Sequence record: OR539218.1 | Source: Escherichia phage vB-Eco-KMB26 | Strand: one strand, 5' to 3' | DNA length: 64,000 nucleotides | Shown here: positions 1-64,000 of the stretch, piece after piece | Position numbering within the stretch: position 1 is the first letter of the stretch | Layout: every line of letters begins with the position of its first letter | Translations under genes and position numbers: made by a program | Notes under the pieces: generated by a model | Database searches by the model: none | What the model saw: only the letters and a program-made list of their open reading frames with translations | What the model was told of the DNA's origin: nothing

Positions 1-684
1 AAAATCGTGGGTAGAATCAGCTTCAAGAGCTACTACATAATTCGCATGTTCACCTTCAAATTTAGCAGCGCCTTGTTTACCTTTTGCCCAAAGCAGAAGT
101 TTATAATTTCCTGGTTGCATTTTCATATTTGCCATATTGATAATGAAATTAAATGTGTTTTCACCATCATAATCACCAAGAGTCAAAGAATATTTAACAC
201 GGGTCAGAGCAGAATCTTCTACTTTATTAAAACCGTTAATTACGATTTTACCTTCTTTTACTGTGATAGCAATTGTATCAATCTGCAGACCACGAGATAC
301 ACGCAACAGCTGTTGAAGGTCTTCAGCTTTAATTTCGGTAACAACAGATGCTACCGGGAATGGAATTGGTTTATTAGGAGCAACTACTGTACTCGGATCG
401 GCTGCTGGCCAAAAAATTGTTGAACGGGCATCAGCAATTTTAATATTTCCATCTTCTGACTGGGAAATTTCTGCATCATCATTAACTAGAGACAGAATAC
501 CGAGAAAACCGTTCAAATCGTAAATTGCTACATCAAAATCAATAACGTCAGAAATATTTGCTTCCGCATAAGTTGTACCATTAACTGCGCGAGTCATAAT
601 AAATTGACCTGATTTAAGCATAATACCAGAGTTAATAGTAGCGAAATTTTTAAGCAGAGCAGTAGTATCTTTAGACAGTTTCAT
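1..684 (-). CDS. 45: Sliding clamp gp45; all 228 codons present, stop codon lies just outside the window start
   Basis: Hand translation of the minus strand reads MKLSKDTTALLKNF...EADSTHDF, matching T4 gp45 as recalled. Confidence 0.88.
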   Translation of the reverse strand, partial: MKLSKDTTALLKNFATINSGIMLKSGQFIMTRAVNGTTYAEANISDVIDFDVAIYDLNGFLGILSLVNDDAEISQSEDGNIKIADARSTIFWPAADPSTVVAPNKPIPFPVASVVTEIKAEDLQQLLRVSRGLQIDTIAITVKEGKIVINGFNKVEDSALTRVKYSLTLGDYDGENTFNFIINMANMKMQPGNYKLLLWAKGKQGAAKFEGEHANYVVALEADSTHDF

Positions 685-713
685 GTAATTTCCTTCAATT
701 CAAATGAGATTTA

Positions 714-738
714 ATTTTATAACTAATTAAATAAAGCA
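714..738 (-). promoter_or_regulatory. Middle promoter for gene 45: MotA box TGCTTTA, 12-nt spacer, -10 TAAAAT
   Basis: Minus-strand motif read directly; lies between rpbA stop and gene 45 start. Confidence 0.6.
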
Positions 739-739
739 A

Positions 740-1129
740 TTAACGATTAAAATCAGCTGCGATTGTTTCGGCAACAATTTGAGCAGCAACAATCAGACGT
801 TCATCTGCATTGCCGCAATATTCATCTTCAAGGCGTTCACCACATGAAGTCATAATAAATTTAGCACCGGCGTTTAGGGATTCTGTAGTATGTTTGCGCA
901 TTAGTTCAATCCATTTATTACTTACTTCACGATCGATAGCTTCATAATACGCATGACGAGCAGGTGCAGATTTAATTTTGTTCTGAATAACTTCCATTGC
1001 GTTATCAGAAAGAGACAAAACCCATGCTCGACGAATTTTATTTTGGTTTTGTGGATTTGATTCAGAACGCACGTGTTTTGGCTGAATATCTTTTACATCA
1101 ACAGTATAATTCACAGTAATTTTAGTCAT
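740..1129 (-). CDS. rpbA: RNA polymerase-binding protein RpbA
   Basis: 129-aa ORF; size and position between 45.2 and 45 as in T4. Confidence 0.75.
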
Positions 1130-1138
1130 AATACACCT

Positions 1139-1327
1139 TTAGTCATAATAATCAGTAACAGTCCAAGCTTCATTTCTATTGGACATTATTTTTGTATATT
1201 CTGCTTTAAATGCATTCCTAAGCATAGATTCAGTAACTATATGCTCTTCATTGGAAAAATTATTTCTCAGAATATATCGTTTTATTTCAGGAATAGTTAA
1301 TAGATGCTGTCCAGTTGAATATTCCAT
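1139..1327 (-). CDS. gp45.2-like small protein
   Basis: 62-aa ORF at the T4 45.2 position; GGAGG RBS upstream. Confidence 0.6.
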   Translation of the reverse strand: MEYSTGQHLLTIPEIKRYILRNNFSNEEHIVTESMLRNAFKAEYTKIMSNRNEAWTVTDYYD

Positions 1328-1344
1328 GTTTTTCCTCCATAGAG

Positions 1345-1368
1345 ATTATACTCTAATAAATTAAAGCA
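1345..1368 (-). promoter_or_regulatory. Middle promoter: MotA box aTGCTTTA, 11-nt spacer, -10 TATAAT
   Basis: Motif read on minus strand directly upstream of the 45.2 start. Confidence 0.5.
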
Positions 1369-1382
1369 TAATCTCTTATAAA

Positions 1383-3065
1383 TTAAACCATTACAGTAAA
1401 TCGACCAACTTTCTTCATTTGAAGATGCTGACCGTATTCTTGTGGGTCATGGTCTTTATGCGAAATTATAAAAACATTAGTGTTTTTCATTGAATTTATA
1501 ATATTAGCTACACCTTTAATACCTTCGGCATCAAATGACCCATCAAACACTTCATCGAGTATTAATGTACTAATACTAACACCAGATACAATAGAAGCAA
1601 TATCACGCCAAGTAAATAAAAGAGCAATATCGATTCGTGCCTTTTCACCTTCACTAAATGAAGCATAACTAAAATCTTCGCGACCACGGGATTTAATTGT
1701 CTCATTAAATTCTTCATCTAATGTAAACACATAATCCGCTTCCATTATTTTAAGATAATGGTTAATCTGCTTATTAAATAATGGAATGTACTTTTTAATA
1801 ATAGCACCTTTAATACCAGAATCTTTGAGCATATCAGTCAAAATTCCTCGGTGGTATTTTTCCATTACTAAATTAGTTTTTGTCTTAACAATTTTATCAA
1901 GTTCTTCTTGAAGCAGTGCTATTTCATCAGCATGGTCAATAAACTCAGAAGATGCTTTTTCTATAGCCGCTTTAACCTTTTTAGCTTTATCTACTGCTGC
2001 GATCAGAGATTGCTTTTTATTGCGAATATCATTTGCCAACGACTGTTGGGTTTTAATATTATCTCGGTATTCATTAACAAGAACTTTTAAATTATCACGA
2101 TGTGTTGAAAGCTGTTCAAACGAATGCGTACATTCAGAAACTTTATCTTTAATTTTAGAAACAACTTTATCACCGGAACTCAATTGTGACAAACAGGTTG
2201 GACATAATCCACCTTCGTGATACATATTAATGACTTTATTATACGAGTCAATTTTTGATTTAATTAAAACTGCTTCTTGACCGATTTTATTAAATGCATC
2301 AGTCGGGTCTTCATCTAAAACAATATTAACTAATCTTTCATTAGCTTCTTCTATTTCCGATTTTAGCGTTCTAGCTTCTTTTGCCAAATCATCATACATA
2401 TTTTGAAGACGTGTAAGATTGTCACCTGTTAATTTTTTCTGGCGTTCAACGTTATCATTATATATTTTAATTTGTTGGATAATACTATCTTTTTTAACGT
2501 CAAGCACTTGGTTTTGTGAATTTAATTCACGTATTAGTGCTTTATTAAGCTTATCCATTTCAGCTAATGTTCCTACCTCAAGCAGGTCTTCCACAAGCTT
2601 TCTTCGCGCAGGGGTCGACAAACCCATGAAAGGGGTATACCCTGCTGTACCAAGGACAACAATCTGCTTGAAACTGGCATATGACATTCCGATAAGCTGT
2701 TCAAATTCTGCTTGGAAATCTTTACTGCTGGCAGATTCATTAAGACGTGTACCGTTAACGGTGATTTCAAAAACGTTCGGTTTTTGTCCTCTTTTGATAT
2801 AGTACTTTTTCTCATCATATTCCATCCACAGTTCAACTAAAAGTTCTTTCTTATTTGTGCTGTTTATTAATTGACCTTTCTTTACATCACGAAATGGCTT
2901 GCCAAAAAGCCCAAATGTGATGGCTTCTAACATAGTAGACTTACCACCGCCATTTCGTCCAGTAATAAGAGTTTTTTGAACCTTATCTAATTGAATGTCA
3001 ATAGGATTTCCACCTACTGACATTATATTTTGATACCTAACTCGGTTTAGTTTAAAATTCTTCAC
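1383..3065 (-). CDS. 46: Recombination endonuclease subunit gp46 (Rad50/SbcC-like ATPase)
   Basis: 560-aa ORF; Walker A GRNGGGKST; long coiled-coil middle; matches T4 gp46. Confidence 0.93.
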   Translation of the reverse strand: MKNFKLNRVRYQNIMSVGGNPIDIQLDKVQKTLITGRNGGGKSTMLEAITFGLFGKPFRDVKKGQLINSTNKKELLVELWMEYDEKKYYIKRGQKPNVFEITVNGTRLNESASSKDFQAEFEQLIGMSYASFKQIVVLGTAGYTPFMGLSTPARRKLVEDLLEVGTLAEMDKLNKALIRELNSQNQVLDVKKDSIIQQIKIYNDNVERQKKLTGDNLTRLQNMYDDLAKEARTLKSEIEEANERLVNIVLDEDPTDAFNKIGQEAVLIKSKIDSYNKVINMYHEGGLCPTCLSQLSSGDKVVSKIKDKVSECTHSFEQLSTHRDNLKVLVNEYRDNIKTQQSLANDIRNKKQSLIAAVDKAKKVKAAIEKASSEFIDHADEIALLQEELDKIVKTKTNLVMEKYHRGILTDMLKDSGIKGAIIKKYIPLFNKQINHYLKIMEADYVFTLDEEFNETIKSRGREDFSYASFSEGEKARIDIALLFTWRDIASIVSGVSISTLILDEVFDGSFDAEGIKGVANIINSMKNTNVFIISHKDHDPQEYGQHLQMKKVGRFTVMV

Positions 3066-3325
3066 AAAAGATTCCTTTTAATGTATCTTTTAGACCATTC
3101 TATCATATCATCATAATCTAAAAAGTATTCATCAAATTCAGCCATGCAAACAACGCCTTGTGCTGCTTTTGATGTGATATAAATTATTCCAACATATCTA
3201 GAATCTTCTTCGGTATAATCAATGTTTGCTATGAATTCATCATTAATGTCAAATGTCGAAAACTTCACAGTATGCATCCTTAATACAAGATACGGCCATA
3301 TCTCGTAATGATTTAGGTGTGTCAT
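3062..3325 (-). CDS. Small hypothetical protein at the 46.1 position; true start uncertain (internal Met at 3277 possible)
   Basis: 87-aa ORF overlapping gene 46 by 4 nt. Confidence 0.5.
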   Translation of the reverse strand: MTHLNHYEIWPYLVLRMHTVKFSTFDINDEFIANIDYTEEDSRYVGIIYITSKAAQGVVCMAEFDEYFLDYDDMIEWSKRYIKRNLL

Positions 3326-3512
3326 TATCTAAAATGTTGAAGTTAAAGGATACAGCCCAGTCAGTGCAGACCGTAACCTTTTTAATACAATTATCTTCAA
3401 CCTCTAGCGGTTCAAACCAATATTCAATAATTTCTTTATGCCCAATATCATCTTTTACTTCGCATTCAAAATGCTGACTCATCATAACATTTTTAAATTC
3501 ATCAAAAGTCAT
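3249..3512 (-). CDS. Small hypothetical protein at the 46.2 position
   Basis: 87-aa ORF; stop overlaps neighbouring ORF, start overlaps gene 47 stop. Confidence 0.55.
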   Translation of the reverse strand: MTFDEFKNVMMSQHFECEVKDDIGHKEIIEYWFEPLEVEDNCIKKVTVCTDWAVSFNFNILDNDTPKSLRDMAVSCIKDAYCEVFDI

Positions 3513-4528
3513 TGTGTTGCCTCTACATATAACTGATTTGCATATTGAATAAGTGCTTCACGGTCAGAATCAGTGATGTCTGGAATTGCATTAATGTATT
3601 CTTCCATCAACGTCTGAAGAGATTGAACTTCAACCTCTTCGCTGTCATCTGACTCGACAGAGTTATCAATCTTTGACACAACTCGTAACGAATGCACAAC
3701 TTTCTCTAGTTCAGATTCGAACTTCGTCAGATTTTTGTCTACTTCAGTTACTATAACACGTACTGATAGATTTGTAAAATCTTTATAGTCAATTTTTCCT
3801 TTAAATGGATAATGAATTCTACGATGCCAGGTAGTATTGTTTGGAATAAATTCCATTCGTTCTGTTTCTGTATCAAACATCCAGAACCCACGAGGGTCAT
3901 TCTCGTCACCTGCAGTTAGTGTCCATGGTGTCCCAATATATCTGACGTTAGCAGCCTCAGAAATAGTATGGAAGTGACCAGACCACACTTCTTTATAAGT
4001 CTTAAGGAAATCAGGTTCAAGACCGTGAGATTTCATTCCTTTATAAAAATAAAATCCATTCAGTTCCCAGTGACCAACACAAAAAGAAGCAGATGAAGTT
4101 TTGATATGCTCAAGAATTTCACCAGTATTTTCTTCACACATCCAAGGAATTAAATCAATTAAACATCCGTCAAAATCTACTGTAGTAGGCTTATCATATA
4201 CTTTAACATTAGGATATTTAGCCAAAAGCTCAGTAGAGGCATTTGGAGTTAAAGTATTTTTAAAGTGCATATCATGGTTTCCTACAATAGTATGTAGGGT
4301 AATACCAGCATCATCAAGCATTTGAACTATTTCACGGGCGAACTCCATAGTTTTGTGTGTGATTGCTTTTCGCACATCAAAAATATCACCGTATTGAATC
4401 CAGGTAGTAATTCCATTTTTCTTAGAATATTCTATTGCTTGTTTAATTCCATCCAACTGAATGGATTGAACCCACTCATCATCGGCTTTAACGCCTAAAT
4501 GCCAATCACCTAAATTTAAAATTTTCAT
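3509..4528 (-). CDS. 47: Recombination exonuclease subunit gp47 (Mre11/SbcD-like phosphoesterase)
   Basis: 339-aa ORF; motifs GDWHLG, GDIFD, GNHD; matches T4 gp47. Confidence 0.93.
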   Translation of the reverse strand: MKILNLGDWHLGVKADDEWVQSIQLDGIKQAIEYSKKNGITTWIQYGDIFDVRKAITHKTMEFAREIVQMLDDAGITLHTIVGNHDMHFKNTLTPNASTELLAKYPNVKVYDKPTTVDFDGCLIDLIPWMCEENTGEILEHIKTSSASFCVGHWELNGFYFYKGMKSHGLEPDFLKTYKEVWSGHFHTISEAANVRYIGTPWTLTAGDENDPRGFWMFDTETERMEFIPNNTTWHRRIHYPFKGKIDYKDFTNLSVRVIVTEVDKNLTKFESELEKVVHSLRVVSKIDNSVESDDSEEVEVQSLQTLMEEYINAIPDITDSDREALIQYANQLYVEATQ

Positions 4529-4665
4529 ATATCAAGAACCGTCATTGAAATGCAAAATAAAATTATTGAAATAAACCCATCTGGTGTGCTAAAGAAACCA
4601 ATCCAGCATGCTCTAGTGAATAGATAAAATGCAAGAAAAAGTATCACATATCCAAAAAATATCAT
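4525..4665 (-). CDS. Small hydrophobic protein (46 aa), translationally coupled to gene 47 by an ATGA overlap
   Basis: Hand translation MIFFGYVILFLAFYLF...MTVLDI; below the ORF-track size cutoff. Confidence 0.4.
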   Translation of the reverse strand: MIFFGYVILFLAFYLFTRACWIGFFSTPDGFISIILFCISMTVLDI

Positions 4666-4687
4666 TATATCAAACTCCGTATAAAGC

Positions 4688-4705
4688 TAAAGGGCCGAAG
4701 CCCTT
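4688..4705 (-). terminator. C(UUCG)G hairpin GGGCttcgGCCC just after a-gt stop
   Basis: Perfect stem with UUCG tetraloop on the minus strand followed by a U-rich tract. Confidence 0.6.
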
Positions 4706-5907
4706 TATTTTGTAATAATGTCAAACTGTTCTTTAAAGCAGAAGCTTGAATCTTGATGCTGATACAAAAATTCATATGCTTTTTCTCGCTCACGGTCATA
4801 AAGAGCTCGGTCAGATGACAGTTCTTTAATACGTTCAAACGTTGATTCCATATCATTTTCATCAAACCAAATGATACCGCTATCATGCGAGGTCAAAGGA
4901 GTATTATCAACACGGAATTTTAAATTTTCGCCAGTAGATTTCCAAAATACCGGAATTGTTCCACATGCACCAAGCTCGAGATGAGTATATTCTAAAGAAC
5001 GTTGCAGATATTTTTTATCCAACTTACTCAACTGATAACCAAATCCGGATTTACTCATGCGTTCAAGCATTTCGCTATTTACATAACGGTCAAGAATTTG
5101 CGTTGGCAAATTAGGAGCAATTTTAATTTGGTCTACTTGATGAAGACGATAATACTCGTATGGAATTCCTTTTTCTTTAATAGGAATGAACGCTGGAGAA
5201 CGTTCCAGACCTTCCATAATAGTACTTAGTCCTGCAGGTTTAAGATGTTTTTCATGAAAATCAAACATCTGATAAAAACCTTTCCATGTAGTCGTACGAC
5301 CAATCCAACGGTTGATATTCATGTTAATTTCAGAAACATCTTTCCAGTAGGTTGACCGAACCTTCGCAATATCCATAGGAGGCTGAAAGTTATATACTGT
5401 CGGTGCTTCTTCAATATCATCAAACAGAGAAACAGTTTCTGGATACCATTCTTTCATCAGAACTTTATTAAAATCACCATTATCAGAATGACTAAAAATA
5501 ACATCAGCTCGACGAACAGTTTCTTCTAATCCCAAATTTCGACGCAAAGAAAGAGAAGAATGGTCATGTTGATAAACTACAACACGAACAGAAGGTTTAA
5601 TGTTATCAATAATTTTTTTATAGTTATTAATAGTGTCTTCTTCAACCGAAGTAGCAGGAACTGAATTGATAATTAGAATATCACAATCATTTACCAGCTT
5701 AAGTGTTTTATCATATTCTTTTGCCAATAAAACCGGAATTGAAAATGATTTATAATCATGCGCGCAATTACGAGTAAATGATTTATCTTTAGCATAAACC
5801 AAAGTTACTTCATGACCATTTTTAATAAACCAATCACGTTGCTCGAGTGAGAATTTTGTTACACCACAACCTTCAAGACCTCGAGCCATAAAAATACATA
5901 CTTTCAT
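4705..5907 (-). CDS. a-gt: DNA alpha-glucosyltransferase
   Basis: 400-aa ORF near-identical to T4 alpha-glucosyltransferase as recalled. Confidence 0.93.
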   Translation of the reverse strand: MKVCIFMARGLEGCGVTKFSLEQRDWFIKNGHEVTLVYAKDKSFTRNCAHDYKSFSIPVLLAKEYDKTLKLVNDCDILIINSVPATSVEEDTINNYKKIIDNIKPSVRVVVYQHDHSSLSLRRNLGLEETVRRADVIFSHSDNGDFNKVLMKEWYPETVSLFDDIEEAPTVYNFQPPMDIAKVRSTYWKDVSEINMNINRWIGRTTTWKGFYQMFDFHEKHLKPAGLSTIMEGLERSPAFIPIKEKGIPYEYYRLHQVDQIKIAPNLPTQILDRYVNSEMLERMSKSGFGYQLSKLDKKYLQRSLEYTHLELGACGTIPVFWKSTGENLKFRVDNTPLTSHDSGIIWFDENDMESTFERIKELSSDRALYDREREKAYEFLYQHQDSSFCFKEQFDIITK

Positions 5908-5931
5908 TTAATATCCTCTTTGTTTTGGTTT

Positions 5932-5955
5932 ATTTTACCAAAAATTTATAAAGCA
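5932..5955 (-). promoter_or_regulatory. Middle promoter upstream of a-gt: MotA box TGCTTTA, 11-nt spacer, TAAAAT
   Basis: Motif read on minus strand about 25 nt upstream of the a-gt ATG. Confidence 0.5.
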
Positions 5956-5956
5956 A

Positions 5957-5976
5957 TATAGGAGCCGAAGCTCCTA
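5957..5976 (-). terminator. C(UUCG)G hairpin (ATAGGAGCttcgGCTCCTAT)
   Basis: 8-bp perfect stem with UUCG loop on minus strand. Confidence 0.5.
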
Positions 5977-6150
5977 TCCACATAATACGCCATACAGAGG
6001 CTCGTTAGAACTTTTAAATTTTATGCGCTTATATTTTATAGTTCCTTCTGCTTTAGCTTTATCATGAGACTCTTTAAAGCGTCTCATCATTTCCTCTTGA
6101 GAGGAACGAATTTTATTATAATCTATTTCAGAAGTCTGGGTGTTCATCTT

Positions 6151-6357
6151 TCACAGTTGCCACCATTTTTTGACTTGATAAGAATCAACCCACACTTTCA
6201 TATTAGGGTCTGCTCTTACAATAGGAGGATTAACTTCTTTAATTGAACTATCATGGTATTCTTTTTCAGAAATTTTCACACAAAGATGACCATTCAAAGA
6301 TTCAGTAAATCCTGCATTAATTTTAAGACGCTTGAATTTTACGTGTGTAAGCATCAA
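6151..6357 (-). CDS. Hypothetical small protein
   Basis: 68-aa ORF co-oriented with neighbours. Confidence 0.4.
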   Translation of the reverse strand: MMLTHVKFKRLKINAGFTESLNGHLCVKISEKEYHDSSIKEVNPPIVRADPNMKVWVDSYQVKKWWQL

Positions 6358-6640
6358 TCATATCCTCAATCTGCGATCTAGTAGTCTTCCAAAGAATACT
6401 GATGAGTTCATCGTTATATGGCTGTTTCAGAATATCCCGACTTTTCTTGATAGCATATTCGTATTGAGCAAAATTATTGTTTTCAGCTGCGATCTGAGCG
6501 TGCTTATAAAGACGATTCAGTTCGCGTTTGTTTTTAGACAATAACTTATTTGCTTTTCTTTCTGCTTCAAGACGGTTCTTTTCTTCAATAGAAGAAATAA
6601 GCTTTTCCACTTCATCATTAATTTCGGGTTTATCAGTCAT
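6323..6640 (-). CDS. Hypothetical protein
   Basis: 105-aa ORF, charged and helical. Confidence 0.5.
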   Translation of the reverse strand: MTDKPEINDEVEKLISSIEEKNRLEAERKANKLLSKNKRELNRLYKHAQIAAENNNFAQYEYAIKKSRDILKQPYNDELISILWKTTRSQIEDMIDAYTRKIQAS

Positions 6641-6641
6641 A

Positions 6642-6860
6642 TTATTTCTCTAATATAAAATAAAAATCATCATCTGTTAAATGATACCTGTAATTTAATT
6701 CTACACCATTAGATTTAAAAGCGGTATCATACGGATTTTCTGGATCAATATCAATGTCAAGAGCTAAAACTTCCCTGAGATACATTTTAAGTAAATAGGG
6801 AATAGCTTCAACTTCAGGTATTTCTTCCAAGAATCCGGAGAGGTTAATCGTTAGCCTCAT
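6642..6860 (-). CDS. Hypothetical small acidic protein
   Basis: 72-aa ORF abutting gene 55. Confidence 0.5.
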
Positions 6861-7401
6861 ATAAAAAATCCAAACTAGGAGAATCGTCTACAACACTTTT
6901 CTTTTCAGCCCCCGGTGTTCTATAGGTTGATTCTTCGTAATGCGTCATTTTATCGTAGATGTCTTGAATAAAAGTTTCATCTACTAACGCAACCATATCG
7001 TCGTCACGGCTGTCATAGACATTGTGAACGAAGTAACTGTATTTCTTTGCAACTTCCTTACGTTCTTTTTTAATACGCTGGACGAATGCATTAAAACAAG
7101 CTTGAGTTATATATGCATGTGGGTTTTTATATTTCGTTTCATCAAAATTATGAAGCCCCTTAATAGAAGCTTCTATACCATCTGCAATCATTTCTTGTTT
7201 CCAAGACTGGGTGTATCCTGAAAAGTTGAAACGTTTAGATAAGCCTTCTGCAATAAGCATAATGGCTAATCCGATAGTATCATTCTGACGAACTACTTTA
7301 TTTGGGTCTTTATTATTTGCTAATTCTGTTTTCCAATCAATAATAGCTTGTAAAAGCTCTTTATTGTTTACGTAATTATATTTAGGCTTAGTTTCTGACA
7401 T
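6844..7401 (-). CDS. 55: Late-transcription sigma factor gp55 (ORF track extends 2 codons further, to 7407)
   Basis: [23 protein letters not shown]... matches T4 gp55 (185 aa). Confidence 0.92.
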
Positions 7402-7479
7402 TTTCACCTCTTAGCTCAATTCATAGATCTATTATATCATAATATTTGAAGATCTATCTTAAAGCATAGAGGATATCAG

Positions 7480-7749
7480 TTATCTAAGTAAACAGTATGC
7501 TTGGAACACTTTCTCCATCATCTTTTTAAATTCATGAATATCTATATAATGACTAGTTAGATCAGCATGATATAAAAAGTCTAAAAACTTTTCATGTGTA
7601 CTAACATATTCACTTTCATTTAATTCAGAAACATGGCTTTCCCAATATCCAACACCAGTCTTATTTGGGAAAAATGAAATTTTCATGTATTGGTCAACAT
7701 AGAAAATGCCATAATTTTCAATAGTAATAGAAATATTAATAAATTTCAT
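7480..7749 (-). CDS. Hypothetical early protein
   Basis: 89-aa ORF. Confidence 0.45.
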   Translation of the reverse strand: MKFINISITIENYGIFYVDQYMKISFFPNKTGVGYWESHVSELNESEYVSTHEKFLDFLYHADLTSHYIDIHEFKKMMEKVFQAYCLLR

Positions 7750-7961
7750 ACATTCATCAACTTAGCCGCTTCAAGAGCTGCATCTAGTGAATCAAATTGG
7801 TCAACATATTCAATCAATTCGCCGTAATTGGCATATAACCACCATTGGCTAAATTCATACTCAAGGATGAATCCGTTTCCTTCAATTTGAGTTAAACCAA
7901 TGCCATTTGTATTTACTTCATATCCAGCAAGACGCAAATCGTTAATAAGAGCTTCGTTCAT
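7746..7961 (-). CDS. Hypothetical small acidic protein
   Basis: 71-aa ORF, 4-nt overlap with downstream gene. Confidence 0.5.
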   Translation of the reverse strand: MNEALINDLRLAGYEVNTNGIGLTQIEGNGFILEYEFSQWWLYANYGELIEYVDQFDSLDAALEAAKLMNV

Positions 7962-7963
7962 AA

Positions 7964-8290
7964 TTATACCTTAGTAATTTTCAGGTCTGCAAATTTTTTC
8001 TTGCGTTGATTTTTCATGCGACGAATAGTTTTATCGGAAATTTCATGCTTTTGATAAGCTTTAGATTCTACACCAAAAGCTTTAACATCAAATTCTGACA
8101 AGATATATTGAACCAACAATTCACGGACAGTATTGCGTCCAATCTTCTGATCATTCTGTTTCATCGTCTGATGAAGCTCTTTTTCCCATTTATCCAAAAT
8201 TTGAGGAGTTACAATATCGCCTTTTTCTAGCAAAGAAACTACTTTATCATATGCGTAAGAATTAATGACGTTTTTAATTTGAATAGTCAT
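7964..8290 (-). CDS. Hypothetical basic protein
   Basis: 108-aa ORF. Confidence 0.5.
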   Translation of the reverse strand: MTIQIKNVINSYAYDKVVSLLEKGDIVTPQILDKWEKELHQTMKQNDQKIGRNTVRELLVQYILSEFDVKAFGVESKAYQKHEISDKTIRRMKNQRKKKFADLKITKV

Positions 8291-8326
8291 ACATTATCCT
8301 CAATTACGTTAAAATTTTATTATCCA

Positions 8327-8345
8327 AAAAGGGCCGAAGCCCTTA
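8327..8345 (-). terminator. C(UUCG)G hairpin GGGCttcgGCCC
   Basis: Stem-loop read directly; 3' of ORF 8343-8543. Confidence 0.5.
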
Positions 8346-8543
8346 GCTAAACTTTTTGGCACCCTTCCAGCCTTCGTACATCATTGCGACTGACAATGAC
8401 AAAGCTCCTTCACATGCTGCATACTTATTATTCCAGAACCAATTTAGAAAAACTTCATCCTCAATACCATTGTGTTTCATGTTCTGGAAAAATTTGGCGC
8501 GTTCTTCAGCAATTCGCTGCGATAATTTAGATTCAGGATTCAT
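8343..8543 (-). CDS. Hypothetical small protein
   Basis: 66-aa ORF. Confidence 0.45.
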   Translation of the reverse strand: MNPESKLSQRIAEERAKFFQNMKHNGIEDEVFLNWFWNNKYAACEGALSLSVAMMYEGWKGAKKFS

Positions 8544-8675
8544 TTAAATTTCCCAATTACCATTTTCATCAATAAATTTAATCCAGTCATTTACTGACCA
8601 CTTAGTTGTATCGCCTTTTGGAGTAACATTTAAAGTATATAACCCCTGCTTAAAAAGCATTCGTTTGATATTCAT
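8544..8675 (-). CDS. Hypothetical small protein; start set at internal Met with GAGG RBS (ORF track extends to 8759)
   Basis: RBS GAGGAAAAT-ATG read on minus strand; avoids overlap with upstream ORF. Confidence 0.4.
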   Translation of the reverse strand: MNIKRMLFKQGLYTLNVTPKGDTTKWSVNDWIKFIDENGNWEI

Positions 8676-8682
8676 ATTTTCC

Positions 8683-8976
8683 TCAGCTATAACGATAACA
8701 CTCGTTTGATTTACGTTTAGCAACTCGTTGAGAAGTATTATAATCAAAATCATCGTCAATGTAAACTGATTTTTTCAACTTTCTTACTTCACCGCGTAAT
8801 TGACGATTTAACTCATCTTTAACTTCTGAATCAATACCTTTCATTCTACGCCATTTATCTGAGCGAAAAATGTTTTCAACCATATCTTTATGACTTACAC
8901 CATCAGGAGCTTTACGCTTTCCGAAATAGTCATAATCACGAACTTTCAAGTCTTTACGACGATACGTTTTACCCAT
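8683..8976 (-). CDS. Hypothetical basic protein; start at MGKTYRRK with one-base TAATG-type stop/start overlap to the upstream ORF (ORF track extends to 9015)
   Basis: Hand inspection of start context. Confidence 0.45.
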   Translation of the reverse strand: MGKTYRRKDLKVRDYDYFGKRKAPDGVSHKDMVENIFRSDKWRRMKGIDSEVKDELNRQLRGEVRKLKKSVYIDDDFDYNTSQRVAKRKSNECYRYS

Positions 8977-9151
8977 GGAGTTTAATTTCCTTAGCAACTG
9001 AACTAAATGCAGCACGATCGCAAATCATGCGTTTATGTAACTTGAGTATAATATAGCAAACTTCAAAACTATTTACATGAGTAACACGAACAGCATTACC
9101 ATTAATGAGATAATACTGTCCCTTTTTAATTTCTTTATCAACCATAACCAT
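8969..9151 (-). CDS. Hypothetical small protein directly downstream of an early promoter
   Basis: 60-aa ORF. Confidence 0.45.
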   Translation of the reverse strand: MVMVDKEIKKGQYYLINGNAVRVTHVNSFEVCYIILKLHKRMICDRAAFSSVAKEIKLHG

Positions 9152-9179
9152 ATCAATTCCTCAAAGGCAATTCATATGT

Positions 9180-9232
9180 TAATAATACCACAGTTTGAGC
9201 TCGTTGTAAACAACTTTGTGAAAATTATTTTA
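9180..9232 (-). promoter_or_regulatory. Early promoter (A/T-rich upstream element, -35 GTTTAC, -10 TATTAT)
   Basis: Minus-strand reading ...tttcacaaagttGTTTACaacgagctcaaactgtggTATTAT...; same architecture recurs across the window. Confidence 0.55.
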
Positions 9233-9309
9233 GGGAATGATAAGAAGGGAACGATAGCTTAGAATGGTAATATACAGAATGTGAGAAAGAAGGACCCAGA
9301 GGGCCCGTC

Positions 9310-9618
9310 TTAGTCTTCTATGATATCTCTATCATATCCAAGTGAAATGAGAGTTTCTTTGAAATGTTTAATGTTCTTTTGTCTAGAATCATTAATGAAA
9401 ATGACTGGATAACGAATGTTAAGAGATGTGAATCCAGCGCGTTTAGCAAGAGATACAATCAGTGGACGATCATACTCAATCTTACCGTTATTTGTAAGAA
9501 CTTTATAGAAAGTAAAAGGAGCATTGAGCTCCTTTAGAAGTTTTGTAACTGATTGACATCCAGGACAACGACCTACTTCATCTGGAATTCCATAGACTTC
9601 AATCTTATTTTGTTTCAC
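9310..9618 (-). CDS. nrdH: NrdH-like glutaredoxin/thioredoxin-fold protein (CPGC active site)
   Basis: 102-aa ORF with CPGC motif, adjacent to nrdG/nrdD. Confidence 0.75.
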   Translation of the reverse strand: MKQNKIEVYGIPDEVGRCPGCQSVTKLLKELNAPFTFYKVLTNNGKIEYDRPLIVSLAKRAGFTSLNIRYPVIFINDSRQKNIKHFKETLISLGYDRDIIED

Positions 9619-9620
9619 AA

Positions 9621-9833
9621 CTATTCCTTACTGAGAGCAGCATTCAGCTTATTAGTAATTTTATCCAGACGCTCATTGAACTCACTAGAAGATAGTCCTT
9701 TTTCTGGAGAAATCAAACTAATCACGAAAAATATAGCAATAAAAGGAATAAGGAAAATAGCTCCAACTGCCATAAACAGAAAGAATGTTACAGTTGTAAG
9801 AAAATCAGCTAAACCTTTACGAAATTTATACAT
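9621..9833 (-). CDS. Small membrane protein
   Basis: 70 aa with one strongly hydrophobic segment. Confidence 0.5.
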   Translation of the reverse strand: MYKFRKGLADFLTTVTFFLFMAVGAIFLIPFIAIFFVISLISPEKGLSSSEFNERLDKITNKLNAALSKE

Positions 9834-9948
9834 ATTTTACCCTTAATTGATTAACCAAGCATTGATAAGCACTAAACTATACTGCGAATAAAATTCTGGA
9901 CCAAAATGAAAAATCATATCATTTATAGTATCCATAATGTAATTCAAT

Positions 9949-10419
9949 TTAATCATGTGTCCACACCCCATCGGTATTTGACCAAAGTCGCTGATTATCT
10001 GATCCTCGCCACAGCTTTTTGGTCGGAAGATTTTTCTCATACTTCCCATCAATAATAACATCAACATATTTAAGCATTTCTAGCTGTTTAATATCTTCAA
10101 ACTTATATCCTGTCCACAACCAAATGCTTTTATTGGGATAAAGATTTTTAATAGTTTGAACCACAGAGTGAATCACGTCTCTGTTATCAGGATAAAGAGG
10201 GTCACCTCCGGTTATAGTTAATCCTTCTATATAATCATTATTCAAACATTCAATCAATTGTTCTAGTGTTTCACCAGTGAATGGAATACCATTTCTAGCA
10301 TTCCATGTTGATTTATTATAACACCCTTCGCATTTATGCAAACAACCTGTAACGAAAAGAACGACCCTGCAACCAGGGCCATTCACAAAATCGCAAGGAT
10401 AAAATCTATCATAATTCAT
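9949..10419 (-). CDS. nrdG: Anaerobic ribonucleotide reductase activating protein (radical SAM)
   Basis: 156 aa; CLHKCEGC cluster; matches T4 NrdG. Confidence 0.9.
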   Translation of the reverse strand: MNYDRFYPCDFVNGPGCRVVLFVTGCLHKCEGCYNKSTWNARNGIPFTGETLEQLIECLNNDYIEGLTITGGDPLYPDNRDVIHSVVQTIKNLYPNKSIWLWTGYKFEDIKQLEMLKYVDVIIDGKYEKNLPTKKLWRGSDNQRLWSNTDGVWTHD

Positions 10420-12233
10420 TGATGCTTAACCCTATGCATGATTTCTTTATTTTTGCCGAGATTAAATCCGCGTTCGTTCGGATTTCCCAAATAACCACAT
10501 GTTCTTCTTATTGTGTTCATCTTTTTAGGATCAGTTTCTCCACAAATAGAACAAACAAATCCGTTTTCAGTAGGAGTCATTTCATGGGTACTTCCACATG
10601 TAAAACATTTATCTACTGGCATATTAACACCAAAATAATCTAAATGTTGTGCAGCATAATCCCAGACAGCCTCAAGACCTTTTAGGTTATTTTTCATATC
10701 AGGAAGTTCAACATAAGAAATGTGACCACCTGTCGCAATGAAATGATATGGCGCTTCACGAGAAATTTTTTCAAACGGAGTAATATTTTCTTCTACTGAA
10801 ACGTGGAAACTATTAGTATACCAGCCTTTATCGGTAACATCTTTTACACTTCCATATTTTTCTGTATCAAGTTTACAGAAGCGATAACAAAGGTTTTCAG
10901 CAGGAGTCGAATATAAACTAAAAGCAAACCCAGTTCTTTCAGCCCACTGTTTAAGACGAGCATTCATTTTAGTTAAAATTTCTTGTCCAATATCACGACC
11001 AACAAGAATATTCAATTCATGAATACCAATGTATCCTAAAGACACTGAACTTCTACCGTTTTTAAATAACTCAATTATGTCGTCATCAGGTTTAAGACGA
11101 ACCCCGAATGCACCTTCTTGGTAAAGAATAGGAGCAACAGTCGCTTTAACTCCTTTTAAGGAACTAATTCTACACATCAAAGCTTCAAAACATAAATCCA
11201 TTCGCTCATTGAACAATTCAGTAAATTTCTGTTCATTGAACTGTGTTCCAATATAAGAATCCAACGCAATACGAGGAAGATTCAGTGTTACAACACCAAG
11301 ATTATTACGTCCATCAAGAATTTCATTACCGGTTGAATCTTTCCACGCACTCAAGAAACTGCGGCAACCCATTGGAGAAACAGGAATAGATGAGCCGGTG
11401 ATAGCTTTATTGTTCTTAGCTGAAATAATATCAGGATACATCCTTTTGCTTGCACACTCTAGAGCAAGCTGCTTAATATCATAGTTCGGATCGTCTTTAT
11501 AAAGATTAACACCTTCTTCAACGAACATAACAAGCTTAGGGAAAATAGGAGTTATCCCATCACGACCGAGACCTTTAATACGATTTTTCAGAATTGCTTT
11601 CTGAATCATTCGTTCAGTCCAGTCAGTTCCCGTACCAAATGTAATTGTTACAAAAGGAGTCTGTCCGTTTGAACTAAAGAGAGTATTTACTTCATATTCA
11701 TAAGCTTGGAATGCATCGTATACATCTTTTTCTGTTTTAGATTGAGCATAATTTAACGCATCAGCGATTTGCCATTTTTCTGCATCCTCAATATGTTTTG
11801 CATAGGTGCGTTTAACATAAGGAGAAAGTATTTTATCTACATTCGCAAAAGTCGTTCCGCCGTATTGGTGAGAAGCAACTTGCGCAGTAATTTGTGCCAT
11901 AATTGCAGTAGCAACGCCAATTGATTTAGGAGTTTCAATCTGTGCATTACCAAGCTTAAATCCGTTTTCAAGCATTCCTTTTAAATCTACTAAACAACAA
12001 TTAGTAAATGGAAGAGCAGGGGAATAATCAATATCATGGAAATGAATAATTCCGCTTTCATGCGCTTTCATAATAAAAGACGGGACCATATTTTTGGCAA
12101 TGTGTTTAGACACAATACCAGCCATAAGGTCCCGTTGAGTTGGAAAAACACGAGAATCTTTATTAGCATTCTCGTTTAAAAGGTCTTTATTAGTTTTATG
12201 AATCAATCCTTCAATTTCTTTTTCAATTGTCAT
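10416..12233 (-). CDS. nrdD: Anaerobic ribonucleoside-triphosphate reductase, uninterrupted (no intron)
   Basis: 605 aa; C-terminal Zn ribbon and glycyl-radical motif RRTCGYLG; matches spliced T4 NrdD. Confidence 0.93.
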   Translation of the reverse strand: MTIEKEIEGLIHKTNKDLLNENANKDSRVFPTQRDLMAGIVSKHIAKNMVPSFIMKAHESGIIHFHDIDYSPALPFTNCCLVDLKGMLENGFKLGNAQIETPKSIGVATAIMAQITAQVASHQYGGTTFANVDKILSPYVKRTYAKHIEDAEKWQIADALNYAQSKTEKDVYDAFQAYEYEVNTLFSSNGQTPFVTITFGTGTDWTERMIQKAILKNRIKGLGRDGITPIFPKLVMFVEEGVNLYKDDPNYDIKQLALECASKRMYPDIISAKNNKAITGSSIPVSPMGCRSFLSAWKDSTGNEILDGRNNLGVVTLNLPRIALDSYIGTQFNEQKFTELFNERMDLCFEALMCRISSLKGVKATVAPILYQEGAFGVRLKPDDDIIELFKNGRSSVSLGYIGIHELNILVGRDIGQEILTKMNARLKQWAERTGFAFSLYSTPAENLCYRFCKLDTEKYGSVKDVTDKGWYTNSFHVSVEENITPFEKISREAPYHFIATGGHISYVELPDMKNNLKGLEAVWDYAAQHLDYFGVNMPVDKCFTCGSTHEMTPTENGFVCSICGETDPKKMNTIRRTCGYLGNPNERGFNLGKNKEIMHRVKHQ

Positions 12234-12703
12234 TTTAAACTCTTTCTAAGCTGCTTCTTGAATGAAGCTATTAATTGTGTTTTGGTGTCAGATTCATTAT
12301 ATTCAAATCCTCTTTGAAGCATCTCGGCCATCATTTCCTCTTTTCCGAAACGAGAAAATTCCTTTGATTTATCTCCAACAAAGTTAGGGTGAATATTATT
12401 TTGGGTGTAATCGGATTTTAAATAAGTAAGTAAATTTTCTAACCATTCAAGATAATCAACACCTTGTCCCTTTAAGCCAGAACGATTAAATTTATGCTTC
12501 ATTTGACCTTCTGCGGCATTGCATAGATTACAAAGCAATCCACGTACCTTTCCTGCTTTTGGTCCATTTAATTCATGGTCATGATCAAGATGATTAGCTT
12601 GAACATCAGGATTTAGTTCTCGTTGGCAAATTAAGCATTTACCGTTTTGTGCATTATAAAATTTTTGTTTTTCTTCTTTGTATAATTTGCCAGTCAATAA
12701 CAT
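12230..12703 (-). CDS. 49: Endonuclease VII (Holliday junction resolvase)
   Basis: 157 aa; Cys-rich Zn site plus HDHE; matches T4 gp49. Confidence 0.9.
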   Translation of the reverse strand: MLLTGKLYKEEKQKFYNAQNGKCLICQRELNPDVQANHLDHDHELNGPKAGKVRGLLCNLCNAAEGQMKHKFNRSGLKGQGVDYLEWLENLLTYLKSDYTQNNIHPNFVGDKSKEFSRFGKEEMMAEMLQRGFEYNESDTKTQLIASFKKQLRKSLK

Positions 12704-12745
12704 AATAAAACCCTTACCTTAAATAGATAAGGGTATTTATTATTT

Positions 12746-12922
12746 TTAAGTATTGTAAAACATTCGATGCAATCGTTTATACTGTCGAATCATCTTTTTA
12801 GTAGGACGAGAATAGGTTCCTACGCAAGTGGTCATATGAGGGTCCGTAGAATGTCCTTTAATAAAAAGTTTCCAAACCTTACCGCCATTTAACTTTTCAG
12901 TATAAACCAATTCGGTTTTCAT
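12746..12922 (-). CDS. Small ORF (58 aa) whose C-terminus (IRQYKRLHRMFYNT) duplicates the pin C-terminus
   Basis: Hand translation; below ORF-track cutoff; shares a 45-bp imperfect direct repeat with the pin 3' end. Confidence 0.4.
   Translation of the reverse strand: MKTELVYTEKLNGGKVWKLFIKGHSTDPHMTTCVGTYSRPTKKMIRQYKRLHRMFYNT
12747..12791. repeat. Copy 1 of a 45-bp imperfect direct repeat (copy 2 at 12960-13004)
   Basis: taagtattgtaaaacattcgatgcaatcgtttatactgtcgaatc vs caagtattataaaacatttgatgcaatcgcttatattgccgaatc. Confidence 0.8.
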
Positions 12923-12958
12923 TAAAATGTCCTGTCAGAAAAAGAATTTTGAGTTTTT

Positions 12959-13444
12959 TCAAGTATTATAAAACATTTGATGCAATCGCTTATATTGCCG
13001 AATCTTTTGGTCAGAAAAAGAAATTTGAGTTTCAAGCCATTCAATGTACTCTGCGGCAGCTTGCATCAGGTTACCTTCATAGCCATCGTTATTTTCTTGT
13101 GCAGCTAATTTAGCTAATGCGTATGAAATACGTTCACCTTGAAAATCGGCTTTAGGCTTCTGAACAACTTGATTAGTTCGCTCTACAACTTCTTCAATTT
13201 CGCCATTTTCGACTGATTCAGTATTCCACAAGCACCAATACGTAATTGGCTTATCGTAGATGTTAATAATCTTTCCGTCGGAAAGTTCAATTTCAATAAT
13301 TCCAGTGTCAGGCTCTATATCATCTTCACATTCTTTTACAAGTTCACGAACTTTAAAGACAGTACCTGCACTAAGTTCCGGCCAGTAATTACATAGCCCT
13401 GTATCAACACGATTAATTCTAAACCACTTATCTACTGTAATCAT
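12959..13444 (-). CDS. pin: Protease inhibitor Pin-like protein
   Basis: 161 aa from the GGAG-preceded ATG (MITVDKW...); size and position match T4 pin. Confidence 0.7.
   Translation of the reverse strand: MITVDKWFRINRVDTGLCNYWPELSAGTVFKVRELVKECEDDIEPDTGIIEIELSDGKIINIYDKPITYWCLWNTESVENGEIEEVVERTNQVVQKPKADFQGERISYALAKLAAQENNDGYEGNLMQAAAEYIEWLETQISFSDQKIRQYKRLHQMFYNT
12960..13004. repeat. Copy 2 of the 45-bp direct repeat (inside pin 3' end)
   Basis: See copy 1. Confidence 0.8.
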
Positions 13445-13566
13445 GTCCCATCTCCATATCAATTAAGTCATTTATCGTTGGTTCATTATATACTGTTTCT
13501 TCATCAGTGTAAACCGGTTCTTCCGGCTCTGGCTCTACAGTTTCCCATCTAGCCGCCCACCAAGGT

Positions 13567-13737
13567 TTAACCCCGAAGCTTATTAAGTTCTTCATAATCA
13601 ATCCAGGATTCTAATCCTGATGGCAAATCAGATTCAATTTCCCAAAGAAGCTCTTCAATTTTCTGAAGACGATCTAGTTCTTCGGCTGGAATAGTAACCA
13701 TTGACGGAGCTCGTGATACATTAATATCGTAAATCAT
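13567..13737 (-). CDS. Small acidic ORF (56 aa)
   Basis: Hand translation MIYDINVSRAPS...LNKLRG; fills the gap between flanking genes. Confidence 0.35.
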   Translation of the reverse strand: MIYDINVSRAPSMVTIPAEELDRLQKIEELLWEIESDLPSGLESWIDYEELNKLRG

Positions 13738-13739
13738 AT

Positions 13740-13955
13740 TTACCCCAATTTAACCATACAATCGCCGTATTTCCACTTAGAAATAGACTTTTCACCATTA
13801 GAATAATAAACTTCGAGTTTAGCACGATTATTTTTAATTTGAATAACCTTGGCTGTCATCAAAGTTCCATACCCATAATAAACTGCAACTTCATCACCTA
13901 CATATACCGCGCTTCCGCGGTAATCATGAATATAGTCAGTTCCTTCGAGCATCAT
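13740..13955 (-). CDS. Hypothetical small protein
   Basis: 71-aa ORF, 4-nt overlap with nrdC. Confidence 0.5.
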   Translation of the reverse strand: MMLEGTDYIHDYRGSAVYVGDEVAVYYGYGTLMTAKVIQIKNNRAKLEVYYSNGEKSISKWKYGDCMVKLG

Positions 13956-14215
13956 TTAAAATATTCTCGCAGTTGGTCAAATCCACCAATATGACTTCCA
14001 TCAGGAGCAAATACCTGAGGCATTGTCAAGCCGATTTGAGTATCACGACCTAGTTTAGTCAGAAGCTCAGCGATTTTCTCATCATCAAAAACACCTTTTT
14101 CCGGCATAATGTTGATAAATTCAAACGGCTGTTTCTTCACAGTCAAAAGACGTTTTGCATTATCGCAATACACGCATTTATGAATGTTGCTATCATAACC
14201 ATATACTTTAAACAT
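13952..14215 (-). CDS. nrdC: Phage thioredoxin/glutaredoxin NrdC
   Basis: 87 aa; CVYC active site; matches T4 NrdC. Confidence 0.9.
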   Translation of the reverse strand: MFKVYGYDSNIHKCVYCDNAKRLLTVKKQPFEFINIMPEKGVFDDEKIAELLTKLGRDTQIGLTMPQVFAPDGSHIGGFDQLREYFK

Positions 14216-14216
14216 A

Positions 14217-14459
14217 TTATTCCTTAATTCCTAGTACTTGTTTAAAAGTCTCGTCGTAATCAAGACTTTGGCCCGTTTGTTCTTTATGTTTGTATATAAT
14301 ATCACTTACTTCTGATAGCATATTTTTATATGAACGAGTTAAAGCAGATTTAAGCACGCTGTATCTATCAGGAAATTTACCGTGTTCATTATAATAAGCT
14401 ATTGCTAATTCACGGACTGCCTTTTCAGCAGCCTCCATATATTCTTTACGCTTGGTCAT
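14217..14459 (-). CDS. Hypothetical protein (nrdC.1 position)
   Basis: 80-aa ORF. Confidence 0.55.
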
Positions 14460-14461
14460 TT

Positions 14462-14851
14462 TTAATCCAAAATATTATTAGGCATTGGTTGAACACTCAC
14501 AAGTTCTTTAAAGAACTCAGTAGAGTCAGGCAATTTAACCATTTCCGGAGCATGCTTACTGAATTTATGTTTACATTGACGGCATTTATATTCAAGCTCT
14601 GGTTTACGCCAGTTAATCAACTGAACTTGTTCAGTACCGCATTCAGGGCAATTAGGAACGTTTTTAGAAGCTCTTTCACGTCGTTCAACCATAGCCATAA
14701 TAGCATCCCATGCTGGAGGTTTAAAATCTAAATCGTCGCAGCCGTGAATCTTTCCACGCATTTCCATATCATCTTCCTCACCAGCCATAATAATTTTAAT
14801 TAAACTGGAATTACTTGAAGCTGCAATGTCTTCTAATAAACGCTTTTTCAT
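14462..14851 (-). CDS. Hypothetical protein with zinc-ribbon-like CPECG...CRQC motif
   Basis: 129-aa ORF; four Cys in CxxC...CxxC spacing. Confidence 0.55.
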
Positions 14852-15777
14852 TTCAATACCTCAATAGCATTACGTAAACCATTTGCTTTTGCATTAAGAG
14901 CTTTTAACAATTTGGTGTGTTCTGCAATTTGGGCTTCAACTTCAATCAAACGGGCATTGAGATATTCACGTTCTTCACTCAGATTATCAACCTTTTCTAC
15001 TTTAGGCTCTTTTACAACTGTCTTATATGTATTAGGGTTCTTCAGTTTAATTAGAATGCGTGAACTGTACAGCATTGAATCATTATCTTCGGTTTCGTCA
15101 TACATTTCCACTACGTCCATCATCTCCACCATCGTGCAGAGTTTATAAGACAACGAACGAATAATTTTGTTGTGCTTATTAATTTCTCTAGCTGTCATGG
15201 TGCCGAGATTACGTGAGTAATAATAAGGAACCTGGATATTAATTAATACTGATGAACCACCTGGCTTGTGTGTTACTTCATCAGCAATAACCCAATCCTT
15301 AACATGAACTGTATTTGTACGGTCATCGCCCGCGGTAAATAGTTTACGAGCATGCTTAAAAAGCATATTCACTTGGTCATTGAATTGACAAGCGAATTTA
15401 TCAGCAAATTTAGTTTCGGGAATGGTAGATAACCAATCAGCCAAATGGGTCTTTTTAACATCGTTAACAATAGTAAATTCAACCAAATCGGTTATAGATG
15501 TCGCAGTTTTAATGAATCTCGGCTTCATAAAGTTTTTAATGTTATCGCGAGCTACAGTAGAAGATAACATACGAGAACGTTTAAACCATTCAAGTAAATT
15601 GCCTAACGAATGAGAATAAGCGTTCTGAGTATCTTTACAGATATGATTTTCCTGGCCAACATACTGAAGGAAATCACGAAGAATATTATTGATTACTGCT
15701 CTGTGTCCTATCTGATAATCACGATGTTTAGTAATAAGACTGTCAAAATAATCAATATAATGTTTACGAGTTTTCAT
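14848..15777 (-). CDS. Hypothetical protein with C-terminal coiled coil; paralog family member 1
   Basis: 309 aa; MKTRKHYIDY start; heptad-rich C-terminal ~50 aa. Confidence 0.6.
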   Translation of the reverse strand: MKTRKHYIDYFDSLITKHRDYQIGHRAVINNILRDFLQYVGQENHICKDTQNAYSHSLGNLLEWFKRSRMLSSTVARDNIKNFMKPRFIKTATSITDLVEFTIVNDVKKTHLADWLSTIPETKFADKFACQFNDQVNMLFKHARKLFTAGDDRTNTVHVKDWVIADEVTHKPGGSSVLINIQVPYYYSRNLGTMTAREINKHNKIIRSLSYKLCTMVEMMDVVEMYDETEDNDSMLYSSRILIKLKNPNTYKTVVKEPKVEKVDNLSEEREYLNARLIEVEAQIAEHTKLLKALNAKANGLRNAIEVLK

Positions 15778-15829
15778 ATTCTTCTCACTTGGTTAATGGT
15801 TTATACTCCGAGCCATCCTTGGCTTTAAA

Positions 15830-16831
15830 TTACTTAATTAACTGTAAAGCTTGTTCAAGACGATCAAGACGATTAACGGATTCTTCCCAAATCTTTTTAG
15901 CCTGCTCATATTCTTTCTGCGCTTTATTAGAAATTTCTAGAACTTCTTTATAAGCTTTTTCTAGTGCAATAACTTCTGGACGAATTTCTACTGGTTCAGG
16001 CGAATCGTCAAGACATTCCATTAGTTCCTCAAGGGTAGTTTCTTCTTTAGGAGTATTCACAATTTCATCACATTTTTGTTGGTAAATTTCTTTATCAGTC
16101 GGTGAGTACGCACACTTTACTTCACGGAGACTAACTACAATTTTATATCCTTCCCAACCGCATATATTCTTAAAAGGATAAGTATGAATATTTTCTACTG
16201 TTTCCATACAAAGTAATGCGGTCTCTAACTGACGAGTTATATCGCTAGCAATTGAGAAAAATTTATTAATGTTCTTTTGATTAGCTTCTGGTGTAAAAAA
16301 TTCATAATTCACAAAAATAGCTGCTTTATTTTTATCAAGCTCATATTCTTTTATGATAATCATATCAGAAGCCCAAGGATGGATTTGACGATAATCACCA
16401 TAGCATAATTTAGAAGTTGATTTTAGAATTTGCTTCTTGAAAAGTCTAAAATTACTAATCCAACGACGAGTAAAAATATTCTCAGGGTCTTCTTTATTAT
16501 TAAGATGATAAGAATTAACATCACCGAACCAACTGTATCCTACTACATCTTTAGTTCGTTTAATTTCTTTCCCAAATTTACCAAGAATATCTTGATTAAC
16601 TAAATATGAAAGAAGACGAGAACCTTTAAAAGTTTCCTTAATATCATCTTTATATTCGCGACTAGAAATTTTATGAACTTCATGAATAAATTTGCTTGAA
16701 GAAACAATACTTGCATCAATATTATTGAGCCATTGATTGATAATGGAAATAACACTATTCTGACTAAACACAGGTTTAACTTTATCATCAATAACGCTAT
16801 TGAATGATTTGATATATTCGTTACGAGTCAT
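15830..16831 (-). CDS. Hypothetical protein with C-terminal coiled coil; paralog family member 2 (ORF track extends to 16882)
   Basis: Start at MTRNEYIKSF, preceded by GAGGAG RBS. Confidence 0.6.
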   Translation of the reverse strand: MTRNEYIKSFNSVIDDKVKPVFSQNSVISIINQWLNNIDASIVSSSKFIHEVHKISSREYKDDIKETFKGSRLLSYLVNQDILGKFGKEIKRTKDVVGYSWFGDVNSYHLNNKEDPENIFTRRWISNFRLFKKQILKSTSKLCYGDYRQIHPWASDMIIIKEYELDKNKAAIFVNYEFFTPEANQKNINKFFSIASDITRQLETALLCMETVENIHTYPFKNICGWEGYKIVVSLREVKCAYSPTDKEIYQQKCDEIVNTPKEETTLEELMECLDDSPEPVEIRPEVIALEKAYKEVLEISNKAQKEYEQAKKIWEESVNRLDRLEQALQLIK

Positions 16832-16859
16832 ATTAATCTCCTCAGTAGAAAGTAAGAAC

Positions 16860-16889
16860 ATTATACCACATCCTTGTGGCAAAGTAAAC
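16860..16889 (-). promoter_or_regulatory. Early promoter (-35 TTTAC, -10 TATAAT)
   Basis: Minus-strand agTTTACtttgccacaaggatgtggTATAAT upstream of the 16831 start. Confidence 0.5.
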
Positions 16890-17911
16890 TAGTTTAGTGC
16901 ATTTAGTGCATTGTTCAGTTTAGAACGTTGCTTCGTAAGATTTTTGACTTTTTCTTGAGCTTTTTCTAGCATCTTTTCAGCTTCTAGCACTTCATTAGTT
17001 GCTTTAACGAGTTCATCATCTACTGCCTTGATAGACTTCTCAATCGCATCCGCGTGCCATTTTTCAACAGGTTTAAGACTCGGATTTTCAATAGGAAGAA
17101 AATTCACTTTATTGAATTTCCATGCATCTTTATTACCTGAGCTATACATCCAAAATTTAGGATCGTTTGATGAGCAATTAGATAAATTTAAGTTATCTTG
17201 CACTTCCTGCTTTTTCTCTTGCGGGACTTCATCCTTTCTCAAAAAATCGTATTTAAATGAAACGATCATATCAAGTTCATACGTTGTTGTATGTTCCCAA
17301 TTTCGCTCAAAATGAGGTAAAATCTTAGACTGAACAGCGGCAACAACATCCATATACTTAAATGCTTCTGTCAACTGTGATTTAAGGCATTCACAAATTG
17401 AAAGAGAATTTTTTGTATTAGGTTTAAAGCTAATTCGTGCAGTTCTATTATTTTCTTTTAATGGTCTTACTTCCATCTGAAGAGTATAACCATCAAATTT
17501 CAGGTTCTTTAAGTTAATGTCAGAACCTTTTAATCGACTAGCCGTCGACAAAATTTGCTTTAATTGTTTACGGAATAGAGCAATAAATCTCCATTCAAGA
17601 CGGTAATGATTTGGATTAAAAAATCCTGTTGATAAATCAACCTTACTCTGACCAACGCCTTGAACAAATAGAGGATTTTTATAATCAATAGTTTTACAGA
17701 AATCGGTGAGCTGTTCGCGAGCAGTCATTTGCGTAATATATCCAGCTTTATCAAAATGTCGCAGCCATTCACTGCTATTCATATACTTAAAGTGATGAAT
17801 AACACGATTAACTTTATCAGGGTCTAAATTATTTTCACACAAAAATGTCATAACATCACGAGTATAGCTGGCATTACGAACCATATCTTCAATTTGAGAA
17901 CGAGTTTTCAT
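16889..17911 (-). CDS. Hypothetical protein with C-terminal coiled coil; paralog family member 3
   Basis: 340 aa; MKTRSQIEDM start. Confidence 0.6.
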   Translation of the reverse strand: MKTRSQIEDMVRNASYTRDVMTFLCENNLDPDKVNRVIHHFKYMNSSEWLRHFDKAGYITQMTAREQLTDFCKTIDYKNPLFVQGVGQSKVDLSTGFFNPNHYRLEWRFIALFRKQLKQILSTASRLKGSDINLKNLKFDGYTLQMEVRPLKENNRTARISFKPNTKNSLSICECLKSQLTEAFKYMDVVAAVQSKILPHFERNWEHTTTYELDMIVSFKYDFLRKDEVPQEKKQEVQDNLNLSNCSSNDPKFWMYSSGNKDAWKFNKVNFLPIENPSLKPVEKWHADAIEKSIKAVDDELVKATNEVLEAEKMLEKAQEKVKNLTKQRSKLNNALNALN

Positions 17912-17919
17912 GGTGTTCC

Positions 17920-18828
17920 TTAAGATTTAAGTAAATCAACGATTTTAATTAATTTTTCACGCTCAGATTTAGCTTTACTACTCAATCCAGATAGTCTGAA
18001 AATTTCATCATCATATTGCTGAATAGAAATATTTAGCTCTTCAATCTGCTTATTAAAATAAGCAATTTGTTCAGAATGTTTTTCATTACTGCGAACTGGT
18101 ACAGGTTTTGTAGGTAATTTAGTTGAACTGGATTCATCTGGGCGATAAATTAAAATGCAATTTGAACCAATCGGACATTTAGCACCAGACACATATTCTA
18201 ATGTTCCGGCTTCTTTTAAAACTTCAAAAGCTAAACAGAGATGATGCCCCATATTAACATAATCTGTAGAGCGAGCTCTGATGTAATAATCATCTCCACG
18301 AGTACTAAATTTAAAGCATTTAAGGTCTTCTGTATTATTGGTCTTAAAAATCATTTGTTTATCTAGACCTTTAGCTAATCGAGCGCCTAATGCTAATAAT
18401 CGTCGTTGATTTTCCCACAAATCCGCAATCATTTGGTCAAATGATAATTTCGGCATTAGTCTACCATAAAGGTCATATCCTTTATTATAATTGCGAAGGA
18501 TTTCACTCGCATTAATACGAGACAACGCTCCAATTTTATTAAGGGCTTTCATGATGCGATTAGATAAACCCATTCCAGATCCGTTTGTTCGTTGCAAATG
18601 TTTATCTAACCCAAACCCAATATCAACTTTAAATTTATCTAAAATTTCAGCATGAACATCTCTGTCAATAACATTCAAATCCAAAGTTGGGTTAAATCTA
18701 TGAAAAAATTTATCTGGCTCTCCACGACGAAGTACAGTCCATTCATTTAATTTTTTATTAACTAAAGATTTAATTACTGCATTGACATTATTAATTACTA
18801 CTGACATATTTTCCTCACTCAATTTCAA
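17920..18828 (-). CDS. Hypothetical protein with C-terminal coiled coil; paralog family member 4
   Basis: 302-aa ORF. Confidence 0.6.
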   Translation of the reverse strand: MKLSEENMSVVINNVNAVIKSLVNKKLNEWTVLRRGEPDKFFHRFNPTLDLNVIDRDVHAEILDKFKVDIGFGLDKHLQRTNGSGMGLSNRIMKALNKIGALSRINASEILRNYNKGYDLYGRLMPKLSFDQMIADLWENQRRLLALGARLAKGLDKQMIFKTNNTEDLKCFKFSTRGDDYYIRARSTDYVNMGHHLCLAFEVLKEAGTLEYVSGAKCPIGSNCILIYRPDESSSTKLPTKPVPVRSNEKHSEQIAYFNKQIEELNISIQQYDDEIFRLSGLSSKAKSEREKLIKIVDLLKS

Positions 18829-19222
18829 TTTTACTAAATATACAGAATAAGATGGAACAGACTATATAAGCACCACACACAGATTGAACTAATACCATTC
18901 CAAAGAACCAAACAATATTATCAAACAATGTCTGTTTTACGTCGAAAGGACGTAAACTTACAGTAATATTATCGCCTTTTTCTATTGATGAATACATCTC
19001 TGGTGAAATATATTCACTAAATCTATAACCGTCTTTGAGTTCATATACGGCAATAAACGATAAACTAGACCCCTTTCCTTGAGTTCCTGTAAGGGTATTA
19101 ACTACAGTAACATCATAATCTTTATAATGCATATAATCATTAATTGCGTAATAACCATATGCAATTGCTATACATAAACAACATATCAATAAATTCAATC
19201 TTTTAATTATCAACTGTTTCAT
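18815..19222 (-). CDS. Membrane protein with hydrophobic segments at both ends
   Basis: 135-aa ORF. Confidence 0.55.
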   Translation of the reverse strand: MKQLIIKRLNLLICCLCIAIAYGYYAINDYMHYKDYDVTVVNTLTGTQGKGSSLSFIAVYELKDGYRFSEYISPEMYSSIEKGDNITVSLRPFDVKQTLFDNIVWFFGMVLVQSVCGAYIVCSILFCIFSKIEIE

Positions 19223-19277
19223 AATAATCTCAATTAAAAGGGCTTAGAACCATTATACCATCCTTGGTATAAAGCGG

Positions 19278-19805
19278 TTATGCGAGTACCGTCTTTAACC
19301 GTTCTTCAAACTTCCGAAGAGTATTCTGGCGTTCAGCTCTTTGCTTTTTGTAAGTTTCAATACGCTCTGAAATGAGAGTGTATCGTTCATTTACTGATTC
19401 TTTCATAAAATCAGGAATTTCACGAGAAGCTTTAATCTCATCAAATTTATCAATAACAGCTTGCTCTTCAGCAATTAAGTTATCATACATCAAAATATCT
19501 TTCTTGATGAACTCAATATCTTCTTGAGTTACACGAGATAATTTAGATGCTTTATCCTTTTTGTACTGTTCGTTAGTATCACGAGACCAGTGTAATGTAC
19601 GATTTTTATTCGTATTCTTGTAAATTTCTACAATACCAATCTCATCGATAATAACGATCCAATTCCAACGAGATTTGTAAATTTGTCCTCCGTCAACCGT
19701 GATTTCACCTCCGATTGAGATGTCATTAAAGAACTTACTTTGTGCTTCAGATTTAAATTTACCATCGTTGTAATTTACCAGGTTGAAAATATCTTTAGCG
19801 TTCAT
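19278..19805 (-). CDS. Hypothetical protein
   Basis: 175-aa ORF; GGAGG RBS; early promoter upstream. Confidence 0.6.
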   Translation of the reverse strand: MNAKDIFNLVNYNDGKFKSEAQSKFFNDISIGGEITVDGGQIYKSRWNWIVIIDEIGIVEIYKNTNKNRTLHWSRDTNEQYKKDKASKLSRVTQEDIEFIKKDILMYDNLIAEEQAVIDKFDEIKASREIPDFMKESVNERYTLISERIETYKKQRAERQNTLRKFEERLKTVLA

Positions 19806-19824
19806 TTTGTGTTCCTCCGTAGTT

Positions 19825-19863
19825 GATAGTTGTATAGTACCACAGAGGAACAGTCTTGTAAAC
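19825..19863 (-). promoter_or_regulatory. Early promoter (-35 GTTTAC, -10 TACTAT, then ACAACTATC)
   Basis: Conserved gatagttgtatagtacc...gtaaac motif on plus strand. Confidence 0.55.
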
Positions 19864-19865
19864 CA

Positions 19866-20180
19866 CTAAAAGAAACTTCTTTCACAATTTTTTCCACTGA
19901 ACCATGCGCTTACCGCTTTCTTAGTCTCAGGAGCAGTGTTATCCATAAACCATTCAAAGGCAGCCTTTTTATGATTCTGGAGGGCTTCTCGGGCTTTAAT
20001 CTGCTCACGGTCTATTAACACTAACATATGAGCCTTTCTTGTCACCATGGGCTTCTTATGATTTTTTGAATACTCCCAGTCATTTGTCCATCGCATTGTC
20101 GTTGCGAACTTAAATACTGCTTCTTTAATTTTAGTTTCGTAAATTTCACGAGCCTTTGAGTATAACATCATTACCTCCAT
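19866..20180 (-). CDS. Hypothetical protein
   Basis: 104-aa ORF. Confidence 0.5.
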   Translation of the reverse strand: MEVMMLYSKAREIYETKIKEAVFKFATTMRWTNDWEYSKNHKKPMVTRKAHMLVLIDREQIKAREALQNHKKAAFEWFMDNTAPETKKAVSAWFSGKNCERSFF

Positions 20181-20270
20181 TCACCAGTTTAATTCTAGTC
20201 ATCTTTTTAATGGCAGTCCATATAATCTATTTCTGAACTGCCTTTTTGTCATAGAAGTCCTCTTATGAAT

Positions 20271-21239
20271 TTATTTCAGAAGAGTAACCTCAGCGATTTC
20301 TTGCCAACCGTTTTTGTCGGTCATAATAAAGTCAGCAAGATAAAGTGCAGTACGCAGTGAAACATTGCGTAAACGGTTAACATTGACTTTCATCCATGAT
20401 AATGCTTTATAAGTTTCTTCATCAGAAAGACCGCGCTTTTGCATCATGTCAGTTGAAAGAATAACATCTTCAACCCTGACCATAATTTCTTCATTAGTGT
20501 GAACACCCAAATCCAAATAAACCGAGCGGGACACTAATGCTTGTAAATGTGGAGCAAGTTTAGTACCACGGTCTAATTCGCGGTCAATGTCAACGTTTGT
20601 GATAAAAACAATCGTTCCTTTAAATTCAAACTCACGCTCAATGCCTTTTTCTTCTAAGTAAGAAGATGCGGTGCTCCAGCAGACTTTACGGGTCTCTCCA
20701 GTGTCCAGAGCAGCTTTCAGAAGATTAAGAATGTCCATATCAGAGAAAACATCCACATCATCAATCAAAAGGACAGAATTCTCTTCACGATTATTCCAAA
20801 GTTGTTCATAAAGACCGATACCGGAGATTTTACCGTTAATGCTTTTATATTCAATGTATCCATTATCATTTGCTTTATTCAAAGCTTTATCTAAAGAATA
20901 CGTTTTACCAATACCCGCCGCACCAGAGATAATTAATGAACGAATGTTTCCGTTAATAATACCATTCGTCATCATTCCCATAACATTAAATCTTTTATTA
21001 ATGCGGGTTTTCATATCTTCATATGATTCTTTAACTTCTTCAACTTTTACACCATCATATGAAATGTCTGATTTGTAAACCCAAACACCGCGACGCTTAC
21101 CGTCAATTTCAACAAAAACTTTACCATCTCCTTGTGCATCTACCGGAGCATTATCTGGGAACCATTCACCTAAGAGCTCAAAAGTTCCAGAGATTTCTTT
21201 ACCGAAGTAGATACCCTTATTGATAGTTACAGTTTTCAT
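20271..21239 (-). CDS. P-loop NTPase (ORF track extends to 21257)
   Basis: Walker A GAAGIGKT and Walker B LLIDDVD; start at MKTVTINKG after GGAG RBS. Confidence 0.65.
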   Translation of the reverse strand: MKTVTINKGIYFGKEISGTFELLGEWFPDNAPVDAQGDGKVFVEIDGKRRGVWVYKSDISYDGVKVEEVKESYEDMKTRINKRFNVMGMMTNGIINGNIRSLIISGAAGIGKTYSLDKALNKANDNGYIEYKSINGKISGIGLYEQLWNNREENSVLLIDDVDVFSDMDILNLLKAALDTGETRKVCWSTASSYLEEKGIEREFEFKGTIVFITNVDIDRELDRGTKLAPHLQALVSRSVYLDLGVHTNEEIMVRVEDVILSTDMMQKRGLSDEETYKALSWMKVNVNRLRNVSLRTALYLADFIMTDKNGWQEIAEVTLLK

Positions 21240-21265
21240 TTTATTCTCCAATCTCACATTTGTTT

Positions 21266-21305
21266 TGATAGGGTAATAGTATCACACTACTACCCTTCTG
21301 TAAAC
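21266..21305 (-). promoter_or_regulatory. Early promoter (-35 GTTTAC, -10 ATACTATTAC variant)
   Basis: Motif gatagggtaatagtatcac...gtaaac. Confidence 0.5.
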
Positions 21306-21308
21306 AAT

Positions 21309-21572
21309 TTATTTTAACGTTCGCCAAATTTTTACTGCTTCACGGCGAGATACTTCTACAGCTCCAAGTTCTACAGCTTTTTGGCGTCGGCGAGCGTGTA
21401 AGTCATAATGTTTAATGCGTTTATCTTGAAACCAAGAACGTTTCATTCCTATTGCTTCTGCCATTTCATGAAGCTCTTCAATATCTCCATCAGTGAACAT
21501 ATGACAATTTTTAGTTGGATGACCGCGAAGTTTCCATCCATGATTCATTAAAACATCTACGTAAACTGTCAT
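21309..21572 (-). CDS. Hypothetical protein
   Basis: 87-aa ORF. Confidence 0.5.
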   Translation of the reverse strand: MTVYVDVLMNHGWKLRGHPTKNCHMFTDGDIEELHEMAEAIGMKRSWFQDKRIKHYDLHARRRQKAVELGAVEVSRREAVKIWRTLK

Positions 21573-21718
21573 TGATTCTTCTCCAAATAAGTTTCGATAA
21601 TTTTCTGAGCGAGATAAACTGCATTATCTTCAGTTGCATCTTCTAAGAAACTTTCAAAACACTCTGAAATTTCTTCTGTATCAATCAACTTTTTTACTTC
21701 AATTGGTGTAATTTTCAT
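21569..21718 (-). CDS. Small acidic protein (ORF track extends to 21787, but the early promoter lies inside that extension)
   Basis: Start MKITPIEVKK chosen downstream of the promoter at 21747-21785. Confidence 0.45.
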   Translation of the reverse strand: MKITPIEVKKLIDTEEISECFESFLEDATEDNAVYLAQKIIETYLEKNQ

Positions 21719-21746
21719 TTTGTTTTTCCGTTTAAGTGTTTGTTTT

Positions 21747-21785
21747 GATAGTTGTATAGTACCATAAAGCTTTATGCTTGTAAAC
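21747..21785 (-). promoter_or_regulatory. Early promoter (-35 GTTTAC, -10 TACTAT)
   Basis: Motif gatagttgtatagtacc...gtaaac. Confidence 0.55.
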
Positions 21786-21815
21786 AATTTTGTGAAAAAT
21801 TTTTGAAATAAAAAA

Positions 21816-21833
21816 GGGAGCCCGAAGGCTCCC
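21816..21833 (-). terminator. C(UUCG)G-type hairpin GGGAGCCttcgGGCTCCC
   Basis: 7-bp GC-rich stem; adjacent A/T run. Confidence 0.55.
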
Positions 21834-21835
21834 TA

Positions 21836-22849
21836 TCATTTATAATAACTTCGGTGGTTTTCAAGATAAACCCTCTCAAGGAAGTCATCCCAAAAACCCA
21901 TGTCTACTTTTTGCTGCATACCGTTCTTAGAAGCTTCAGTAGATGCTGCTTCTACTTGATCGACCACATCTTCCAAAAACTCTTGAACCGTTTTAAATGG
22001 ATGTTTACCCAACTTCACGTCGAGAATAAATGGAGCATCTTGGAGTGGATAAACCAAGTCACCAGTTTTGTAAATTTCCAATAGTTGGAGTCCACCACGG
22101 CAAGCATGACTCAGAGCTTTCCAGTCAATACCTTCATTGGCTTCGGCCTTACGAGCACGTTCACCGTATTCAGCATCTAATTTGTTCAGTGACTGCTTAA
22201 GCTCAATAAGAGAAAGCGTTGTCTGATATTTACGACCCAACACTGTGTAGAACGTCTGTGGGCCTGTTTTCTCATGATTATGGAACACCCATTCACAGAA
22301 TTCGTTTTCTGGAAGACGATGCTTAATATCTTCAACTTTAGTACGACGCTGCTTAATAGAACCATCTTCTTGGTAATCAACCCATTGCTCAGGGATTTGA
22401 TTAACTACTTTCAATACATCACGTAATGCAGCCAAACGAGAACCCTTAACGCCGTATTTAGAAGCTTGCTTACGGACATATCCTAAATAGGATTTCATGT
22501 TAGTCGTATAAAAACGAGAACGGTTGTCTTGAATAAACTTCCACACATCAGGCAAATCAGATTTAACCACTAGTTCAGGTGGAGTGTGAAGCATATCTAA
22601 CGCTACAGTTTCACCATCTGCTGCTAATTTAAAGAAATATTTAAGACTGTATAGTTCATGGTCAATATCATCTTTAGTGTTTTTAGATGATGTGTTGTTA
22701 GTGTTTTTACTCATGTGCTCTTTAACATTTCCGATAAGAATATCACGAGCAGGAGGAACAAAGATTTCTTTAAAATCTACATCAGATTCTGGGGTAGAAG
22801 TTCCATAAAGATGACTACCAAAATAGCTTTTCATTACTGTTTTCATCAT
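21836..22849 (-). CDS. Predicted nucleotidyltransferase-fold protein
   Basis: 337 aa; N-terminal GSx10DVD motif (YFGSHLYGTSTPESDVDF) typical of pol-beta-superfamily NTases. Confidence 0.5.
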   Translation of the reverse strand: MMKTVMKSYFGSHLYGTSTPESDVDFKEIFVPPARDILIGNVKEHMSKNTNNTSSKNTKDDIDHELYSLKYFFKLAADGETVALDMLHTPPELVVKSDLPDVWKFIQDNRSRFYTTNMKSYLGYVRKQASKYGVKGSRLAALRDVLKVVNQIPEQWVDYQEDGSIKQRRTKVEDIKHRLPENEFCEWVFHNHEKTGPQTFYTVLGRKYQTTLSLIELKQSLNKLDAEYGERARKAEANEGIDWKALSHACRGGLQLLEIYKTGDLVYPLQDAPFILDVKLGKHPFKTVQEFLEDVVDQVEAASTEASKNGMQQKVDMGFWDDFLERVYLENHRSYYK

Positions 22850-23307
22850 TCAGCCTTATATTCAATAACAGGACATACTTTAGCTTTACGAGCTTTTAAA
22901 AATTCAACGATAATCGATTTCTTGGGTTGAATAGGAGGTAAACCTTTATACGCCCTATCAATATTTTCTACGTGTAAAGCATAATCCTTTTTCCATTTAT
23001 AATCTTTATATTTTTCACGCAGTTGTGCAGGAATAACAAATGAACCGATAATAAGTAAAACAAGCAAAATGGCAAGTATAAATGCTGATGGAATAAGAGT
23101 CCATAAACTACCAAAAATAAGCCATTTCTGTATGATTTCTGCGCAGATGATAGTTAGACCTACGAGTATAGTACATCCGAAAAAAGAAACGAAAAATGTA
23201 GGGATAACAATAGACCAAAAGTATGCGCACAGCGTCTTAGGTCGTTGCCATTCATCGTTAAACAATTTGAATAATTTATAGTGCCAAGAGTTTTCATTAA
23301 TAATCAT
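22846..23307 (-). CDS. Integral membrane protein
   Basis: 153 aa with about 3-4 hydrophobic helices. Confidence 0.55.
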   Translation of the reverse strand: MIINENSWHYKLFKLFNDEWQRPKTLCAYFWSIVIPTFFVSFFGCTILVGLTIICAEIIQKWLIFGSLWTLIPSAFILAILLVLLIIGSFVIPAQLREKYKDYKWKKDYALHVENIDRAYKGLPPIQPKKSIIVEFLKARKAKVCPVIEYKAE

Positions 23308-23309
23308 AA

Positions 23310-23831
23310 TTATCCTTTCATTGAAGGTGTAACAGTTGTTAAATACTTAATCATAGCTTCAGCTTCTGATTTTGATAATGAAATTTCTTCATTGTTTTGA
23401 CGAATAGAAATAAAATCCGGATGACGGTCACCACCAGCTTTTAAAACACACATATAAGTATCAGTTTCATCTTCAATATCTGAAATGATTGAAGCAGTTC
23501 CACATGAATGCGGTTTTTGATAAATCAATACAGCTTTTCTTCCGCCATTTGACTGTTCATAAACTTTTAATACATCAAACAAATCACTTCTTTTATCAAT
23601 AGCTAAAATGTTATTTTCATCTTCAATGTTAAATCCTTCGGATACTTCATAAAGTGTCACCCATAAATCGCCAATATCAATAACAGCGTTCACTTTTCCA
23701 TGACTTTCAAGAGCATGACAAATTTTCTTGATTTCGTCATAACTCATTTTAATAATATCATCTCCTTGAATAAGAAAGATGTCATTTTTAAATTCAACAC
23801 GAATTAAACCACTTCCACTTGAAATAAACAT
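23310..23831 (-). CDS. Hypothetical protein, paralog of 23838-24395
   Basis: 173 aa; C-terminus EAEAMIKYLTTVTPSMKG resembles EAIALKTYLDSVIPTMISK of the neighbour. Confidence 0.55.
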   Translation of the reverse strand: MFISSGSGLIRVEFKNDIFLIQGDDIIKMSYDEIKKICHALESHGKVNAVIDIGDLWVTLYEVSEGFNIEDENNILAIDKRSDLFDVLKVYEQSNGGRKAVLIYQKPHSCGTASIISDIEDETDTYMCVLKAGGDRHPDFISIRQNNEEISLSKSEAEAMIKYLTTVTPSMKG

Positions 23832-23837
23832 ATTTCC

Positions 23838-24395
23838 TCACTTTGAAATCATAGTTGGAATGACAGAATCGAGATAAGTCTTTAGCGCAATAGCTTCGTC
23901 TTTGGTAAATGTGACAATATACGATCGAAAATCATCAATTTGACGAATAGTTAAGACATCACCATCTTCATAGCATTTTGATACGTTTAAAACAGTTTCA
24001 TCATTCTGATTGCAAGCGTTAGTAATAATAGCATTGCAATTTTTGAGCCATTTTAAACTATGTTTTCTTTCATTAGAATAATAAAAATATTTAATCTTAT
24101 CTATAAAACTATCCCAATGGATAACTGATAAACACATTGACTCACTTTTAATATTAAATCCTGGGCATGAAGAATAAAAATGAATTTTGTGCTCATCATT
24201 GATGCTTACTATTTTATCAGTATAAGGATATTCAATTTGGGTTAAATGAATGATTTCACTAGGCGTAAAATATAGCATATCGTCTTCTTGTGTCAAACGA
24301 TACATATTATTTACTTTTTCTATAGCTAATTCACCAAAAAGCGGACTAACTTCTAATACTAATCGTTTCATATTGATTCTCTTCGACTCACCCAC
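23838..24395 (-). CDS. Hypothetical protein, paralog of 23310-23831; ORF-track start is GTG, alternative ATG at 24371
   Basis: 185-aa ORF. Confidence 0.5.
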   Translation of the reverse strand: MGESKRINMKRLVLEVSPLFGELAIEKVNNMYRLTQEDDMLYFTPSEIIHLTQIEYPYTDKIVSINDEHKIHFYSSCPGFNIKSESMCLSVIHWDSFIDKIKYFYYSNERKHSLKWLKNCNAIITNACNQNDETVLNVSKCYEDGDVLTIRQIDDFRSYIVTFTKDEAIALKTYLDSVIPTMISK

Positions 24396-24397
24396 AA

Positions 24398-24502
24398 TTA
24401 CATACTCCTTTGAATAATATCAATAATGTTGTTCACCAGATTATAAGTAAACATTGGATAATTATATTGAATCATCACATACACAACAAACAAAACTTTC
24501 AT
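24398..24502 (-). CDS. Micro-ORF (34 aa, hydrophobic) with strong AAGGAG RBS, ending 2 nt before the GTG start of the downstream gene
   Basis: Hand translation MKVLFVVYVMIQYNYPMFTYNLVNNIIDIIQRSM. Confidence 0.25.
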   Translation of the reverse strand: MKVLFVVYVMIQYNYPMFTYNLVNNIIDIIQRSM

Positions 24503-24518
24503 TCTCTTCTCCTTGGCA

Positions 24519-24552
24519 GTTGACAAGATTACTATATCATAATCTTGTCAAC
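24519..24552. repeat. Perfect 13-bp inverted repeat GTTGACAAGATTA-(8 nt)-TAATCTTGTCAAC
   Basis: Read directly; each arm contains TTGACA. Confidence 0.85.
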
Positions 24553-24562
24553 TTGTAAACCA

Positions 24563-24736
24563 TTAAATGACGTTTTCAATAAAATTCTGAAGCTTTGTGT
24601 GAGCATCAACCATGATTTTCATTTCTTCTTTGGCGAAAGCTGTACCTCTTTCCCGAGAAGAACACTCATAGTCAGAAACTGCATTAGCATATTCTTCAAT
24701 TAGTTTCATTAAAAACATCTGCTTTTCAGTTTTCAT
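24563..24736 (-). CDS. Small ORF (57 aa)
   Basis: Hand translation MKTEKQMFLMKLIEEYANAV...; below ORF-track cutoff. Confidence 0.35.
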   Translation of the reverse strand: MKTEKQMFLMKLIEEYANAVSDYECSSRERGTAFAKEEMKIMVDAHTKLQNFIENVI

Positions 24737-24920
24737 TATTCCACCTAATCATTTCAAGATATTGAACTAACTTAGCTTTGGATTTATCCAAATCCTTTTT
24801 AGCTGCTTCTATACCGTCGTATGAATATCCTTCACAATGCTCAACTGCTAATTGGTATGAATCTATTTCAATATCACGTGCTAATTTAATGATTTTTTCA
24901 AACTGTTCACGTGTTAGCAT
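24726..24920 (-). CDS. Hypothetical small protein
   Basis: 64-aa ORF. Confidence 0.5.
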   Translation of the reverse strand: MLTREQFEKIIKLARDIEIDSYQLAVEHCEGYSYDGIEAAKKDLDKSKAKLVQYLEMIRWNNEN

Positions 24921-24922
24921 AA

Positions 24923-25126
24923 TTAAACTCTCGTATTATGATCGATAATTTCATCAAGAAACATATCTAACGCTTCTAAAGCATTATCAACTTTAGCTTC
25001 AAATTTTTCAATACCTTTATTTGCAATGCCTGCCGAAAACCAAGCAAAGTCACTAAGTTCCTCATCTGCTTTGCGAATTAAAGCTACCAATTCTTTAATT
25101 TTATCTGCTTGTTCAATTCTAGTCAT
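24923..25126 (-). CDS. Hypothetical small protein; start MTRIEQAD overlaps the upstream stop (TAATG); ORF track extends to 25162
   Basis: Start context inspected by hand. Confidence 0.45.
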   Translation of the reverse strand: MTRIEQADKIKELVALIRKADEELSDFAWFSAGIANKGIEKFEAKVDNALEALDMFLDEIIDHNTRV

Positions 25127-25314
25127 TATTCCACCACATATGAAAGAGAGAATATTGCACACGCCATATGAGTTGCAGCTTCATCACACATATCATAACG
25201 TTTCTTAAGAAGTTCTACAAGTTCTTCACTAGTAACTTCATCCATGTCGACGAAAAAATCACCATTAATGATGACGTAGATATTTCCTTCTTGATTAAGT
25301 GCTTCAATTTTCAT
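25126..25314 (-). CDS. Hypothetical small acidic protein; start MKIEALN after GAGGAG RBS (ORF track extends to 25359)
   Basis: RBS and early promoter upstream. Confidence 0.5.
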
Positions 25315-25333
25315 GATGTTCTCCTCTTTATCC

Positions 25334-25372
25334 GATAGTTGTATAGTACCACAGCTCAAACGGAAAGTAAAC
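25334..25372 (-). promoter_or_regulatory. Early promoter (-35 GTTTAC, -10 TACTAT)
   Basis: Motif gatagttgtatagtacc...gtaaac. Confidence 0.55.
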
Positions 25373-25388
25373 CGGTAAAATGAAAAAA

Positions 25389-25404
25389 GTCTCCCGAAGG
25401 AGAC
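25389..25404 (-). terminator. C(UUCG)G-type hairpin GTCTCCttcgGGAGAC
   Basis: 6-bp stem with UUCG loop downstream of the rI.-1-position gene. Confidence 0.5.
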
Positions 25405-25409
25405 TAATG

Positions 25410-25796
25410 TTATTCGAGGGAAAGAAGATACTTACTTTGGTAAAACATTCCAGTAATATCATCTATCGTGCTTTGAATGGCTGGAGGCATTTCTTTATAA
25501 ATGCTGTTAGATTGGTCTAGTATGCGATCAATCATTTTAATTGTGTCGGTAGGAAGTTTACTGGCATCTGGAATTGAAGGCGTGTATTTTCTACCAGAAT
25601 ACCCCAAATATTGCTCACCAAATTTATCAATCAAATCTGGCAACTCGGAGAAAATAAAATCGTATGCTTTGTGTCTAGCATAACTTTTAGTTTCAAAATG
25701 TGCAGAATGAAAATAAGCTTGTGCAGCCATTAATAAACCTAAGTATTCATCTGCCTTTGAAGGTTTTCCACTTTGTGAAAAGTCGCTGAATTTCAT
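25410..25796 (-). CDS. Hypothetical protein at the rI.-1 position
   Basis: 128-aa ORF immediately downstream of rI. Confidence 0.55.
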
Positions 25797-26086
25797 TCAG
25801 TCTCCAATTTAATGTTCATAATTCTAGCGTATGATTGTGCCATCTCCGCGCCTCGCTCTATACATTCAAAATCGGAAGAGCACGGGTCATTTTTATAAGT
25901 CGTTCGCATAAAACTATAGAACTGTTCAGATGATTCTACGCTTTTATTTTCAAAAAGCATATAAACGTGTCTAATACCAGATTCCATAAATTTATCAAAA
26001 TGAGGATCGACATTCGCTTCAATTGGTGGAGATAAAGCAAATGCTAATCCTAGCATGGCAAATAGTGCCGTTGCTTTTAAGGCCAT
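25793..26086 (-). CDS. rI: Lysis-inhibition regulator rI (periplasmic, signal-anchored)
   Basis: 97 aa; MALKATALFAMLGL... matches T4 RI. Confidence 0.88.
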   Translation of the reverse strand: MALKATALFAMLGLAFALSPPIEANVDPHFDKFMESGIRHVYMLFENKSVESSEQFYSFMRTTYKNDPCSSDFECIERGAEMAQSYARIMNIKLETE

Positions 26087-26098
26087 AAAGGCCTCCTA

Positions 26099-26311
26099 TC
26101 ATTTTTGTCCTGTATTTACTTTATGCCGATGCACGGCCTTAACTTTATCAAGGTATTTTTCAAAATTTCGCAATCTAGTATAGTCTGCCGGAGATTGGTT
26201 GAGTGATACTTCTCGACGCAAAGCTGAAATGATATTTCCAACTTCCCTACGAATTTCATCTAATTGAAGCACAGTAAGATTGCGAAGTTGCTTTTCAGTT
26301 AATTGTAGCAT
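26099..26311 (-). CDS. Hypothetical protein at the rI.1 position
   Basis: 70-aa ORF. Confidence 0.55.
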
Positions 26312-26336
26312 ATATACCCCTTTAGTTAGATAAACC

Positions 26337-26344
26337 TATTTATA
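26337..26344 (-). promoter_or_regulatory. Late promoter -10 element TATAAATA
   Basis: Exact TATAAATA on minus strand about 25 nt upstream of the 26311 start. Confidence 0.45.
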
Positions 26345-26353
26345 ACTTTTGCA

Positions 26354-26935
26354 CTAACCGAGCTTTTTAGTTAATTCATTCCAATGCTTTCTACACAAAG
26401 AAACATAAATTTCATCACCAATACAGATTTGATTACCTTCTTTAACTGGTGTTCCATCTTCCATTAATCGAGCTGTCATAATAGCTTTTTTACCACAATG
26501 ACAAACTGCCTTTAGTTCAATAAGTTTATCTGCAATCGCCAAAAGTTCTTTAGAACCTTCAAATAATTTTCCAGCGAAATCAGTCCTTAGCCCATAAGCC
26601 ATAACAGGAACATTATATGTATCAACAATTCGACTTAATTGATGCACCTGTTCAGTTTTTAAAAACTGAGCTTCATCTACAAATACACAATGAATATCTT
26701 TTTGTGCTTCAGCCCATTTATAGAACTCAAAAATATCCATATCATCCGTAATAATATTCGCTTCCTGCTTAATTCCAATGCGAGAAACGACTTCACAGAC
26801 AGAATCGCGAGTATCAATAGCAGGCTTAAGAACTAATACACCCATTCCGCGTTCTTTATAATTATGTGCAGCAGTCAAAAGAGAAGCAGATTTTCCAGCA
26901 TTCATTGCTGCGTAAGTAAAAATTAAACTCGCCAT
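26354..26935 (-). CDS. tk: Thymidine kinase
   Basis: 193 aa; P-loop AAMNAGKS; C-terminal Zn-binding Cys pairs; matches T4 Tk. Confidence 0.92.
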   Translation of the reverse strand: MASLIFTYAAMNAGKSASLLTAAHNYKERGMGVLVLKPAIDTRDSVCEVVSRIGIKQEANIITDDMDIFEFYKWAEAQKDIHCVFVDEAQFLKTEQVHQLSRIVDTYNVPVMAYGLRTDFAGKLFEGSKELLAIADKLIELKAVCHCGKKAIMTARLMEDGTPVKEGNQICIGDEIYVSLCRKHWNELTKKLG

Positions 26936-26944
26936 ATCACCTTC

Positions 26945-27130
26945 TTAAAGCATATTCACATAAGCTATTAATTCGTTTTCTTTCTTATCAAACCGATCAG
27001 CAAATTCTTCTTGCTGTTCGGGAGATAGCGGGCCGTATTCATCATAAAAGGTGTTTGCTTCTGTATGCTCATCTAGAAGTTCATGGATAAGCTCAAACAA
27101 TTTATCTTTTTGTTCTTTACTCAGACTCAT
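26945..27130 (-). CDS. Hypothetical small acidic protein (tk.1 position)
   Basis: 61-aa ORF. Confidence 0.5.
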   Translation of the reverse strand: MSLSKEQKDKLFELIHELLDEHTEANTFYDEYGPLSPEQQEEFADRFDKKENELIAYVNML

Positions 27131-27300
27131 ATATTAATTTCCAGGAGTTTTAAAATAATTCGCTTTTGCTTAAATATTTCCATAGTTAAATGACCAGTAT
27201 CTTTTTGACCGATTCCAATGGCAAAACCTTTATTAACAGCGAGTTCAATTAAATTATCAAGCTCACGTAACACTTCATACTGTAACTCAAAACTATTCAT
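27127..27300 (-). CDS. Small ORF (57 aa) coupled by ATGA overlap to the downstream gene
   Basis: Hand translation MNSFELQYEVLREL...; below ORF-track cutoff. Confidence 0.4.
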   Translation of the reverse strand: MNSFELQYEVLRELDNLIELAVNKGFAIGIGQKDTGHLTMEIFKQKRIILKLLEINI

Positions 27301-27509
27301 TTCGGTTTACCTTCTTTAACGAAATCTGGATAAGGATAAAATCCCGAATAAAATCCTTCACCTTTATGATTGATGCATCCTTTATTAGAACAATAGCACC
27401 AATAATCGAAATCACAAGCCATTTCATCGTTGCATAAAGCAAAAACAACTGGCCATTTACACTTTTCACAATGGGCATTTTTAAGAATACTAGTTTGGCT
27501 CATAACCAT
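27297..27509 (-). CDS. Cys-rich small protein (probable Zn-binding)
   Basis: 70 aa with 8 Cys/His in CxxC-like spacing. Confidence 0.5.
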   Translation of the reverse strand: MVMSQTSILKNAHCEKCKWPVVFALCNDEMACDFDYWCYCSNKGCINHKGEGFYSGFYPYPDFVKEGKPK

Positions 27510-27727
27510 GTAACCTTTAAGCAGTATTCTTCTACATGCTGTTTACGACCTTTCTTATCAATAAAGGTATATTCAACGAATGTTCCAATGTAGTCTTTAT
27601 CTACATCATGCGGACTATTAATTGGACATTTAGTACGGCAAATGCGTTCCCATTGACGAATAATTACTGCCTTATTCTTTGGGTCATATGGATGTGGATA
27701 ATGTATATTCATAATAACGGTTCCCAA
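27500..27727 (-). CDS. Hypothetical small protein
   Basis: 75-aa ORF. Confidence 0.5.
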   Translation of the reverse strand: MGTVIMNIHYPHPYDPKNKAVIIRQWERICRTKCPINSPHDVDKDYIGTFVEYTFIDKKGRKQHVEEYCLKVTWL

Positions 27728-28176
27728 TCAACAATCACAATTTCTAATTTAGAGGAATATGTATCTAAAATCCCCTCAATAATATCCCAGTTCCCTTTAC
27801 CTATGCCTGCACCAATCCTAGGCATATAGATTGTAGGTTTAATCAGTTTATTTTCACCAAACTCATTTAATTCTAACATACAATTCATTAAAGCGGAATA
27901 CTCAAAATTTGGCCCTGGTTGAAATTGAGTATAAAGGTTGAAGCAATACGCTTTATGAGTCCTAAAGTATTTTTCATAGACTGAGTAAGAACCGAGTTTA
28001 GTTACATCACCCCATTCAGTCTGTAATTTATCAGCTTCCAAAATTTTAGGGAAAGCTTTGGTTAATTGACCCGCTACGCCTGAACCCATAGTATGAAAAC
28101 AATTGCATCCATGCGCAATATTTTTACCTTCAGCGAAAAGGGCGACAATATCGCCCTTGATATATTTTACAATCAT
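27709..28176 (-). CDS. Macro-domain-like protein (predicted ADP-ribose binding/hydrolase fold)
   Basis: 155 aa; GDIVAL...HGCNC...MGSGVAGQL and IGAGIGKG resemble macro-domain GDIT...NAAN...GGGVxGAI and glycine-rich loop. Confidence 0.45.
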   Translation of the reverse strand: MIVKYIKGDIVALFAEGKNIAHGCNCFHTMGSGVAGQLTKAFPKILEADKLQTEWGDVTKLGSYSVYEKYFRTHKAYCFNLYTQFQPGPNFEYSALMNCMLELNEFGENKLIKPTIYMPRIGAGIGKGNWDIIEGILDTYSSKLEIVIVDWEPLL

Positions 28177-28514
28177 CTAGTACTCAATCCTCGATTATAA
28201 GAATCTACCAAACGGTCAACCATTGAATGACAAGCGGCTTTATCTTTCTCCTCCGCAACTGAACATTCTAAGGTATTCCACTTTTTAGCATATCGTTTTA
28301 ATAATGTATCGTTTTTGTATCTGCTTGATTTATCTCTTTCTCCGTCTTTATATGCATATATTAATTTCTGCGCAAATTCAGCTTGGCATGCTTTATTTTT
28401 CCCACAATAATCTGCCGCAGTGCGATTTACATATTCTCTAATTTCAGTATATGATGTATCTGCTAACGCAGAAAATGAAATTAATCCTATACATAAAACC
28501 AAAATTTTAGTCAT
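28173..28514 (-). CDS. Secreted/periplasmic small protein
   Basis: 113 aa; N-terminal MTKILVLCIGLISFSALA followed by DTSY; 4 Cys. Confidence 0.5.
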   Translation of the reverse strand: MTKILVLCIGLISFSALADTSYTEIREYVNRTAADYCGKNKACQAEFAQKLIYAYKDGERDKSSRYKNDTLLKRYAKKWNTLECSVAEEKDKAACHSMVDRLVDSYNRGLSTR

Positions 28515-29052
28515 TTACTATTTCCAAAAGTTTATTATTTTTAAGGTAATTAGCCTTTTCTAGGACTTCAGAAGCATATTTAGAACCTGCTTTAACATTC
28601 CATCCCGAATTATAAGATGATATTGCTTTTCTTATATCGCCCTTATGTATATTTAACCAATAAGAAAGTTCAATGTACGCCCAGGAAGCTGAATTGGATC
28701 GTTTATTCAACATTCTTTTTATTTCAGCATCGGTCATATTATAACCAAGTTCCTTAACTCTTGCTCGCATAGTAGGCAAATAATTTTGGAACATTCCATA
28801 AGCGTGATGCTTTGGTTTAGATTTTAAATTAACTCCGCCAGAGCTTTCTTGCCATAAAATAGCAGCCATTATATGACCTAATCCGCTCTTGTGGATATTT
28901 TTGTGTGTTTTATATTTTCCATCCTTAGAAAACTGTTCCCCGAATTGATACGCGTAACGCATGTTATCGAGTTGGACATTACTGAAAGTATGCTCGGAGC
29001 TATGTGCCATCATAGAAATGGCCAATAGACCAGCGAGTAGTGCTTTTCTCAT
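28507..29052 (-). CDS. Secreted lytic-transglycosylase-like (SLT-domain) protein
   Basis: 181 aa; signal peptide; catalytic-type WQESSGG, GMFQ and SYNSG motifs. Confidence 0.55.
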   Translation of the reverse strand: MRKALLAGLLAISMMAHSSEHTFSNVQLDNMRYAYQFGEQFSKDGKYKTHKNIHKSGLGHIMAAILWQESSGGVNLKSKPKHHAYGMFQNYLPTMRARVKELGYNMTDAEIKRMLNKRSNSASWAYIELSYWLNIHKGDIRKAISSYNSGWNVKAGSKYASEVLEKANYLKNNKLLEIVND

Positions 29053-29059
29053 GTTTACC

Positions 29060-29521
29060 TCATTGAGTTTTAATTACTGCTTTAGAAGCCTTTCCTGGTA
29101 AACGACGACTGTTGATAATTGCCATCCTACATTGAAGTGACGGGTCTTTGAACTTCTCATTAGGTTTACAAACTGTAAATCCAAGCCAAAGATTTCCATC
29201 TGTAATTTCTAAACGTCCAGGACGATATTCAACTCCATCAATAAAATCCTCATCAATGTCAGGACGCGGAGGCATACTCAGGAATTCATTAACTTCTAAA
29301 ACATGGTCTTTTATTTTATGGAATAATTCAAAAACATATGTCTCATCAATCTCCCGTTGAATTGCACGATCAAGAAGATGTTGAGAATATTTTAGATGAA
29401 ACGATGAGACCCCTGCTGCTTTTGATGCCTCACGAATCTCATTGTTAATTTGACGAAACTCCGACTCAAAGTGACGACGAAGCTTATTTCGACGGATAAA
29501 AACTTCTGTATTGATAGTCAT
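29060..29521 (-). CDS. regB: Sequence-specific mRNA endoribonuclease RegB
   Basis: 153 aa; MTINTEVFIRRNKLRRHF... matches T4 RegB. Confidence 0.92.
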   Translation of the reverse strand: MTINTEVFIRRNKLRRHFESEFRQINNEIREASKAAGVSSFHLKYSQHLLDRAIQREIDETYVFELFHKIKDHVLEVNEFLSMPPRPDIDEDFIDGVEYRPGRLEITDGNLWLGFTVCKPNEKFKDPSLQCRMAIINSRRLPGKASKAVIKTQ

Positions 29522-29539
29522 GTTGTTCTCCTCTTAACT

Positions 29540-29578
29540 GATAGAAAAATTATACCACAGTCAAGAGGAAAAGTAAAC
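29540..29578 (-). promoter_or_regulatory. Early promoter upstream of regB (-35 GTTTAC, -10 TATAAT)
   Basis: Minus strand aactGTTTACttttcctcttgactgtggTATAAT. Confidence 0.6.
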
Positions 29579-29580
29579 AG

Positions 29581-29859
29581 TTATTCTTTAAATCTAATCA
29601 ATTTATTCATAGACTTTGAAACTTCTGCACGAACCTCATGTAGATTTTTGAGCTGTTCAAGACGCTGCGTATAGTAAGCAATTTCATCTTCTTCGAGACA
29701 GTCCTGTGAATCTTCTTTAAGATACCGTGCATAGTCCTGGAAAGCGTTACGGACTACTTCCTGGAAGTCATCAAGACTTTGAATTTTCTTAGGAGCAGCA
29801 GACACACGACGAGGGGCAGTATAATACTCATAACCAAACCCTGCGCTTAATTGAGCCAT
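29581..29859 (-). CDS. Hypothetical protein (vs.3 position); start MAQLSAGF by TAATG overlap; ORF track extends to 29901
   Basis: Start context inspected by hand. Confidence 0.5.
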
Positions 29860-30125
29860 TAGTATTTTTCCTCTGGTTGGAACACAGCACGACAAGCCCA
29901 CATACTGGCTTCTTTGAGTTTCGTTTTAGCAATAGCTAACTGATCGAGGCTTTCAGCATAATTCTTCGCGAGTTCAAAGTCTTCGCAATTATCTAGTGCT
30001 TCCCAGAATTCATCATATAAAGCATCAAAGATAAGTCCTAAACGAACTTCAGCGTCTTTAATAGCATTTACTTTACCGATTTTTTCGTCGGTATGTGGCT
30101 TATAACCTTTAATATCTTCAATCAT
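29859..30125 (-). CDS. Hypothetical small acidic protein at the vs.4 position (T4 vs.4 is the anti-CBASS protein Acb2; identity here not verified); ORF track extends to 30161
   Basis: Start MIEDIKGYK after GAGGA RBS. Confidence 0.45.
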
Positions 30126-30339
30126 ATTTGACTTCCTCACCAGTACATAAATCGTATTCAACTAAACGAATAGGTTCATGAATGCCATATCCCTGAACAG
30201 AAATTTCTGTCGTAGGATAAATTCCACTAATATCACCCATATTCCACGCTTCATTAAATTGCTGTTCGCCTGAATTACTAAACCACTCGGCGAAAGCATT
30301 TAGCACATCTTCAGAACCTTCAATAATTATCTTTGCCAT
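30118..30339 (-). CDS. Hypothetical small acidic protein
   Basis: 73-aa ORF. Confidence 0.5.
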   Translation of the reverse strand: MAKIIIEGSEDVLNAFAEWFSNSGEQQFNEAWNMGDISGIYPTTEISVQGYGIHEPIRLVEYDLCTGEEVKYD

Positions 30340-30701
30340 TACAAACTCTCGGTGAAGGTACGAGCGATAACGTCGCGCTGCTGTTCCGGAGTCAGAGAGT
30401 TAAAGCGAACTGCATAACCGGATACACGGATGGTCAGCTGCGGATATTTTTCCGGATGCTTAACTGCATCTTCCAGAGTTTCACGACGCAGAACGTTTAC
30501 GTTCAGGTGTTGACCACCTTCAATTTTAACTGTAGGCTGTTGCTCAATTTCAATTTCACGGGCATGCAAACCATAGAAAATTTCTGGGTCTACAAAAGAG
30601 TCCTCTTTAAAGGTTTTAGAGACAATAATTCGTGCTTGAATACCATCTTCAAAATAAATAGTACCTTTATGTGTGCCTTCAAGAATTTGATATGCTTTCA
30701 T
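30339..30701 (-). CDS. Autonomous glycyl radical cofactor (GrcA/YfiD-like; T4 Y06I-type)
   Basis: 120 aa; C-terminal glycyl radical motif RVSGYAVRF. Confidence 0.8.
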
Positions 30702-30707
30702 ATAACC

Positions 30708-31088
30708 TCAATTAGAAAATAAATTTATCCAAGATTGTTCTTTAATTAAAAATGGCTCAGAATCATATGCCATTAAACTCTGTGTGATTAGTCCTTTAAA
30801 AGGCCCATCAATAAATTCCATGGTAAAATATGGAATTTTATTCATTAGCCGTGCATTAGGAGCCGTGCACAAAACTCTGCATCCTTTGAATACGCCTTTT
30901 TGTAATTTGTATTGCTTGGGACAAAATTCGCTCAAAATGTTATTTTTTGCCAAAATTTCAAAATGATTCACCAATTTATTTTTAATAGTTTTTGGCGAAA
31001 AATAAAGATATTCGAAAAGCTGAGTGTCTGTCATCATTGCATTCCGATTACGAAAAACTGTGGACGAGTAATACCACCAATGCAACAT
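30708..31088 (-). CDS. Hypothetical protein
   Basis: 126-aa ORF. Confidence 0.5.
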   Translation of the reverse strand: MLHWWYYSSTVFRNRNAMMTDTQLFEYLYFSPKTIKNKLVNHFEILAKNNILSEFCPKQYKLQKGVFKGCRVLCTAPNARLMNKIPYFTMEFIDGPFKGLITQSLMAYDSEPFLIKEQSWINLFSN

Positions 31089-31573
31089 TTAATATTACAG
31101 CAGCAGTGTACAGTGTCAATATGGACACTATAAATCTTATCCATATCAGGAGATTTGACAGGCTCATCAATTATATACAAAATTCGCGAAAGTGATAAAC
31201 CTCTGAACTTGCTTCCTTTATTACCAATAAAACTGCGCACAGAATCAGTAAATAAACGAAAACGTATATCATCATTAGAATAACGCGAAAATTCCTTTTT
31301 AATATTATCTGCGGAAATTTTAGCGTAAGCTGAAGTATTAGAAAGAACAATAACTGTTCCACCGTCATACAACCAATTAGCGGCAAAATTAGTTACTGCA
31401 GTTGATTTACCAGATTGACGCCCACCATCTAGTCGAAGTGTACAATACTGTTTAAGTAAGTCTTCAAATGGCGGGATATATTCGTTTTTACAAATTTCTT
31501 CTACTCTAGCATCAGAATGGTGTGTAAAAGCATTCATCAGGGATAGATAAGGACCAGTTAAAAATGTTCTCAT
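31034..31573 (-). CDS. P-loop NTPase-like protein
   Basis: 179 aa; Walker A GGRQSGKST; Walker B-like ILYIIDE. Confidence 0.55.
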   Translation of the reverse strand: MRTFLTGPYLSLMNAFTHHSDARVEEICKNEYIPPFEDLLKQYCTLRLDGGRQSGKSTAVTNFAANWLYDGGTVIVLSNTSAYAKISADNIKKEFSRYSNDDIRFRLFTDSVRSFIGNKGSKFRGLSLSRILYIIDEPVKSPDMDKIYSVHIDTVHCCCNIKCCIGGITRPQFFVIGMQ

Positions 31574-31719
31574 TTTTGTTCTCTCTAGGTTTGGGCCATT
31601 CCATGGCGCATGAATTGTCCATTTCTGTATTTACCCATTACCGCACTTGGGCTCGACCTTATTACAGGTTGGCGGGAATCCCTCACAGAATCATGAGGTC
31701 CAGGTTATTCCCATGTTAT

Positions 31720-32136
31720 TTAAATGTAAATATTTTTGCCGTAATACTTATACCAGTGTGGCTTCATTAAAATTTTTTCATCGAGTCGTTGTTGACTCAA
31801 CTTAATAGCTGATTTGCATGGATTATAATCATTTTTCCATTCTACTGGAATATCGCTGATGTCAGGAACTTCAGTATCTTTTATACTGAACCCGCGTTTT
31901 AAGCATTCCGTTATAATGTCCGATTGACGCTTTCGCAAAAATTCTAACTTATCGTAAAAGAAAGTAACATGACCAGAACCTAAAATAAATTTAGAAGATA
32001 TTTTAAAATCTTTAACGCGCTTACCGTTTGCCACATGCTTACGAACTATACCAAAAACACGCGGCAATTCACGGTATTCTGCGATTAAATGTTGATCAGC
32101 AAGTTCAGATACTAAAGTCAAATTAATACGAGTCAT
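31720..32136 (-). CDS. denV: Endonuclease V (pyrimidine-dimer DNA glycosylase)
   Basis: 138 aa; [17 protein letters not shown]... matches T4 DenV. Confidence 0.92.
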
Positions 32137-32154
32137 TTTATCCCTCCAAGTAAC

Positions 32155-32191
32155 TGTGAATATACTATCACAATTCTAGGAGAAAGTAAAC
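32155..32191 (-). promoter_or_regulatory. Early promoter upstream of denV (-35 GTTTAC, -10 TAGTAT)
   Basis: Minus strand GTTTACtttctcctagaattgtgaTAGTAT. Confidence 0.5.
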
Positions 32192-32195
32192 AACT

Positions 32196-32726
<531 letters not shown>

Positions 32727-33182
32727 TTAAAAGAGGCTGTTCATTATTCGGTAAAGTGAAGGACCCATCACATATTGCCACTGAGTACGAGGAATAAGAG
32801 CAAAAGCATCCATCTCTGGAATCATAACGCCATCTTTATTTTCAAAATAAGACTCGCAATGGCAATTTCTAAACATCTCATGCTCTACTGGAATCGTATA
32901 ATAAAATAACTGTAAGTCTTTATTACTAGAATATTTAAATACACCTAGGTCTTCTAGAAGGTCTGGATTATAATTGCTAAAACCGGTCTCTTCTAAGCAT
33001 TCTCTTTTTGCAGCTTCCAGTGCATTCAAATCAGAACTTTCTACGCGGCCCTTTGGAATATCCCAGCGATGTGCCATCATTCCAGGCTTACGAGAACCAG
33101 TAACCCGACCCATAAATAAATCTTTATCTTCTGTCATAAAGATAATACCAGCTGATAGTGTTTTCATTTTAATTTCCTGCAT
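32727..33182 (-). CDS. nudE: Nudix hydrolase NudE (alternative ATGA-coupled start at 33167)
   Basis: 151 aa; Nudix box GRVESSDLNALEAAKRECLEETG. Confidence 0.85.
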   Translation of the reverse strand: MQEIKMKTLSAGIIFMTEDKDLFMGRVTGSRKPGMMAHRWDIPKGRVESSDLNALEAAKRECLEETGFSNYNPDLLEDLGVFKYSSNKDLQLFYYTIPVEHEMFRNCHCESYFENKDGVMIPEMDAFALIPRTQWQYVMGPSLYRIMNSLF

Positions 33183-33652
33183 TCAGTGATAAAGTTATTT
33201 AAATTTTGAGTATATTTCTTTTCATCAAAAATCTTTTGTTGTCTGCGTAAACGCCATGGCATTTCAATGAACATACGCCATATTCCTGATAATACTGCTG
33301 CTGTAAAAATATTAACAAGTATAGTTAAAAGAACCCAATCTCCTATTCTGTCCATTGGATTTTTTATAAAAAAGTAAAATACGAACGATGATATAGGAAG
33401 ACTAATGATATACCACAGAAGAACCTTCTTATCTGTGAACCAATCAGCATTCGTTAACTTAGCGCGACCGTTTTGAATACATACGAACTTATCATCTGTT
33501 ACAGTAAATGGCTTAGCTGCTTGATATCCCATTCTAAACTCCCTAATCAACAAATTTTTCATATCTTCGGAACAACCATTCCAGTCAACTCTATCAACTG
33601 AAATGCCATCGTCCCCATCATCTAAATCATACCAGCGAGTTTTTAAAATCAT
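33164..33652 (-). CDS. Small membrane protein, C-terminal FITECRKLK; tandem paralog 1 of 3
   Basis: 162 aa; two hydrophobic helices then basic tail. Confidence 0.55.
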   Translation of the reverse strand: MILKTRWYDLDDGDDGISVDRVDWNGCSEDMKNLLIREFRMGYQAAKPFTVTDDKFVCIQNGRAKLTNADWFTDKKVLLWYIISLPISSFVFYFFIKNPMDRIGDWVLLTILVNIFTAAVLSGIWRMFIEMPWRLRRQQKIFDEKKYTQNLNNFITECRKLK

Positions 33653-34011
33653 TTAATTTTCCTACAATCACTCACAAACTCTTCCATTGATTCTTTTTCA
33701 ATATAAGACATATAGCTATTATATTCCTTTAATTGTATTTTGTAATCCTTTTTTCTTTGCCAATTTATTTTAAAATTATCATAATGAAAATATAACATGG
33801 TACCAAAGAATGAAAATAATGAAATCGCTATAGTAAAACGAAGTTCACTCCAAACCTCTGTTATAATTACTGTGCCGTCGATATTTAAAATAAAACAGTC
33901 AATTAACAATCCAATAAGACTACCCGCAAGAGCTGTAAATACTGATACAGCAAGAATTAATAGTGCCTCAGGAAACGAATATTTGACTTTATTTAGTTTT
34001 GGCTTTTGCAT
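33649..34011 (-). CDS. Small membrane protein, C-terminal FVSDCRKIK; tandem paralog 2 of 3
   Basis: 120 aa; two hydrophobic helices. Confidence 0.55.
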   Translation of the reverse strand: MQKPKLNKVKYSFPEALLILAVSVFTALAGSLIGLLIDCFILNIDGTVIITEVWSELRFTIAISLFSFFGTMLYFHYDNFKINWQRKKDYKIQLKEYNSYMSYIEKESMEEFVSDCRKIK

Positions 34012-34406
34012 CGTGATTCCTTAACAAATTTCATAATTTCATCAAATTCATACATATCTAGCTTAAGCTGGTGTTCCTTTTTAATCTTTTTACACTGAGC
34101 TTTCCAATCACGTACACGTTTACGATAATGTCTTCCTTGATACCAGTATCCTACCCAATTTACGGGTACTAATAAAAGTGGAACTATTAATGGAAGAATT
34201 AGCATTAACACAAGTATTTCGCCAGAATCAATATCAGTCATAACATCTAAAACACCTCCAATAATCAATAGAATTACAAATGATATGAGTATAACAGGAC
34301 CTATTAACACATCAGTAGAAATTATCTGACGCTTTGGTTCATACTTCACAGGTTTACTTGGAAGGTATAGTGATGGTTTTGACATATTCTCTACATTCCT
34401 TAACAA
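33993..34406 (-). CDS. Small membrane protein, C-terminal FVKESRCK; tandem paralog 3 of 3
   Basis: 137 aa; two hydrophobic helices. Confidence 0.55.
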   Translation of the reverse strand: MLRNVENMSKPSLYLPSKPVKYEPKRQIISTDVLIGPVILISFVILLIIGGVLDVMTDIDSGEILVLMLILPLIVPLLLVPVNWVGYWYQGRHYRKRVRDWKAQCKKIKKEHQLKLDMYEFDEIMKFVKESRCKSQN

Positions 34407-34968
34407 ATTTTTCTAGTAATAAATCACTTTCAAAATTGGGATTTTCTACAAATTTATCAAAAAGATCATCAACAATAGTTAAGATATTCTTTTTACTAAG
34501 AATACGTTTATTTTCATGCTTCGTTTCAGAATCAACTATAAGAGTAAAGAAATATTTCTTGCCCTGAAATTTTACAGTAGTATCAATATAAAATAAATTT
34601 GACTTTTGTAAATTACGTTTAAACCATGCGTCACTTAAACTATAAACACCGAGATAATCAAAATCGTCGTTTAAATAACAAACCGTCCATTCAGGAGAAA
34701 TGAAATCAGTAAATTCAACATCAAAATCACACGTCAATGAATGAATTGATTCAATACTGTTAATGAGTATTCCAGGACGTATTAAAGACTTTTTACCTCT
34801 AGAAAATCTTCCGGAAAGGCTTTCATCAGTTTCATATGAAGACCCCCAATAGTAATTACGTCCTTCTGCCATGCGTTTAAGAGCATTTAGTAATTGGTCT
34901 GGAACATCAACCTGTCTTTGGAACTCTTCAAACATTGAATTGAAATCACTTTGCATTTTCATTTTCAT
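34354..34968 (-). CDS. Hypothetical protein
   Basis: 204-aa ORF. Confidence 0.55.
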   Translation of the reverse strand: MKMKMQSDFNSMFEEFQRQVDVPDQLLNALKRMAEGRNYYWGSSYETDESLSGRFSRGKKSLIRPGILINSIESIHSLTCDFDVEFTDFISPEWTVCYLNDDFDYLGVYSLSDAWFKRNLQKSNLFYIDTTVKFQGKKYFFTLIVDSETKHENKRILSKKNILTIVDDLFDKFVENPNFESDLLLEKFVKECREYVKTITIPSK

Positions 34969-34987
34969 TCCTATTTACTCCAAGTAT

Positions 34988-35005
34988 AAGGGGCCGAAGC
35001 CCCTT
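34988..35005 (-). terminator. C(UUCG)G hairpin GGGGCttcgGCCCC
   Basis: Stem-loop read directly, 3' of ORF 35010-35603. Confidence 0.55.
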
Positions 35006-35009
35006 ATCA

Positions 35010-35603
35010 TTATTTCAGAGAATTAATGTATTCCTGAACATCGGCAGAGGTAGTTTCAACCCCAGAAATATTACCGTTAAAGGTTTCAACTCGAGCAAGG
35101 GTATCTTCAATATCAACCTTAGTCAGTGCTGCAATTTCAACTACATCATCGGCAGTACTAATTCCAAGGGCATTTGCTGCACGAGTTTCACGGATATATT
35201 CCAATTTAACCGCAAGTTCTTGACGAGCATCATCTAACTCAACTACTTTCTTGGCGATTTCAATTCGCATTTCAGCATAACCGTCAGCCTTAGTAGTCAA
35301 CTGCTCAGCTGTTCGACGATATAGTAAACCGAGTTTAGCATGCATTGTTACATCTTGGCCTTCGGAAAGAAGTTTACGAATTTCACGCTCTTTTGATTCG
35401 GCCTGTCGATTCTTTTCGATAACAAGTTCACGAATACGTTTTTCTTCGTTAATAGATTTAACAGAAGCAGTTTTTAGATCTTTAATTTTATCAAGTAGTT
35501 TTGCTGCTGCAGCAGTATACTGTTCTTCGACAGATAGATTTTTAGCCATAGCAGAACCAAGTTTAGTGCGAATAAACTCAACAATTTTCTTCAGTGTGTT
35601 CAT
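35010..35603 (-). CDS. Coiled-coil protein (possibly PspA/ESCRT-III-like; speculative)
   Basis: 197 aa, largely heptad-patterned. Confidence 0.5.
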
Positions 35604-35646
35604 AGTATTTCCTTAGGTTAATTGAGATTTAAAATCCATGAGAGTA

Positions 35647-35823
35647 TTATACTCCGGATAGTTTGTAAACTATTTCAACATCGCCTTTTGCTGCTTTATA
35701 ACCTTCAGCCCAAGATACAACCGAGTTTTTATCCGAAGATTCAAATTCTGGCATTGGGCTTTCGCCAATGTTCACGCAGTATGTTTCTTCATTTTCGTCG
35801 AACCAAATAATTAAAGTAGTCAT
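35647..35823 (-). CDS. Small acidic ORF (58 aa) with GGAG RBS
   Basis: Hand translation MTTLIIWFDENEETYCVNIG...; promoter-like element upstream. Confidence 0.4.
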   Translation of the reverse strand: MTTLIIWFDENEETYCVNIGESPMPEFESSDKNSVVSWAEGYKAAKGDVEIVYKLSGV

Positions 35824-35854
35824 TTATTTCTCCGTTTTCTGTATTTGTTTTGAT

Positions 35855-35892
35855 AAGTCTATAATAACACCGTCCTTGGCGTTTGTACACAA
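35855..35892 (-). promoter_or_regulatory. Early-promoter-like element (-35 GTGTAC variant, -10 TATTAT)
   Basis: gataagtctataataacac...gtacac on plus strand. Confidence 0.35.
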
Positions 35893-36156
35893 TTATTTCA
35901 TATTATTGAAATATTCTTCTGCGATTTCATCGTTATCATGGTAAACTTTAGAAGACAGTTTAACATAACCTTCAGCAGTGAACATGTTAATCACAACCTT
36001 TACAGTATACCACTGACCATCTTCATTACCCATTACTGCATAGGTTTCAAACATCGGATGGTCAGGACCGATAACTTTAATATCATTCACTGTACGACCG
36101 AAATCTTCTGAAACACATTTCATAAAGAAGTTGAACAGTTCGCCGTAATTATCCAT
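35893..36156 (-). CDS. Hypothetical small acidic protein (ORF track extends to 36168)
   Basis: Start MDNYGELF after GGAG RBS. Confidence 0.5.
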   Translation of the reverse strand: MDNYGELFNFFMKCVSEDFGRTVNDIKVIGPDHPMFETYAVMGNEDGQWYTVKVVINMFTAEGYVKLSSKVYHDNDEIAEEYFNNMK

Positions 36157-36186
36157 TTCATTCTCCAAGTTGTTTTTGTATCAGTA

Positions 36187-36278
36187 GTTGATAGTTGTAT
36201 AGTACCATGGAAGAACAGGGATGTAAACAGTTGTTGATAGTTGTATAGTACCATGGAAGAACAGGGATGTAAACAGTT
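36187..36278 (-). repeat. Exact tandem duplication (2 x 46 bp), each copy a complete early promoter
   Basis: gttgatagttgtatagtaccatggaagaacagggatgtaaacagtt occurs twice back-to-back (36187-36232, 36233-36278). Confidence 0.9.
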
Positions 36279-36408
36279 TTGTGAAAAAATTTTTTAAAAA
36301 GTTTTAGGGAATTCTAGGGCAGGGAGGGGCAATTAAAAGATAGGATAATATATTATAAAGGGTAGAAACTAAATGATGTCTAGAGAGGCCCGGAAAGGCC
36401 TAGATACC

Positions 36409-36435
36409 AAAAAGCCCCAACCTTTTGGTCGGGGC
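36409..36435 (-). terminator. Intrinsic terminator GCCCCGACC-aaaa-GGTTGGGGC + U5, downstream of the IP-like gene; near-identical to hairpin at 36964-36990
   Basis: 9-bp stem and T-run read on minus strand. Confidence 0.65.
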
Positions 36436-36443
36436 TAAGAATG

Positions 36444-36917
36444 TTATTTGATTTGTTTAGCAGACCAAATGCGGTCTTTAATAATTTTTTGGATGTCTTC
36501 AACATACTCAAGAGAGTGAACATGTGGGTTATCTTTGAAACTATAAGCACGAGCTAGCTTTTGGCCTTCAGTTTTGATTACTAAAAGCTCTTTAAGGATA
36601 GCTTCATATTTGGAGATAATTCCTTTAACAATATTTTTCTCTTGTGTGACTTTAGGATCTGCTTTAGGAGCAGGTTTACCTGAAGCCTTTGCAAAAGCAG
36701 CTCCAGTAGCAACTAAACTTTTCCAAGCCATACTAACTGCATTCCCTGTAAATCCTTCGGCTTTCATATCACGAGCAAATTGGAATCGTGATTCATCGGA
36801 AGCATCTTTATAGGAATATTTACCCGCGGCAATGGCAGCTTTTGCAACAGCTTGAATTTCAGTGCTAGATGCTTCATTTAACACCGCTTCATTTAAAAAT
36901 TGAGTATATGATTTCAT
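36444..36917 (-). CDS. Internal-protein-like gene with N-terminal capsid-targeting-like sequence MKSYTQFLNEA
   Basis: 157 aa; start resembles the T4 IP targeting sequence MKTYQEFIAE; late promoter directly upstream. Confidence 0.55.
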   Translation of the reverse strand: MKSYTQFLNEAVLNEASSTEIQAVAKAAIAAGKYSYKDASDESRFQFARDMKAEGFTGNAVSMAWKSLVATGAAFAKASGKPAPKADPKVTQEKNIVKGIISKYEAILKELLVIKTEGQKLARAYSFKDNPHVHSLEYVEDIQKIIKDRIWSAKQIK

Positions 36918-36954
36918 CTTATTTCCTGTTTTAATTCGGGGTTTTAATATACTT

Positions 36955-36962
36955 ATTTATAC
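36955..36962 (-). promoter_or_regulatory. Late promoter TATAAATA upstream of the IP-like gene
   Basis: Exact minus-strand TATAAATA about 38 nt before the ATG. Confidence 0.55.
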
Positions 36963-36963
36963 T

Positions 36964-36990
36964 AAAAAGCCCCAACCTTTCGGTCGGGGC
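36964..36990 (-). terminator. Intrinsic terminator GCCCCGACC-gaaa-GGTTGGGGC + U5 at the 3' end of the tRNA/stable-RNA transcription unit
   Basis: Second copy of the 36409-36435 hairpin. Confidence 0.65.
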
Positions 36991-37042
36991 TAAGCCTTGC
37001 GGCAACCTTGTCGGGGTTCCACCTGCTAAGGCAAGTGTTTGT

Positions 37043-37134
37043 ACGAAACGCCGGGATTCGAACCCGGTTATTAAGCAGTTGACGCTACTCAATATTTTTA
37101 AAAGGCCATATCTCGACCATATCCGAACGTTCCG
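37043..37134 (-). ncRNA. tRNA-like stable RNA candidate (acceptor-like stem plus canonical T-arm; no standard cloverleaf found)
   Basis: T-arm CCGGG-TTCGAAT-CCCGG and 7-bp terminal pairing; could not fold a standard D/anticodon arm by hand. Confidence 0.3.
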
Positions 37135-37307
37135 TCAAAAACGCTACTCGGCTTACGGCAAAGATATTTCCTCGAATCGATAATTCGGTGCGCCGTTTCT
37201 GCTGTGATATAAGGGGACATTAACAAAACATAAAGATTTATTAATACCAGTCCTTAAACAGGGAACATCAGTCCGACGACTTGCCGGTAGCGACCCGGCT
37301 TCTTGTC

Positions 37308-37383
37308 TGGTCGAGGCAGTAGGGATCGAACCTACGACCCAGGACTTAGAAGGTCCTTGCTCTTCCTTCTGAGCTATGCCTCG
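37308..37383 (-). tRNA. tRNA-Arg (anticodon UCU), CCA encoded
   Basis: Hand-folded cloverleaf: 7-bp acceptor, anticodon loop cuUCUaa, T-loop TTCGATC. Confidence 0.85.
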
Positions 37384-37387
37384 TATT

Positions 37388-37462
37388 TGGCGGACGTGAT
37401 AGGATTCGAACCTATAACCAATCGCTTAACAGGCGATCGCTCTGCCATTGAGCTACACATCC
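37388..37462 (-). tRNA. tRNA-Asn (anticodon GUU), CCA encoded
   Basis: Hand-folded cloverleaf; anticodon loop cuGUUaa. Confidence 0.8.
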
Positions 37463-37466
37463 AAAT

Positions 37467-37553
37467 TGGTGGGGAGTGGTGGAGTCGAACCACCCGAGTC
37501 GCAATGACAATGAATTTACAGTCCACACCGCTACCTCTACGGGATAACTCCCC
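37467..37553 (-). tRNA. tRNA-Tyr (anticodon GUA), long variable arm, CCA encoded
   Basis: Anticodon loop cuGUAaa; 87 nt; perfect acceptor stem. Confidence 0.7.
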
Positions 37554-37562
37554 AAATTAATT

Positions 37563-37637
37563 TGGTGGCCCTGGGTGGAATTGAACCACCATCTGGCGAT
37601 TATGAGTCGCTTGCTTGAACCTTCCAGCTACAGGGCC
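37563..37637 (-). tRNA. tRNA with CAU anticodon (most likely the AUA-reading tRNA-Ile by position; Met not excluded)
   Basis: Perfect 7-bp acceptor; anticodon loop cuCAUaa; position matches T4 tRNA-Ile. Confidence 0.7.
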
Positions 37638-37638
37638 T

Positions 37639-37714
37639 TGGTGCTGATTGACGGAATCGAACCGCCGACCTTCTCATTACAAGTGAGTTGCTCTACCTAC
37701 TGAGCTAAATCAGC
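37639..37714 (-). tRNA. tRNA-Thr (anticodon UGU)
   Basis: Hand-folded; anticodon loop cuUGUaa. Confidence 0.85.
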
Positions 37715-37719
37715 AAAAC

Positions 37720-37809
37720 TGGCGGAGGCGATAGGATTTGAACCTATGAGTCGCCGGAGCGACTGCCGGTTTTCAAGACCGGTGCATTAAACCACTCTGC
37801 CACGCCTCC
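37720..37809 (-). tRNA. tRNA-Ser (anticodon UGA), long variable arm
   Basis: 90 nt; anticodon stem CCGGU/ACCGG; loop cuUGAaa. Confidence 0.85.
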
Positions 37810-37811
37810 AG

Positions 37812-37885
37812 TCTCCGTGGCAGGATTTGAACCTACGACATTCTGCTCCCAAAGCAGACGCTCTACCAAACTGAGCTACACGGAG
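37812..37885 (-). tRNA. tRNA-Pro (anticodon UGG), no encoded CCA; abuts tRNA-Ser
   Basis: Hand-folded; anticodon loop uuUGGga. Confidence 0.85.
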
Positions 37886-37895
37886 TAAATTAAAT

Positions 37896-37969
<74 letters not shown>

Positions 37970-37974
37970 AAATT

Positions 37975-38061
37975 TGGTGCGAGAAGTGGGACTCGAACCC
38001 ACAAGGAAATCATTCCGCAGCATTTTAAGTGCTGTGCCTTTACCAATTTGGCCATTCTCGC
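37975..38061 (-). tRNA. tRNA-Leu (anticodon UAA), long variable arm
   Basis: 87 nt; anticodon stem CAGCA/UGCUG; loop cuUAAaa. Confidence 0.85.
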
Positions 38062-38062
38062 G

Positions 38063-38135
38063 CTGGGAATAAAGGACTCGAACCTTTGCATCCTGGAATC
38101 AAAATCCAGTGCCTTACCAACTTGGCTAATTCCCA
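38063..38135 (-). tRNA. tRNA-Gln (anticodon UUG), no encoded CCA; abuts tRNA-Leu
   Basis: Hand-folded; anticodon stem CUGGA/UCCAG; loop uuUUGau. Confidence 0.85.
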
Positions 38136-38204
38136 ATTATTAACAAAGGCTCTTAAGCAAGAACCCTTGATGATAGAGGGTATTAATCAGTGCGATATGA
38201 GTTA

Positions 38205-38229
38205 ATAATAACAAATAATTCTTAAAGCA
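38205..38229 (-). promoter_or_regulatory. Middle promoter for the tRNA cluster: MotA box TGCTTTA, 12-nt spacer, TATTAT
   Basis: Motif read on minus strand about 70 nt upstream of tRNA-Gln. Confidence 0.45.
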
Positions 38230-38232
38230 TAT

Positions 38233-38520
38233 TTACCATTTATAATAATACATATTTACGATGCATTCAAGACCCAAAGGATTCTTGAAAATATCATATT
38301 CAAGAGGACCTTTTTCTGTTTCAATAAAGAAATCAAAATTTACTGTATTAAATTTACGTTCTTCCTTCACTAATTTAACTTGAGAAGATGAACGGTCAAT
38401 GTAAACCTTTTCAACTTCAAAACATGTTAAAATGCCATAATCATCAATCAAGGCTTTAGCTGCTTCTTGATCATATTTATATCCATTTTCAATGGATGAT
38501 ACTTTCGCATAAAGAATCAT
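38233..38520 (-). CDS. Hypothetical protein (variable ipI-type locus)
   Basis: 95-aa ORF. Confidence 0.5.
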   Translation of the reverse strand: MILYAKVSSIENGYKYDQEAAKALIDDYGILTCFEVEKVYIDRSSSQVKLVKEERKFNTVNFDFFIETEKGPLEYDIFKNPLGLECIVNMYYYKW

Positions 38521-38522
38521 TA

Positions 38523-38921
38523 TCAGCCTTCATCAACAATAGTGTGAGTATTAGCATTTACGATTTGCCACCAATCAAAGCGATTAGAATCCATCGGTTT
38601 GTTTTCATTTTCTTTGATAATGTCACGGAGTTCATCTTCAGAGAATGCTTTAGCAATTAAATCGGTATACCCACCACGGGGATAATAATTATCACCTGCA
38701 AACAAAAGGAAATTTACCTTCCCGGAAGCAACATATGCTTCCTTAGGATACTTGTTTCCTGCGTGGTCAACCACTTCAATATAACGGTAAGGAATATCGG
38801 TTCTTTCAACCCATTGCCATGCCGCCGCAGGGGAATCGAAAGCATCTACACCTAAACGATTATCTTCATCTTTAGACGGATTATTTTCGTAATCCGCATA
38901 TACATAATATTCAACGTTCAT
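38523..38921 (-). CDS. Hypothetical acidic protein (variable ipI-type locus)
   Basis: 132-aa ORF; ATGA overlap with upstream ORF. Confidence 0.5.
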   Translation of the reverse strand: MNVEYYVYADYENNPSKDEDNRLGVDAFDSPAAAWQWVERTDIPYRYIEVVDHAGNKYPKEAYVASGKVNFLLFAGDNYYPRGGYTDLIAKAFSEDELRDIIKENENKPMDSNRFDWWQIVNANTHTIVDEG

Positions 38922-39106
38922 TATTCACCTTTAGAAATTTTATCCATAACAATAGCAATTAAACCAATTAAAAATGCTACTACAAGTGAAAAAACATTTT
39001 CTGCCGTAGTCAATAATCCGCATATAAATCCAACAAACATTGAAAAACTGAAAGCGGAAGCAGAAATTGCAATAGCAACATTTCGAATTAATTCACAACG
39101 TTTCAT
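38921..39106 (-). CDS. Small membrane protein
   Basis: 61 aa, almost entirely hydrophobic; own early promoter upstream. Confidence 0.5.
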   Translation of the reverse strand: MKRCELIRNVAIAISASAFSFSMFVGFICGLLTTAENVFSLVVAFLIGLIAIVMDKISKGE

Positions 39107-39127
39107 TTTATTCTCCTCAGTAGTAGA

Positions 39128-39164
39128 TAGGGTAATAGTATCACTACCCTATCTAAAAGTAAAC
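39128..39164 (-). promoter_or_regulatory. Early promoter (-35 GTTTAC, -10 ATACTATTAC variant)
   Basis: gatagggtaatagtatcac...gtaaac. Confidence 0.5.
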
Positions 39165-39398
39165 TTATTTTTTACGAAAAATTGATTTATTTTCTGCTGC
39201 CCATTTTTCAATAACTGCAGCAGGACCAGTAACAACAATTTTATCACCGTAATCTTCTGCGGCGAGTTGACCGAAATTATCTAATGCATCACGAAGAACT
39301 CCATGAGGCATTTCACCCATTTTATCTTTCTTGCCAGTGTAAATAAACTCAACTTTTACATCAGCAGTTTCAGCAATAAATTCTTGGTAAGTTTTCAT
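39165..39398 (-). CDS. Internal protein (IP-type) with exact capsid-targeting sequence MKTYQEFIAE (ORF track extends to 39410)
   Basis: N-terminal 10 aa identical to the T4 IP targeting sequence as recalled. Confidence 0.65.
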   Translation of the reverse strand: MKTYQEFIAETADVKVEFIYTGKKDKMGEMPHGVLRDALDNFGQLAAEDYGDKIVVTGPAAVIEKWAAENKSIFRKK

Positions 39399-39424
39399 TT
39401 TGATTTCCATTTGGTTTTGTTTTG

Positions 39425-39462
39425 ATAGGGTAATAGTATCACAACTAAAACCCTATGTAAAC
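39425..39462 (-). promoter_or_regulatory. Early promoter (-35 GTTTAC, -10 ATACTATTAC variant)
   Basis: gatagggtaatagtatcac...gtaaac. Confidence 0.5.
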
Positions 39463-39474
39463 AACTTTGTGAAA

Positions 39475-39732
39475 TTATTTTAAATCTTCTAATCGTTTCT
39501 TCATCTTAGAGCCATTTTTAGCAATTTCTCCTGCATCGGAGCATAATGCTAAAAGTGCTTTAACTTTAGTTTGGTCTCCTTTAAAAGATGAAGGATCGAC
39601 CGCAGCAGCAAGTTCTTTAATACGAGAGAAAAGACGCTCAGCTTCAGCTAAAGCCATTCCAAGCTTTACTTCCATACCGTGGGAAGATTCAGTAATAGTA
39701 GTTTTTGTAGCAAACTCTTTGAAAGTTTTCAT
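39475..39732 (-). CDS. Internal-protein-like protein with targeting-like N-terminus MKTFKEFATK
   Basis: 85 aa; N-terminus resembles MKTYQEFIAE. Confidence 0.55.
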   Translation of the reverse strand: MKTFKEFATKTTITESSHGMEVKLGMALAEAERLFSRIKELAAAVDPSSFKGDQTKVKALLALCSDAGEIAKNGSKMKKRLEDLK

Positions 39733-39755
39733 TTTTATTTTCCTAATTAATTTTG

Positions 39756-39793
39756 ATGTGGTAATAGTATCACTACCTCATCAGTATGTAAAC
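39756..39793 (-). promoter_or_regulatory. Early promoter (-35 GTTTAC, -10 ATACTATTAC variant)
   Basis: gtggtaatagtatcac...gtaaac. Confidence 0.5.
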
Positions 39794-39805
39794 AACTTTG
39801 TGAAA

Positions 39806-40490
<685 letters not shown>

Positions 40491-40491
<1 letters not shown>

Positions 40492-41216
40492 TATAGTACC
40501 TTTAGTGTATTTTTAATTTTAGAAAAAAGTTCTTCAAGAGAACCATCGTTTGTAATTACTAAATCGCCATCACGAATTGGCAATCCAGCTTCTGTAATAT
40601 GTGTATCATTGGATTTTTGACCAGGACGAACTACATGAATTACTGTAGCACCCATCGCCCTAGCCGCATCCATTTCATGATCTTGACGGGTATCAGGAAC
40701 GATATAATAATCATAACCTGAGTTAAATTTATCAAGATAATCTAAAGCAAATAATTTTACCCAGTACATGCGGTCGAAGTTATTAACAATCAAATCCGTA
40801 CCTAGGGCTTGCATCAGACGACGGACTGACCATTGATCTTCAATATTATTTATAACGTCAATAATCTTGTTAAATGCTACGGAATTAACTGATTCTTGTC
40901 CTTCGTCATCAAAAACAAACACACCTTTAATTGGGCTTTTACCATTAAGATAGCAAAATGCTTGTTCCATAATCGTGATTACTTCTAATTTAGTTAGATT
41001 TAAATTAGTCTCACGATCATAGTCAATTCCTTCAAACTCTTTACGAGTTAAGCAAGGATAGTCGGTATTTGCAGCAAATACTCCCCATGCATAAGCCAAT
41101 GCATCCTTAATAGGACCAGCAAGTTGGTATTTAACTGCAGAATAATTGCTCATGATAAAATCAGCAGTAGTATCTTTTCCACTACGCTTTACACCGCTTA
41201 AAAAGATTAGTTTCAT
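40491..41216 (-). CDS. 1: Deoxynucleoside monophosphate kinase gp1
   Basis: 241 aa; P-loop GVKRSGKDT. Confidence 0.9.
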
Positions 41217-41265
41217 ATGTTTCTCCTCAAATTTAGTTAAGATTATAACACATGAAACTGAAGCA

Positions 41266-41796
41266 TTAAACTTCTGCTATAATTTTACCATCTTTTTCTA
41301 CTTGAAAATAGGTGTAAGGAATCGTTGCTGTACATACTAAAGCCGGGTCTGAATCTTCCGTGTAGCTAAATTCTACTTCAGATAGGTCAGAAACCCAAGG
41401 CTTATAAAAATTTATTGACATCACGATTTCAGTTTTACTATTATCTAAAATGTAAAGCGTAATGTATTCAGGACCTGTTTTTTGGGCAGTATTTTCGCCT
41501 GTAAGATAGTTACTAGTTCCTAGCATCCATTCATACATTCCTATCCACGACTTAAGCTCTTCGTCAACTATAAATCTCACGATGAGTGGATCGTACTCAA
41601 ATGTAACACCTGGACGTTGTGCTCGACCAAGTCCAAACGGCCCAGTCACGGTATCAGTAACAGGTATTCTAATTCCTGGAATAGGAACTGACTGAGCATT
41701 TAAAGTAAAAGCAGATGTAGTATTACTATGTGGTATTGATACTACAAAGTTAGTTGTATTTGCTTGGTTAAAAATTTGTTGCAGAGCTTGCGACAT
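41266..41796 (-). CDS. 3: Tail completion/sheath stabiliser gp3 (ORF track extends to 41880)
   Basis: 176 aa from MSQALQQIF; position between genes 1 and 2. Confidence 0.7.
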   Translation of the reverse strand: MSQALQQIFNQANTTNFVVSIPHSNTTSAFTLNAQSVPIPGIRIPVTDTVTGPFGLGRAQRPGVTFEYDPLIVRFIVDEELKSWIGMYEWMLGTSNYLTGENTAQKTGPEYITLYILDNSKTEIVMSINFYKPWVSDLSEVEFSYTEDSDPALVCTATIPYTYFQVEKDGKIIAEV

Positions 41797-41904
41797 ATAT
41801 TCCTCATAATGCTTTATAACTGTTGGTGGTATAATGGGTCTAAGTCCCTTCCATTCAATTCCATTTAGAACAAACAACAAAAAAGAATGGAAGATAATAG
41901 AGAA

Positions 41905-42729
41905 TTAGATATTTGACCAGACTTTGTTTGCAGAGAAACGTTTTCCTTTTGAAACGAACTGCTGAAGCGGCATTAATACAACGTTCGCCCAGTCTTTCGG
42001 GGCGATTTCAACAAGGCTACCCATAACATTACCAGGTATATATGCCTTAATCATTTGGTCTGCACCCCTAAATCCTTTCACTTGACTCCAATCAATTTTT
42101 AATTTCGTTTTATTAGTAATAGTAGGTGTATTTGCATATTGCTTTAAAAGCTCTTCTAGGAATTGCTGACGAGCTTTAGGTGGAATATAGTGCAAGTTCA
42201 ATCCGTACATTAAATTATGCTTACCTAAACCAAGGTAAATTATCAAAGGAAATTTATCCCAGTAAGGAAGAGTTTCCTTGTGTTTAGCATCATAAGCAAA
42301 AGCATATATTCGTCCCGGCTGCGGGCGAACAACTTTATGTCCTTTTACTTGCTTAATAGTTTCAGCAAACCACTTTCTGGTTTTATTATTAATTGCTGCG
42401 CCTTCATTACGAATTTTATCGCGCAATGTTTGTCTGAATGAATTTATCATAAGCAGTTGTCTTTCTTGCTTATTGAGTTTATTCATTGGTTTTGATTCAA
42501 GCTTTTGAATCTTTTCAGCCGTTTTAATTCCTGAAGCATATTTTGACATTGCTGAAGTAAACGTAGAGTATTTGATTCCTCTTTCTTCAGCAAATTGCTT
42601 TCCTGTCATTCCTTTTGCTTTGGCCTTTTTATATTCAAGACCTATCTGAATCCATTTCTTTTCGTTTAATGATTGCTTAACCTTTGGAACTTGGGGAGTG
42701 CTTTCATTAATTATTTGAAAAATAGCCAT
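41905..42729 (-). CDS. 2: DNA end-protector protein gp2
   Basis: 274 aa; size and position match T4 gp2. Confidence 0.85.
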
Positions 42730-43181
42730 TATGCCCCCTTAAAGCCAAGAGCTCGTAATCCATCTTCTGTCAGAATTCTAAATTTTATTCCACGCTTTTC
42801 AGCTAAAGCTTGCGCTGCTTTCCATTTGTCGGTATTAACAGAATATGTATAAATTTCATTCATAAATCTTTTCTTCGCTGCGGTTGTTAGATGTGCTGGT
42901 TTAACTGGTGGTTGTGTTTCTTTTTTAGGTTTTATTTCAATAAAAAATTCTTGTCCAGAAGAATCTTTCATCCAAATATCCATGAAGTATCTACGTTTTT
43001 TCCCTTCTGCATTACAAAAATAAGGAATTACTGCTGTTTCACTACCCCATGCAATAATTTCTGGATTTTTATCTAACCATTCAAAAAAGAATTTTTCCCA
43101 ATTTGATCTATACGTAATTTTTTTAGGGTCACCTCTATACTTTGATATATTTTTAGGAACCCATTTTCCAGAATATGCCAT
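42729..43181 (-). CDS. 4: Head completion protein gp4
   Basis: 150 aa; [21 protein letters not shown]...; ATGA-coupled to gene 2. Confidence 0.85.
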
Positions 43182-43192
43182 TGGATTCTCCT

Positions 43193-43200
43193 TATAAATA
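43193..43200 (+). promoter_or_regulatory. Late promoter TATAAATA for gene 53 and downstream baseplate genes
   Basis: Exact TATAAATA about 28 nt upstream of the gene 53 ATG. Confidence 0.7.
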
Positions 43201-43207
43201 GATAATA

Positions 43208-43215
43208 TATTTATA
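43208..43215 (-). promoter_or_regulatory. Divergent late promoter TATAAATA for the gene 4-2-3 unit
   Basis: Exact TATAAATA on minus strand, back-to-back with the plus-strand promoter. Confidence 0.6.
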
Positions 43216-43228
43216 AACAGGAGGGCCC

Positions 43229-43819
43229 ATGCTCTTTACATTTTTTGATCCGATTGAATATGCGGCCAAAACGGTGAATAAAAACGCGCCGACTATTCCT
43301 ATGACAGATATTTTTAGAAACTATAAAGACTATTTTAAACGCGCTCTTGCGGGATACCGCTTACGTACTTATTATATCAAAGGTTCACCACGCCCGGAAG
43401 AATTAGCAAATACTATATATGGAAATCCACAGTTGTATTGGGTTTTATTGATGTGTAATGATAATTATGACCCGTATTATGGATGGATTACTTCACAAGA
43501 AGCAGCTTATCAAGCATCTATACAAAAATACAAAAATGTAGGTGGAGACCAAATAGTATATCATGTGAATGAGAACGGTGAAAAATTTTATAATTTAATA
43601 TCATACGATGATAATCCATATGTTTGGTATGATAAAGGTGATAAAGCTAGAAAATATCCTCAATATGAAGGAGCACTTGCTGCTGTTAATACGTATGAAG
43701 ATGCTGTTCTTGAAAATGAAAAACTTCGTCAAATAAAAATAATAGCAAAATCAGACATTAATTCATTTATGAACGACCTTATACGTATAATGGAGAAATC
43801 TTATGGAAATGATAAGTAA
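43229..43819 (+). CDS. 53: Baseplate wedge protein gp53
   Basis: 196 aa; GGAGG RBS; position before gene 5. Confidence 0.85.
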   Translation: MLFTFFDPIEYAAKTVNKNAPTIPMTDIFRNYKDYFKRALAGYRLRTYYIKGSPRPEELANTIYGNPQLYWVLLMCNDNYDPYYGWITSQEAAYQASIQKYKNVGGDQIVYHVNENGEKFYNLISYDDNPYVWYDKGDKARKYPQYEGALAAVNTYEDAVLENEKLRQIKIIAKSDINSFMNDLIRIMEKSYGNDK

Positions 43820-45530
43820 TAACCTTAATTGGTTTGTTGGTGTTGTTGAAGATAGAATGGACCCATTAAAATTAGGTCGTGTTCGTGTTCGTGTGGTTGG
43901 TCTGCATCCACCTCAAAGAGCACAAGGCGATGTAATGGGTATTCCAACTGAAAAATTACCATGGATGTCAGTTATTCAACCTATAACTTCTGCAGCAATG
44001 TCTGGAATTGGAGGTTCTGTTACTGGACCGGTAGAAGGAACTAGAGTTTATGGTCATTTTTTAGACAAATGGAAAACTAACGGAATTGTCCTTGGCACGT
44101 ATGGTGGAATAGTTCGCGAAAAACCGAATAGACTTGAAGGATTTTCTGACCCAACTGGGCAATATCCTAGACGTTTAGGAAATGATACTAATGTATTAAA
44201 CCAAGGCGGAGAAGTAGGATATGATTCGTCTTCTAACATTATCCAAGATAGTAACTTAGACACTGCAATAAATCCCGATGATAGACCACTATCAGAGATT
44301 CCAACCGATGATAATCCAAATATGTCAATGGCTGACATGCTTCGCCGTGATGAAGGATTAAGACTAAAAGTTTATTGGGATACTGAAGGATATCCGACAA
44401 TTGGTATTGGTCATCTTATCATGAAGCAGCCAGTTCGTGATATGGCTCAAATTAATAAAGTTTTATCAAAACAAGTTGGTCGTGAAATTACTGGAAACCC
44501 AGGTTCTATTACGATGGAAGAGGCGACGACTTTATTTGAACGTGATTTGGCTGATATGCAACGGGACATTAAATCACATTCTAAAGTAGGACCAGTCTGG
44601 CAAGCTGTCAACCGTTCTCGTCAAATGGCGTTAGAAAATATGGCATTTCAAATGGGTGTTGGCGGTGTAGCTAAATTTAACACAATGTTAACTGCTATGT
44701 TAGCCGGAGATTGGGAAAAAGCATATAAAGCCGGTCGTGATTCATTGTGGTATCAACAAACAAAAGGCCGTGCATCCCGTGTTACCATGATTATTCTTAC
44801 GGGGAATTTGGAATCATATGGTGTTGAAGTGAAAACCCCAGCTAGGTCTCTATCAGCAATGGCTGCTACTGTAGCTAAATCTTCTGACCCGGCTGACCCT
44901 CCTATTCCAAATGACTCGAGAATTTTATTCAAAGAACCAGTTTCTTCATATAAAGGTGAATATCCTTATGTGCATACAATGGAAACTGAAAGCGGACATA
45001 TTCAGGAATTTGATGATACTCCTGGGCAAGAACGATACAGATTAGTTCATCCGACTGGAACTTATGAAGAAGTATCACCGTCAGGAAGAAGAACAAGAAA
45101 AACTGTCGATAATTTGTATGATATAACCAACGCTGATGGTAATTTTTTGGTAGCCGGTGATAAAAAGACTAACGTCGGTGGATCAGAAATTTATTACAAC
45201 ATGGATAATCGTCTTCACCAAATAGATGGAAGCAATACAATATTTGTACGTGGCGATGAAACTAAGACAGTTGAAGGCAATGGAACTATCCTAGTTAAAG
45301 GTAATGTTACTATTGTAGTTGAAGGTAATGCTGACATTACAGTTAAAGGAGATGCTACCACTTTAGTTGAAGGAAATCAAACTAACACAGTAAATGGAAA
45401 TCTTTCTTGGAAAGTTGCTGGGACAGTTGATTGGGACGTTGGTGGTGATTGGACAGAAAAAATGGCATCTATGAGTTCTATTTCATCTGGTCAATACACA
45501 ATTGATGGATCGAGGATTGACATTGGCTAA
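43803..45530 (+). CDS. 5: Baseplate central spike / tail lysozyme gp5
   Basis: 575 aa; internal lysozyme domain (DEGLRLKVYWDTEGYPTIGIGH); C-terminal VxGxxxx beta-helix repeats. Confidence 0.95.
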   Translation: MEMISNNLNWFVGVVEDRMDPLKLGRVRVRVVGLHPPQRAQGDVMGIPTEKLPWMSVIQPITSAAMSGIGGSVTGPVEGTRVYGHFLDKWKTNGIVLGTYGGIVREKPNRLEGFSDPTGQYPRRLGNDTNVLNQGGEVGYDSSSNIIQDSNLDTAINPDDRPLSEIPTDDNPNMSMADMLRRDEGLRLKVYWDTEGYPTIGIGHLIMKQPVRDMAQINKVLSKQVGREITGNPGSITMEEATTLFERDLADMQRDIKSHSKVGPVWQAVNRSRQMALENMAFQMGVGGVAKFNTMLTAMLAGDWEKAYKAGRDSLWYQQTKGRASRVTMIILTGNLESYGVEVKTPARSLSAMAATVAKSSDPADPPIPNDSRILFKEPVSSYKGEYPYVHTMETESGHIQEFDDTPGQERYRLVHPTGTYEEVSPSGRRTRKTVDNLYDITNADGNFLVAGDKKTNVGGSEIYYNMDNRLHQIDGSNTIFVRGDETKTVEGNGTILVKGNVTIVVEGNADITVKGDATTLVEGNQTNTVNGNLSWKVAGTVDWDVGGDWTEKMASMSSISSGQYTIDGSRIDIG

Positions 45531-45564
45531 TATACTTCCAATGAGCGCTGATTTAGGAGAATCC

Positions 45565-46059
45565 ATGGAAGGTTCTTCTATCGACGTCACCTTTACCGCT
45601 CAATTAGAAACAGGTGAAACGTTAGTATCTATAAATATAACTAGTTACGAAGAAACTCCTGGGGTTTTAGTAGAAGAAAATCGCTTATACGGAACATATG
45701 AATCTGTGTTTGGATTTGGAAATGACGCGTTGAAATATCGTTTAGGCGATGAATTTAAAACTGCTGCTTCATGGGAAGAACTTCCTACTGATTCTGATAC
45801 TCAGTTGTATTTATGGAAAGCTCCTCAAAACCTCCAGAAGACATTCACTTACGAAGTAACATTAATATATGACTACCAAGAACAAAGTGAATCTGGAGGT
45901 TCTGGCAGTAATTCTAGGTCATCTTCTGATACTACTGAACCGACAGATCCTCCTGCTCCAGTAAGAAAAACTCTCGTTAAAAATTATACTAAAACTATAG
46001 TTGGAAATTGGAGTCGTTGGGCTAATAAATTAAGAAGCTATGTGTATGAGAGGTCATAG
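45565..46059 (+). CDS. gp5.1-like protein (ORF track begins at 45502)
   Basis: Start MEGSSIDV after AGGAGA RBS; Ser/Thr-rich. Confidence 0.55.
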
Positions 46060-46353
46060 ATGTCAGGATTAAGTTATGATAAATGTGTTACTGCTGGTCA
46101 TGAAGCGTGGCCTCCAACAGTTGTGAATGCTACACAAAGTAAAGTATTCACTGGAGGAATTGCTGTTCTCGTAGCAGGTGATCCAATTACAGAACATACA
46201 GAAATTAAAAAGCCATATGAAACACATGGCGGAGTGACACAACCCAGAACTTCTAAGGTATATGTCACTGGAAAGAAAGCTGTTCAAATGGCTGATCCAA
46301 TATCATGCGGTGATACTGTGGCTCAGGCATCATCTAAAGTATTCATTAAATAG
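46060..46353 (+). CDS. 5.4: PAAR-repeat spike-tip protein gp5.4
   Basis: 97 aa; matches T4 gp5.4. Confidence 0.85.
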
Positions 46354-46361
46354 GATTTAAA

Positions 46362-48344
46362 ATGGCAAATACCCCTGTAAATTATCAATTAACAAGAACA
46401 GCAAATGCTATTCCCGAGATATTCGTCGGGGGTACATTTGCTGAAATAAAACAAAACCTCATTGAATGGCTTAATGGCCAAAATGAATTTTTGGATTATG
46501 ATTTTGAAGGCTCAAGATTAAACGTTCTGTGTGACCTTTTAGCTTATAATACATTGTACATTCAACAGTTTGGTAATGCTGCTGTGTATGAAAGCTTTAT
46601 GCGTACTGCTAACTTACGAAGTTCAGTTGTTCAAGCTGCACAAGATAACGGATATTTACCTACTTCAAAATCCGCTGCGCAGACCGAAATTATGTTAACA
46701 TGCACCGACGCATTGAATAGGAATTACATTACTATTCCTCGCGGAACTCGCTTTTTAGCATATGCAAAAGATACTTCTGTTAATCCATATAACTTCGTTT
46801 CTACCGAAGACGTTATTGCTATTCGTGATAAAAATAACCAATATTTTCCGCGTTTAAAATTGGCCCAGGGACGTATAGTAAGAACTGAAATCATTTATGA
46901 TAAATTAACACCTATTATCATTTATGATAAAAATATTGATAGAAACCAGGTTAAATTATACGTTGATGGAGCAGAATGGATTAACTGGACAAGAAAGTCA
47001 ATGGTTCATGCTGGTTCTACATCGACAATTTACTACATGCGTGAAACTATTGATGGAAATACTGAATTCTATTTTGGTGAAGGTGAAATTTCTGTTAATG
47101 CTTCTGAAGGAGCTTTGACCGCTAATTATATCGGAGGTCTTAAACCTACTCAGAACTCTACGATTGTTATTGAGTACATCAGTACTAATGGTGCTGACGC
47201 GAACGGAGCAGTCGGATTTTCATACGCAGATACATTAACAAATATAACTGTCATCAATATTAATGAAAATCCAAACGATGACCCAGATTTTGTTGGGGCA
47301 GATGGCGGCGGTGATCCAGAAGATATTGAGCGTATCCGCGAATTGGGTACTATTAAACGCGAAACCCAGCAACGCTGCGTAACTGCGACTGACTATGATA
47401 CATTCGTTTCAGAGAGATTTGGTTCTATTATTCAAGCAGTTCAGACTTTCACTGATTCTACTAAACCTGGTTATGCATTTATTGCTGCTAAACCTAAATC
47501 AGGTCTGTATTTAACTACTGTACAGCGTGAAGATATTAAAAATTATCTCAAAGACTATAATTTAGCTCCTATTACGCCATCAATTATTTCTCCTAATTAT
47601 CTTTTTATTAAGACTAATTTAAAAGTCACATATGCTTTAAATAAGCTGCAAGAATCCGAACAGTGGCTCGAAGGTCAAATAATTGATAAAATTGATCGTT
47701 ATTATACCGAAGACGTAGAAATTTTTAATTCATCTTTCGCTAAATCTAAGATGTTGACATATGTAGATGATGCAGATCATTCTGTCATTGGTTCATCAGC
47801 GACTATTCAAATGGTTCGTGAAGTACAAAACTTCTATAAAACACCTGAAGCAGGTATTAAATACAATAATCAAATAAAAGATCGTTCTATGGAATCTAAT
47901 ACGTTTTCATTTAATTCTGGACGAAAGGTTGTAAATCCTGATACTGGTTTAGAAGAAGATGTATTATATGATGTTCGTATAGTATCAACAGACCGAGATT
48001 CTAAAGGAATTGGTAAAGTTATTATTGGTCCATTTGCTTCTGGCGATGTTACAGAAAATGAAAACATTCAGCCATATACAGGCAATGATTTTAATAAATT
48101 AGCAAATTCTGATGGACGCGACAAATACTATGTTATCGGTGAAATAAATTATCCGGCTGACATGATTTATTGGAATATCGCTAAAATTAATTTAACATCT
48201 GAAAAATTTGAGGTTCAGACTATTGAATTATATTCTGACCCAACCGATGATGTTATCTTTACCCGTGATGGTTCACTGATTGTATTTGAAAATGATTTAC
48301 GTCCGCAATACTTAACTATCGATTTGGAGCCTATATCACAATGA
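46362..48344 (+). CDS. 6: Baseplate wedge protein gp6
   Basis: 660 aa; size and order match T4. Confidence 0.9.
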   Translation: MANTPVNYQLTRTANAIPEIFVGGTFAEIKQNLIEWLNGQNEFLDYDFEGSRLNVLCDLLAYNTLYIQQFGNAAVYESFMRTANLRSSVVQAAQDNGYLPTSKSAAQTEIMLTCTDALNRNYITIPRGTRFLAYAKDTSVNPYNFVSTEDVIAIRDKNNQYFPRLKLAQGRIVRTEIIYDKLTPIIIYDKNIDRNQVKLYVDGAEWINWTRKSMVHAGSTSTIYYMRETIDGNTEFYFGEGEISVNASEGALTANYIGGLKPTQNSTIVIEYISTNGADANGAVGFSYADTLTNITVININENPNDDPDFVGADGGGDPEDIERIRELGTIKRETQQRCVTATDYDTFVSERFGSIIQAVQTFTDSTKPGYAFIAAKPKSGLYLTTVQREDIKNYLKDYNLAPITPSIISPNYLFIKTNLKVTYALNKLQESEQWLEGQIIDKIDRYYTEDVEIFNSSFAKSKMLTYVDDADHSVIGSSATIQMVREVQNFYKTPEAGIKYNNQIKDRSMESNTFSFNSGRKVVNPDTGLEEDVLYDVRIVSTDRDSKGIGKVIIGPFASGDVTENENIQPYTGNDFNKLANSDGRDKYYVIGEINYPADMIYWNIAKINLTSEKFEVQTIELYSDPTDDVIFTRDGSLIVFENDLRPQYLTIDLEPISQ

Positions 48345-51300
48345 CAGTAAAAGCACCTTCAGTCACTAGTCTCAGAATTTCCAAGTTATCCGCAAATCAG
48401 GTGCAAGTACGCTGGGATGACGTTGGTGCTAATTTCTACTATTTTGTAGAAATCGCTGAGACAAAAACGAACTCGGGGGAAAATCTCCCGAGTAATCAAT
48501 ACAGATGGATTAACTTAGGATATACTGCAAATAACAGCTTCTTTTTTGATGATGCTGACCCATTGACATCATACATTATCAGAGTAGCTACAGCTGCGCA
48601 AGATTTTGAGCAGTCTGATTGGATTTATACCGAAGAGTTTGAAACTTTTGCTACAAATGCTTATACATTTCAAAACATGATTGAAATGCAATTAGCCAAT
48701 AAATTCATTCAGGAAAAATTTACTCTTAATAATTCTGATTATGTTAATTTTAACAATGACACTATAATGGCTGCATTGATGAATGAATCATTTCAATTCA
48801 GCCCATCGTATGTTGATGTTTCATCAATAAGTAATTTTATTATTGGTGAAAATGAGTATCATGAAATACAAGGTTCCATTCAGCAAGTATGTAAGGATAT
48901 TAACCGAGTTTATTTGATGGAATCAGAAGGGATTCTATATCTTTTTGAGCGCTATCAACCCGTAGTTAAAGTATCTAATGATAAAGGACAAACCTGGAAA
49001 GCTGTGAAGCTCTTCAATGACCGTGTAGGATATCCTTTATCTAAGACAGTATATTACCAATCTGCGAACACAACATACGTTCTAGGATACGACAAGATCT
49101 TCTATGGCCGTAAATCAACTGATGTTAGATGGTCAGCTGATGATGTCAGATTTAGTTCACAGGATATAACATTCGCTAAACTTGGCGACCAATTACATCT
49201 AGGATTTGATGTAGAAATTTTTGCCACTTATGCGACTTTACCAGCGAATGTATATCGTATAGCTGAAGCCATTACTTGTACGGATGATTATATCTATGTT
49301 GTTGCCAGAGATAAAGTTAGATATATAAAAACGAGCAATGCACCTATAGATTCTGATCCATTATCTCCAACATATTCGGAAAGGCTATTTGAATCTGATA
49401 CAATGACTATAACTGGAAATCCTAAAGCAGTATGCTATAAAATGGATTCTATTGGTGATAAAGTTTTTGCTCTTATTATCGGTGAAGTTGAAACATTAAA
49501 TGCTAATCCTAGAACGTCAAAAATAATTGATTCTACTGATAAAGGAATATATGTTTTAAATCATGACACAAAAACGTGGAAAAGAGTTTTTGGCAACACT
49601 GAAGAAGAAAGAAGACGTATTCAACCTGGGTATGCGAATATGTCAACTGATGGTAAATTAGTTTCTCTATCTTCGAGTAATTTTAAATTTTTAAATGATA
49701 ACGTTGTTAATGACCCTGAAACTGTAGCAAAATATCAGTTAATCGGTGCCGTTAAATATGAATTTCCTCGTGAATGGTTAGCTGATAAGCATTATCATAT
49801 GATGGCATTTATAGCGGATGAAAAATCTGATTGGGAGACTTTTACTCCTCAACCAATGAAATACTACGCAGAACCGTTCTTTAATTGGTCTAAAAAATCT
49901 AACACACGCTGTTGGATAAACAACTCTAATAGAGCTGTAGTAGTTTATGCTGATTTAAAATACACTAAAGTTATAGAAAATATTCCGGAAACATCACCAG
50001 ATAGATTAGTTCATGAATACTGGGATGATGGTGATTGTACGATAGTAATGCCAAATGTTAAATTCACGGGATTTAAAAAATATGCGTCTGGGATGCTTTT
50101 TTATAAATCTTCTGGTGAAATAATTTCTTACTATGATTTTAACTATCGTGTGAGAGATACAGTAGAAATTATTTGGAAGCCGACTGGAGTATTTTTAAAA
50201 GCATTTTTACAAAACCAAGAGCATGAGACTCCTTGGTCACCAGAAGAAGAGCATGGATTAGCTGATCCTGATTTAAGACCATTAATTGGCACAATGATGC
50301 CTGATTCTTATTTGTTGCAGGATTCGAATTTTGAGGCATTTTGCGAAGCATATATTCAGTATCTTTCTGATGGATATGGAACTCAGTATAACAATTTACG
50401 AAATTTAATTCGTAACCAATATCCACGAGAAGAGCATGCGTGGGAATATTTGTGGTCAGAGATATATAAAAGAAACATTTATTTAAATGCTGATAAACGT
50501 GATGCTGTTGCGAGATTCTTTGAATCACGTAGCTATGATTTTTATTCTACTAAAGGAATTGAAGCATCATACAAATTTCTTTTTAAAGTTCTTTATAATG
50601 AAGAAGTTGAAATTGAAATTGAATCTGGGGCTGGTACTGAATATGACATAATCGTTCAATCTGATTCTTTGACTGAAGATTTAGTAGGACAAACGATTTA
50701 TACAGCCACAGGAAGATGTAATGTTACTTATATAGAAAGAAGTTATTCTAATGGTAAATTGCAATGGACCGTGACTATACATAATCTTTTGGGGCGTTTA
50801 ATAGCAGGGCAAGAAGTTAAAGCAGAAAGACTTCCTAGTTTTGAAGGCGAAATTATTCGTGGGGTTAAAGGAAAGGATTTGCTTCAAAATAATATAGACT
50901 ATATTAATAGAAGTCGATCATATTATGTAATGAAAATTAAATCCAATTTACCTTCTTCTCGTTGGAAATCTGACGTTATTCGTTTTGTTCATCCAGTAGG
51001 ATTTGGATTTATAGCAATCACGCTTTTAACTATGTTTATTAATGTCGGTTTAACTCTTAAACACACAGAGACAATAATTAATAAATATAAAAACTACAAA
51101 TGGGATTCTGGATTGCCTACTGAATATGCTGATAGAGTAGCTAAATTAACTCCAACCGGTGAAATTGAGCATGATTCAGTAACAGGCGAAGCAATTTATG
51201 AGCCTGGCCCAATGGCTGGTGTAGAATATCCTCTTCCTGATGACTATAATGCTGAAAATAATAATTCAATATTTCAAGGTCAATTGCCGTCTGAACGACG

Positions 51301-51439
51301 TAAATTAATGAGTCCTTTATTTGATGCATCTGGAACAACATTTGCGCAATTTAGAGATTTAGTTAATAAACGTCTAAAAGATAATATAGGAAATCCAAGA
51401 GACCCTGAAAATCCAACACAGGTTAAAATAGATGAATGA
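48341..51439 (+). CDS. 7: Baseplate wedge initiator gp7
   Basis: 1032 aa; size and order match T4. Confidence 0.9.
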   Translation: MTVKAPSVTSLRISKLSANQVQVRWDDVGANFYYFVEIAETKTNSGENLPSNQYRWINLGYTANNSFFFDDADPLTSYIIRVATAAQDFEQSDWIYTEEFETFATNAYTFQNMIEMQLANKFIQEKFTLNNSDYVNFNNDTIMAALMNESFQFSPSYVDVSSISNFIIGENEYHEIQGSIQQVCKDINRVYLMESEGILYLFERYQPVVKVSNDKGQTWKAVKLFNDRVGYPLSKTVYYQSANTTYVLGYDKIFYGRKSTDVRWSADDVRFSSQDITFAKLGDQLHLGFDVEIFATYATLPANVYRIAEAITCTDDYIYVVARDKVRYIKTSNAPIDSDPLSPTYSERLFESDTMTITGNPKAVCYKMDSIGDKVFALIIGEVETLNANPRTSKIIDSTDKGIYVLNHDTKTWKRVFGNTEEERRRIQPGYANMSTDGKLVSLSSSNFKFLNDNVVNDPETVAKYQLIGAVKYEFPREWLADKHYHMMAFIADEKSDWETFTPQPMKYYAEPFFNWSKKSNTRCWINNSNRAVVVYADLKYTKVIENIPETSPDRLVHEYWDDGDCTIVMPNVKFTGFKKYASGMLFYKSSGEIISYYDFNYRVRDTVEIIWKPTGVFLKAFLQNQEHETPWSPEEEHGLADPDLRPLIGTMMPDSYLLQDSNFEAFCEAYIQYLSDGYGTQYNNLRNLIRNQYPREEHAWEYLWSEIYKRNIYLNADKRDAVARFFESRSYDFYSTKGIEASYKFLFKVLYNEEVEIEIESGAGTEYDIIVQSDSLTEDLVGQTIYTATGRCNVTYIERSYSNGKLQWTVTIHNLLGRLIAGQEVKAERLPSFEGEIIRGVKGKDLLQNNIDYINRSRSYYVMKIKSNLPSSRWKSDVIRFVHPVGFGFIAITLLTMFINVGLTLKHTETIINKYKNYKWDSGLPTEYADRVAKLTPTGEIEHDSVTGEAIYEPGPMAGVEYPLPDDYNAENNNSIFQGQLPSERRKLMSPLFDASGTTFAQFRDLVNKRLKDNIGNPRDPENPTQVKIDE

Positions 51440-52436
51440 TTCAAGTGTTATCTATCGTGCGATAGTTACTTCAAAATTTAGAACAGAAAAAATGTTGAAT
51501 TTTTATAATTCAATTGGAAGTGGTCCGGATAAAAACACTATCTTTATCACATTTGGAAGATCAGAACCGTGGTCATCAAATGAAAATGAGGTGGGCTTTG
51601 CCCCACCTTATCCAACCGATTCTGTATTAGGCGTAACTGACATGTGGACGCATATGATGGGAACAGTAAAGGTTCTTCCATCAATGCTTGACGCAGTTAT
51701 TCCTCGTCGAGATTGGGGAGATACTAGATATCCGGATCCATACACATTTAGAATTAACGATATTGTAGTGTGTAACTCAGCTCCTTACAACGCTACTGAA
51801 TCAGGCGCAGGCTGGTTAGTATATCGTTGTTTAGATGTTCCTGATACTGGAATGTGTTCAATTGCATCTTTAACTGATAAGGATGAATGCCTTAAATTAG
51901 GCGGAAAATGGACACCTTCTGTTAGGTCAATGACTCCTCCTGAAGGTCGAGGAGATGCTGAAGGAACAATTGAACCTGGGGACGGGTATGTATGGGAATA
52001 TCTTTTTGAGATTCCACCCGATGTATCTATAAATAGATGCACGAATGAATATATTGTGGTTCCTTGGCCTGAGGAATTAAAAGAAGACCCGACTAGATGG
52101 GGATATGAAGATAATCTCACTTGGCAACAAGATGATTTTGGATTAATTTACCGGGTTAAGGCAAATACTATCCGTTTTAAAGCATATTTAGATTCAGTTT
52201 ATTTTCCTGATGCTGCATTGCCAGGAAATAAAGGATTTAGACAAATATCAATAATCACGAATCCTCTTGAAGCTAAAGCTCATCCAAATGACCCAAACGT
52301 TAAAGCTGAAAAGGATTATTATGATCCAGAAGATTTAATGAGGCATTCGGGCGAAATGATTTATATGGAAAATAGGCCACCTATTATCATGGCAATGGAT
52401 CAGACAGAAGAAATCAATATTCTGTTTACATTTTAA
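51432..52436 (+). CDS. 8: Baseplate wedge protein gp8
   Basis: 334 aa. Confidence 0.9.
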   Translation: MNDSSVIYRAIVTSKFRTEKMLNFYNSIGSGPDKNTIFITFGRSEPWSSNENEVGFAPPYPTDSVLGVTDMWTHMMGTVKVLPSMLDAVIPRRDWGDTRYPDPYTFRINDIVVCNSAPYNATESGAGWLVYRCLDVPDTGMCSIASLTDKDECLKLGGKWTPSVRSMTPPEGRGDAEGTIEPGDGYVWEYLFEIPPDVSINRCTNEYIVVPWPEELKEDPTRWGYEDNLTWQQDDFGLIYRVKANTIRFKAYLDSVYFPDAALPGNKGFRQISIITNPLEAKAHPNDPNVKAEKDYYDPEDLMRHSGEMIYMENRPPIIMAMDQTEEINILFTF

Positions 52437-52442
52437 ATTAAG

Positions 52443-52465
52443 GGAGCCCATGGGCTCCCTTTTTC
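52443..52465 (+). terminator. Intrinsic terminator GGGAGCCcatgGGCTCCC + T5 after gene 8
   Basis: 7-bp perfect GC-rich stem followed by TTTTT. Confidence 0.7.
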
Positions 52466-52467
52466 TT

Positions 52468-52475
52468 TATAAATA
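52468..52475 (+). promoter_or_regulatory. Late promoter TATAAATA for gene 9
   Basis: Exact TATAAATA 25 nt upstream of the gene 9 ATG. Confidence 0.7.
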
Positions 52476-52499
52476 CTATAAACTCATAAGGAAACCGCT

Positions 52500-53366
52500 A
52501 TGTTCATTCAAGAACCAAAGAAATTGATTGATACCGGCGAAATTGGTAACGCTTCTACTGGTGATATCTTATTCGACGGTGGTAATAAAATTAATAGTGA
52601 TTTTAACGCAATTTATAATGCGTTTGGCGATCAGCGTAAAATGGCAGTAGCAAATGGCACTGGAGCAGATGGTCAAATTATCCATGCTACTGGATATTAT
52701 CAAAAGCACTCTATCGCGGAGTACGCAACTCCAGTGAAAGTTGGCACTAGACATGATATTGATACCTCTACTGTAGGTGTTAAAGTTATTATTGAAAGAG
52801 GAGAACTTGGCGATTGTGTTGAATTCATTAACTCTAATGGATCAATATCAGTTACTAATCCTTTAACGATTCAGGCTATTGATTCAATTAAAGGCGTTTC
52901 AGGTAATTTAGTAGTAACTAGCCCATATAGTAAAGTAACTTTACGCTGTATTTCATCTGATAATTCTACATCGGTTTGGAATTATTCTATTGAAAGTATG
53001 TTTGGACAAAAGGAATCACCAGCTGAAGGTACATGGAATATTTCTACATCCGGATCAGTTGATATTCCACTATTTCATCGCACTGAATACAATATGGCTA
53101 AATTGCTAGTTACGTGCCAATCAGTAGATGGAAGAAAAATTAAAACAGCAGAAATAAATATTCTTGTGGATACTGTTAATTCAGAAGTTATTTCTTCTGA
53201 GTATGCTGTCATGAGAGTTGGAAATGAAACAGAAGAAGACGAGATTGCTAATATTGCATTTAGTATTAAAACCAACTATGTAACGGCGACTATAAGTTCT
53301 TCTACCGTTGGCATGAGAGCAGCAGTTAAAGTTATCGCTACGCAGAAAATCGGGGTGGCTCAATAA
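52500..53366 (+). CDS. 9: Baseplate protein gp9 (long tail fibre socket)
   Basis: 288 aa. Confidence 0.9.
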   Translation: MFIQEPKKLIDTGEIGNASTGDILFDGGNKINSDFNAIYNAFGDQRKMAVANGTGADGQIIHATGYYQKHSIAEYATPVKVGTRHDIDTSTVGVKVIIERGELGDCVEFINSNGSISVTNPLTIQAIDSIKGVSGNLVVTSPYSKVTLRCISSDNSTSVWNYSIESMFGQKESPAEGTWNISTSGSVDIPLFHRTEYNMAKLLVTCQSVDGRKIKTAEINILVDTVNSEVISSEYAVMRVGNETEEDEIANIAFSIKTNYVTATISSSTVGMRAAVKVIATQKIGVAQ

Positions 53367-55171
53367 TGAAACAAAATATTAATATCGGTAATGTTGTTGA
53401 TGATGGTACCGGTGACTACCTGCGTAAAGGTGGTATAAAAATAAATGAAAACTTTGATGAACTTTATTATGAACTTGGCGATGGAGATGTTCCATATTCA
53501 GCCGGTGCCTGGAAAACTTATAATGCTTCATCTGGTCAAACATTAAAAGCTAAGTGGGGAAAATCATACGCTATTAATACCTCTTCTGGAAGAGTAACTT
53601 TACAACTTCCTAAAGGAACTGTTAATGATTATAATAAAGTAATTAGAGCTAGGGATGTATTTGCAACATGGAACATTAATCCAGTTACTTTAGTAGCTGC
53701 TTCTGGAGATACAATTAAAGGGTCGTCATCATCGGTTGAAATTAATACTCAATTTAGTGATTTAGAGCTCGTTTATTGCGCTCCAGGACGTTGGGAGTAT
53801 GTCAAAAACAAACAAATTGACAAAATTATTAGTTCAGATATTAGTAATGTAGCACGTAAAGAATTTTTAGTCGAAGTTCAAGGACAAACGGACTTTTTAG
53901 ATGTTTTCCGCGGAACTAGCTATAATGTTAATAACATCCGAGTAAAACACCGTGGTAATGAATTATATTACGGCGATGTATTTAGTGAAAACAGTGACTT
54001 TGGCTCTCCTGGGGAAAATGAAGGAGAATTGATTCCTCTTGATGGATTTAATATTAGGTTAAGACAGCCTTGTAATATTGGTGACACTGTTCAAATTGAA
54101 ACATTTATGGATGGTATATCACAATGGAGAAGTTCATATACAAGACGCCAAATAAAAGTATTAGATTCAAAATTAACGTCAAAAACTTCTTTAGAAGGAA
54201 GTATTTACGTTACTGATTTATCAACAATGAAATCAATTCCATTCTCTGCATTTGGATTAATTCCTGGAGAACCTATTAATCCTAATTCTCTTGAAGTTCG
54301 TTTTAATGGAATTTTACAACAACAAGCTGGAACAGCAGGATATCCTCTGTTTTTGTGTGAAGGTGCTAACTCAGATACGCAAGCAGGATGTATATCTCTT
54401 GGTGGTGAATGGAAAGAATCGAACACAGATTATTCTATAGAATATGAAGATGGAAAACCTGTCAGTCTTTTATTTGATAGAAAATTTGAATCAGGTGATA
54501 TAATCGTTATAACATGGTTTAATAATGATTTAGGAACTCTTTTAGAAAAAGATGACATTATTGAATTAACTGATGACCGTTATGTTAGTAAAGGATCATC
54601 TACCGAAGTTACTGGTGATGTAGCCTTAACAGATTTTGATAAAATCGGTTGGCCAAATGTTGAAAAAGTTGATTCTTATACTAGAACGTATAATTCAATA
54701 TCATCTATTTTCGATAGCATTTATCCTGTAGGTTCAATTTATGAAAATGCTATAAATCCAAATAATCCGGTGACTTATATGGGATTTGGTTCATGGAAAT
54801 TATTTGGTAAAGGACAAGTTTTAGTAGGATGGAATGATGATGTTACGGATCCAAACTTTGCTTTAAACAATAATGATTTAGATTCTAGCGGAAATCCTTC
54901 ACATACTGCCGGTGGAACAGTTGGAACAACATCGGTGACACTTGAGAACGCAAATCTTCCTGCGACTAAAACTGATGAAAAAGTTTTAATTGAAGATGAA
55001 AACGGATCAGTTATTATTGGAGGTTGTCAATATGACCCAGACGAAACTGGTCCTATATATACAAAATATCGTGAAGACTACGCAACAACAAACTCTTCAC
55101 ATACTCCTCCTACTAATATTAGTAATATTCAACCGTCTATTACTGTATACCGTTGGATAAGGATTGCATAA
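53366..55171 (+). CDS. 10: Baseplate wedge protein gp10
   Basis: 601 aa; TAATG coupling with genes 9 and 11. Confidence 0.9.
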
Positions 55172-55830
55172 TGAGTTTACTTAATAATAAAGCGGGAGTT
55201 ATTTCCCGCTTAGCAGATTTTCTTGGTTTTAGAACTAAGAAAAATGATATTTCGGTTATGAATAATCAGCCAGTAGGCGCTGTAACAATTTCACAAATAG
55301 CAAAAGGTTTTTATGACCCGAATGTAGAATCTGCTATCAATGATGTTAGAAATATGGCAGAGCAACCGGTTGGAGCTGTATTAGTTAATATAAGCGGCGT
55401 ATCTCCTACTGGCGTGCAACAAACCGACTATTGGTCATTTGAAGGAACTGTTACTGATACTTCAGTCAAATCAGGTGACCCAGTTATTGTTAACATGTTT
55501 GGTATTCCAGTTAAAGCTACTAATGGAATGACTTCAATTGAATTTACTAGTGCCGTTAGAATAGCTCTACAGGAAATGGTTGTAAAATTTATTGCAATTG
55601 ATTCATTTGAAGACCATCCTACCATAGGAAATAAAATACAAGTTAAGTATTTAGATAACCAAGAACATATCTTAGAACAATACTCTGATAAAGGAATTAC
55701 TTTCAAACAGGAAATAATTTCTCCTTCTAAACCTGGGTATGGAACTTGGCAATTATTAGGTGCGCAAACTGTTACGCTAGATAGTCACACACAACCTACA
55801 GTATTTTATTATTTTGAGAGAGTAGCATGA
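55171..55830 (+). CDS. 11: Baseplate wedge protein gp11 (ORF track begins at 55153)
   Basis: 219 aa from MSLLNNKAG. Confidence 0.88.
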
Positions 55831-57377
55831 GTAACAATACATATCAGCACGTATCAAATGAATCAAAATATGTTAAATTCGATCCTACTGGATCGAATTT
55901 TCCTGGCACTGTTACGACAGTACAGTCTGCATTATCAAAAATAAGTAATATCGGCGTAAATGGTATTCCTGATGCAACTATGGAAGTTAAAGGAATAGCA
56001 ATGATTGCGTCAGAGCAAGAGGTTTTAGATGGAACTAATAATTCTAAAATCGTTACACCAGCTACATTAGCAACAAGATTATTGTATCCAAATGCTACTG
56101 AAACTAAATATGGTTTAACGCGTTATTCAACAAATGAAGAAACATTAAAAGGCTCAGATAATAATTCATCAATAACACCACAAAAACTGAAATACCACAC
56201 TGACGATGTGTTCAAAAATAGATATTCGTCTGAGTCATCAAACGGGGTTATTAAAATATCATCTACACCTGCAGCTTTGGCTGGAGTTGATGATACTACT
56301 GCGATGACTCCGCTAAAAACCCAAAAACTTGCAATAAAATTAATTTCGCAAATAGCTCCTTCAGAAGACACTGCAACAGAATCGGTGAGAGGAGTAGTTC
56401 AATTATCTACTGTTGCACAAATTCGTCAAGGAACTCTCCGCGAAGGATATGCAATTTCCCCGTATACCTTTATGAATTCTGTTGCAACACATGAATATAA
56501 GGGTGTTATACGCCTAGGAACGCAGACTGAAATTAATAATAATTTGGGTGGTGTTGCAGTAACAGGTGAAACACTAAATGGTCGAGGAGCTACCGGTTCT
56601 ATGCGTGGAGTAGTTAAATTAACGACGCAAGCCGGTATTGCCCCTGAAGGTGATAGCTCTGGAGCATTAGCATGGAACGCAGATGTAATTAATACTCGTG
56701 GTGGACAAACTATTAATGGTTCTTTAAATTTAGACCATCTTACAGCAAATGGAATTTGGTCACGCGGTGGAATGTGGAAAAATGGCGATCAACCTGTTGC
56801 CACTGAAAGATATGCGTCCGAACGAGTTCCGGTTGGAACTATTATGATGTTTGCGGGTGATTCAGCACCTCCAGGTTGGATTATGTGTCATGGTGGAACC
56901 GTGTCAGGTGACCAATTTCCTGATTATAGAAACGTAGTTGGAACAAGATTTGGTGGCGATTGGAATAATCCTGGCGTTCCTGATATGCGGGGTCTTTTCG
57001 TCAGAGGAGCCGGCACAGGCGGTCATATTTTAAATCAACGTGGACAAGATGGCTATGGAAAGGATAGACTGGGCGTAGGATGTGACGGAATGCATGTTGG
57101 TGGTGTTCAGGCACAACAAATGTCATACCATAAACATGCTGGTGGTTGGGGTGAATATAACAGAAGTGAAGGCCCATTTGGCGCGTCAGTTTATCAAGGA
57201 TATCTTGGAACTAGAAAATATTCCGACTGGGATAATGCTTCATACTTCACTAATGATGGATTTGAATTAGGTGGACCGAGAGATGCTCATGGTACACTTA
57301 ATCGTGAAGGATTAATTGGTTATGAAACTAGACCATGGAATATATCATTAAACTATATTATTAAAGTTCATTACTAA
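55827..57377 (+). CDS. 12: Short tail fibre gp12
   Basis: 516 aa (T4 is 527 aa as recalled); conserved N-terminus. Confidence 0.9.
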
Positions 57378-57386
57378 GGATTACAA

Positions 57387-58844
57387 ATGATTGAATTAAA
57401 AGAGTTACCTTTTGTTGATAGCGTTCCTGACGAAGGTCAGGAACGTATTTCATGGATTAAAAATGGTGAAGAAATATTAGGAGCTAGTACTAAGTATGGA
57501 AATGATGGATCAATGAATAGACCAATTGTTTCCGTGTTTAAAAACGTCGAAGTTCTTGATGAAAATGTGGGAATTCTTAAAACTGCCATTGAAACATCAC
57601 AGAAAGATATTAAAACAATTCAAGGAGTTTTAGATGTATCAGGAGATATAGAAGCACTATCGCAGATCAGTGTTAATAAAAATGACATATCGAATTTAAA
57701 GACACTTACCAGTGAACACACTGATATATTAACTGGAACTAATAATACAGTTGACAAAATTATTGCTGATATAGGTCCATTTAATGATGAAGAAAACTCT
57801 GTTTATAGAACAATTAGAAATGATTTATTGTGGATTAAACAGGAATTAGGACAATATTCTGGCCAAGACATTAACGGTCTTCCTGTTGTTGGTAATGCTA
57901 GCACAGGAATGAAACACAGAATAATAACAAACAGTACATTATTATCTTCACAGGGCATTCGTTTAAGCGAATTAGAAAATAAATTTACTGAATCTGACGT
58001 AGGATCATTAACTGTTGAAGTTGGTAAATTACGTGATGAACTTGGTAATAAACCAGTAGATTTTGGGCCAAATATTTATAATAGATTAAACACCATAGAT
58101 GATAAACAAACTTTAATAATTTCTGATATAGCAGAAATTAAATCTTCTATTGGATACCCAGAAAATGTTTCTATAATAACAGAAATTAATAATAACAAAA
58201 GTAGCATTGAAGCTATTAATAATGAATTAAATCAGAGTGAAGGTGTTAAACAGCGCTTAACGGCTATTGAAACTTCTATAGGTTCAGATGATATTCCTTC
58301 TAGTATTAAAGGAAAAATTAAAAATCACACAACTTCTATTGAGTCTTTAAACGGAATTGTTGGTGAAAACACTTCGTCTGGTTTAAGAGCGAATGTTTCG
58401 TGGTTAAATCAAATTGTTGGAACTGACTCCAGCGGAGGACAACCGTCTCCTTCTGGATCTCTATTAAATAAAGTTTCAGTGCTTGAAGGAGAAGTTTCAG
58501 TTTTAAACAATAATGTTCAAAATATACAAGTTGAAATAGGAAATAATAGAACAGGAATTAAAGGTCAAGTTATTGAACTTACTTCACTTATAAATGGAAA
58601 TAATCCTGACGGATCAACTGTTGAAGAACGAGGATTAACTAATTCTATAAAAACGAATGAAACCAACATTGCGGCAGTCACACATGAAGTAAATACAGCT
58701 AAAGACAATATATCCTCTTTACAGAGCAGCGTTCAAGCTCTACAAGAAGCAGGTTATATTCCTGAAGCTCCAAAAGATGGCCAAGCTTACGTTCGTAAAG
58801 ACGGCGAATGGGTACTACTTTCTACCTTTTTATCACCAGCATAA
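57387..58844 (+). CDS. wac: Fibritin (whisker) Wac
   Basis: 485 aa; coiled-coil; C-terminal foldon [27 protein letters not shown]. Confidence 0.93.
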
Positions 58845-58847
58845 CAT

Positions 58848-58863
58848 GGGGCCGCAAGGCCCC
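58848..58863 (+). other. Stem-loop GGGGCCgcaaGGCCCC after wac (no T-run; stability/processing element or weak terminator)
   Basis: 6-bp perfect stem with GCAA loop. Confidence 0.4.
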
Positions 58864-58875
58864 AAAGGATTTTAA

Positions 58876-60577
<1,702 letters not shown>

Positions 60578-60618
60578 TAAATATTATAAACTAATTAAAG
60601 CCCAGATTAGGAGAAATC

Positions 60619-63759
<3,141 letters not shown>

Positions 63760-63787
63760 TATTAAAGCATATTAAAGAGGATTAAAA

Positions 63788-64000
63788 ATGACTTTATTAT
63801 CTCCGGGCATTGAGCTCAAAGAAACTACGGTTCAAAGCACCGTGGTTAATAACTCTACTGGTACAGCAGCTTTGGCCGGTAAATTCCAGTGGGGTCCTGC
63901 TTTTCAGATTAAACAGGTTACAAACGAAGTAGATTTAGTTAATACTTTTGGTCAACCTACAGCTGAAACTGCTGACTATTTTATGTCTGCAATGAATTTC
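63788..64000 (+). CDS. 18: Tail sheath protein gp18, N-terminal 71 codons (runs off window end)
   Basis: Hand translation MTLLSPGIELKETTVQSTVVNNSTG...; AAGAGG RBS. Confidence 0.9.
   Translation, partial: MTLLSPGIELKETTVQSTVVNNSTGTAALAGKFQWGPAFQIKQVTNEVDLVNTFGQPTAETADYFMSAMNF

Follow-up and report, generated by a model that had tools for sequence, protein, structure and literature searches.

Between rnaC and e.8, the stretch of DNA analysed here (64,000 nt of Escherichia phage vB-Eco-KMB26, record OR539218.1; hereafter the window) carries a compact cassette, in which a short reading frame, ORF157, is preceded by a T4-type late promoter octamer and enclosed by two copies of a terminator repeat. 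We put at roughly two in three the probability that this is a late IP-type cassette, bounded by hairpins, whose product is a head protein addressed by a capsid targeting sequence (CTS). Just as probably, the rnaC-e.8 gap is a third, previously unrecognised IP-type hypervariable locus holding a self-contained late-gene cassette. The published picture confines IP genes to two loci (Arbiol et al.; Silas et al. 2025, 'the two Ip loci'). Contrary to that picture, and absent from the literature that we searched, are both the rnaC-e.8 locus and the ORF157 family as an IP type.

The ORF157 cassette and its surroundings

The window belongs to a T4-like (Tequatrovirus) genome, for which the nearest record is Escherichia phage vB_EcoM-fFiEco06 (99.9% identity over the 2.1-kb interval 35600-37700). 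In the direction of transcription, and with names taken from the T4 annotation, the genes run 57B, IP genes, trna.4-trna.2, tRNAs, rnaD, rnaC, ORF157 cassette, e.8 and e.6 (Table 1). ORF157 thus lies in neither of the classical IP loci, 57B-trna.4 and denV-e; a placement at the classical ipI locus was considered and rejected, since the T4 annotation puts the site between rnaC and e.8. The window has a classical locus of its own (39165-39732), whose two IP genes fall in PHROGs 8111 and 3499 ('internal virion/head protein'), and in the denV-e gap (31720-32690) denV and e are adjacent, with no ipII or ipIII at this site, unlike T4.

Table 1. Features in and around the ORF157 cassette, in order of transcription (positions in the window; the arrow marks a gp21-type junction)
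Feature	Positions	Strand	Details
tRNA-Arg	37308-37383		precedes rnaD/rnaC, nine more tRNAs before; ARAGORN
rnaC and rnaD homologues	37042..37305	minus	alignment to annotated T4; transferred coordinates, approximate to ~2 nt
Upstream repeat copy	36959..36994	minus	36-nt direct repeat, terminator inside
Upstream stem-loop	36991..36968	minus	loop GAAA, T-run 36967..36963; fold and terminator scan
T4-type late promoter octamer TATAAATA	36961..36954	minus	exact match
Shine-Dalgarno AGGA	36924..36927	minus	6 nt before ATG; read from sequence
ORF157	36917..36444	minus	157 aa, start MKSYTQFLNEA; ORF list and PHROG 2280 assignment
ORF157 leader, codons 1-15	36873..36917	minus	MKSYTQFLNE↓AVLNE↓A, two L-N-E gp21-type motifs
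Downstream repeat copy	36404..36439	minus	36-nt direct repeat, terminator inside
Downstream stem-loop	36436..36413	minus	AGCCCCGACC-AAAA-GGTTGGGGCT, T-run 36412..36408
e.8	35893..36156	minus	next gene downstream of cassette, own early promoter

Several features of the neighbourhood were noted in passing. The two classical IP genes (region 39090-39830) encode proteins of 77/81 aa (MKTYQEFIAE...) and 85 aa (MKTFKEFATK...), and both are preceded by a repeated element, ATTTCACAAAGTTGTTTACATA...GTGATACTATTACC, that contains an early promoter and a weak stem-loop; repeated early-promoter elements of the IP locus are credited to Repoila 1994, cited here through Arbiol et al. 2010. The tRNA cluster (37308-38135) comprises 10 tRNAs and lacks segB, while that of T4 comprises 8 tRNAs and segB; in ESCO58 (positions 3154-3678 of locus L003) an extra 117-aa ORF and a tRNA-His lie beside tRNA-Arg. 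The early promoter before e.8 (TTTACA-17-TACTAT with TG) sits in a 46-nt tandem duplication (36182-36273, 45/46 identical). It is single-copy in T4, fFiEco06 and ESCO58, and the best GenBank matches span 49-51 nt only, which marks the duplication as either private to this genome or an artefact of assembly.

The two copies of the 36-nt repeat are spaced by 555 nt and agree at 34 of 36 positions. Their stems have 10 bp each, one G.U pair included, with TTTTT after each, and the downstream stem-loop starts 8 nt past the ORF157 stop codon. An earlier note on this DNA had been right to report two near-identical flanking terminators; it counted 9 bp in the stems, where we find the 10 bp at 36413-36436 and 36968-36991, and it confined the difference between the copies to the loop. 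One loop base does differ, and a second mismatch lies one base past the T-run. The folding energy is -20.3 kcal/mol (z = -3.8) for the upstream hairpin and -19.7 for the downstream one, with none of 200 shuffles as stable. Both were called by a terminator scan, on the minus strand only, and the 64-kb window has exactly two matches to the 28-nt hairpin pattern, with 0 expected. The upstream hairpin probably ends the transcription unit of the tRNAs, rnaD and rnaC; the equivalent single hairpin of T4 stands ~50 nt downstream of annotated rnaC.

The exact late octamer, to which the earlier note had attributed transcription of the ORF, is indeed present, one position away from where it had been placed (36954-36961, not 36955-36962). 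It begins 2 nt past the upstream T-run, and 36 nt separate its end from the ATG. Such octamers are not enriched in the window (13 against 11 expected), and the weight that we give to this one comes from its position after the upstream terminator and its conservation in relatives, not from the count. In 16 of 17 cassettes of the PHROG 2280 family, from five genera, the ATG is preceded at 26-40 nt by TATAAATA or AATAAATA, against a background of <1% for the exact octamer in a 75-nt window, and the depositors of fPS-90 labelled the same site 'predicted late promoter'. The sequence that follows TTTTT is AGTATAAATA at the upstream copy and GGTATCTAGG at the downstream one, so that the repeat stops inside the promoter position. 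The duplicated element is the terminator alone, with the late promoter outside the repeat and after the upstream copy only.

Occupied, empty and diverged sites among T4-like phages

T4 has exactly one hairpin and no gene between rnaC and e.8, and the window exceeds T4 here by exactly 555 nt, made up of one repeat unit, the promoter and the ORF. The single T4 hairpin is chimeric: its loop, GAAA, is that of the upstream copy in the window, and its tail, TTTTTGGTATCTA, that of the downstream one; the loop base (G/A) is an unreliable crossover marker, several occupied genomes having GAAA in both copies. The empty state recurs in T2, T6, RB3, PST and others. Alignment across the T-even genomes, which the earlier note had proposed, bore out its suggestion: the hairpins are the exact boundaries of presence and absence, T4, T2 and T6 each having a single hairpin and no gene. 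On this comparison of sequences, the two 36-nt terminator copies are seen as the edges of the variable unit.

Ten of 60 records, sampled evenly from 579 that bear the flank, were empty, and an ORF157 homologue at at least 60% identity was found in 484 records against the 579 with the flank. About 84% of T4-like GenBank genomes are therefore occupied and about 16% empty, the latter being an estimate from two indirect routes, as BLAST joining of the two hairpin-flank pieces confounds an exact count. A search of IMG/VR via e.8 yielded only 10 loci. The hairpin with its tail was found at 282 places in 277 records; at about once per genome, it behaves as a locus-specific element and not as a dispersed repeat.

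The site can also hold two genes. In three relatives (L007, L008 and L014) a second cassette comes right after the first, with AATAAATA followed by a 187-aa frame, ORF187 (MKTYAEFLTE↓A), which was found in 165 records; the stem-loop that ends this second cassette differs, yet closes with the same tail, GGGCTTTTTGGTATCTAGG. Two others (L010 and L012) have a 205-aa variant that starts MKTYNEFLNESVLNE↓A. In fPS-90 the annotated order is terminator, predicted late promoter, g136c, terminator, g135c, terminator, and both proteins bear the depositors' name 'Phage protein'.

Some records contain reduced forms. ORF157 is shortened to 93-97 aa in three cases (P0018, P0032 and P0034), and in several records the matching region is annotated as two ORFs, which suggests frameshifted or decaying copies. 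In a 94-aa form on a 2.9-kb contig (P0013), the C-terminal part of Trna.3 runs in frame into the final 32 residues of ORF157; either the tRNA/rnaC/rnaD block has been lost entirely in nature or the contig is an assembly chimera.

Other genera bear on which of the two states came first. Mosigvirus JS09 has a family member at the syntenic site (tRNA-Arg, one ORF, family member, e.8-like gene, e.6), and Tegunavirus fHe-Yen9-01 has two PHROG 2280-family members in tandem. In Jiaodavirus KEN39 the tRNAs are followed, after ~200 nt, by the hairpin-promoter junction GGGGCTTTTTAGTATAAATA and then by MKFKEFLAE↓ASS. This terminator-TATAAATA junction is nearly identical to that of the window and the downstream hairpin is unrelated, so the gene can reside at the site without duplication of the hairpin. 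No family member was found near the tRNAs of phiR1-RT in the old version of its record. Occupation in these outgroup genera favours deletion and allelic replacement over gain of the cassette. Judged from such sequence comparisons, the occupied state is probably ancestral, with the T4/T2/T6 state arising by deletion between the duplicated hairpins.

The opposite course would make the single hairpin of T4 ancestral and have the cassette enter at the terminator of the tRNA operon, duplicating the hairpin. The T4 hairpin is a clean single copy, as this would require, and a double crossover with a donor that is hairpin-flanked on both sides could yield the duplication. Nevertheless, we regard insertion as doubtful, with an appreciable but clearly minor chance of being correct: it is at odds with the syntenic members in Mosigvirus and Jiaodavirus and the tandem pair in Tegunavirus, with a cassette in ~84% of Tequatrovirus-like records, and with the Jiaodavirus junction, which exists next to an unduplicated hairpin. 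As to the tandem pair in fHe-Yen9-01 (a Yersinia phage; positions 1801-2916 of L018), its members are 10 nt apart and the second lacks a promoter of its own, being probably co-transcribed with the first.

Apart from presence and absence, the cassette has diverged alleles among relatives. When the window was compared with the vB_EcoM_G8 type (L005), identity was 93.4% in the rnaC flank and 94% in the first hairpin, fell to 61% in the promoter/5'UTR and 78.6% in the ORF, and returned to 100% in the second hairpin and 98.8% in e.8. Correspondingly, dS was 1.13 for the ORF and 0.087 for the adjacent e.8, a 13-fold difference; against L008 the values were 1.5 and 0.5, and in the co-linear relatives L006, L007 and L014 dS was equal for ORF and e.8. 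The dN/dS ratio of ORF157 was 0.03-0.11, as expected of a real gene under purifying selection. Since the contrast in dS breaks at the hairpins, the block between them has a history unlike that of its flanks. The earlier note had offered the duplicated hairpins as a substrate for exchange, and it gains from the finding that they also bound the block of raised dS between alleles. Taken at the level of sequence, the diverged L005-type allele indicates cassette exchange by recombination at the hairpins.

Two other accounts deserve mention, one of this divergence and one of the spread or loss of the cassette. An arms-race protein might simply diversify fast under selection, with no exchange at all; anti-defence proteins do evolve quickly, and the locus is variable. 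We consider this very improbable, as the excess lies in synonymous sites (dS 1.13 against 0.087) with dN/dS at ~0.1, and the non-coding 5'UTR is likewise reduced to just 61% while the adjoining hairpin is at 100%. Alternatively, conversion of the tRNA region by a segB-type homing endonuclease could carry the cassette along in mixed infections and leave the hairpin repeat no role. T4 has segB in its tRNA cluster, fPS-90 has a homing endonuclease beside tRNA-Arg, and it has been published that SegB causes the tRNA region to be inherited preferentially (as cited in PMC4122927). This too seems improbable to us, if less so than diversification: the boundaries of both indel and mosaic fall on the hairpins to the nucleotide, and the tRNA cluster of the window is devoid of an endonuclease gene. 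The two processes are not exclusive, and segB-type conversion can act together with hairpin recombination. Recombination at the hairpins also agrees with what is known of T4, in which <50 bp of homology is reported to be enough (Singer 1982, as cited in Arbiol 2010), and it has a precedent in PeSL and IP-locus elements, which show the same recombinational behaviour. The shortness of the repeat, at 36 nt, counts against it.

Leader, body and possible virion association of ORF157

The reading frame given by the earlier note, 36444-36917 with the start MKSYTQFLNEA, is present on the minus strand, and its leader fits the mapped CTS determinants. In IPIII, residues 1-10 are enough for packaging; within the CTS, targeting depends mainly on residues 4 and 7 and processing on residues 8 and 10, with gp21 cutting after L/I-X-E (PMC9026906). 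ORF157 agrees at all four of these determinants (Y4, F7, L8 and E10), and its Y4 and F7 are the same as in the leader of IPII and IPIII (MKTYQEFIAE↓A). Of 15 family leaders, 14 have Y or F at position 4, and 14 have F at position 7. The start MK[ST][YF]xxF is shared by just three ORFs of the window, ORF157 and the two classical IPs.

The L-N-E motifs of the leader lie at L8-N9-E10 and L13-N14-E15, with the junction E↓AS as in IPIII (IAE↓AS). The second gp21-type site goes back to a tandem duplication of 15 nt (36871-36881 and 36886-36896), which gave FLNEA-VLNEA; shorter alleles (153 and 154 aa) are without the 5-residue insert, and the doubled motif recurs in the unrelated 205-aa variant.

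The leader is kept across the family (for example MLKFNEFLAE↓G, MINFSDFLNE↓G and MKSFSSFLNE↓G), and the bodies fall below 25% identity; by BLASTP, ORF157 and ORF187 share the leader alone (7/11 identical). The predicted mature ORF157 has 142 aa, a mass of 15.5 kDa and a pI of 9.6, compared with pI 9.56 for IPII and 9.65 for IPIII. An AlphaFold2 model (pLDDT 75) shows an all-helical protein whose leader is disordered and whose Lys/Pro/Ala linker is predicted with low confidence. ORF157 belongs to PHROG 2280 (E = 2e-60, function unknown), the sole PHROG matched, and depositors nearly always label its homologues hypothetical. It matched no Pfam family (one sub-threshold chance match) and no NCBIfam. 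Foldseek searches with the model gave only E > 1 against the PDB and only the protein's own family in BFVD, and a profile search of 1.84 billion representatives returned 13 matching clusters, none of known function. Homology of the body to IPII or IPIII was examined and rejected, as hhalign covered the leader alone at a probability of 12-19%; nor did the body show homology to the named IP families (IPI PF11634; PHROGs 4363, 7857, 5341, 8111 and 3499). The description of the gene as IP-like in the earlier note therefore holds for the leader, which fits the CTS, and does not extend to the locus, which is neither classical one, or to the body.

A homologue of ORF157 has been reported in purified virions. 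The g140 protein of phage fD1 (98.7% identical to ORF157) is flagged as particle-associated by published LC-MS/MS (PXD026812); cleavage of g140 after E10 or E15 would give N-termini that read AVLNEASSTEIQAVAK (A11) or ASSTEIQAVAK (A16). The known IP of fD1 is g146. The list is unspecific and includes DenV, lysozyme e, NudE and dNMP kinase (gp1), and with such non-structural enzymes among the proteins the g140 signal shows expression and co-purification only. The neighbours of g140, g138 and g139, were not flagged in the same LC-MS/MS. The paper on fPS-2/65/90 contains no virion proteome.

ORF157 might instead be an ordinary late protein outside the virion, a 'moron'-style gene whose leader is inherited or coincidental and no longer targets. 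The unspecific fD1 list leaves room for this, as do the nearly uniform 'hypothetical' labels and the position of the gene outside the two IP loci. We judge it unlikely, since conservation is highest in the leader of proteins whose bodies have diverged past BLASTP detection, the CTS is matched at each of its four mapped positions, a late promoter suits the needs of a head component, and g140 was detected in fD1 virions when g138 and g139 were not.

Proposed mechanism and comparison with known systems

For a CTS-targeted head protein, we infer the packaging, processing, injection and target of ORF157 as follows. The upstream hairpin would stop transcription of the tRNA operon, TATAAATA right after it would drive late transcription of ORF157, and the downstream hairpin would insulate e.8. 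Residues 1-10 of the precursor would serve as the capsid targeting sequence and carry ORF157 to the core of the prohead; gp21, the prohead protease, would then remove the leader after L-N-E (at E10 and/or E15), and the product in the head would be a basic, helical protein of 15.5 kDa. Mature ORF157 would be injected together with the DNA and would most likely counter host defences on the model of Ip1-3, of which Ip1, Ip2 and Ip3 each disarm a different GmrSD-type restriction enzyme (Silas et al. 2025). Homologous recombination between the 36-nt copies, or with the hairpin of a co-infecting relative, would delete the cassette or replace its allele.

A broader proposal, which we offer tentatively and at clearly less than even odds, is that PHROG 2280 may constitute a widespread, unrecognised class of head-packaged and injected proteins, encoded at a third IP locus that would be ancestral to Tevenvirinae and lost in T4, T2 and T6, with alleles and paralogues that each neutralise a different defence. 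If so, the loss from the laboratory models T4, T2 and T6 would explain why a third locus was missed, and the alleles and paralogues of PHROG 2280 would add to the differences in host range among therapeutic T4-like phages. The third locus, occupied in most natural T4-like phages and by several diverged, leader-bearing forms, would add candidate anti-defence factors, and many of the carrier phages are under development for therapy. For recombination, the locus offers a clean natural case in which a 36-nt terminator repeat marks the boundaries of deletion and of allele replacement. The general principle is not new and the gain is incremental: cassettes in which repeated regulatory elements enclose IP-type genes are a kind already known (Repoila 1994; Arbiol 2010).

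The closest parallel is with the IPs of T-even phages, for which we draw on Repoila et al. 1994 (as presented in Arbiol 2010, Silas 2025 and the Black review), Mullaney and Black 1996 and Silas et al. 2025. Like ORF157, T4 IPI, IPII and IPIII and their T-even variants have a short leader with an aromatic residue at position 4, Phe at 7 and L/I-x-E at 8-10; like the ORF157 family, their mature proteins are small, basic and mutually unrelated, and their genes are non-essential, present or absent among relatives and sometimes in tandem arrays. ORF157 differs in its locus, which is rnaC-e.8 and not 57B-trna.4 or denV-e, in having a late promoter where the classical loci have repeated early-promoter elements, and in a body unrelated to any named IP; its packaging into the head and injection are, moreover, predictions.

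A second parallel is with the PeSL (promoter-early stem-loop; Arbiol et al. 2010, Comeau et al. 2014). Here, as in the ORF157 cassette, a terminator stem-loop element stands on both sides, a single chimeric element replaces the cassette in a close relative, and recombination between elements has been proposed. However, the repeat described here is a terminator only, with no early promoter and with the late promoter unduplicated, and the hairpin occurs at one locus only (two copies in the 64-kb window) and is not dispersed in hyperplastic regions. An assignment to PeSL in the strict sense was rejected on these two grounds, the missing early promoter and the lack of dispersal. Finally, the cassette resembles the morons of lambdoid phages (Hendrix and colleagues), in which one accessory gene with its own promoter and terminator lies between two conserved genes; in contrast to these, the terminators that flank ORF157 are themselves the breakpoints.

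What the first reader, a model, noticed from the sequence alone, without database searches (positions are those of the whole stretch)
38233..39805. Hypervariable ipI-type locus with two capsid-targeting-sequence proteins, each behind its own early promoter
Between the tRNA cluster and 57B lie five small ORFs. Two begin with the T4 internal-protein capsid targeting sequence (MKTYQEFIAE exactly at 39398; MKTFKEFATK at 39732). T4 IPI* is packaged, injected with the DNA and disarms the GmrSD restriction system, and this locus is known to vary among T-even phages. The cargo domains here did not look like T4 IPI by eye, so they may be injected inhibitors of other host defences. Three of the genes carry their own copy of the repeated early promoter, suggesting independent modular acquisition.
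Basis: partly seen in the sequence, partly recalled or inferred. Interest (0 to 1): 0.75.

Follow-up and report, generated by a model that had tools for sequence, protein, structure and literature searches.

The report
Known T6-type ip5/ip6 injected-protein locus
This is the long-known variable "internal protein" locus of a T4-like phage, carrying the already named genes ip5 and ip6 exactly as in phage T6; Ip6 was recently shown to be an injected inhibitor of the host McrBC restriction enzyme, and only the target of Ip5 is still open.

Summary
On the minus strand, between 57B (Acb1) and the tRNA cluster, lie five small genes. Two of them start with the T4 capsid targeting sequence. Three carry a copy of a repeated early promoter with a stem-loop.

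It is not new. The window is 99.7% identical to many Tequatrovirus genomes. The two genes are Ip5 and Ip6, named by Repoila et al. in 1994. Phage T6 has the same layout, 57B-ip5-ip6-trna.4. The other three ORFs are the conserved T4 genes trna.4, trna.3 and trna.2. Only ipI has been swapped for ip5+ip6.

Both cargo domains are unrelated to T4 IPI, IPII and IPIII, and homologs were found only in T4-like (Tevenvirinae) phage records and contigs. Ip6 is 100% identical to Bas37_0260. A 2025 preprint reports that deleting that gene makes the phage specifically sensitive to McrBC. Ip5 is 100% identical to Bas37_0261, whose target is unknown. That preprint's own table shows a CFT073-specific fitness defect for it, which the authors did not follow up. 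CFT073 carries GmrSD-family genes where K-12 has mcrBC.

The promoter/stem-loop repeats are the PeSL-like shuffling elements already described for IP loci.

In passing: a 157-aa ORF with a targeting-sequence-like start, annotated only as hypothetical, sits behind a late promoter beyond the tRNA genes.

The parts
39806..40264 (-). 57B = Acb1 (anti-CBASS phosphodiesterase). Conserved upstream flank of the locus.
   Evidence: Pfam PF23474 Acb1, 6.1e-60. 96.8% DNA identity to T4 across gene 1, 57A and 57B.
39764..39792 (-). Early promoter P1 upstream of ip5 (TTTACA-N17-TACTAT, TG-extended). It lies inside repeat copy 39751-39821; the stem-loop is at 39754-39783.
   Evidence: fold -12 kcal/mol, z -2.6. 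Nearly identical to the T4 promoter upstream of ipI.
39475..39732 (-). ip5: 85-aa internal protein. Extended leader MKTFKEFATKTTITE|S, with the predicted prohead-protease cut after Glu15. Predicted mature form is 70 aa with pI 9.2.
   Evidence: phrog_3499 'internal head protein', 1e-49. UniRef names it Ip5 of RB70 and T2. 100% identical to Bas37_0261. ITE|S is invariant in the alignment. Modelled as a helical hairpin, pLDDT 71.
39433..39461 (-). Early promoter P2 upstream of ip6. It lies inside repeat copy 39420-39490; the stem-loop is at 39425-39456.
   Evidence: -18.1 kcal/mol, z -4.5. Its 5' half matches the T4 promoter upstream of trna.4.
39165..39398 (-). ip6: 77-aa internal protein. Leader MKTYQEFIAE|T, with the predicted cut after Glu10. 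Predicted mature form is 67 aa with pI 6.5. Reported McrBC inhibitor.
   Evidence: phrog_8111 'internal virion protein', 1e-52. 100% identical to Bas37_0260, whose deletion is specifically McrBC-sensitive. Modelled as an alpha/beta fold, pLDDT 79.5.
39135..39163 (-). Early promoter P3 upstream of trna.4 (TTTACT-N17-TACTAT). It lies inside repeat copy 39122-39192; the stem-loop is at 39124-39155.
   Evidence: -18.5 kcal/mol, z -4.6. Homology to T4 resumes at 39144, inside the -10/stem core.
38921..39106 (-). trna.4: conserved 61-aa hydrophobic (putative membrane) protein. Not part of the variable cassette array.
   Evidence: Annotated as Trna.4 in fFiEco06 and as 'putative membrane protein; Trna.4' in T6; same position in T4. 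phrog_1692.
38523..38921 (-). trna.3: conserved 132-aa protein of unknown function. Its start overlaps the trna.4 stop.
   Evidence: phrog_1411.
38233..38520 (-). trna.2: conserved 95-aa protein of unknown function.
   Evidence: phrog_2023.
39145..39697 (-). The segment that differs from T4: ip5 cargo, P2 and ip6. T4 has the ipI cargo and one promoter here.
   Evidence: blastn of the window against T4: homology covers 37618-39144 and 39698-41300 only.

Best explanation
This is the ipI-type internal-protein locus of a T6-like Tequatrovirus. It carries the known genes ip5 and ip6 in place of T4 ipI.

How it most likely works, with the basis of each step:
1. Each gene sits behind a T4-type early promoter that overlaps a stem-loop (shown here).
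2. Late transcription could read through from a late-promoter consensus (TATAAATA) inside gene 1 at 40847-40854 (inferred).
3. The N-terminal capsid targeting sequence brings the protein into the scaffolding core of the prohead (established for T4 internal proteins; inferred here).
4. The prohead protease gp21 removes the leader after Glu10 in Ip6 (IAE|T) and after Glu15 in Ip5 (ITE|S) (inferred from the motif).
5. Many copies of the small mature protein are packed with the DNA and injected with it. They therefore act before any phage gene is expressed (inferred by analogy with IPI*).
6. Ip6 neutralises McrBC, the Type IV restriction enzyme of E. coli K-12. This rests on the published genetics of an identical protein.
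7. Ip5 most likely neutralises another modification-dependent (Type IV) enzyme that is present in some strains, such as CFT073 (inferred; unproven).

The array is built and reshuffled by homologous recombination between two kinds of repeat: the promoter/stem-loop repeats and the leader-coding sequences.
For: Identity and layout:
- 99.3-99.7% DNA identity over the whole locus to many Tequatrovirus genomes, several of which annotate ip5 and ip6 there.
- Same gene order as T6.
- T4 has ipI in the same slot.

Targeting sequence and cleavage motif.

Cargos:
- Unrelated to T4 IPI, IPII and IPIII.
- No homologs outside T4-like phages. Word-index searches found 5 clusters for Ip5 and 11 for Ip6.
- An exhaustive HMMER search of 1.84 billion representatives with the Ip6 cargo found 2 real hits.

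Function:
- Ip6 is 100% identical to Bas37_0260. Insertions in that gene drop from mean 309 to 8 on BW25113 (log2FC 5.0, adjusted p 0). The clean deletion is specifically McrBC-sensitive.
- Ip5 is 100% identical to Bas37_0261. Its insertions are depleted on CFT073 (log2FC -2.09, adjusted p 0) but not on CFE299 (-0.01).
- Ip1, Ip2 and Ip3 each inhibit a distinct GmrSD enzyme (PMC12373910).

Recombination joints: homology to T4 breaks at 39144, inside the invariant core GTGATACTATTACC, and resumes at 39698, the end of the leader. Published model: PMC2839356 and PMC4122927.
Against: - Nothing here shows that Ip5 or Ip6 are in virions, are cleaved, or are injected. No proteomic data were found.
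- The McrBC result is from a preprint and is genetic. It does not prove direct binding.
- ip4-10 expressed in trans showed no reproducible inhibition of the GmrSD variants tested (PMC12373910, Supplementary Fig. 9). That these include this Ip5 and Ip6 is inferred from the names only.
- The UTI89 GmrSD enzyme restricts T2 (which has Ip5) and T6 (which has both) (PMC4437046).
- No late promoter lies directly upstream of either gene.
Confidence: 0.85

Rival explanations
1. Ip5 and Ip6 are mainly structural counter-ions or DNA-condensing proteins of the head, with no specific anti-defence target.
For: Mature Ip5 is basic (pI 9.2, net +3), like IPI*, IPII* and IPIII*. Lysines of T4 internal proteins contact DNA phosphates (PMC3012670). 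This phage lacks ipII and ipIII, so Ip5 and Ip6 would be among the few internal proteins left to fill that role.
Against: Mature Ip6 has no net charge (pI 6.5). Both genes are non-essential on K-12 deltaRM. The Ip6 defect appears only when McrBC is present. The Ip5 defect is strain-specific. Cargo diversity (18 families among 60 proteins) fits an arms race better than a generic packing role.
Confidence: 0.1
2. The CFT073 phenotype of ip5 is not due to Ip5 itself. It would reflect a local effect of transposon insertions on the neighbouring 57B/Acb1 gene or on ip6, or noise.
For: 57B/Acb1, immediately upstream, is also depleted on CFT073 (log2FC -1.56, adjusted p 0.003). The authors did not report or validate the ip5 effect. 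Only one of the two clinical strains whose ip5 values I read shows it.
Against: ip5 is downstream of 57B, so insertions in ip5 cannot be polar on 57B. The reverse is possible: 57B insertions could be polar on ip5. ip6 has its own promoter, and its insertions are not depleted on CFT073. The ip5 effect rests on 17 TA sites and has adjusted p below 1e-5.
Confidence: 0.3
3. The stem-loops in the promoter repeats act mainly as regulatory RNA or DNA structures, such as attenuators of read-through transcription or protein binding sites, rather than as recombination substrates.
For: All five copies compared (three in the window, two in T4) fold stably. The stems differ in sequence but keep pairing: TGATGAGGTA, ATAGGGT and AGATAGGGTA. 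The PeSL stem-loops of RB49 are effective terminators (PMC2839356, abstract listed).
Against: No T-run follows the stems, and the terminator scan did not list them. The breakpoints relative to T4 fall exactly inside the element. The two roles are not mutually exclusive.
Confidence: 0.3

Closest known systems
Ip5 and Ip6 of T-even phages (Repoila et al. 1994, EMBO J 13:4181), as in T6, RB51, RB14 and RB70
   Same: Same proteins. Ip5 cargo is at least 99% identical in 231 phage records, including RB3, RB14 and RB51; T2 is 98.6% identical. Ip6 cargo is at least 99% identical in 113 records; T6 is 98.5% identical. Same position and order as in T6.
   Different: Nothing of substance. There are a few nucleotide differences, 99.7% identity to the closest records.
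Bas37_0260 of phage KarlGJung (Bas37), an injected inhibitor of McrBC (bioRxiv 10.1101/2025.11.20.689424)
   Same: 100% amino-acid identity to the window's Ip6, in the same locus.
   Different: None at protein level. The preprint does not use the name Ip6.
T4 IPI* (inhibitor of GmrSD from E. coli CT596), and IPII and IPIII (inhibitors of GmrSD from ECOR21 and ECOR17)
   Same: Same genomic slot as ipI. Same targeting sequence and cleavage logic. Ip5 shares IPI's extended Thr-rich leader ending in ITE. Small mature size. Same role as an injected first-response anti-restriction protein.
   Different: Cargo sequences are unrelated. The predicted folds do not retrieve IPI*. The Ip6 target is McrBC, not a GmrSD-family enzyme.
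PeSL (promoter-early stem-loop) shuffling cassettes of T4-type phages (Arbiol 2010, PMC2839356; Comeau 2014, PMC4122927)
   Same: An early promoter plus a stem-loop flanks variable ORFs. The sequence fits the published PST/T4 consensus TTTACW-N17-TAYWAT. Breakpoints lie inside the element.
   Different: The authors call the IP-locus elements analogs of PeSLs, not homologs. They are based on T4 early promoters and have weaker, AT-rich stems without a T-run.

Membership tests
T-even internal proteins (CTS-bearing head proteins) | N-terminal capsid targeting sequence, consensus MKTY/F-Q/K-EF-I/L-x-E | tested here: met
   Ip6 starts MKTYQEFIAE, identical to T4 IPII and IPIII. Ip5 starts MKTFKEF, identical to T4 IPI residues 1-7. 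Consensus taken from 60 proteins.
T-even internal proteins (CTS-bearing head proteins) | gp21 prohead-protease site, (L/I)-x-E followed by a small residue, at the end of the leader | tested here: met
   IAE|T at residue 10 of Ip6 and ITE|S at residue 15 of Ip5. Both are conserved in the homolog alignments. Cleavage itself was not tested.
T-even internal proteins (CTS-bearing head proteins) | Encoded in one of the two polymorphic IP loci (57B/tRNA or e/denV) | tested here: met
   Located between 57B and trna.4, exactly where T4 has ipI.
T-even internal proteins (CTS-bearing head proteins) | Present in mature virions in processed form and injected with the DNA | not testable with these tools
   No virion proteomics for Ip5 or Ip6 was found in the library. 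This needs mass spectrometry.
Injected Type IV restriction inhibitors (IPI*-like function) | Loss of the gene makes the phage sensitive to a defined modification-dependent nuclease | tested here: inconclusive
For Ip6 the criterion is met in the literature by an identical protein, with McrBC as the nuclease. For Ip5 there is only a CFT073-specific fitness defect in a screen.
T4 IPI / IPII / IPIII sequence families | Detectable sequence similarity of the mature domain | tested here: not met
   BLASTP of the mature parts finds no hit with E below 3 to IPI*, IPII* or IPIII*. The PHROG families are distinct.
PeSL-like promoter/stem-loop shuffling elements | An early promoter overlapping or adjoining a stem-loop, repeated at the borders of variable ORFs, with rearrangement breakpoints inside it | tested here: met
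   Three copies, promoters, stable folds, mosaic alignment with the T4 copies, breakpoint at 39144. Terminator activity was not tested.

The most novel reading that the evidence does not exclude
Ip5 is an injected inhibitor of a GmrSD-family (DUF262/DUF1524) Type IV restriction enzyme encoded in the immigration control region of strains such as CFT073. In those strains the enzyme occupies the place that McrBC holds in K-12. A T6-type phage would then carry a matched pair: Ip6 against McrBC and Ip5 against the alternative allele of the same host locus.

Separately, the 157-aa ORF at 36444-36917 would be a late-expressed internal protein at a third locus that has not been recognised.
Probability: 0.3. 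Interest if true: 0.45.

Novelty: already known. Interest (0 to 1): 0.18.

Why it matters
As a finding it matters little. The locus, the gene names, the targeting sequence, the shuffling elements and now the function of Ip6 are all published.

Two things remain of value. The first is a concrete, cheap experiment for the target of Ip5: an ip5 deletion plated on CFT073 with and without its GmrSD-family genes. The second is a candidate additional internal protein (orf157) that annotation pipelines call hypothetical in about 500 phage genomes. Both bear on predicting the host range of therapeutic T4-like phages.

Tried and rejected
- Pfam and NCBIfam gave nothing for Ip5, Ip6, trna.2-4 or orf157.
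- The exhaustive HMMER search with the Ip6 cargo found one apparent distant hit, P0018 (491 aa, 5 stretches). It is an NHL-repeat protein, and the match is a repeat-inflated artefact on the motif DKDKSGELNHPSGV. I rejected it.
- Repoila 1994, Bair 2007 and Rifat 2008 are not held in the library. Their content is cited only through papers that quote them.
- One literature search was wasted on inositol phosphates, which share the abbreviations IP5 and IP6.
- I could not confirm from sequences that the ip5 and ip6 tested in PMC12373910 are these proteins. The sequences are not in the held supplements.
- I looked for a late promoter directly upstream of ip5 or ip6 and found none.
- In the 33 related loci, only 18 of 55 targeting-sequence ORFs (20 of 57 with the window's own two) have a strict early-promoter match within 110 nt. 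So 'each gene behind its own promoter' is not a general rule of the locus.

Full report
**What is there.** The window comes from a T4-like phage (Tequatrovirus), and the finding lies on the minus strand. In the direction of transcription the order is as follows:
- gene 1 (40491-41216), 57A (40261-40491) and 57B (39806-40264; Pfam Acb1, 6e-60);
- an 85-aa ORF (39475-39732, MKTFKEFATK...) and a 77-aa ORF (39165-39398, MKTYQEFIAE...);
- ORFs of 61, 132 and 95 aa (38921-39106, 38523-38921, 38233-38520);
- ten tRNA genes (37308-38135).

**Promoter repeats.** A 71-nt direct repeat occurs three times, upstream of the 85-aa, 77-aa and 61-aa ORFs. Each copy holds TTTAC(A/T)-N17-TACTAT with a TG-extended -10 element (the third copy was read). 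Each copy also has a stem-loop around the -10 element that folds better than shuffled sequence, with z-scores of -2.6 to -4.6.

**Identity.** The 1.7-kb locus is 99.3-99.7% identical over its full length to many Tequatrovirus genomes. Several of these annotate the two leader-bearing genes as ip5 and ip6 and the other three as Trna.4, Trna.3 and Trna.2.
- T4 has the same order with a single gene, ipI, in place of ip5+ip6.
- T6 has exactly the layout seen here, with notes reading 'Ip5 ... replaces ipI' and 'Ip6'.
- T2 has Ip5 followed by a different 102-aa internal protein.
- UniRef names the 85-aa protein Ip5 of RB70 and T2.

These names go back to Repoila et al. 1994. I could not read that paper. 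It is quoted for exactly this content by PMC3012670, PMC12373910, PMC2839356 and PMC4122927.

**Is it hypervariable, and is the leader more than chance?** I fetched 36 viral-contig loci that encode a 57B relative and listed the ORFs between 57B and trna.4.
- In 34 loci, counting the window, the interval holds 0-4 leader-bearing ORFs, 57 in all.
- With T4's three internal proteins added, the 60 proteins fall into 18 unrelated cargo families.
- 54 of the 60 have Glu at position 10.
- Ip5 and IPI are the exceptions. They have an extended Thr-rich leader ending in ITE, at Glu15 and Glu19 respectively.
- The Ip6-type cargo is the commonest family (13 members), with relatives down to about 25-32% identity.
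- Only 20 of the 57 ORFs (18 of 55 without the window's own two) have a strict early-promoter match within 110 nt. So 'each gene behind its own promoter' holds here and in T4 but not everywhere.

**The cargos.**
- Mature Ip5 (70 aa, pI 9.2) and mature Ip6 (67 aa, pI 6.5) show no similarity to IPI*, IPII* or IPIII*.
- Neither matches Pfam or NCBIfam, and neither has a solved relative.
- Word-index searches of 5.8 billion proteins found only close relatives.
- An exhaustive HMMER search of 1.84 billion representatives with the Ip6 cargo found two real hits and one NHL-repeat artefact.
- tblastn of the phage collection finds the Ip5 cargo in 494 records. About half are RB69-like phages at about 54% identity. 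It finds the Ip6 cargo in 230 records.
- AlphaFold models give a helical hairpin for Ip5 (pLDDT 71) and a small alpha/beta sandwich for Ip6 (pLDDT 79.5).
- Fold searches return only generic matches. The folds say nothing about mechanism.

**Function from the literature.** Silas et al. 2025 (PMC12373910) show that Ip1, Ip2 and Ip3 of T4 each inhibit one specific GmrSD-type Type IV restriction enzyme. They found no reproducible interaction between 'ip4-10' and the further GmrSD variants they tested.

A preprint of November 2025 (bioRxiv 10.1101/2025.11.20.689424) reports a gene in phage Bas37, bas37_0260, 'at the same locus as ipI'. Its disruption is strongly deleterious on K-12 BW25113 but not on a strain that lacks the Type IV systems. 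Its deletion is specifically McrBC-sensitive.

Bas37 is phage KarlGJung, MZ501089. In that record bas37_0260 is the 77-aa gene between trna.4 and the 85-aa gene. The window's Ip6 and Ip5 are 100% identical to Bas37_0260 and Bas37_0261. Ip6 is therefore an already reported injected anti-McrBC protein, although the preprint does not use the name Ip6.

**A lead for Ip5.** The lead comes from the preprint's own Extended Data Table 7.
- Insertions in bas37_0261 fall from a mean of 263 on BW25113 to 61 on the uropathogenic strain CFT073 (log2FC -2.09, adjusted p below 1e-5, 17 sites).
- They are unchanged on CFE299 (log2FC -0.01).
- The authors tested only SanaTA from CFT073 and do not mention this effect.
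- The RefSeq annotation of CFT073 shows GmrSD-family genes next to symE, where K-12 has mcrBC, and a further DUF262 protein next to hsdR.
- He et al. 2015 list c5421 as a CFT073 GmrSD homolog.

Ip5 may therefore inhibit such an enzyme. This is an inference from one screen and from the family trend, nothing more. The prophage GmrSD of UTI89 restricts T2 and T6, so it is not the target of Ip5 or Ip6.

**How the array is built.** Alignment of the three window promoter elements with the two T4 elements shows a mosaic.
- The element upstream of ip5 equals the T4 element upstream of ipI.
- The element upstream of ip6 equals the 5' half of the T4 element upstream of trna.4.
- The element upstream of the window's trna.4 shares only the -10/stem core and the 3' leader with it.

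blastn against T4 places the breakpoints at 39144, inside the invariant core GTGATACTATTACC, and at 39698, which is codon 12 of ip5 and the end of the leader. The repeat also reaches 15 nt into the upstream ORFs, so 57B and Ip5 both end in DLK. This is what the PeSL-like recombination model predicts. That model was proposed for the IP loci in PMC2839356 and PMC4122927, whose consensus TTTACW-N17-TAYWAT fits these promoters.

**Seen in passing.**
- The second IP locus, between e and denV, is empty in this phage. It holds one promoter/stem-loop and no ipII or ipIII.
- Beyond the tRNA genes, a 157-aa ORF (36444-36917) starts MKSYTQFLNE|A, and its homologs start MKTYNEFL(T/N)E.
- That ORF sits 36 nt downstream of a perfect T4 late promoter, TATAAATA at 36954-36961.
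- It is an insertion relative to T4, bounded by a duplicated 36-nt terminator.
- It occurs in 511 phage records, and in every record listed it is annotated 'hypothetical protein'.
- It looks like an internal protein at a third locus. That runs against the remark in PMC2839356 that IP genes are absent elsewhere.

**Verdict.** What remains is a testable target hypothesis for Ip5 and a candidate extra internal protein.

Noticed in passing
window 36444-36917 (-), with flanks 36404-36439 and 36954-36994: A 157-aa ORF with a targeting-sequence-like start, MKSYTQFLNE|A; its homologs start MKTYNEFL(T/N)E. It lies directly behind a T4 late promoter, TATAAATA (36954-36961). The cassette is an insertion relative to T4 and is bounded by a duplicated 36-nt terminator. 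It occurs in 511 phage records, and every record listed annotates it as hypothetical. It is a candidate internal protein at a third locus.
   Followed up: partly
window 32137-32195 (gap between e at 32196-32690 and denV at 31720-32136): The second T-even internal-protein locus is empty. It holds a single early promoter with a stem-loop and no ipII or ipIII. Ip5, Ip6 and perhaps orf157 are therefore the only leader-bearing proteins found in this window.
   Followed up: partly
bioRxiv 10.1101/2025.11.20.689424, Extended Data Table 7; window ip5 at 39475-39732: The identical gene bas37_0261 is significantly depleted on E. coli CFT073 (log2FC -2.09) but not on CFE299. The authors did not follow this up. 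CFT073 has GmrSD-family genes at NC_004431 5162679-5164772 and 5171396-5173048, where K-12 has mcrBC.
   Followed up: partly
window 39806-39821 and 39475-39490: The 71-nt promoter repeat extends about 15 nt into the 3' end of the upstream ORF, so 57B and Ip5 share the C-terminus DLK*. This is a recombination scar.
   Followed up: yes
window 36995-37307: Homologs of the T4 stable RNAs rnaC and rnaD lie here (89% identity to T4). Rfam has no family for them. The closest annotated genome, fFiEco06, places two small 'hypothetical protein' CDS over this stretch, and these are probably spurious.
   Followed up: partly
window 39399-39410: The longest ip6 ORF starts four codons upstream (MEIK-MKTYQEF), and many database entries use that start (81 aa). 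The ATG at 39398 has the better-placed GGA Shine-Dalgarno sequence and puts the targeting sequence at the N-terminus, so it is the likelier start.
   Followed up: partly
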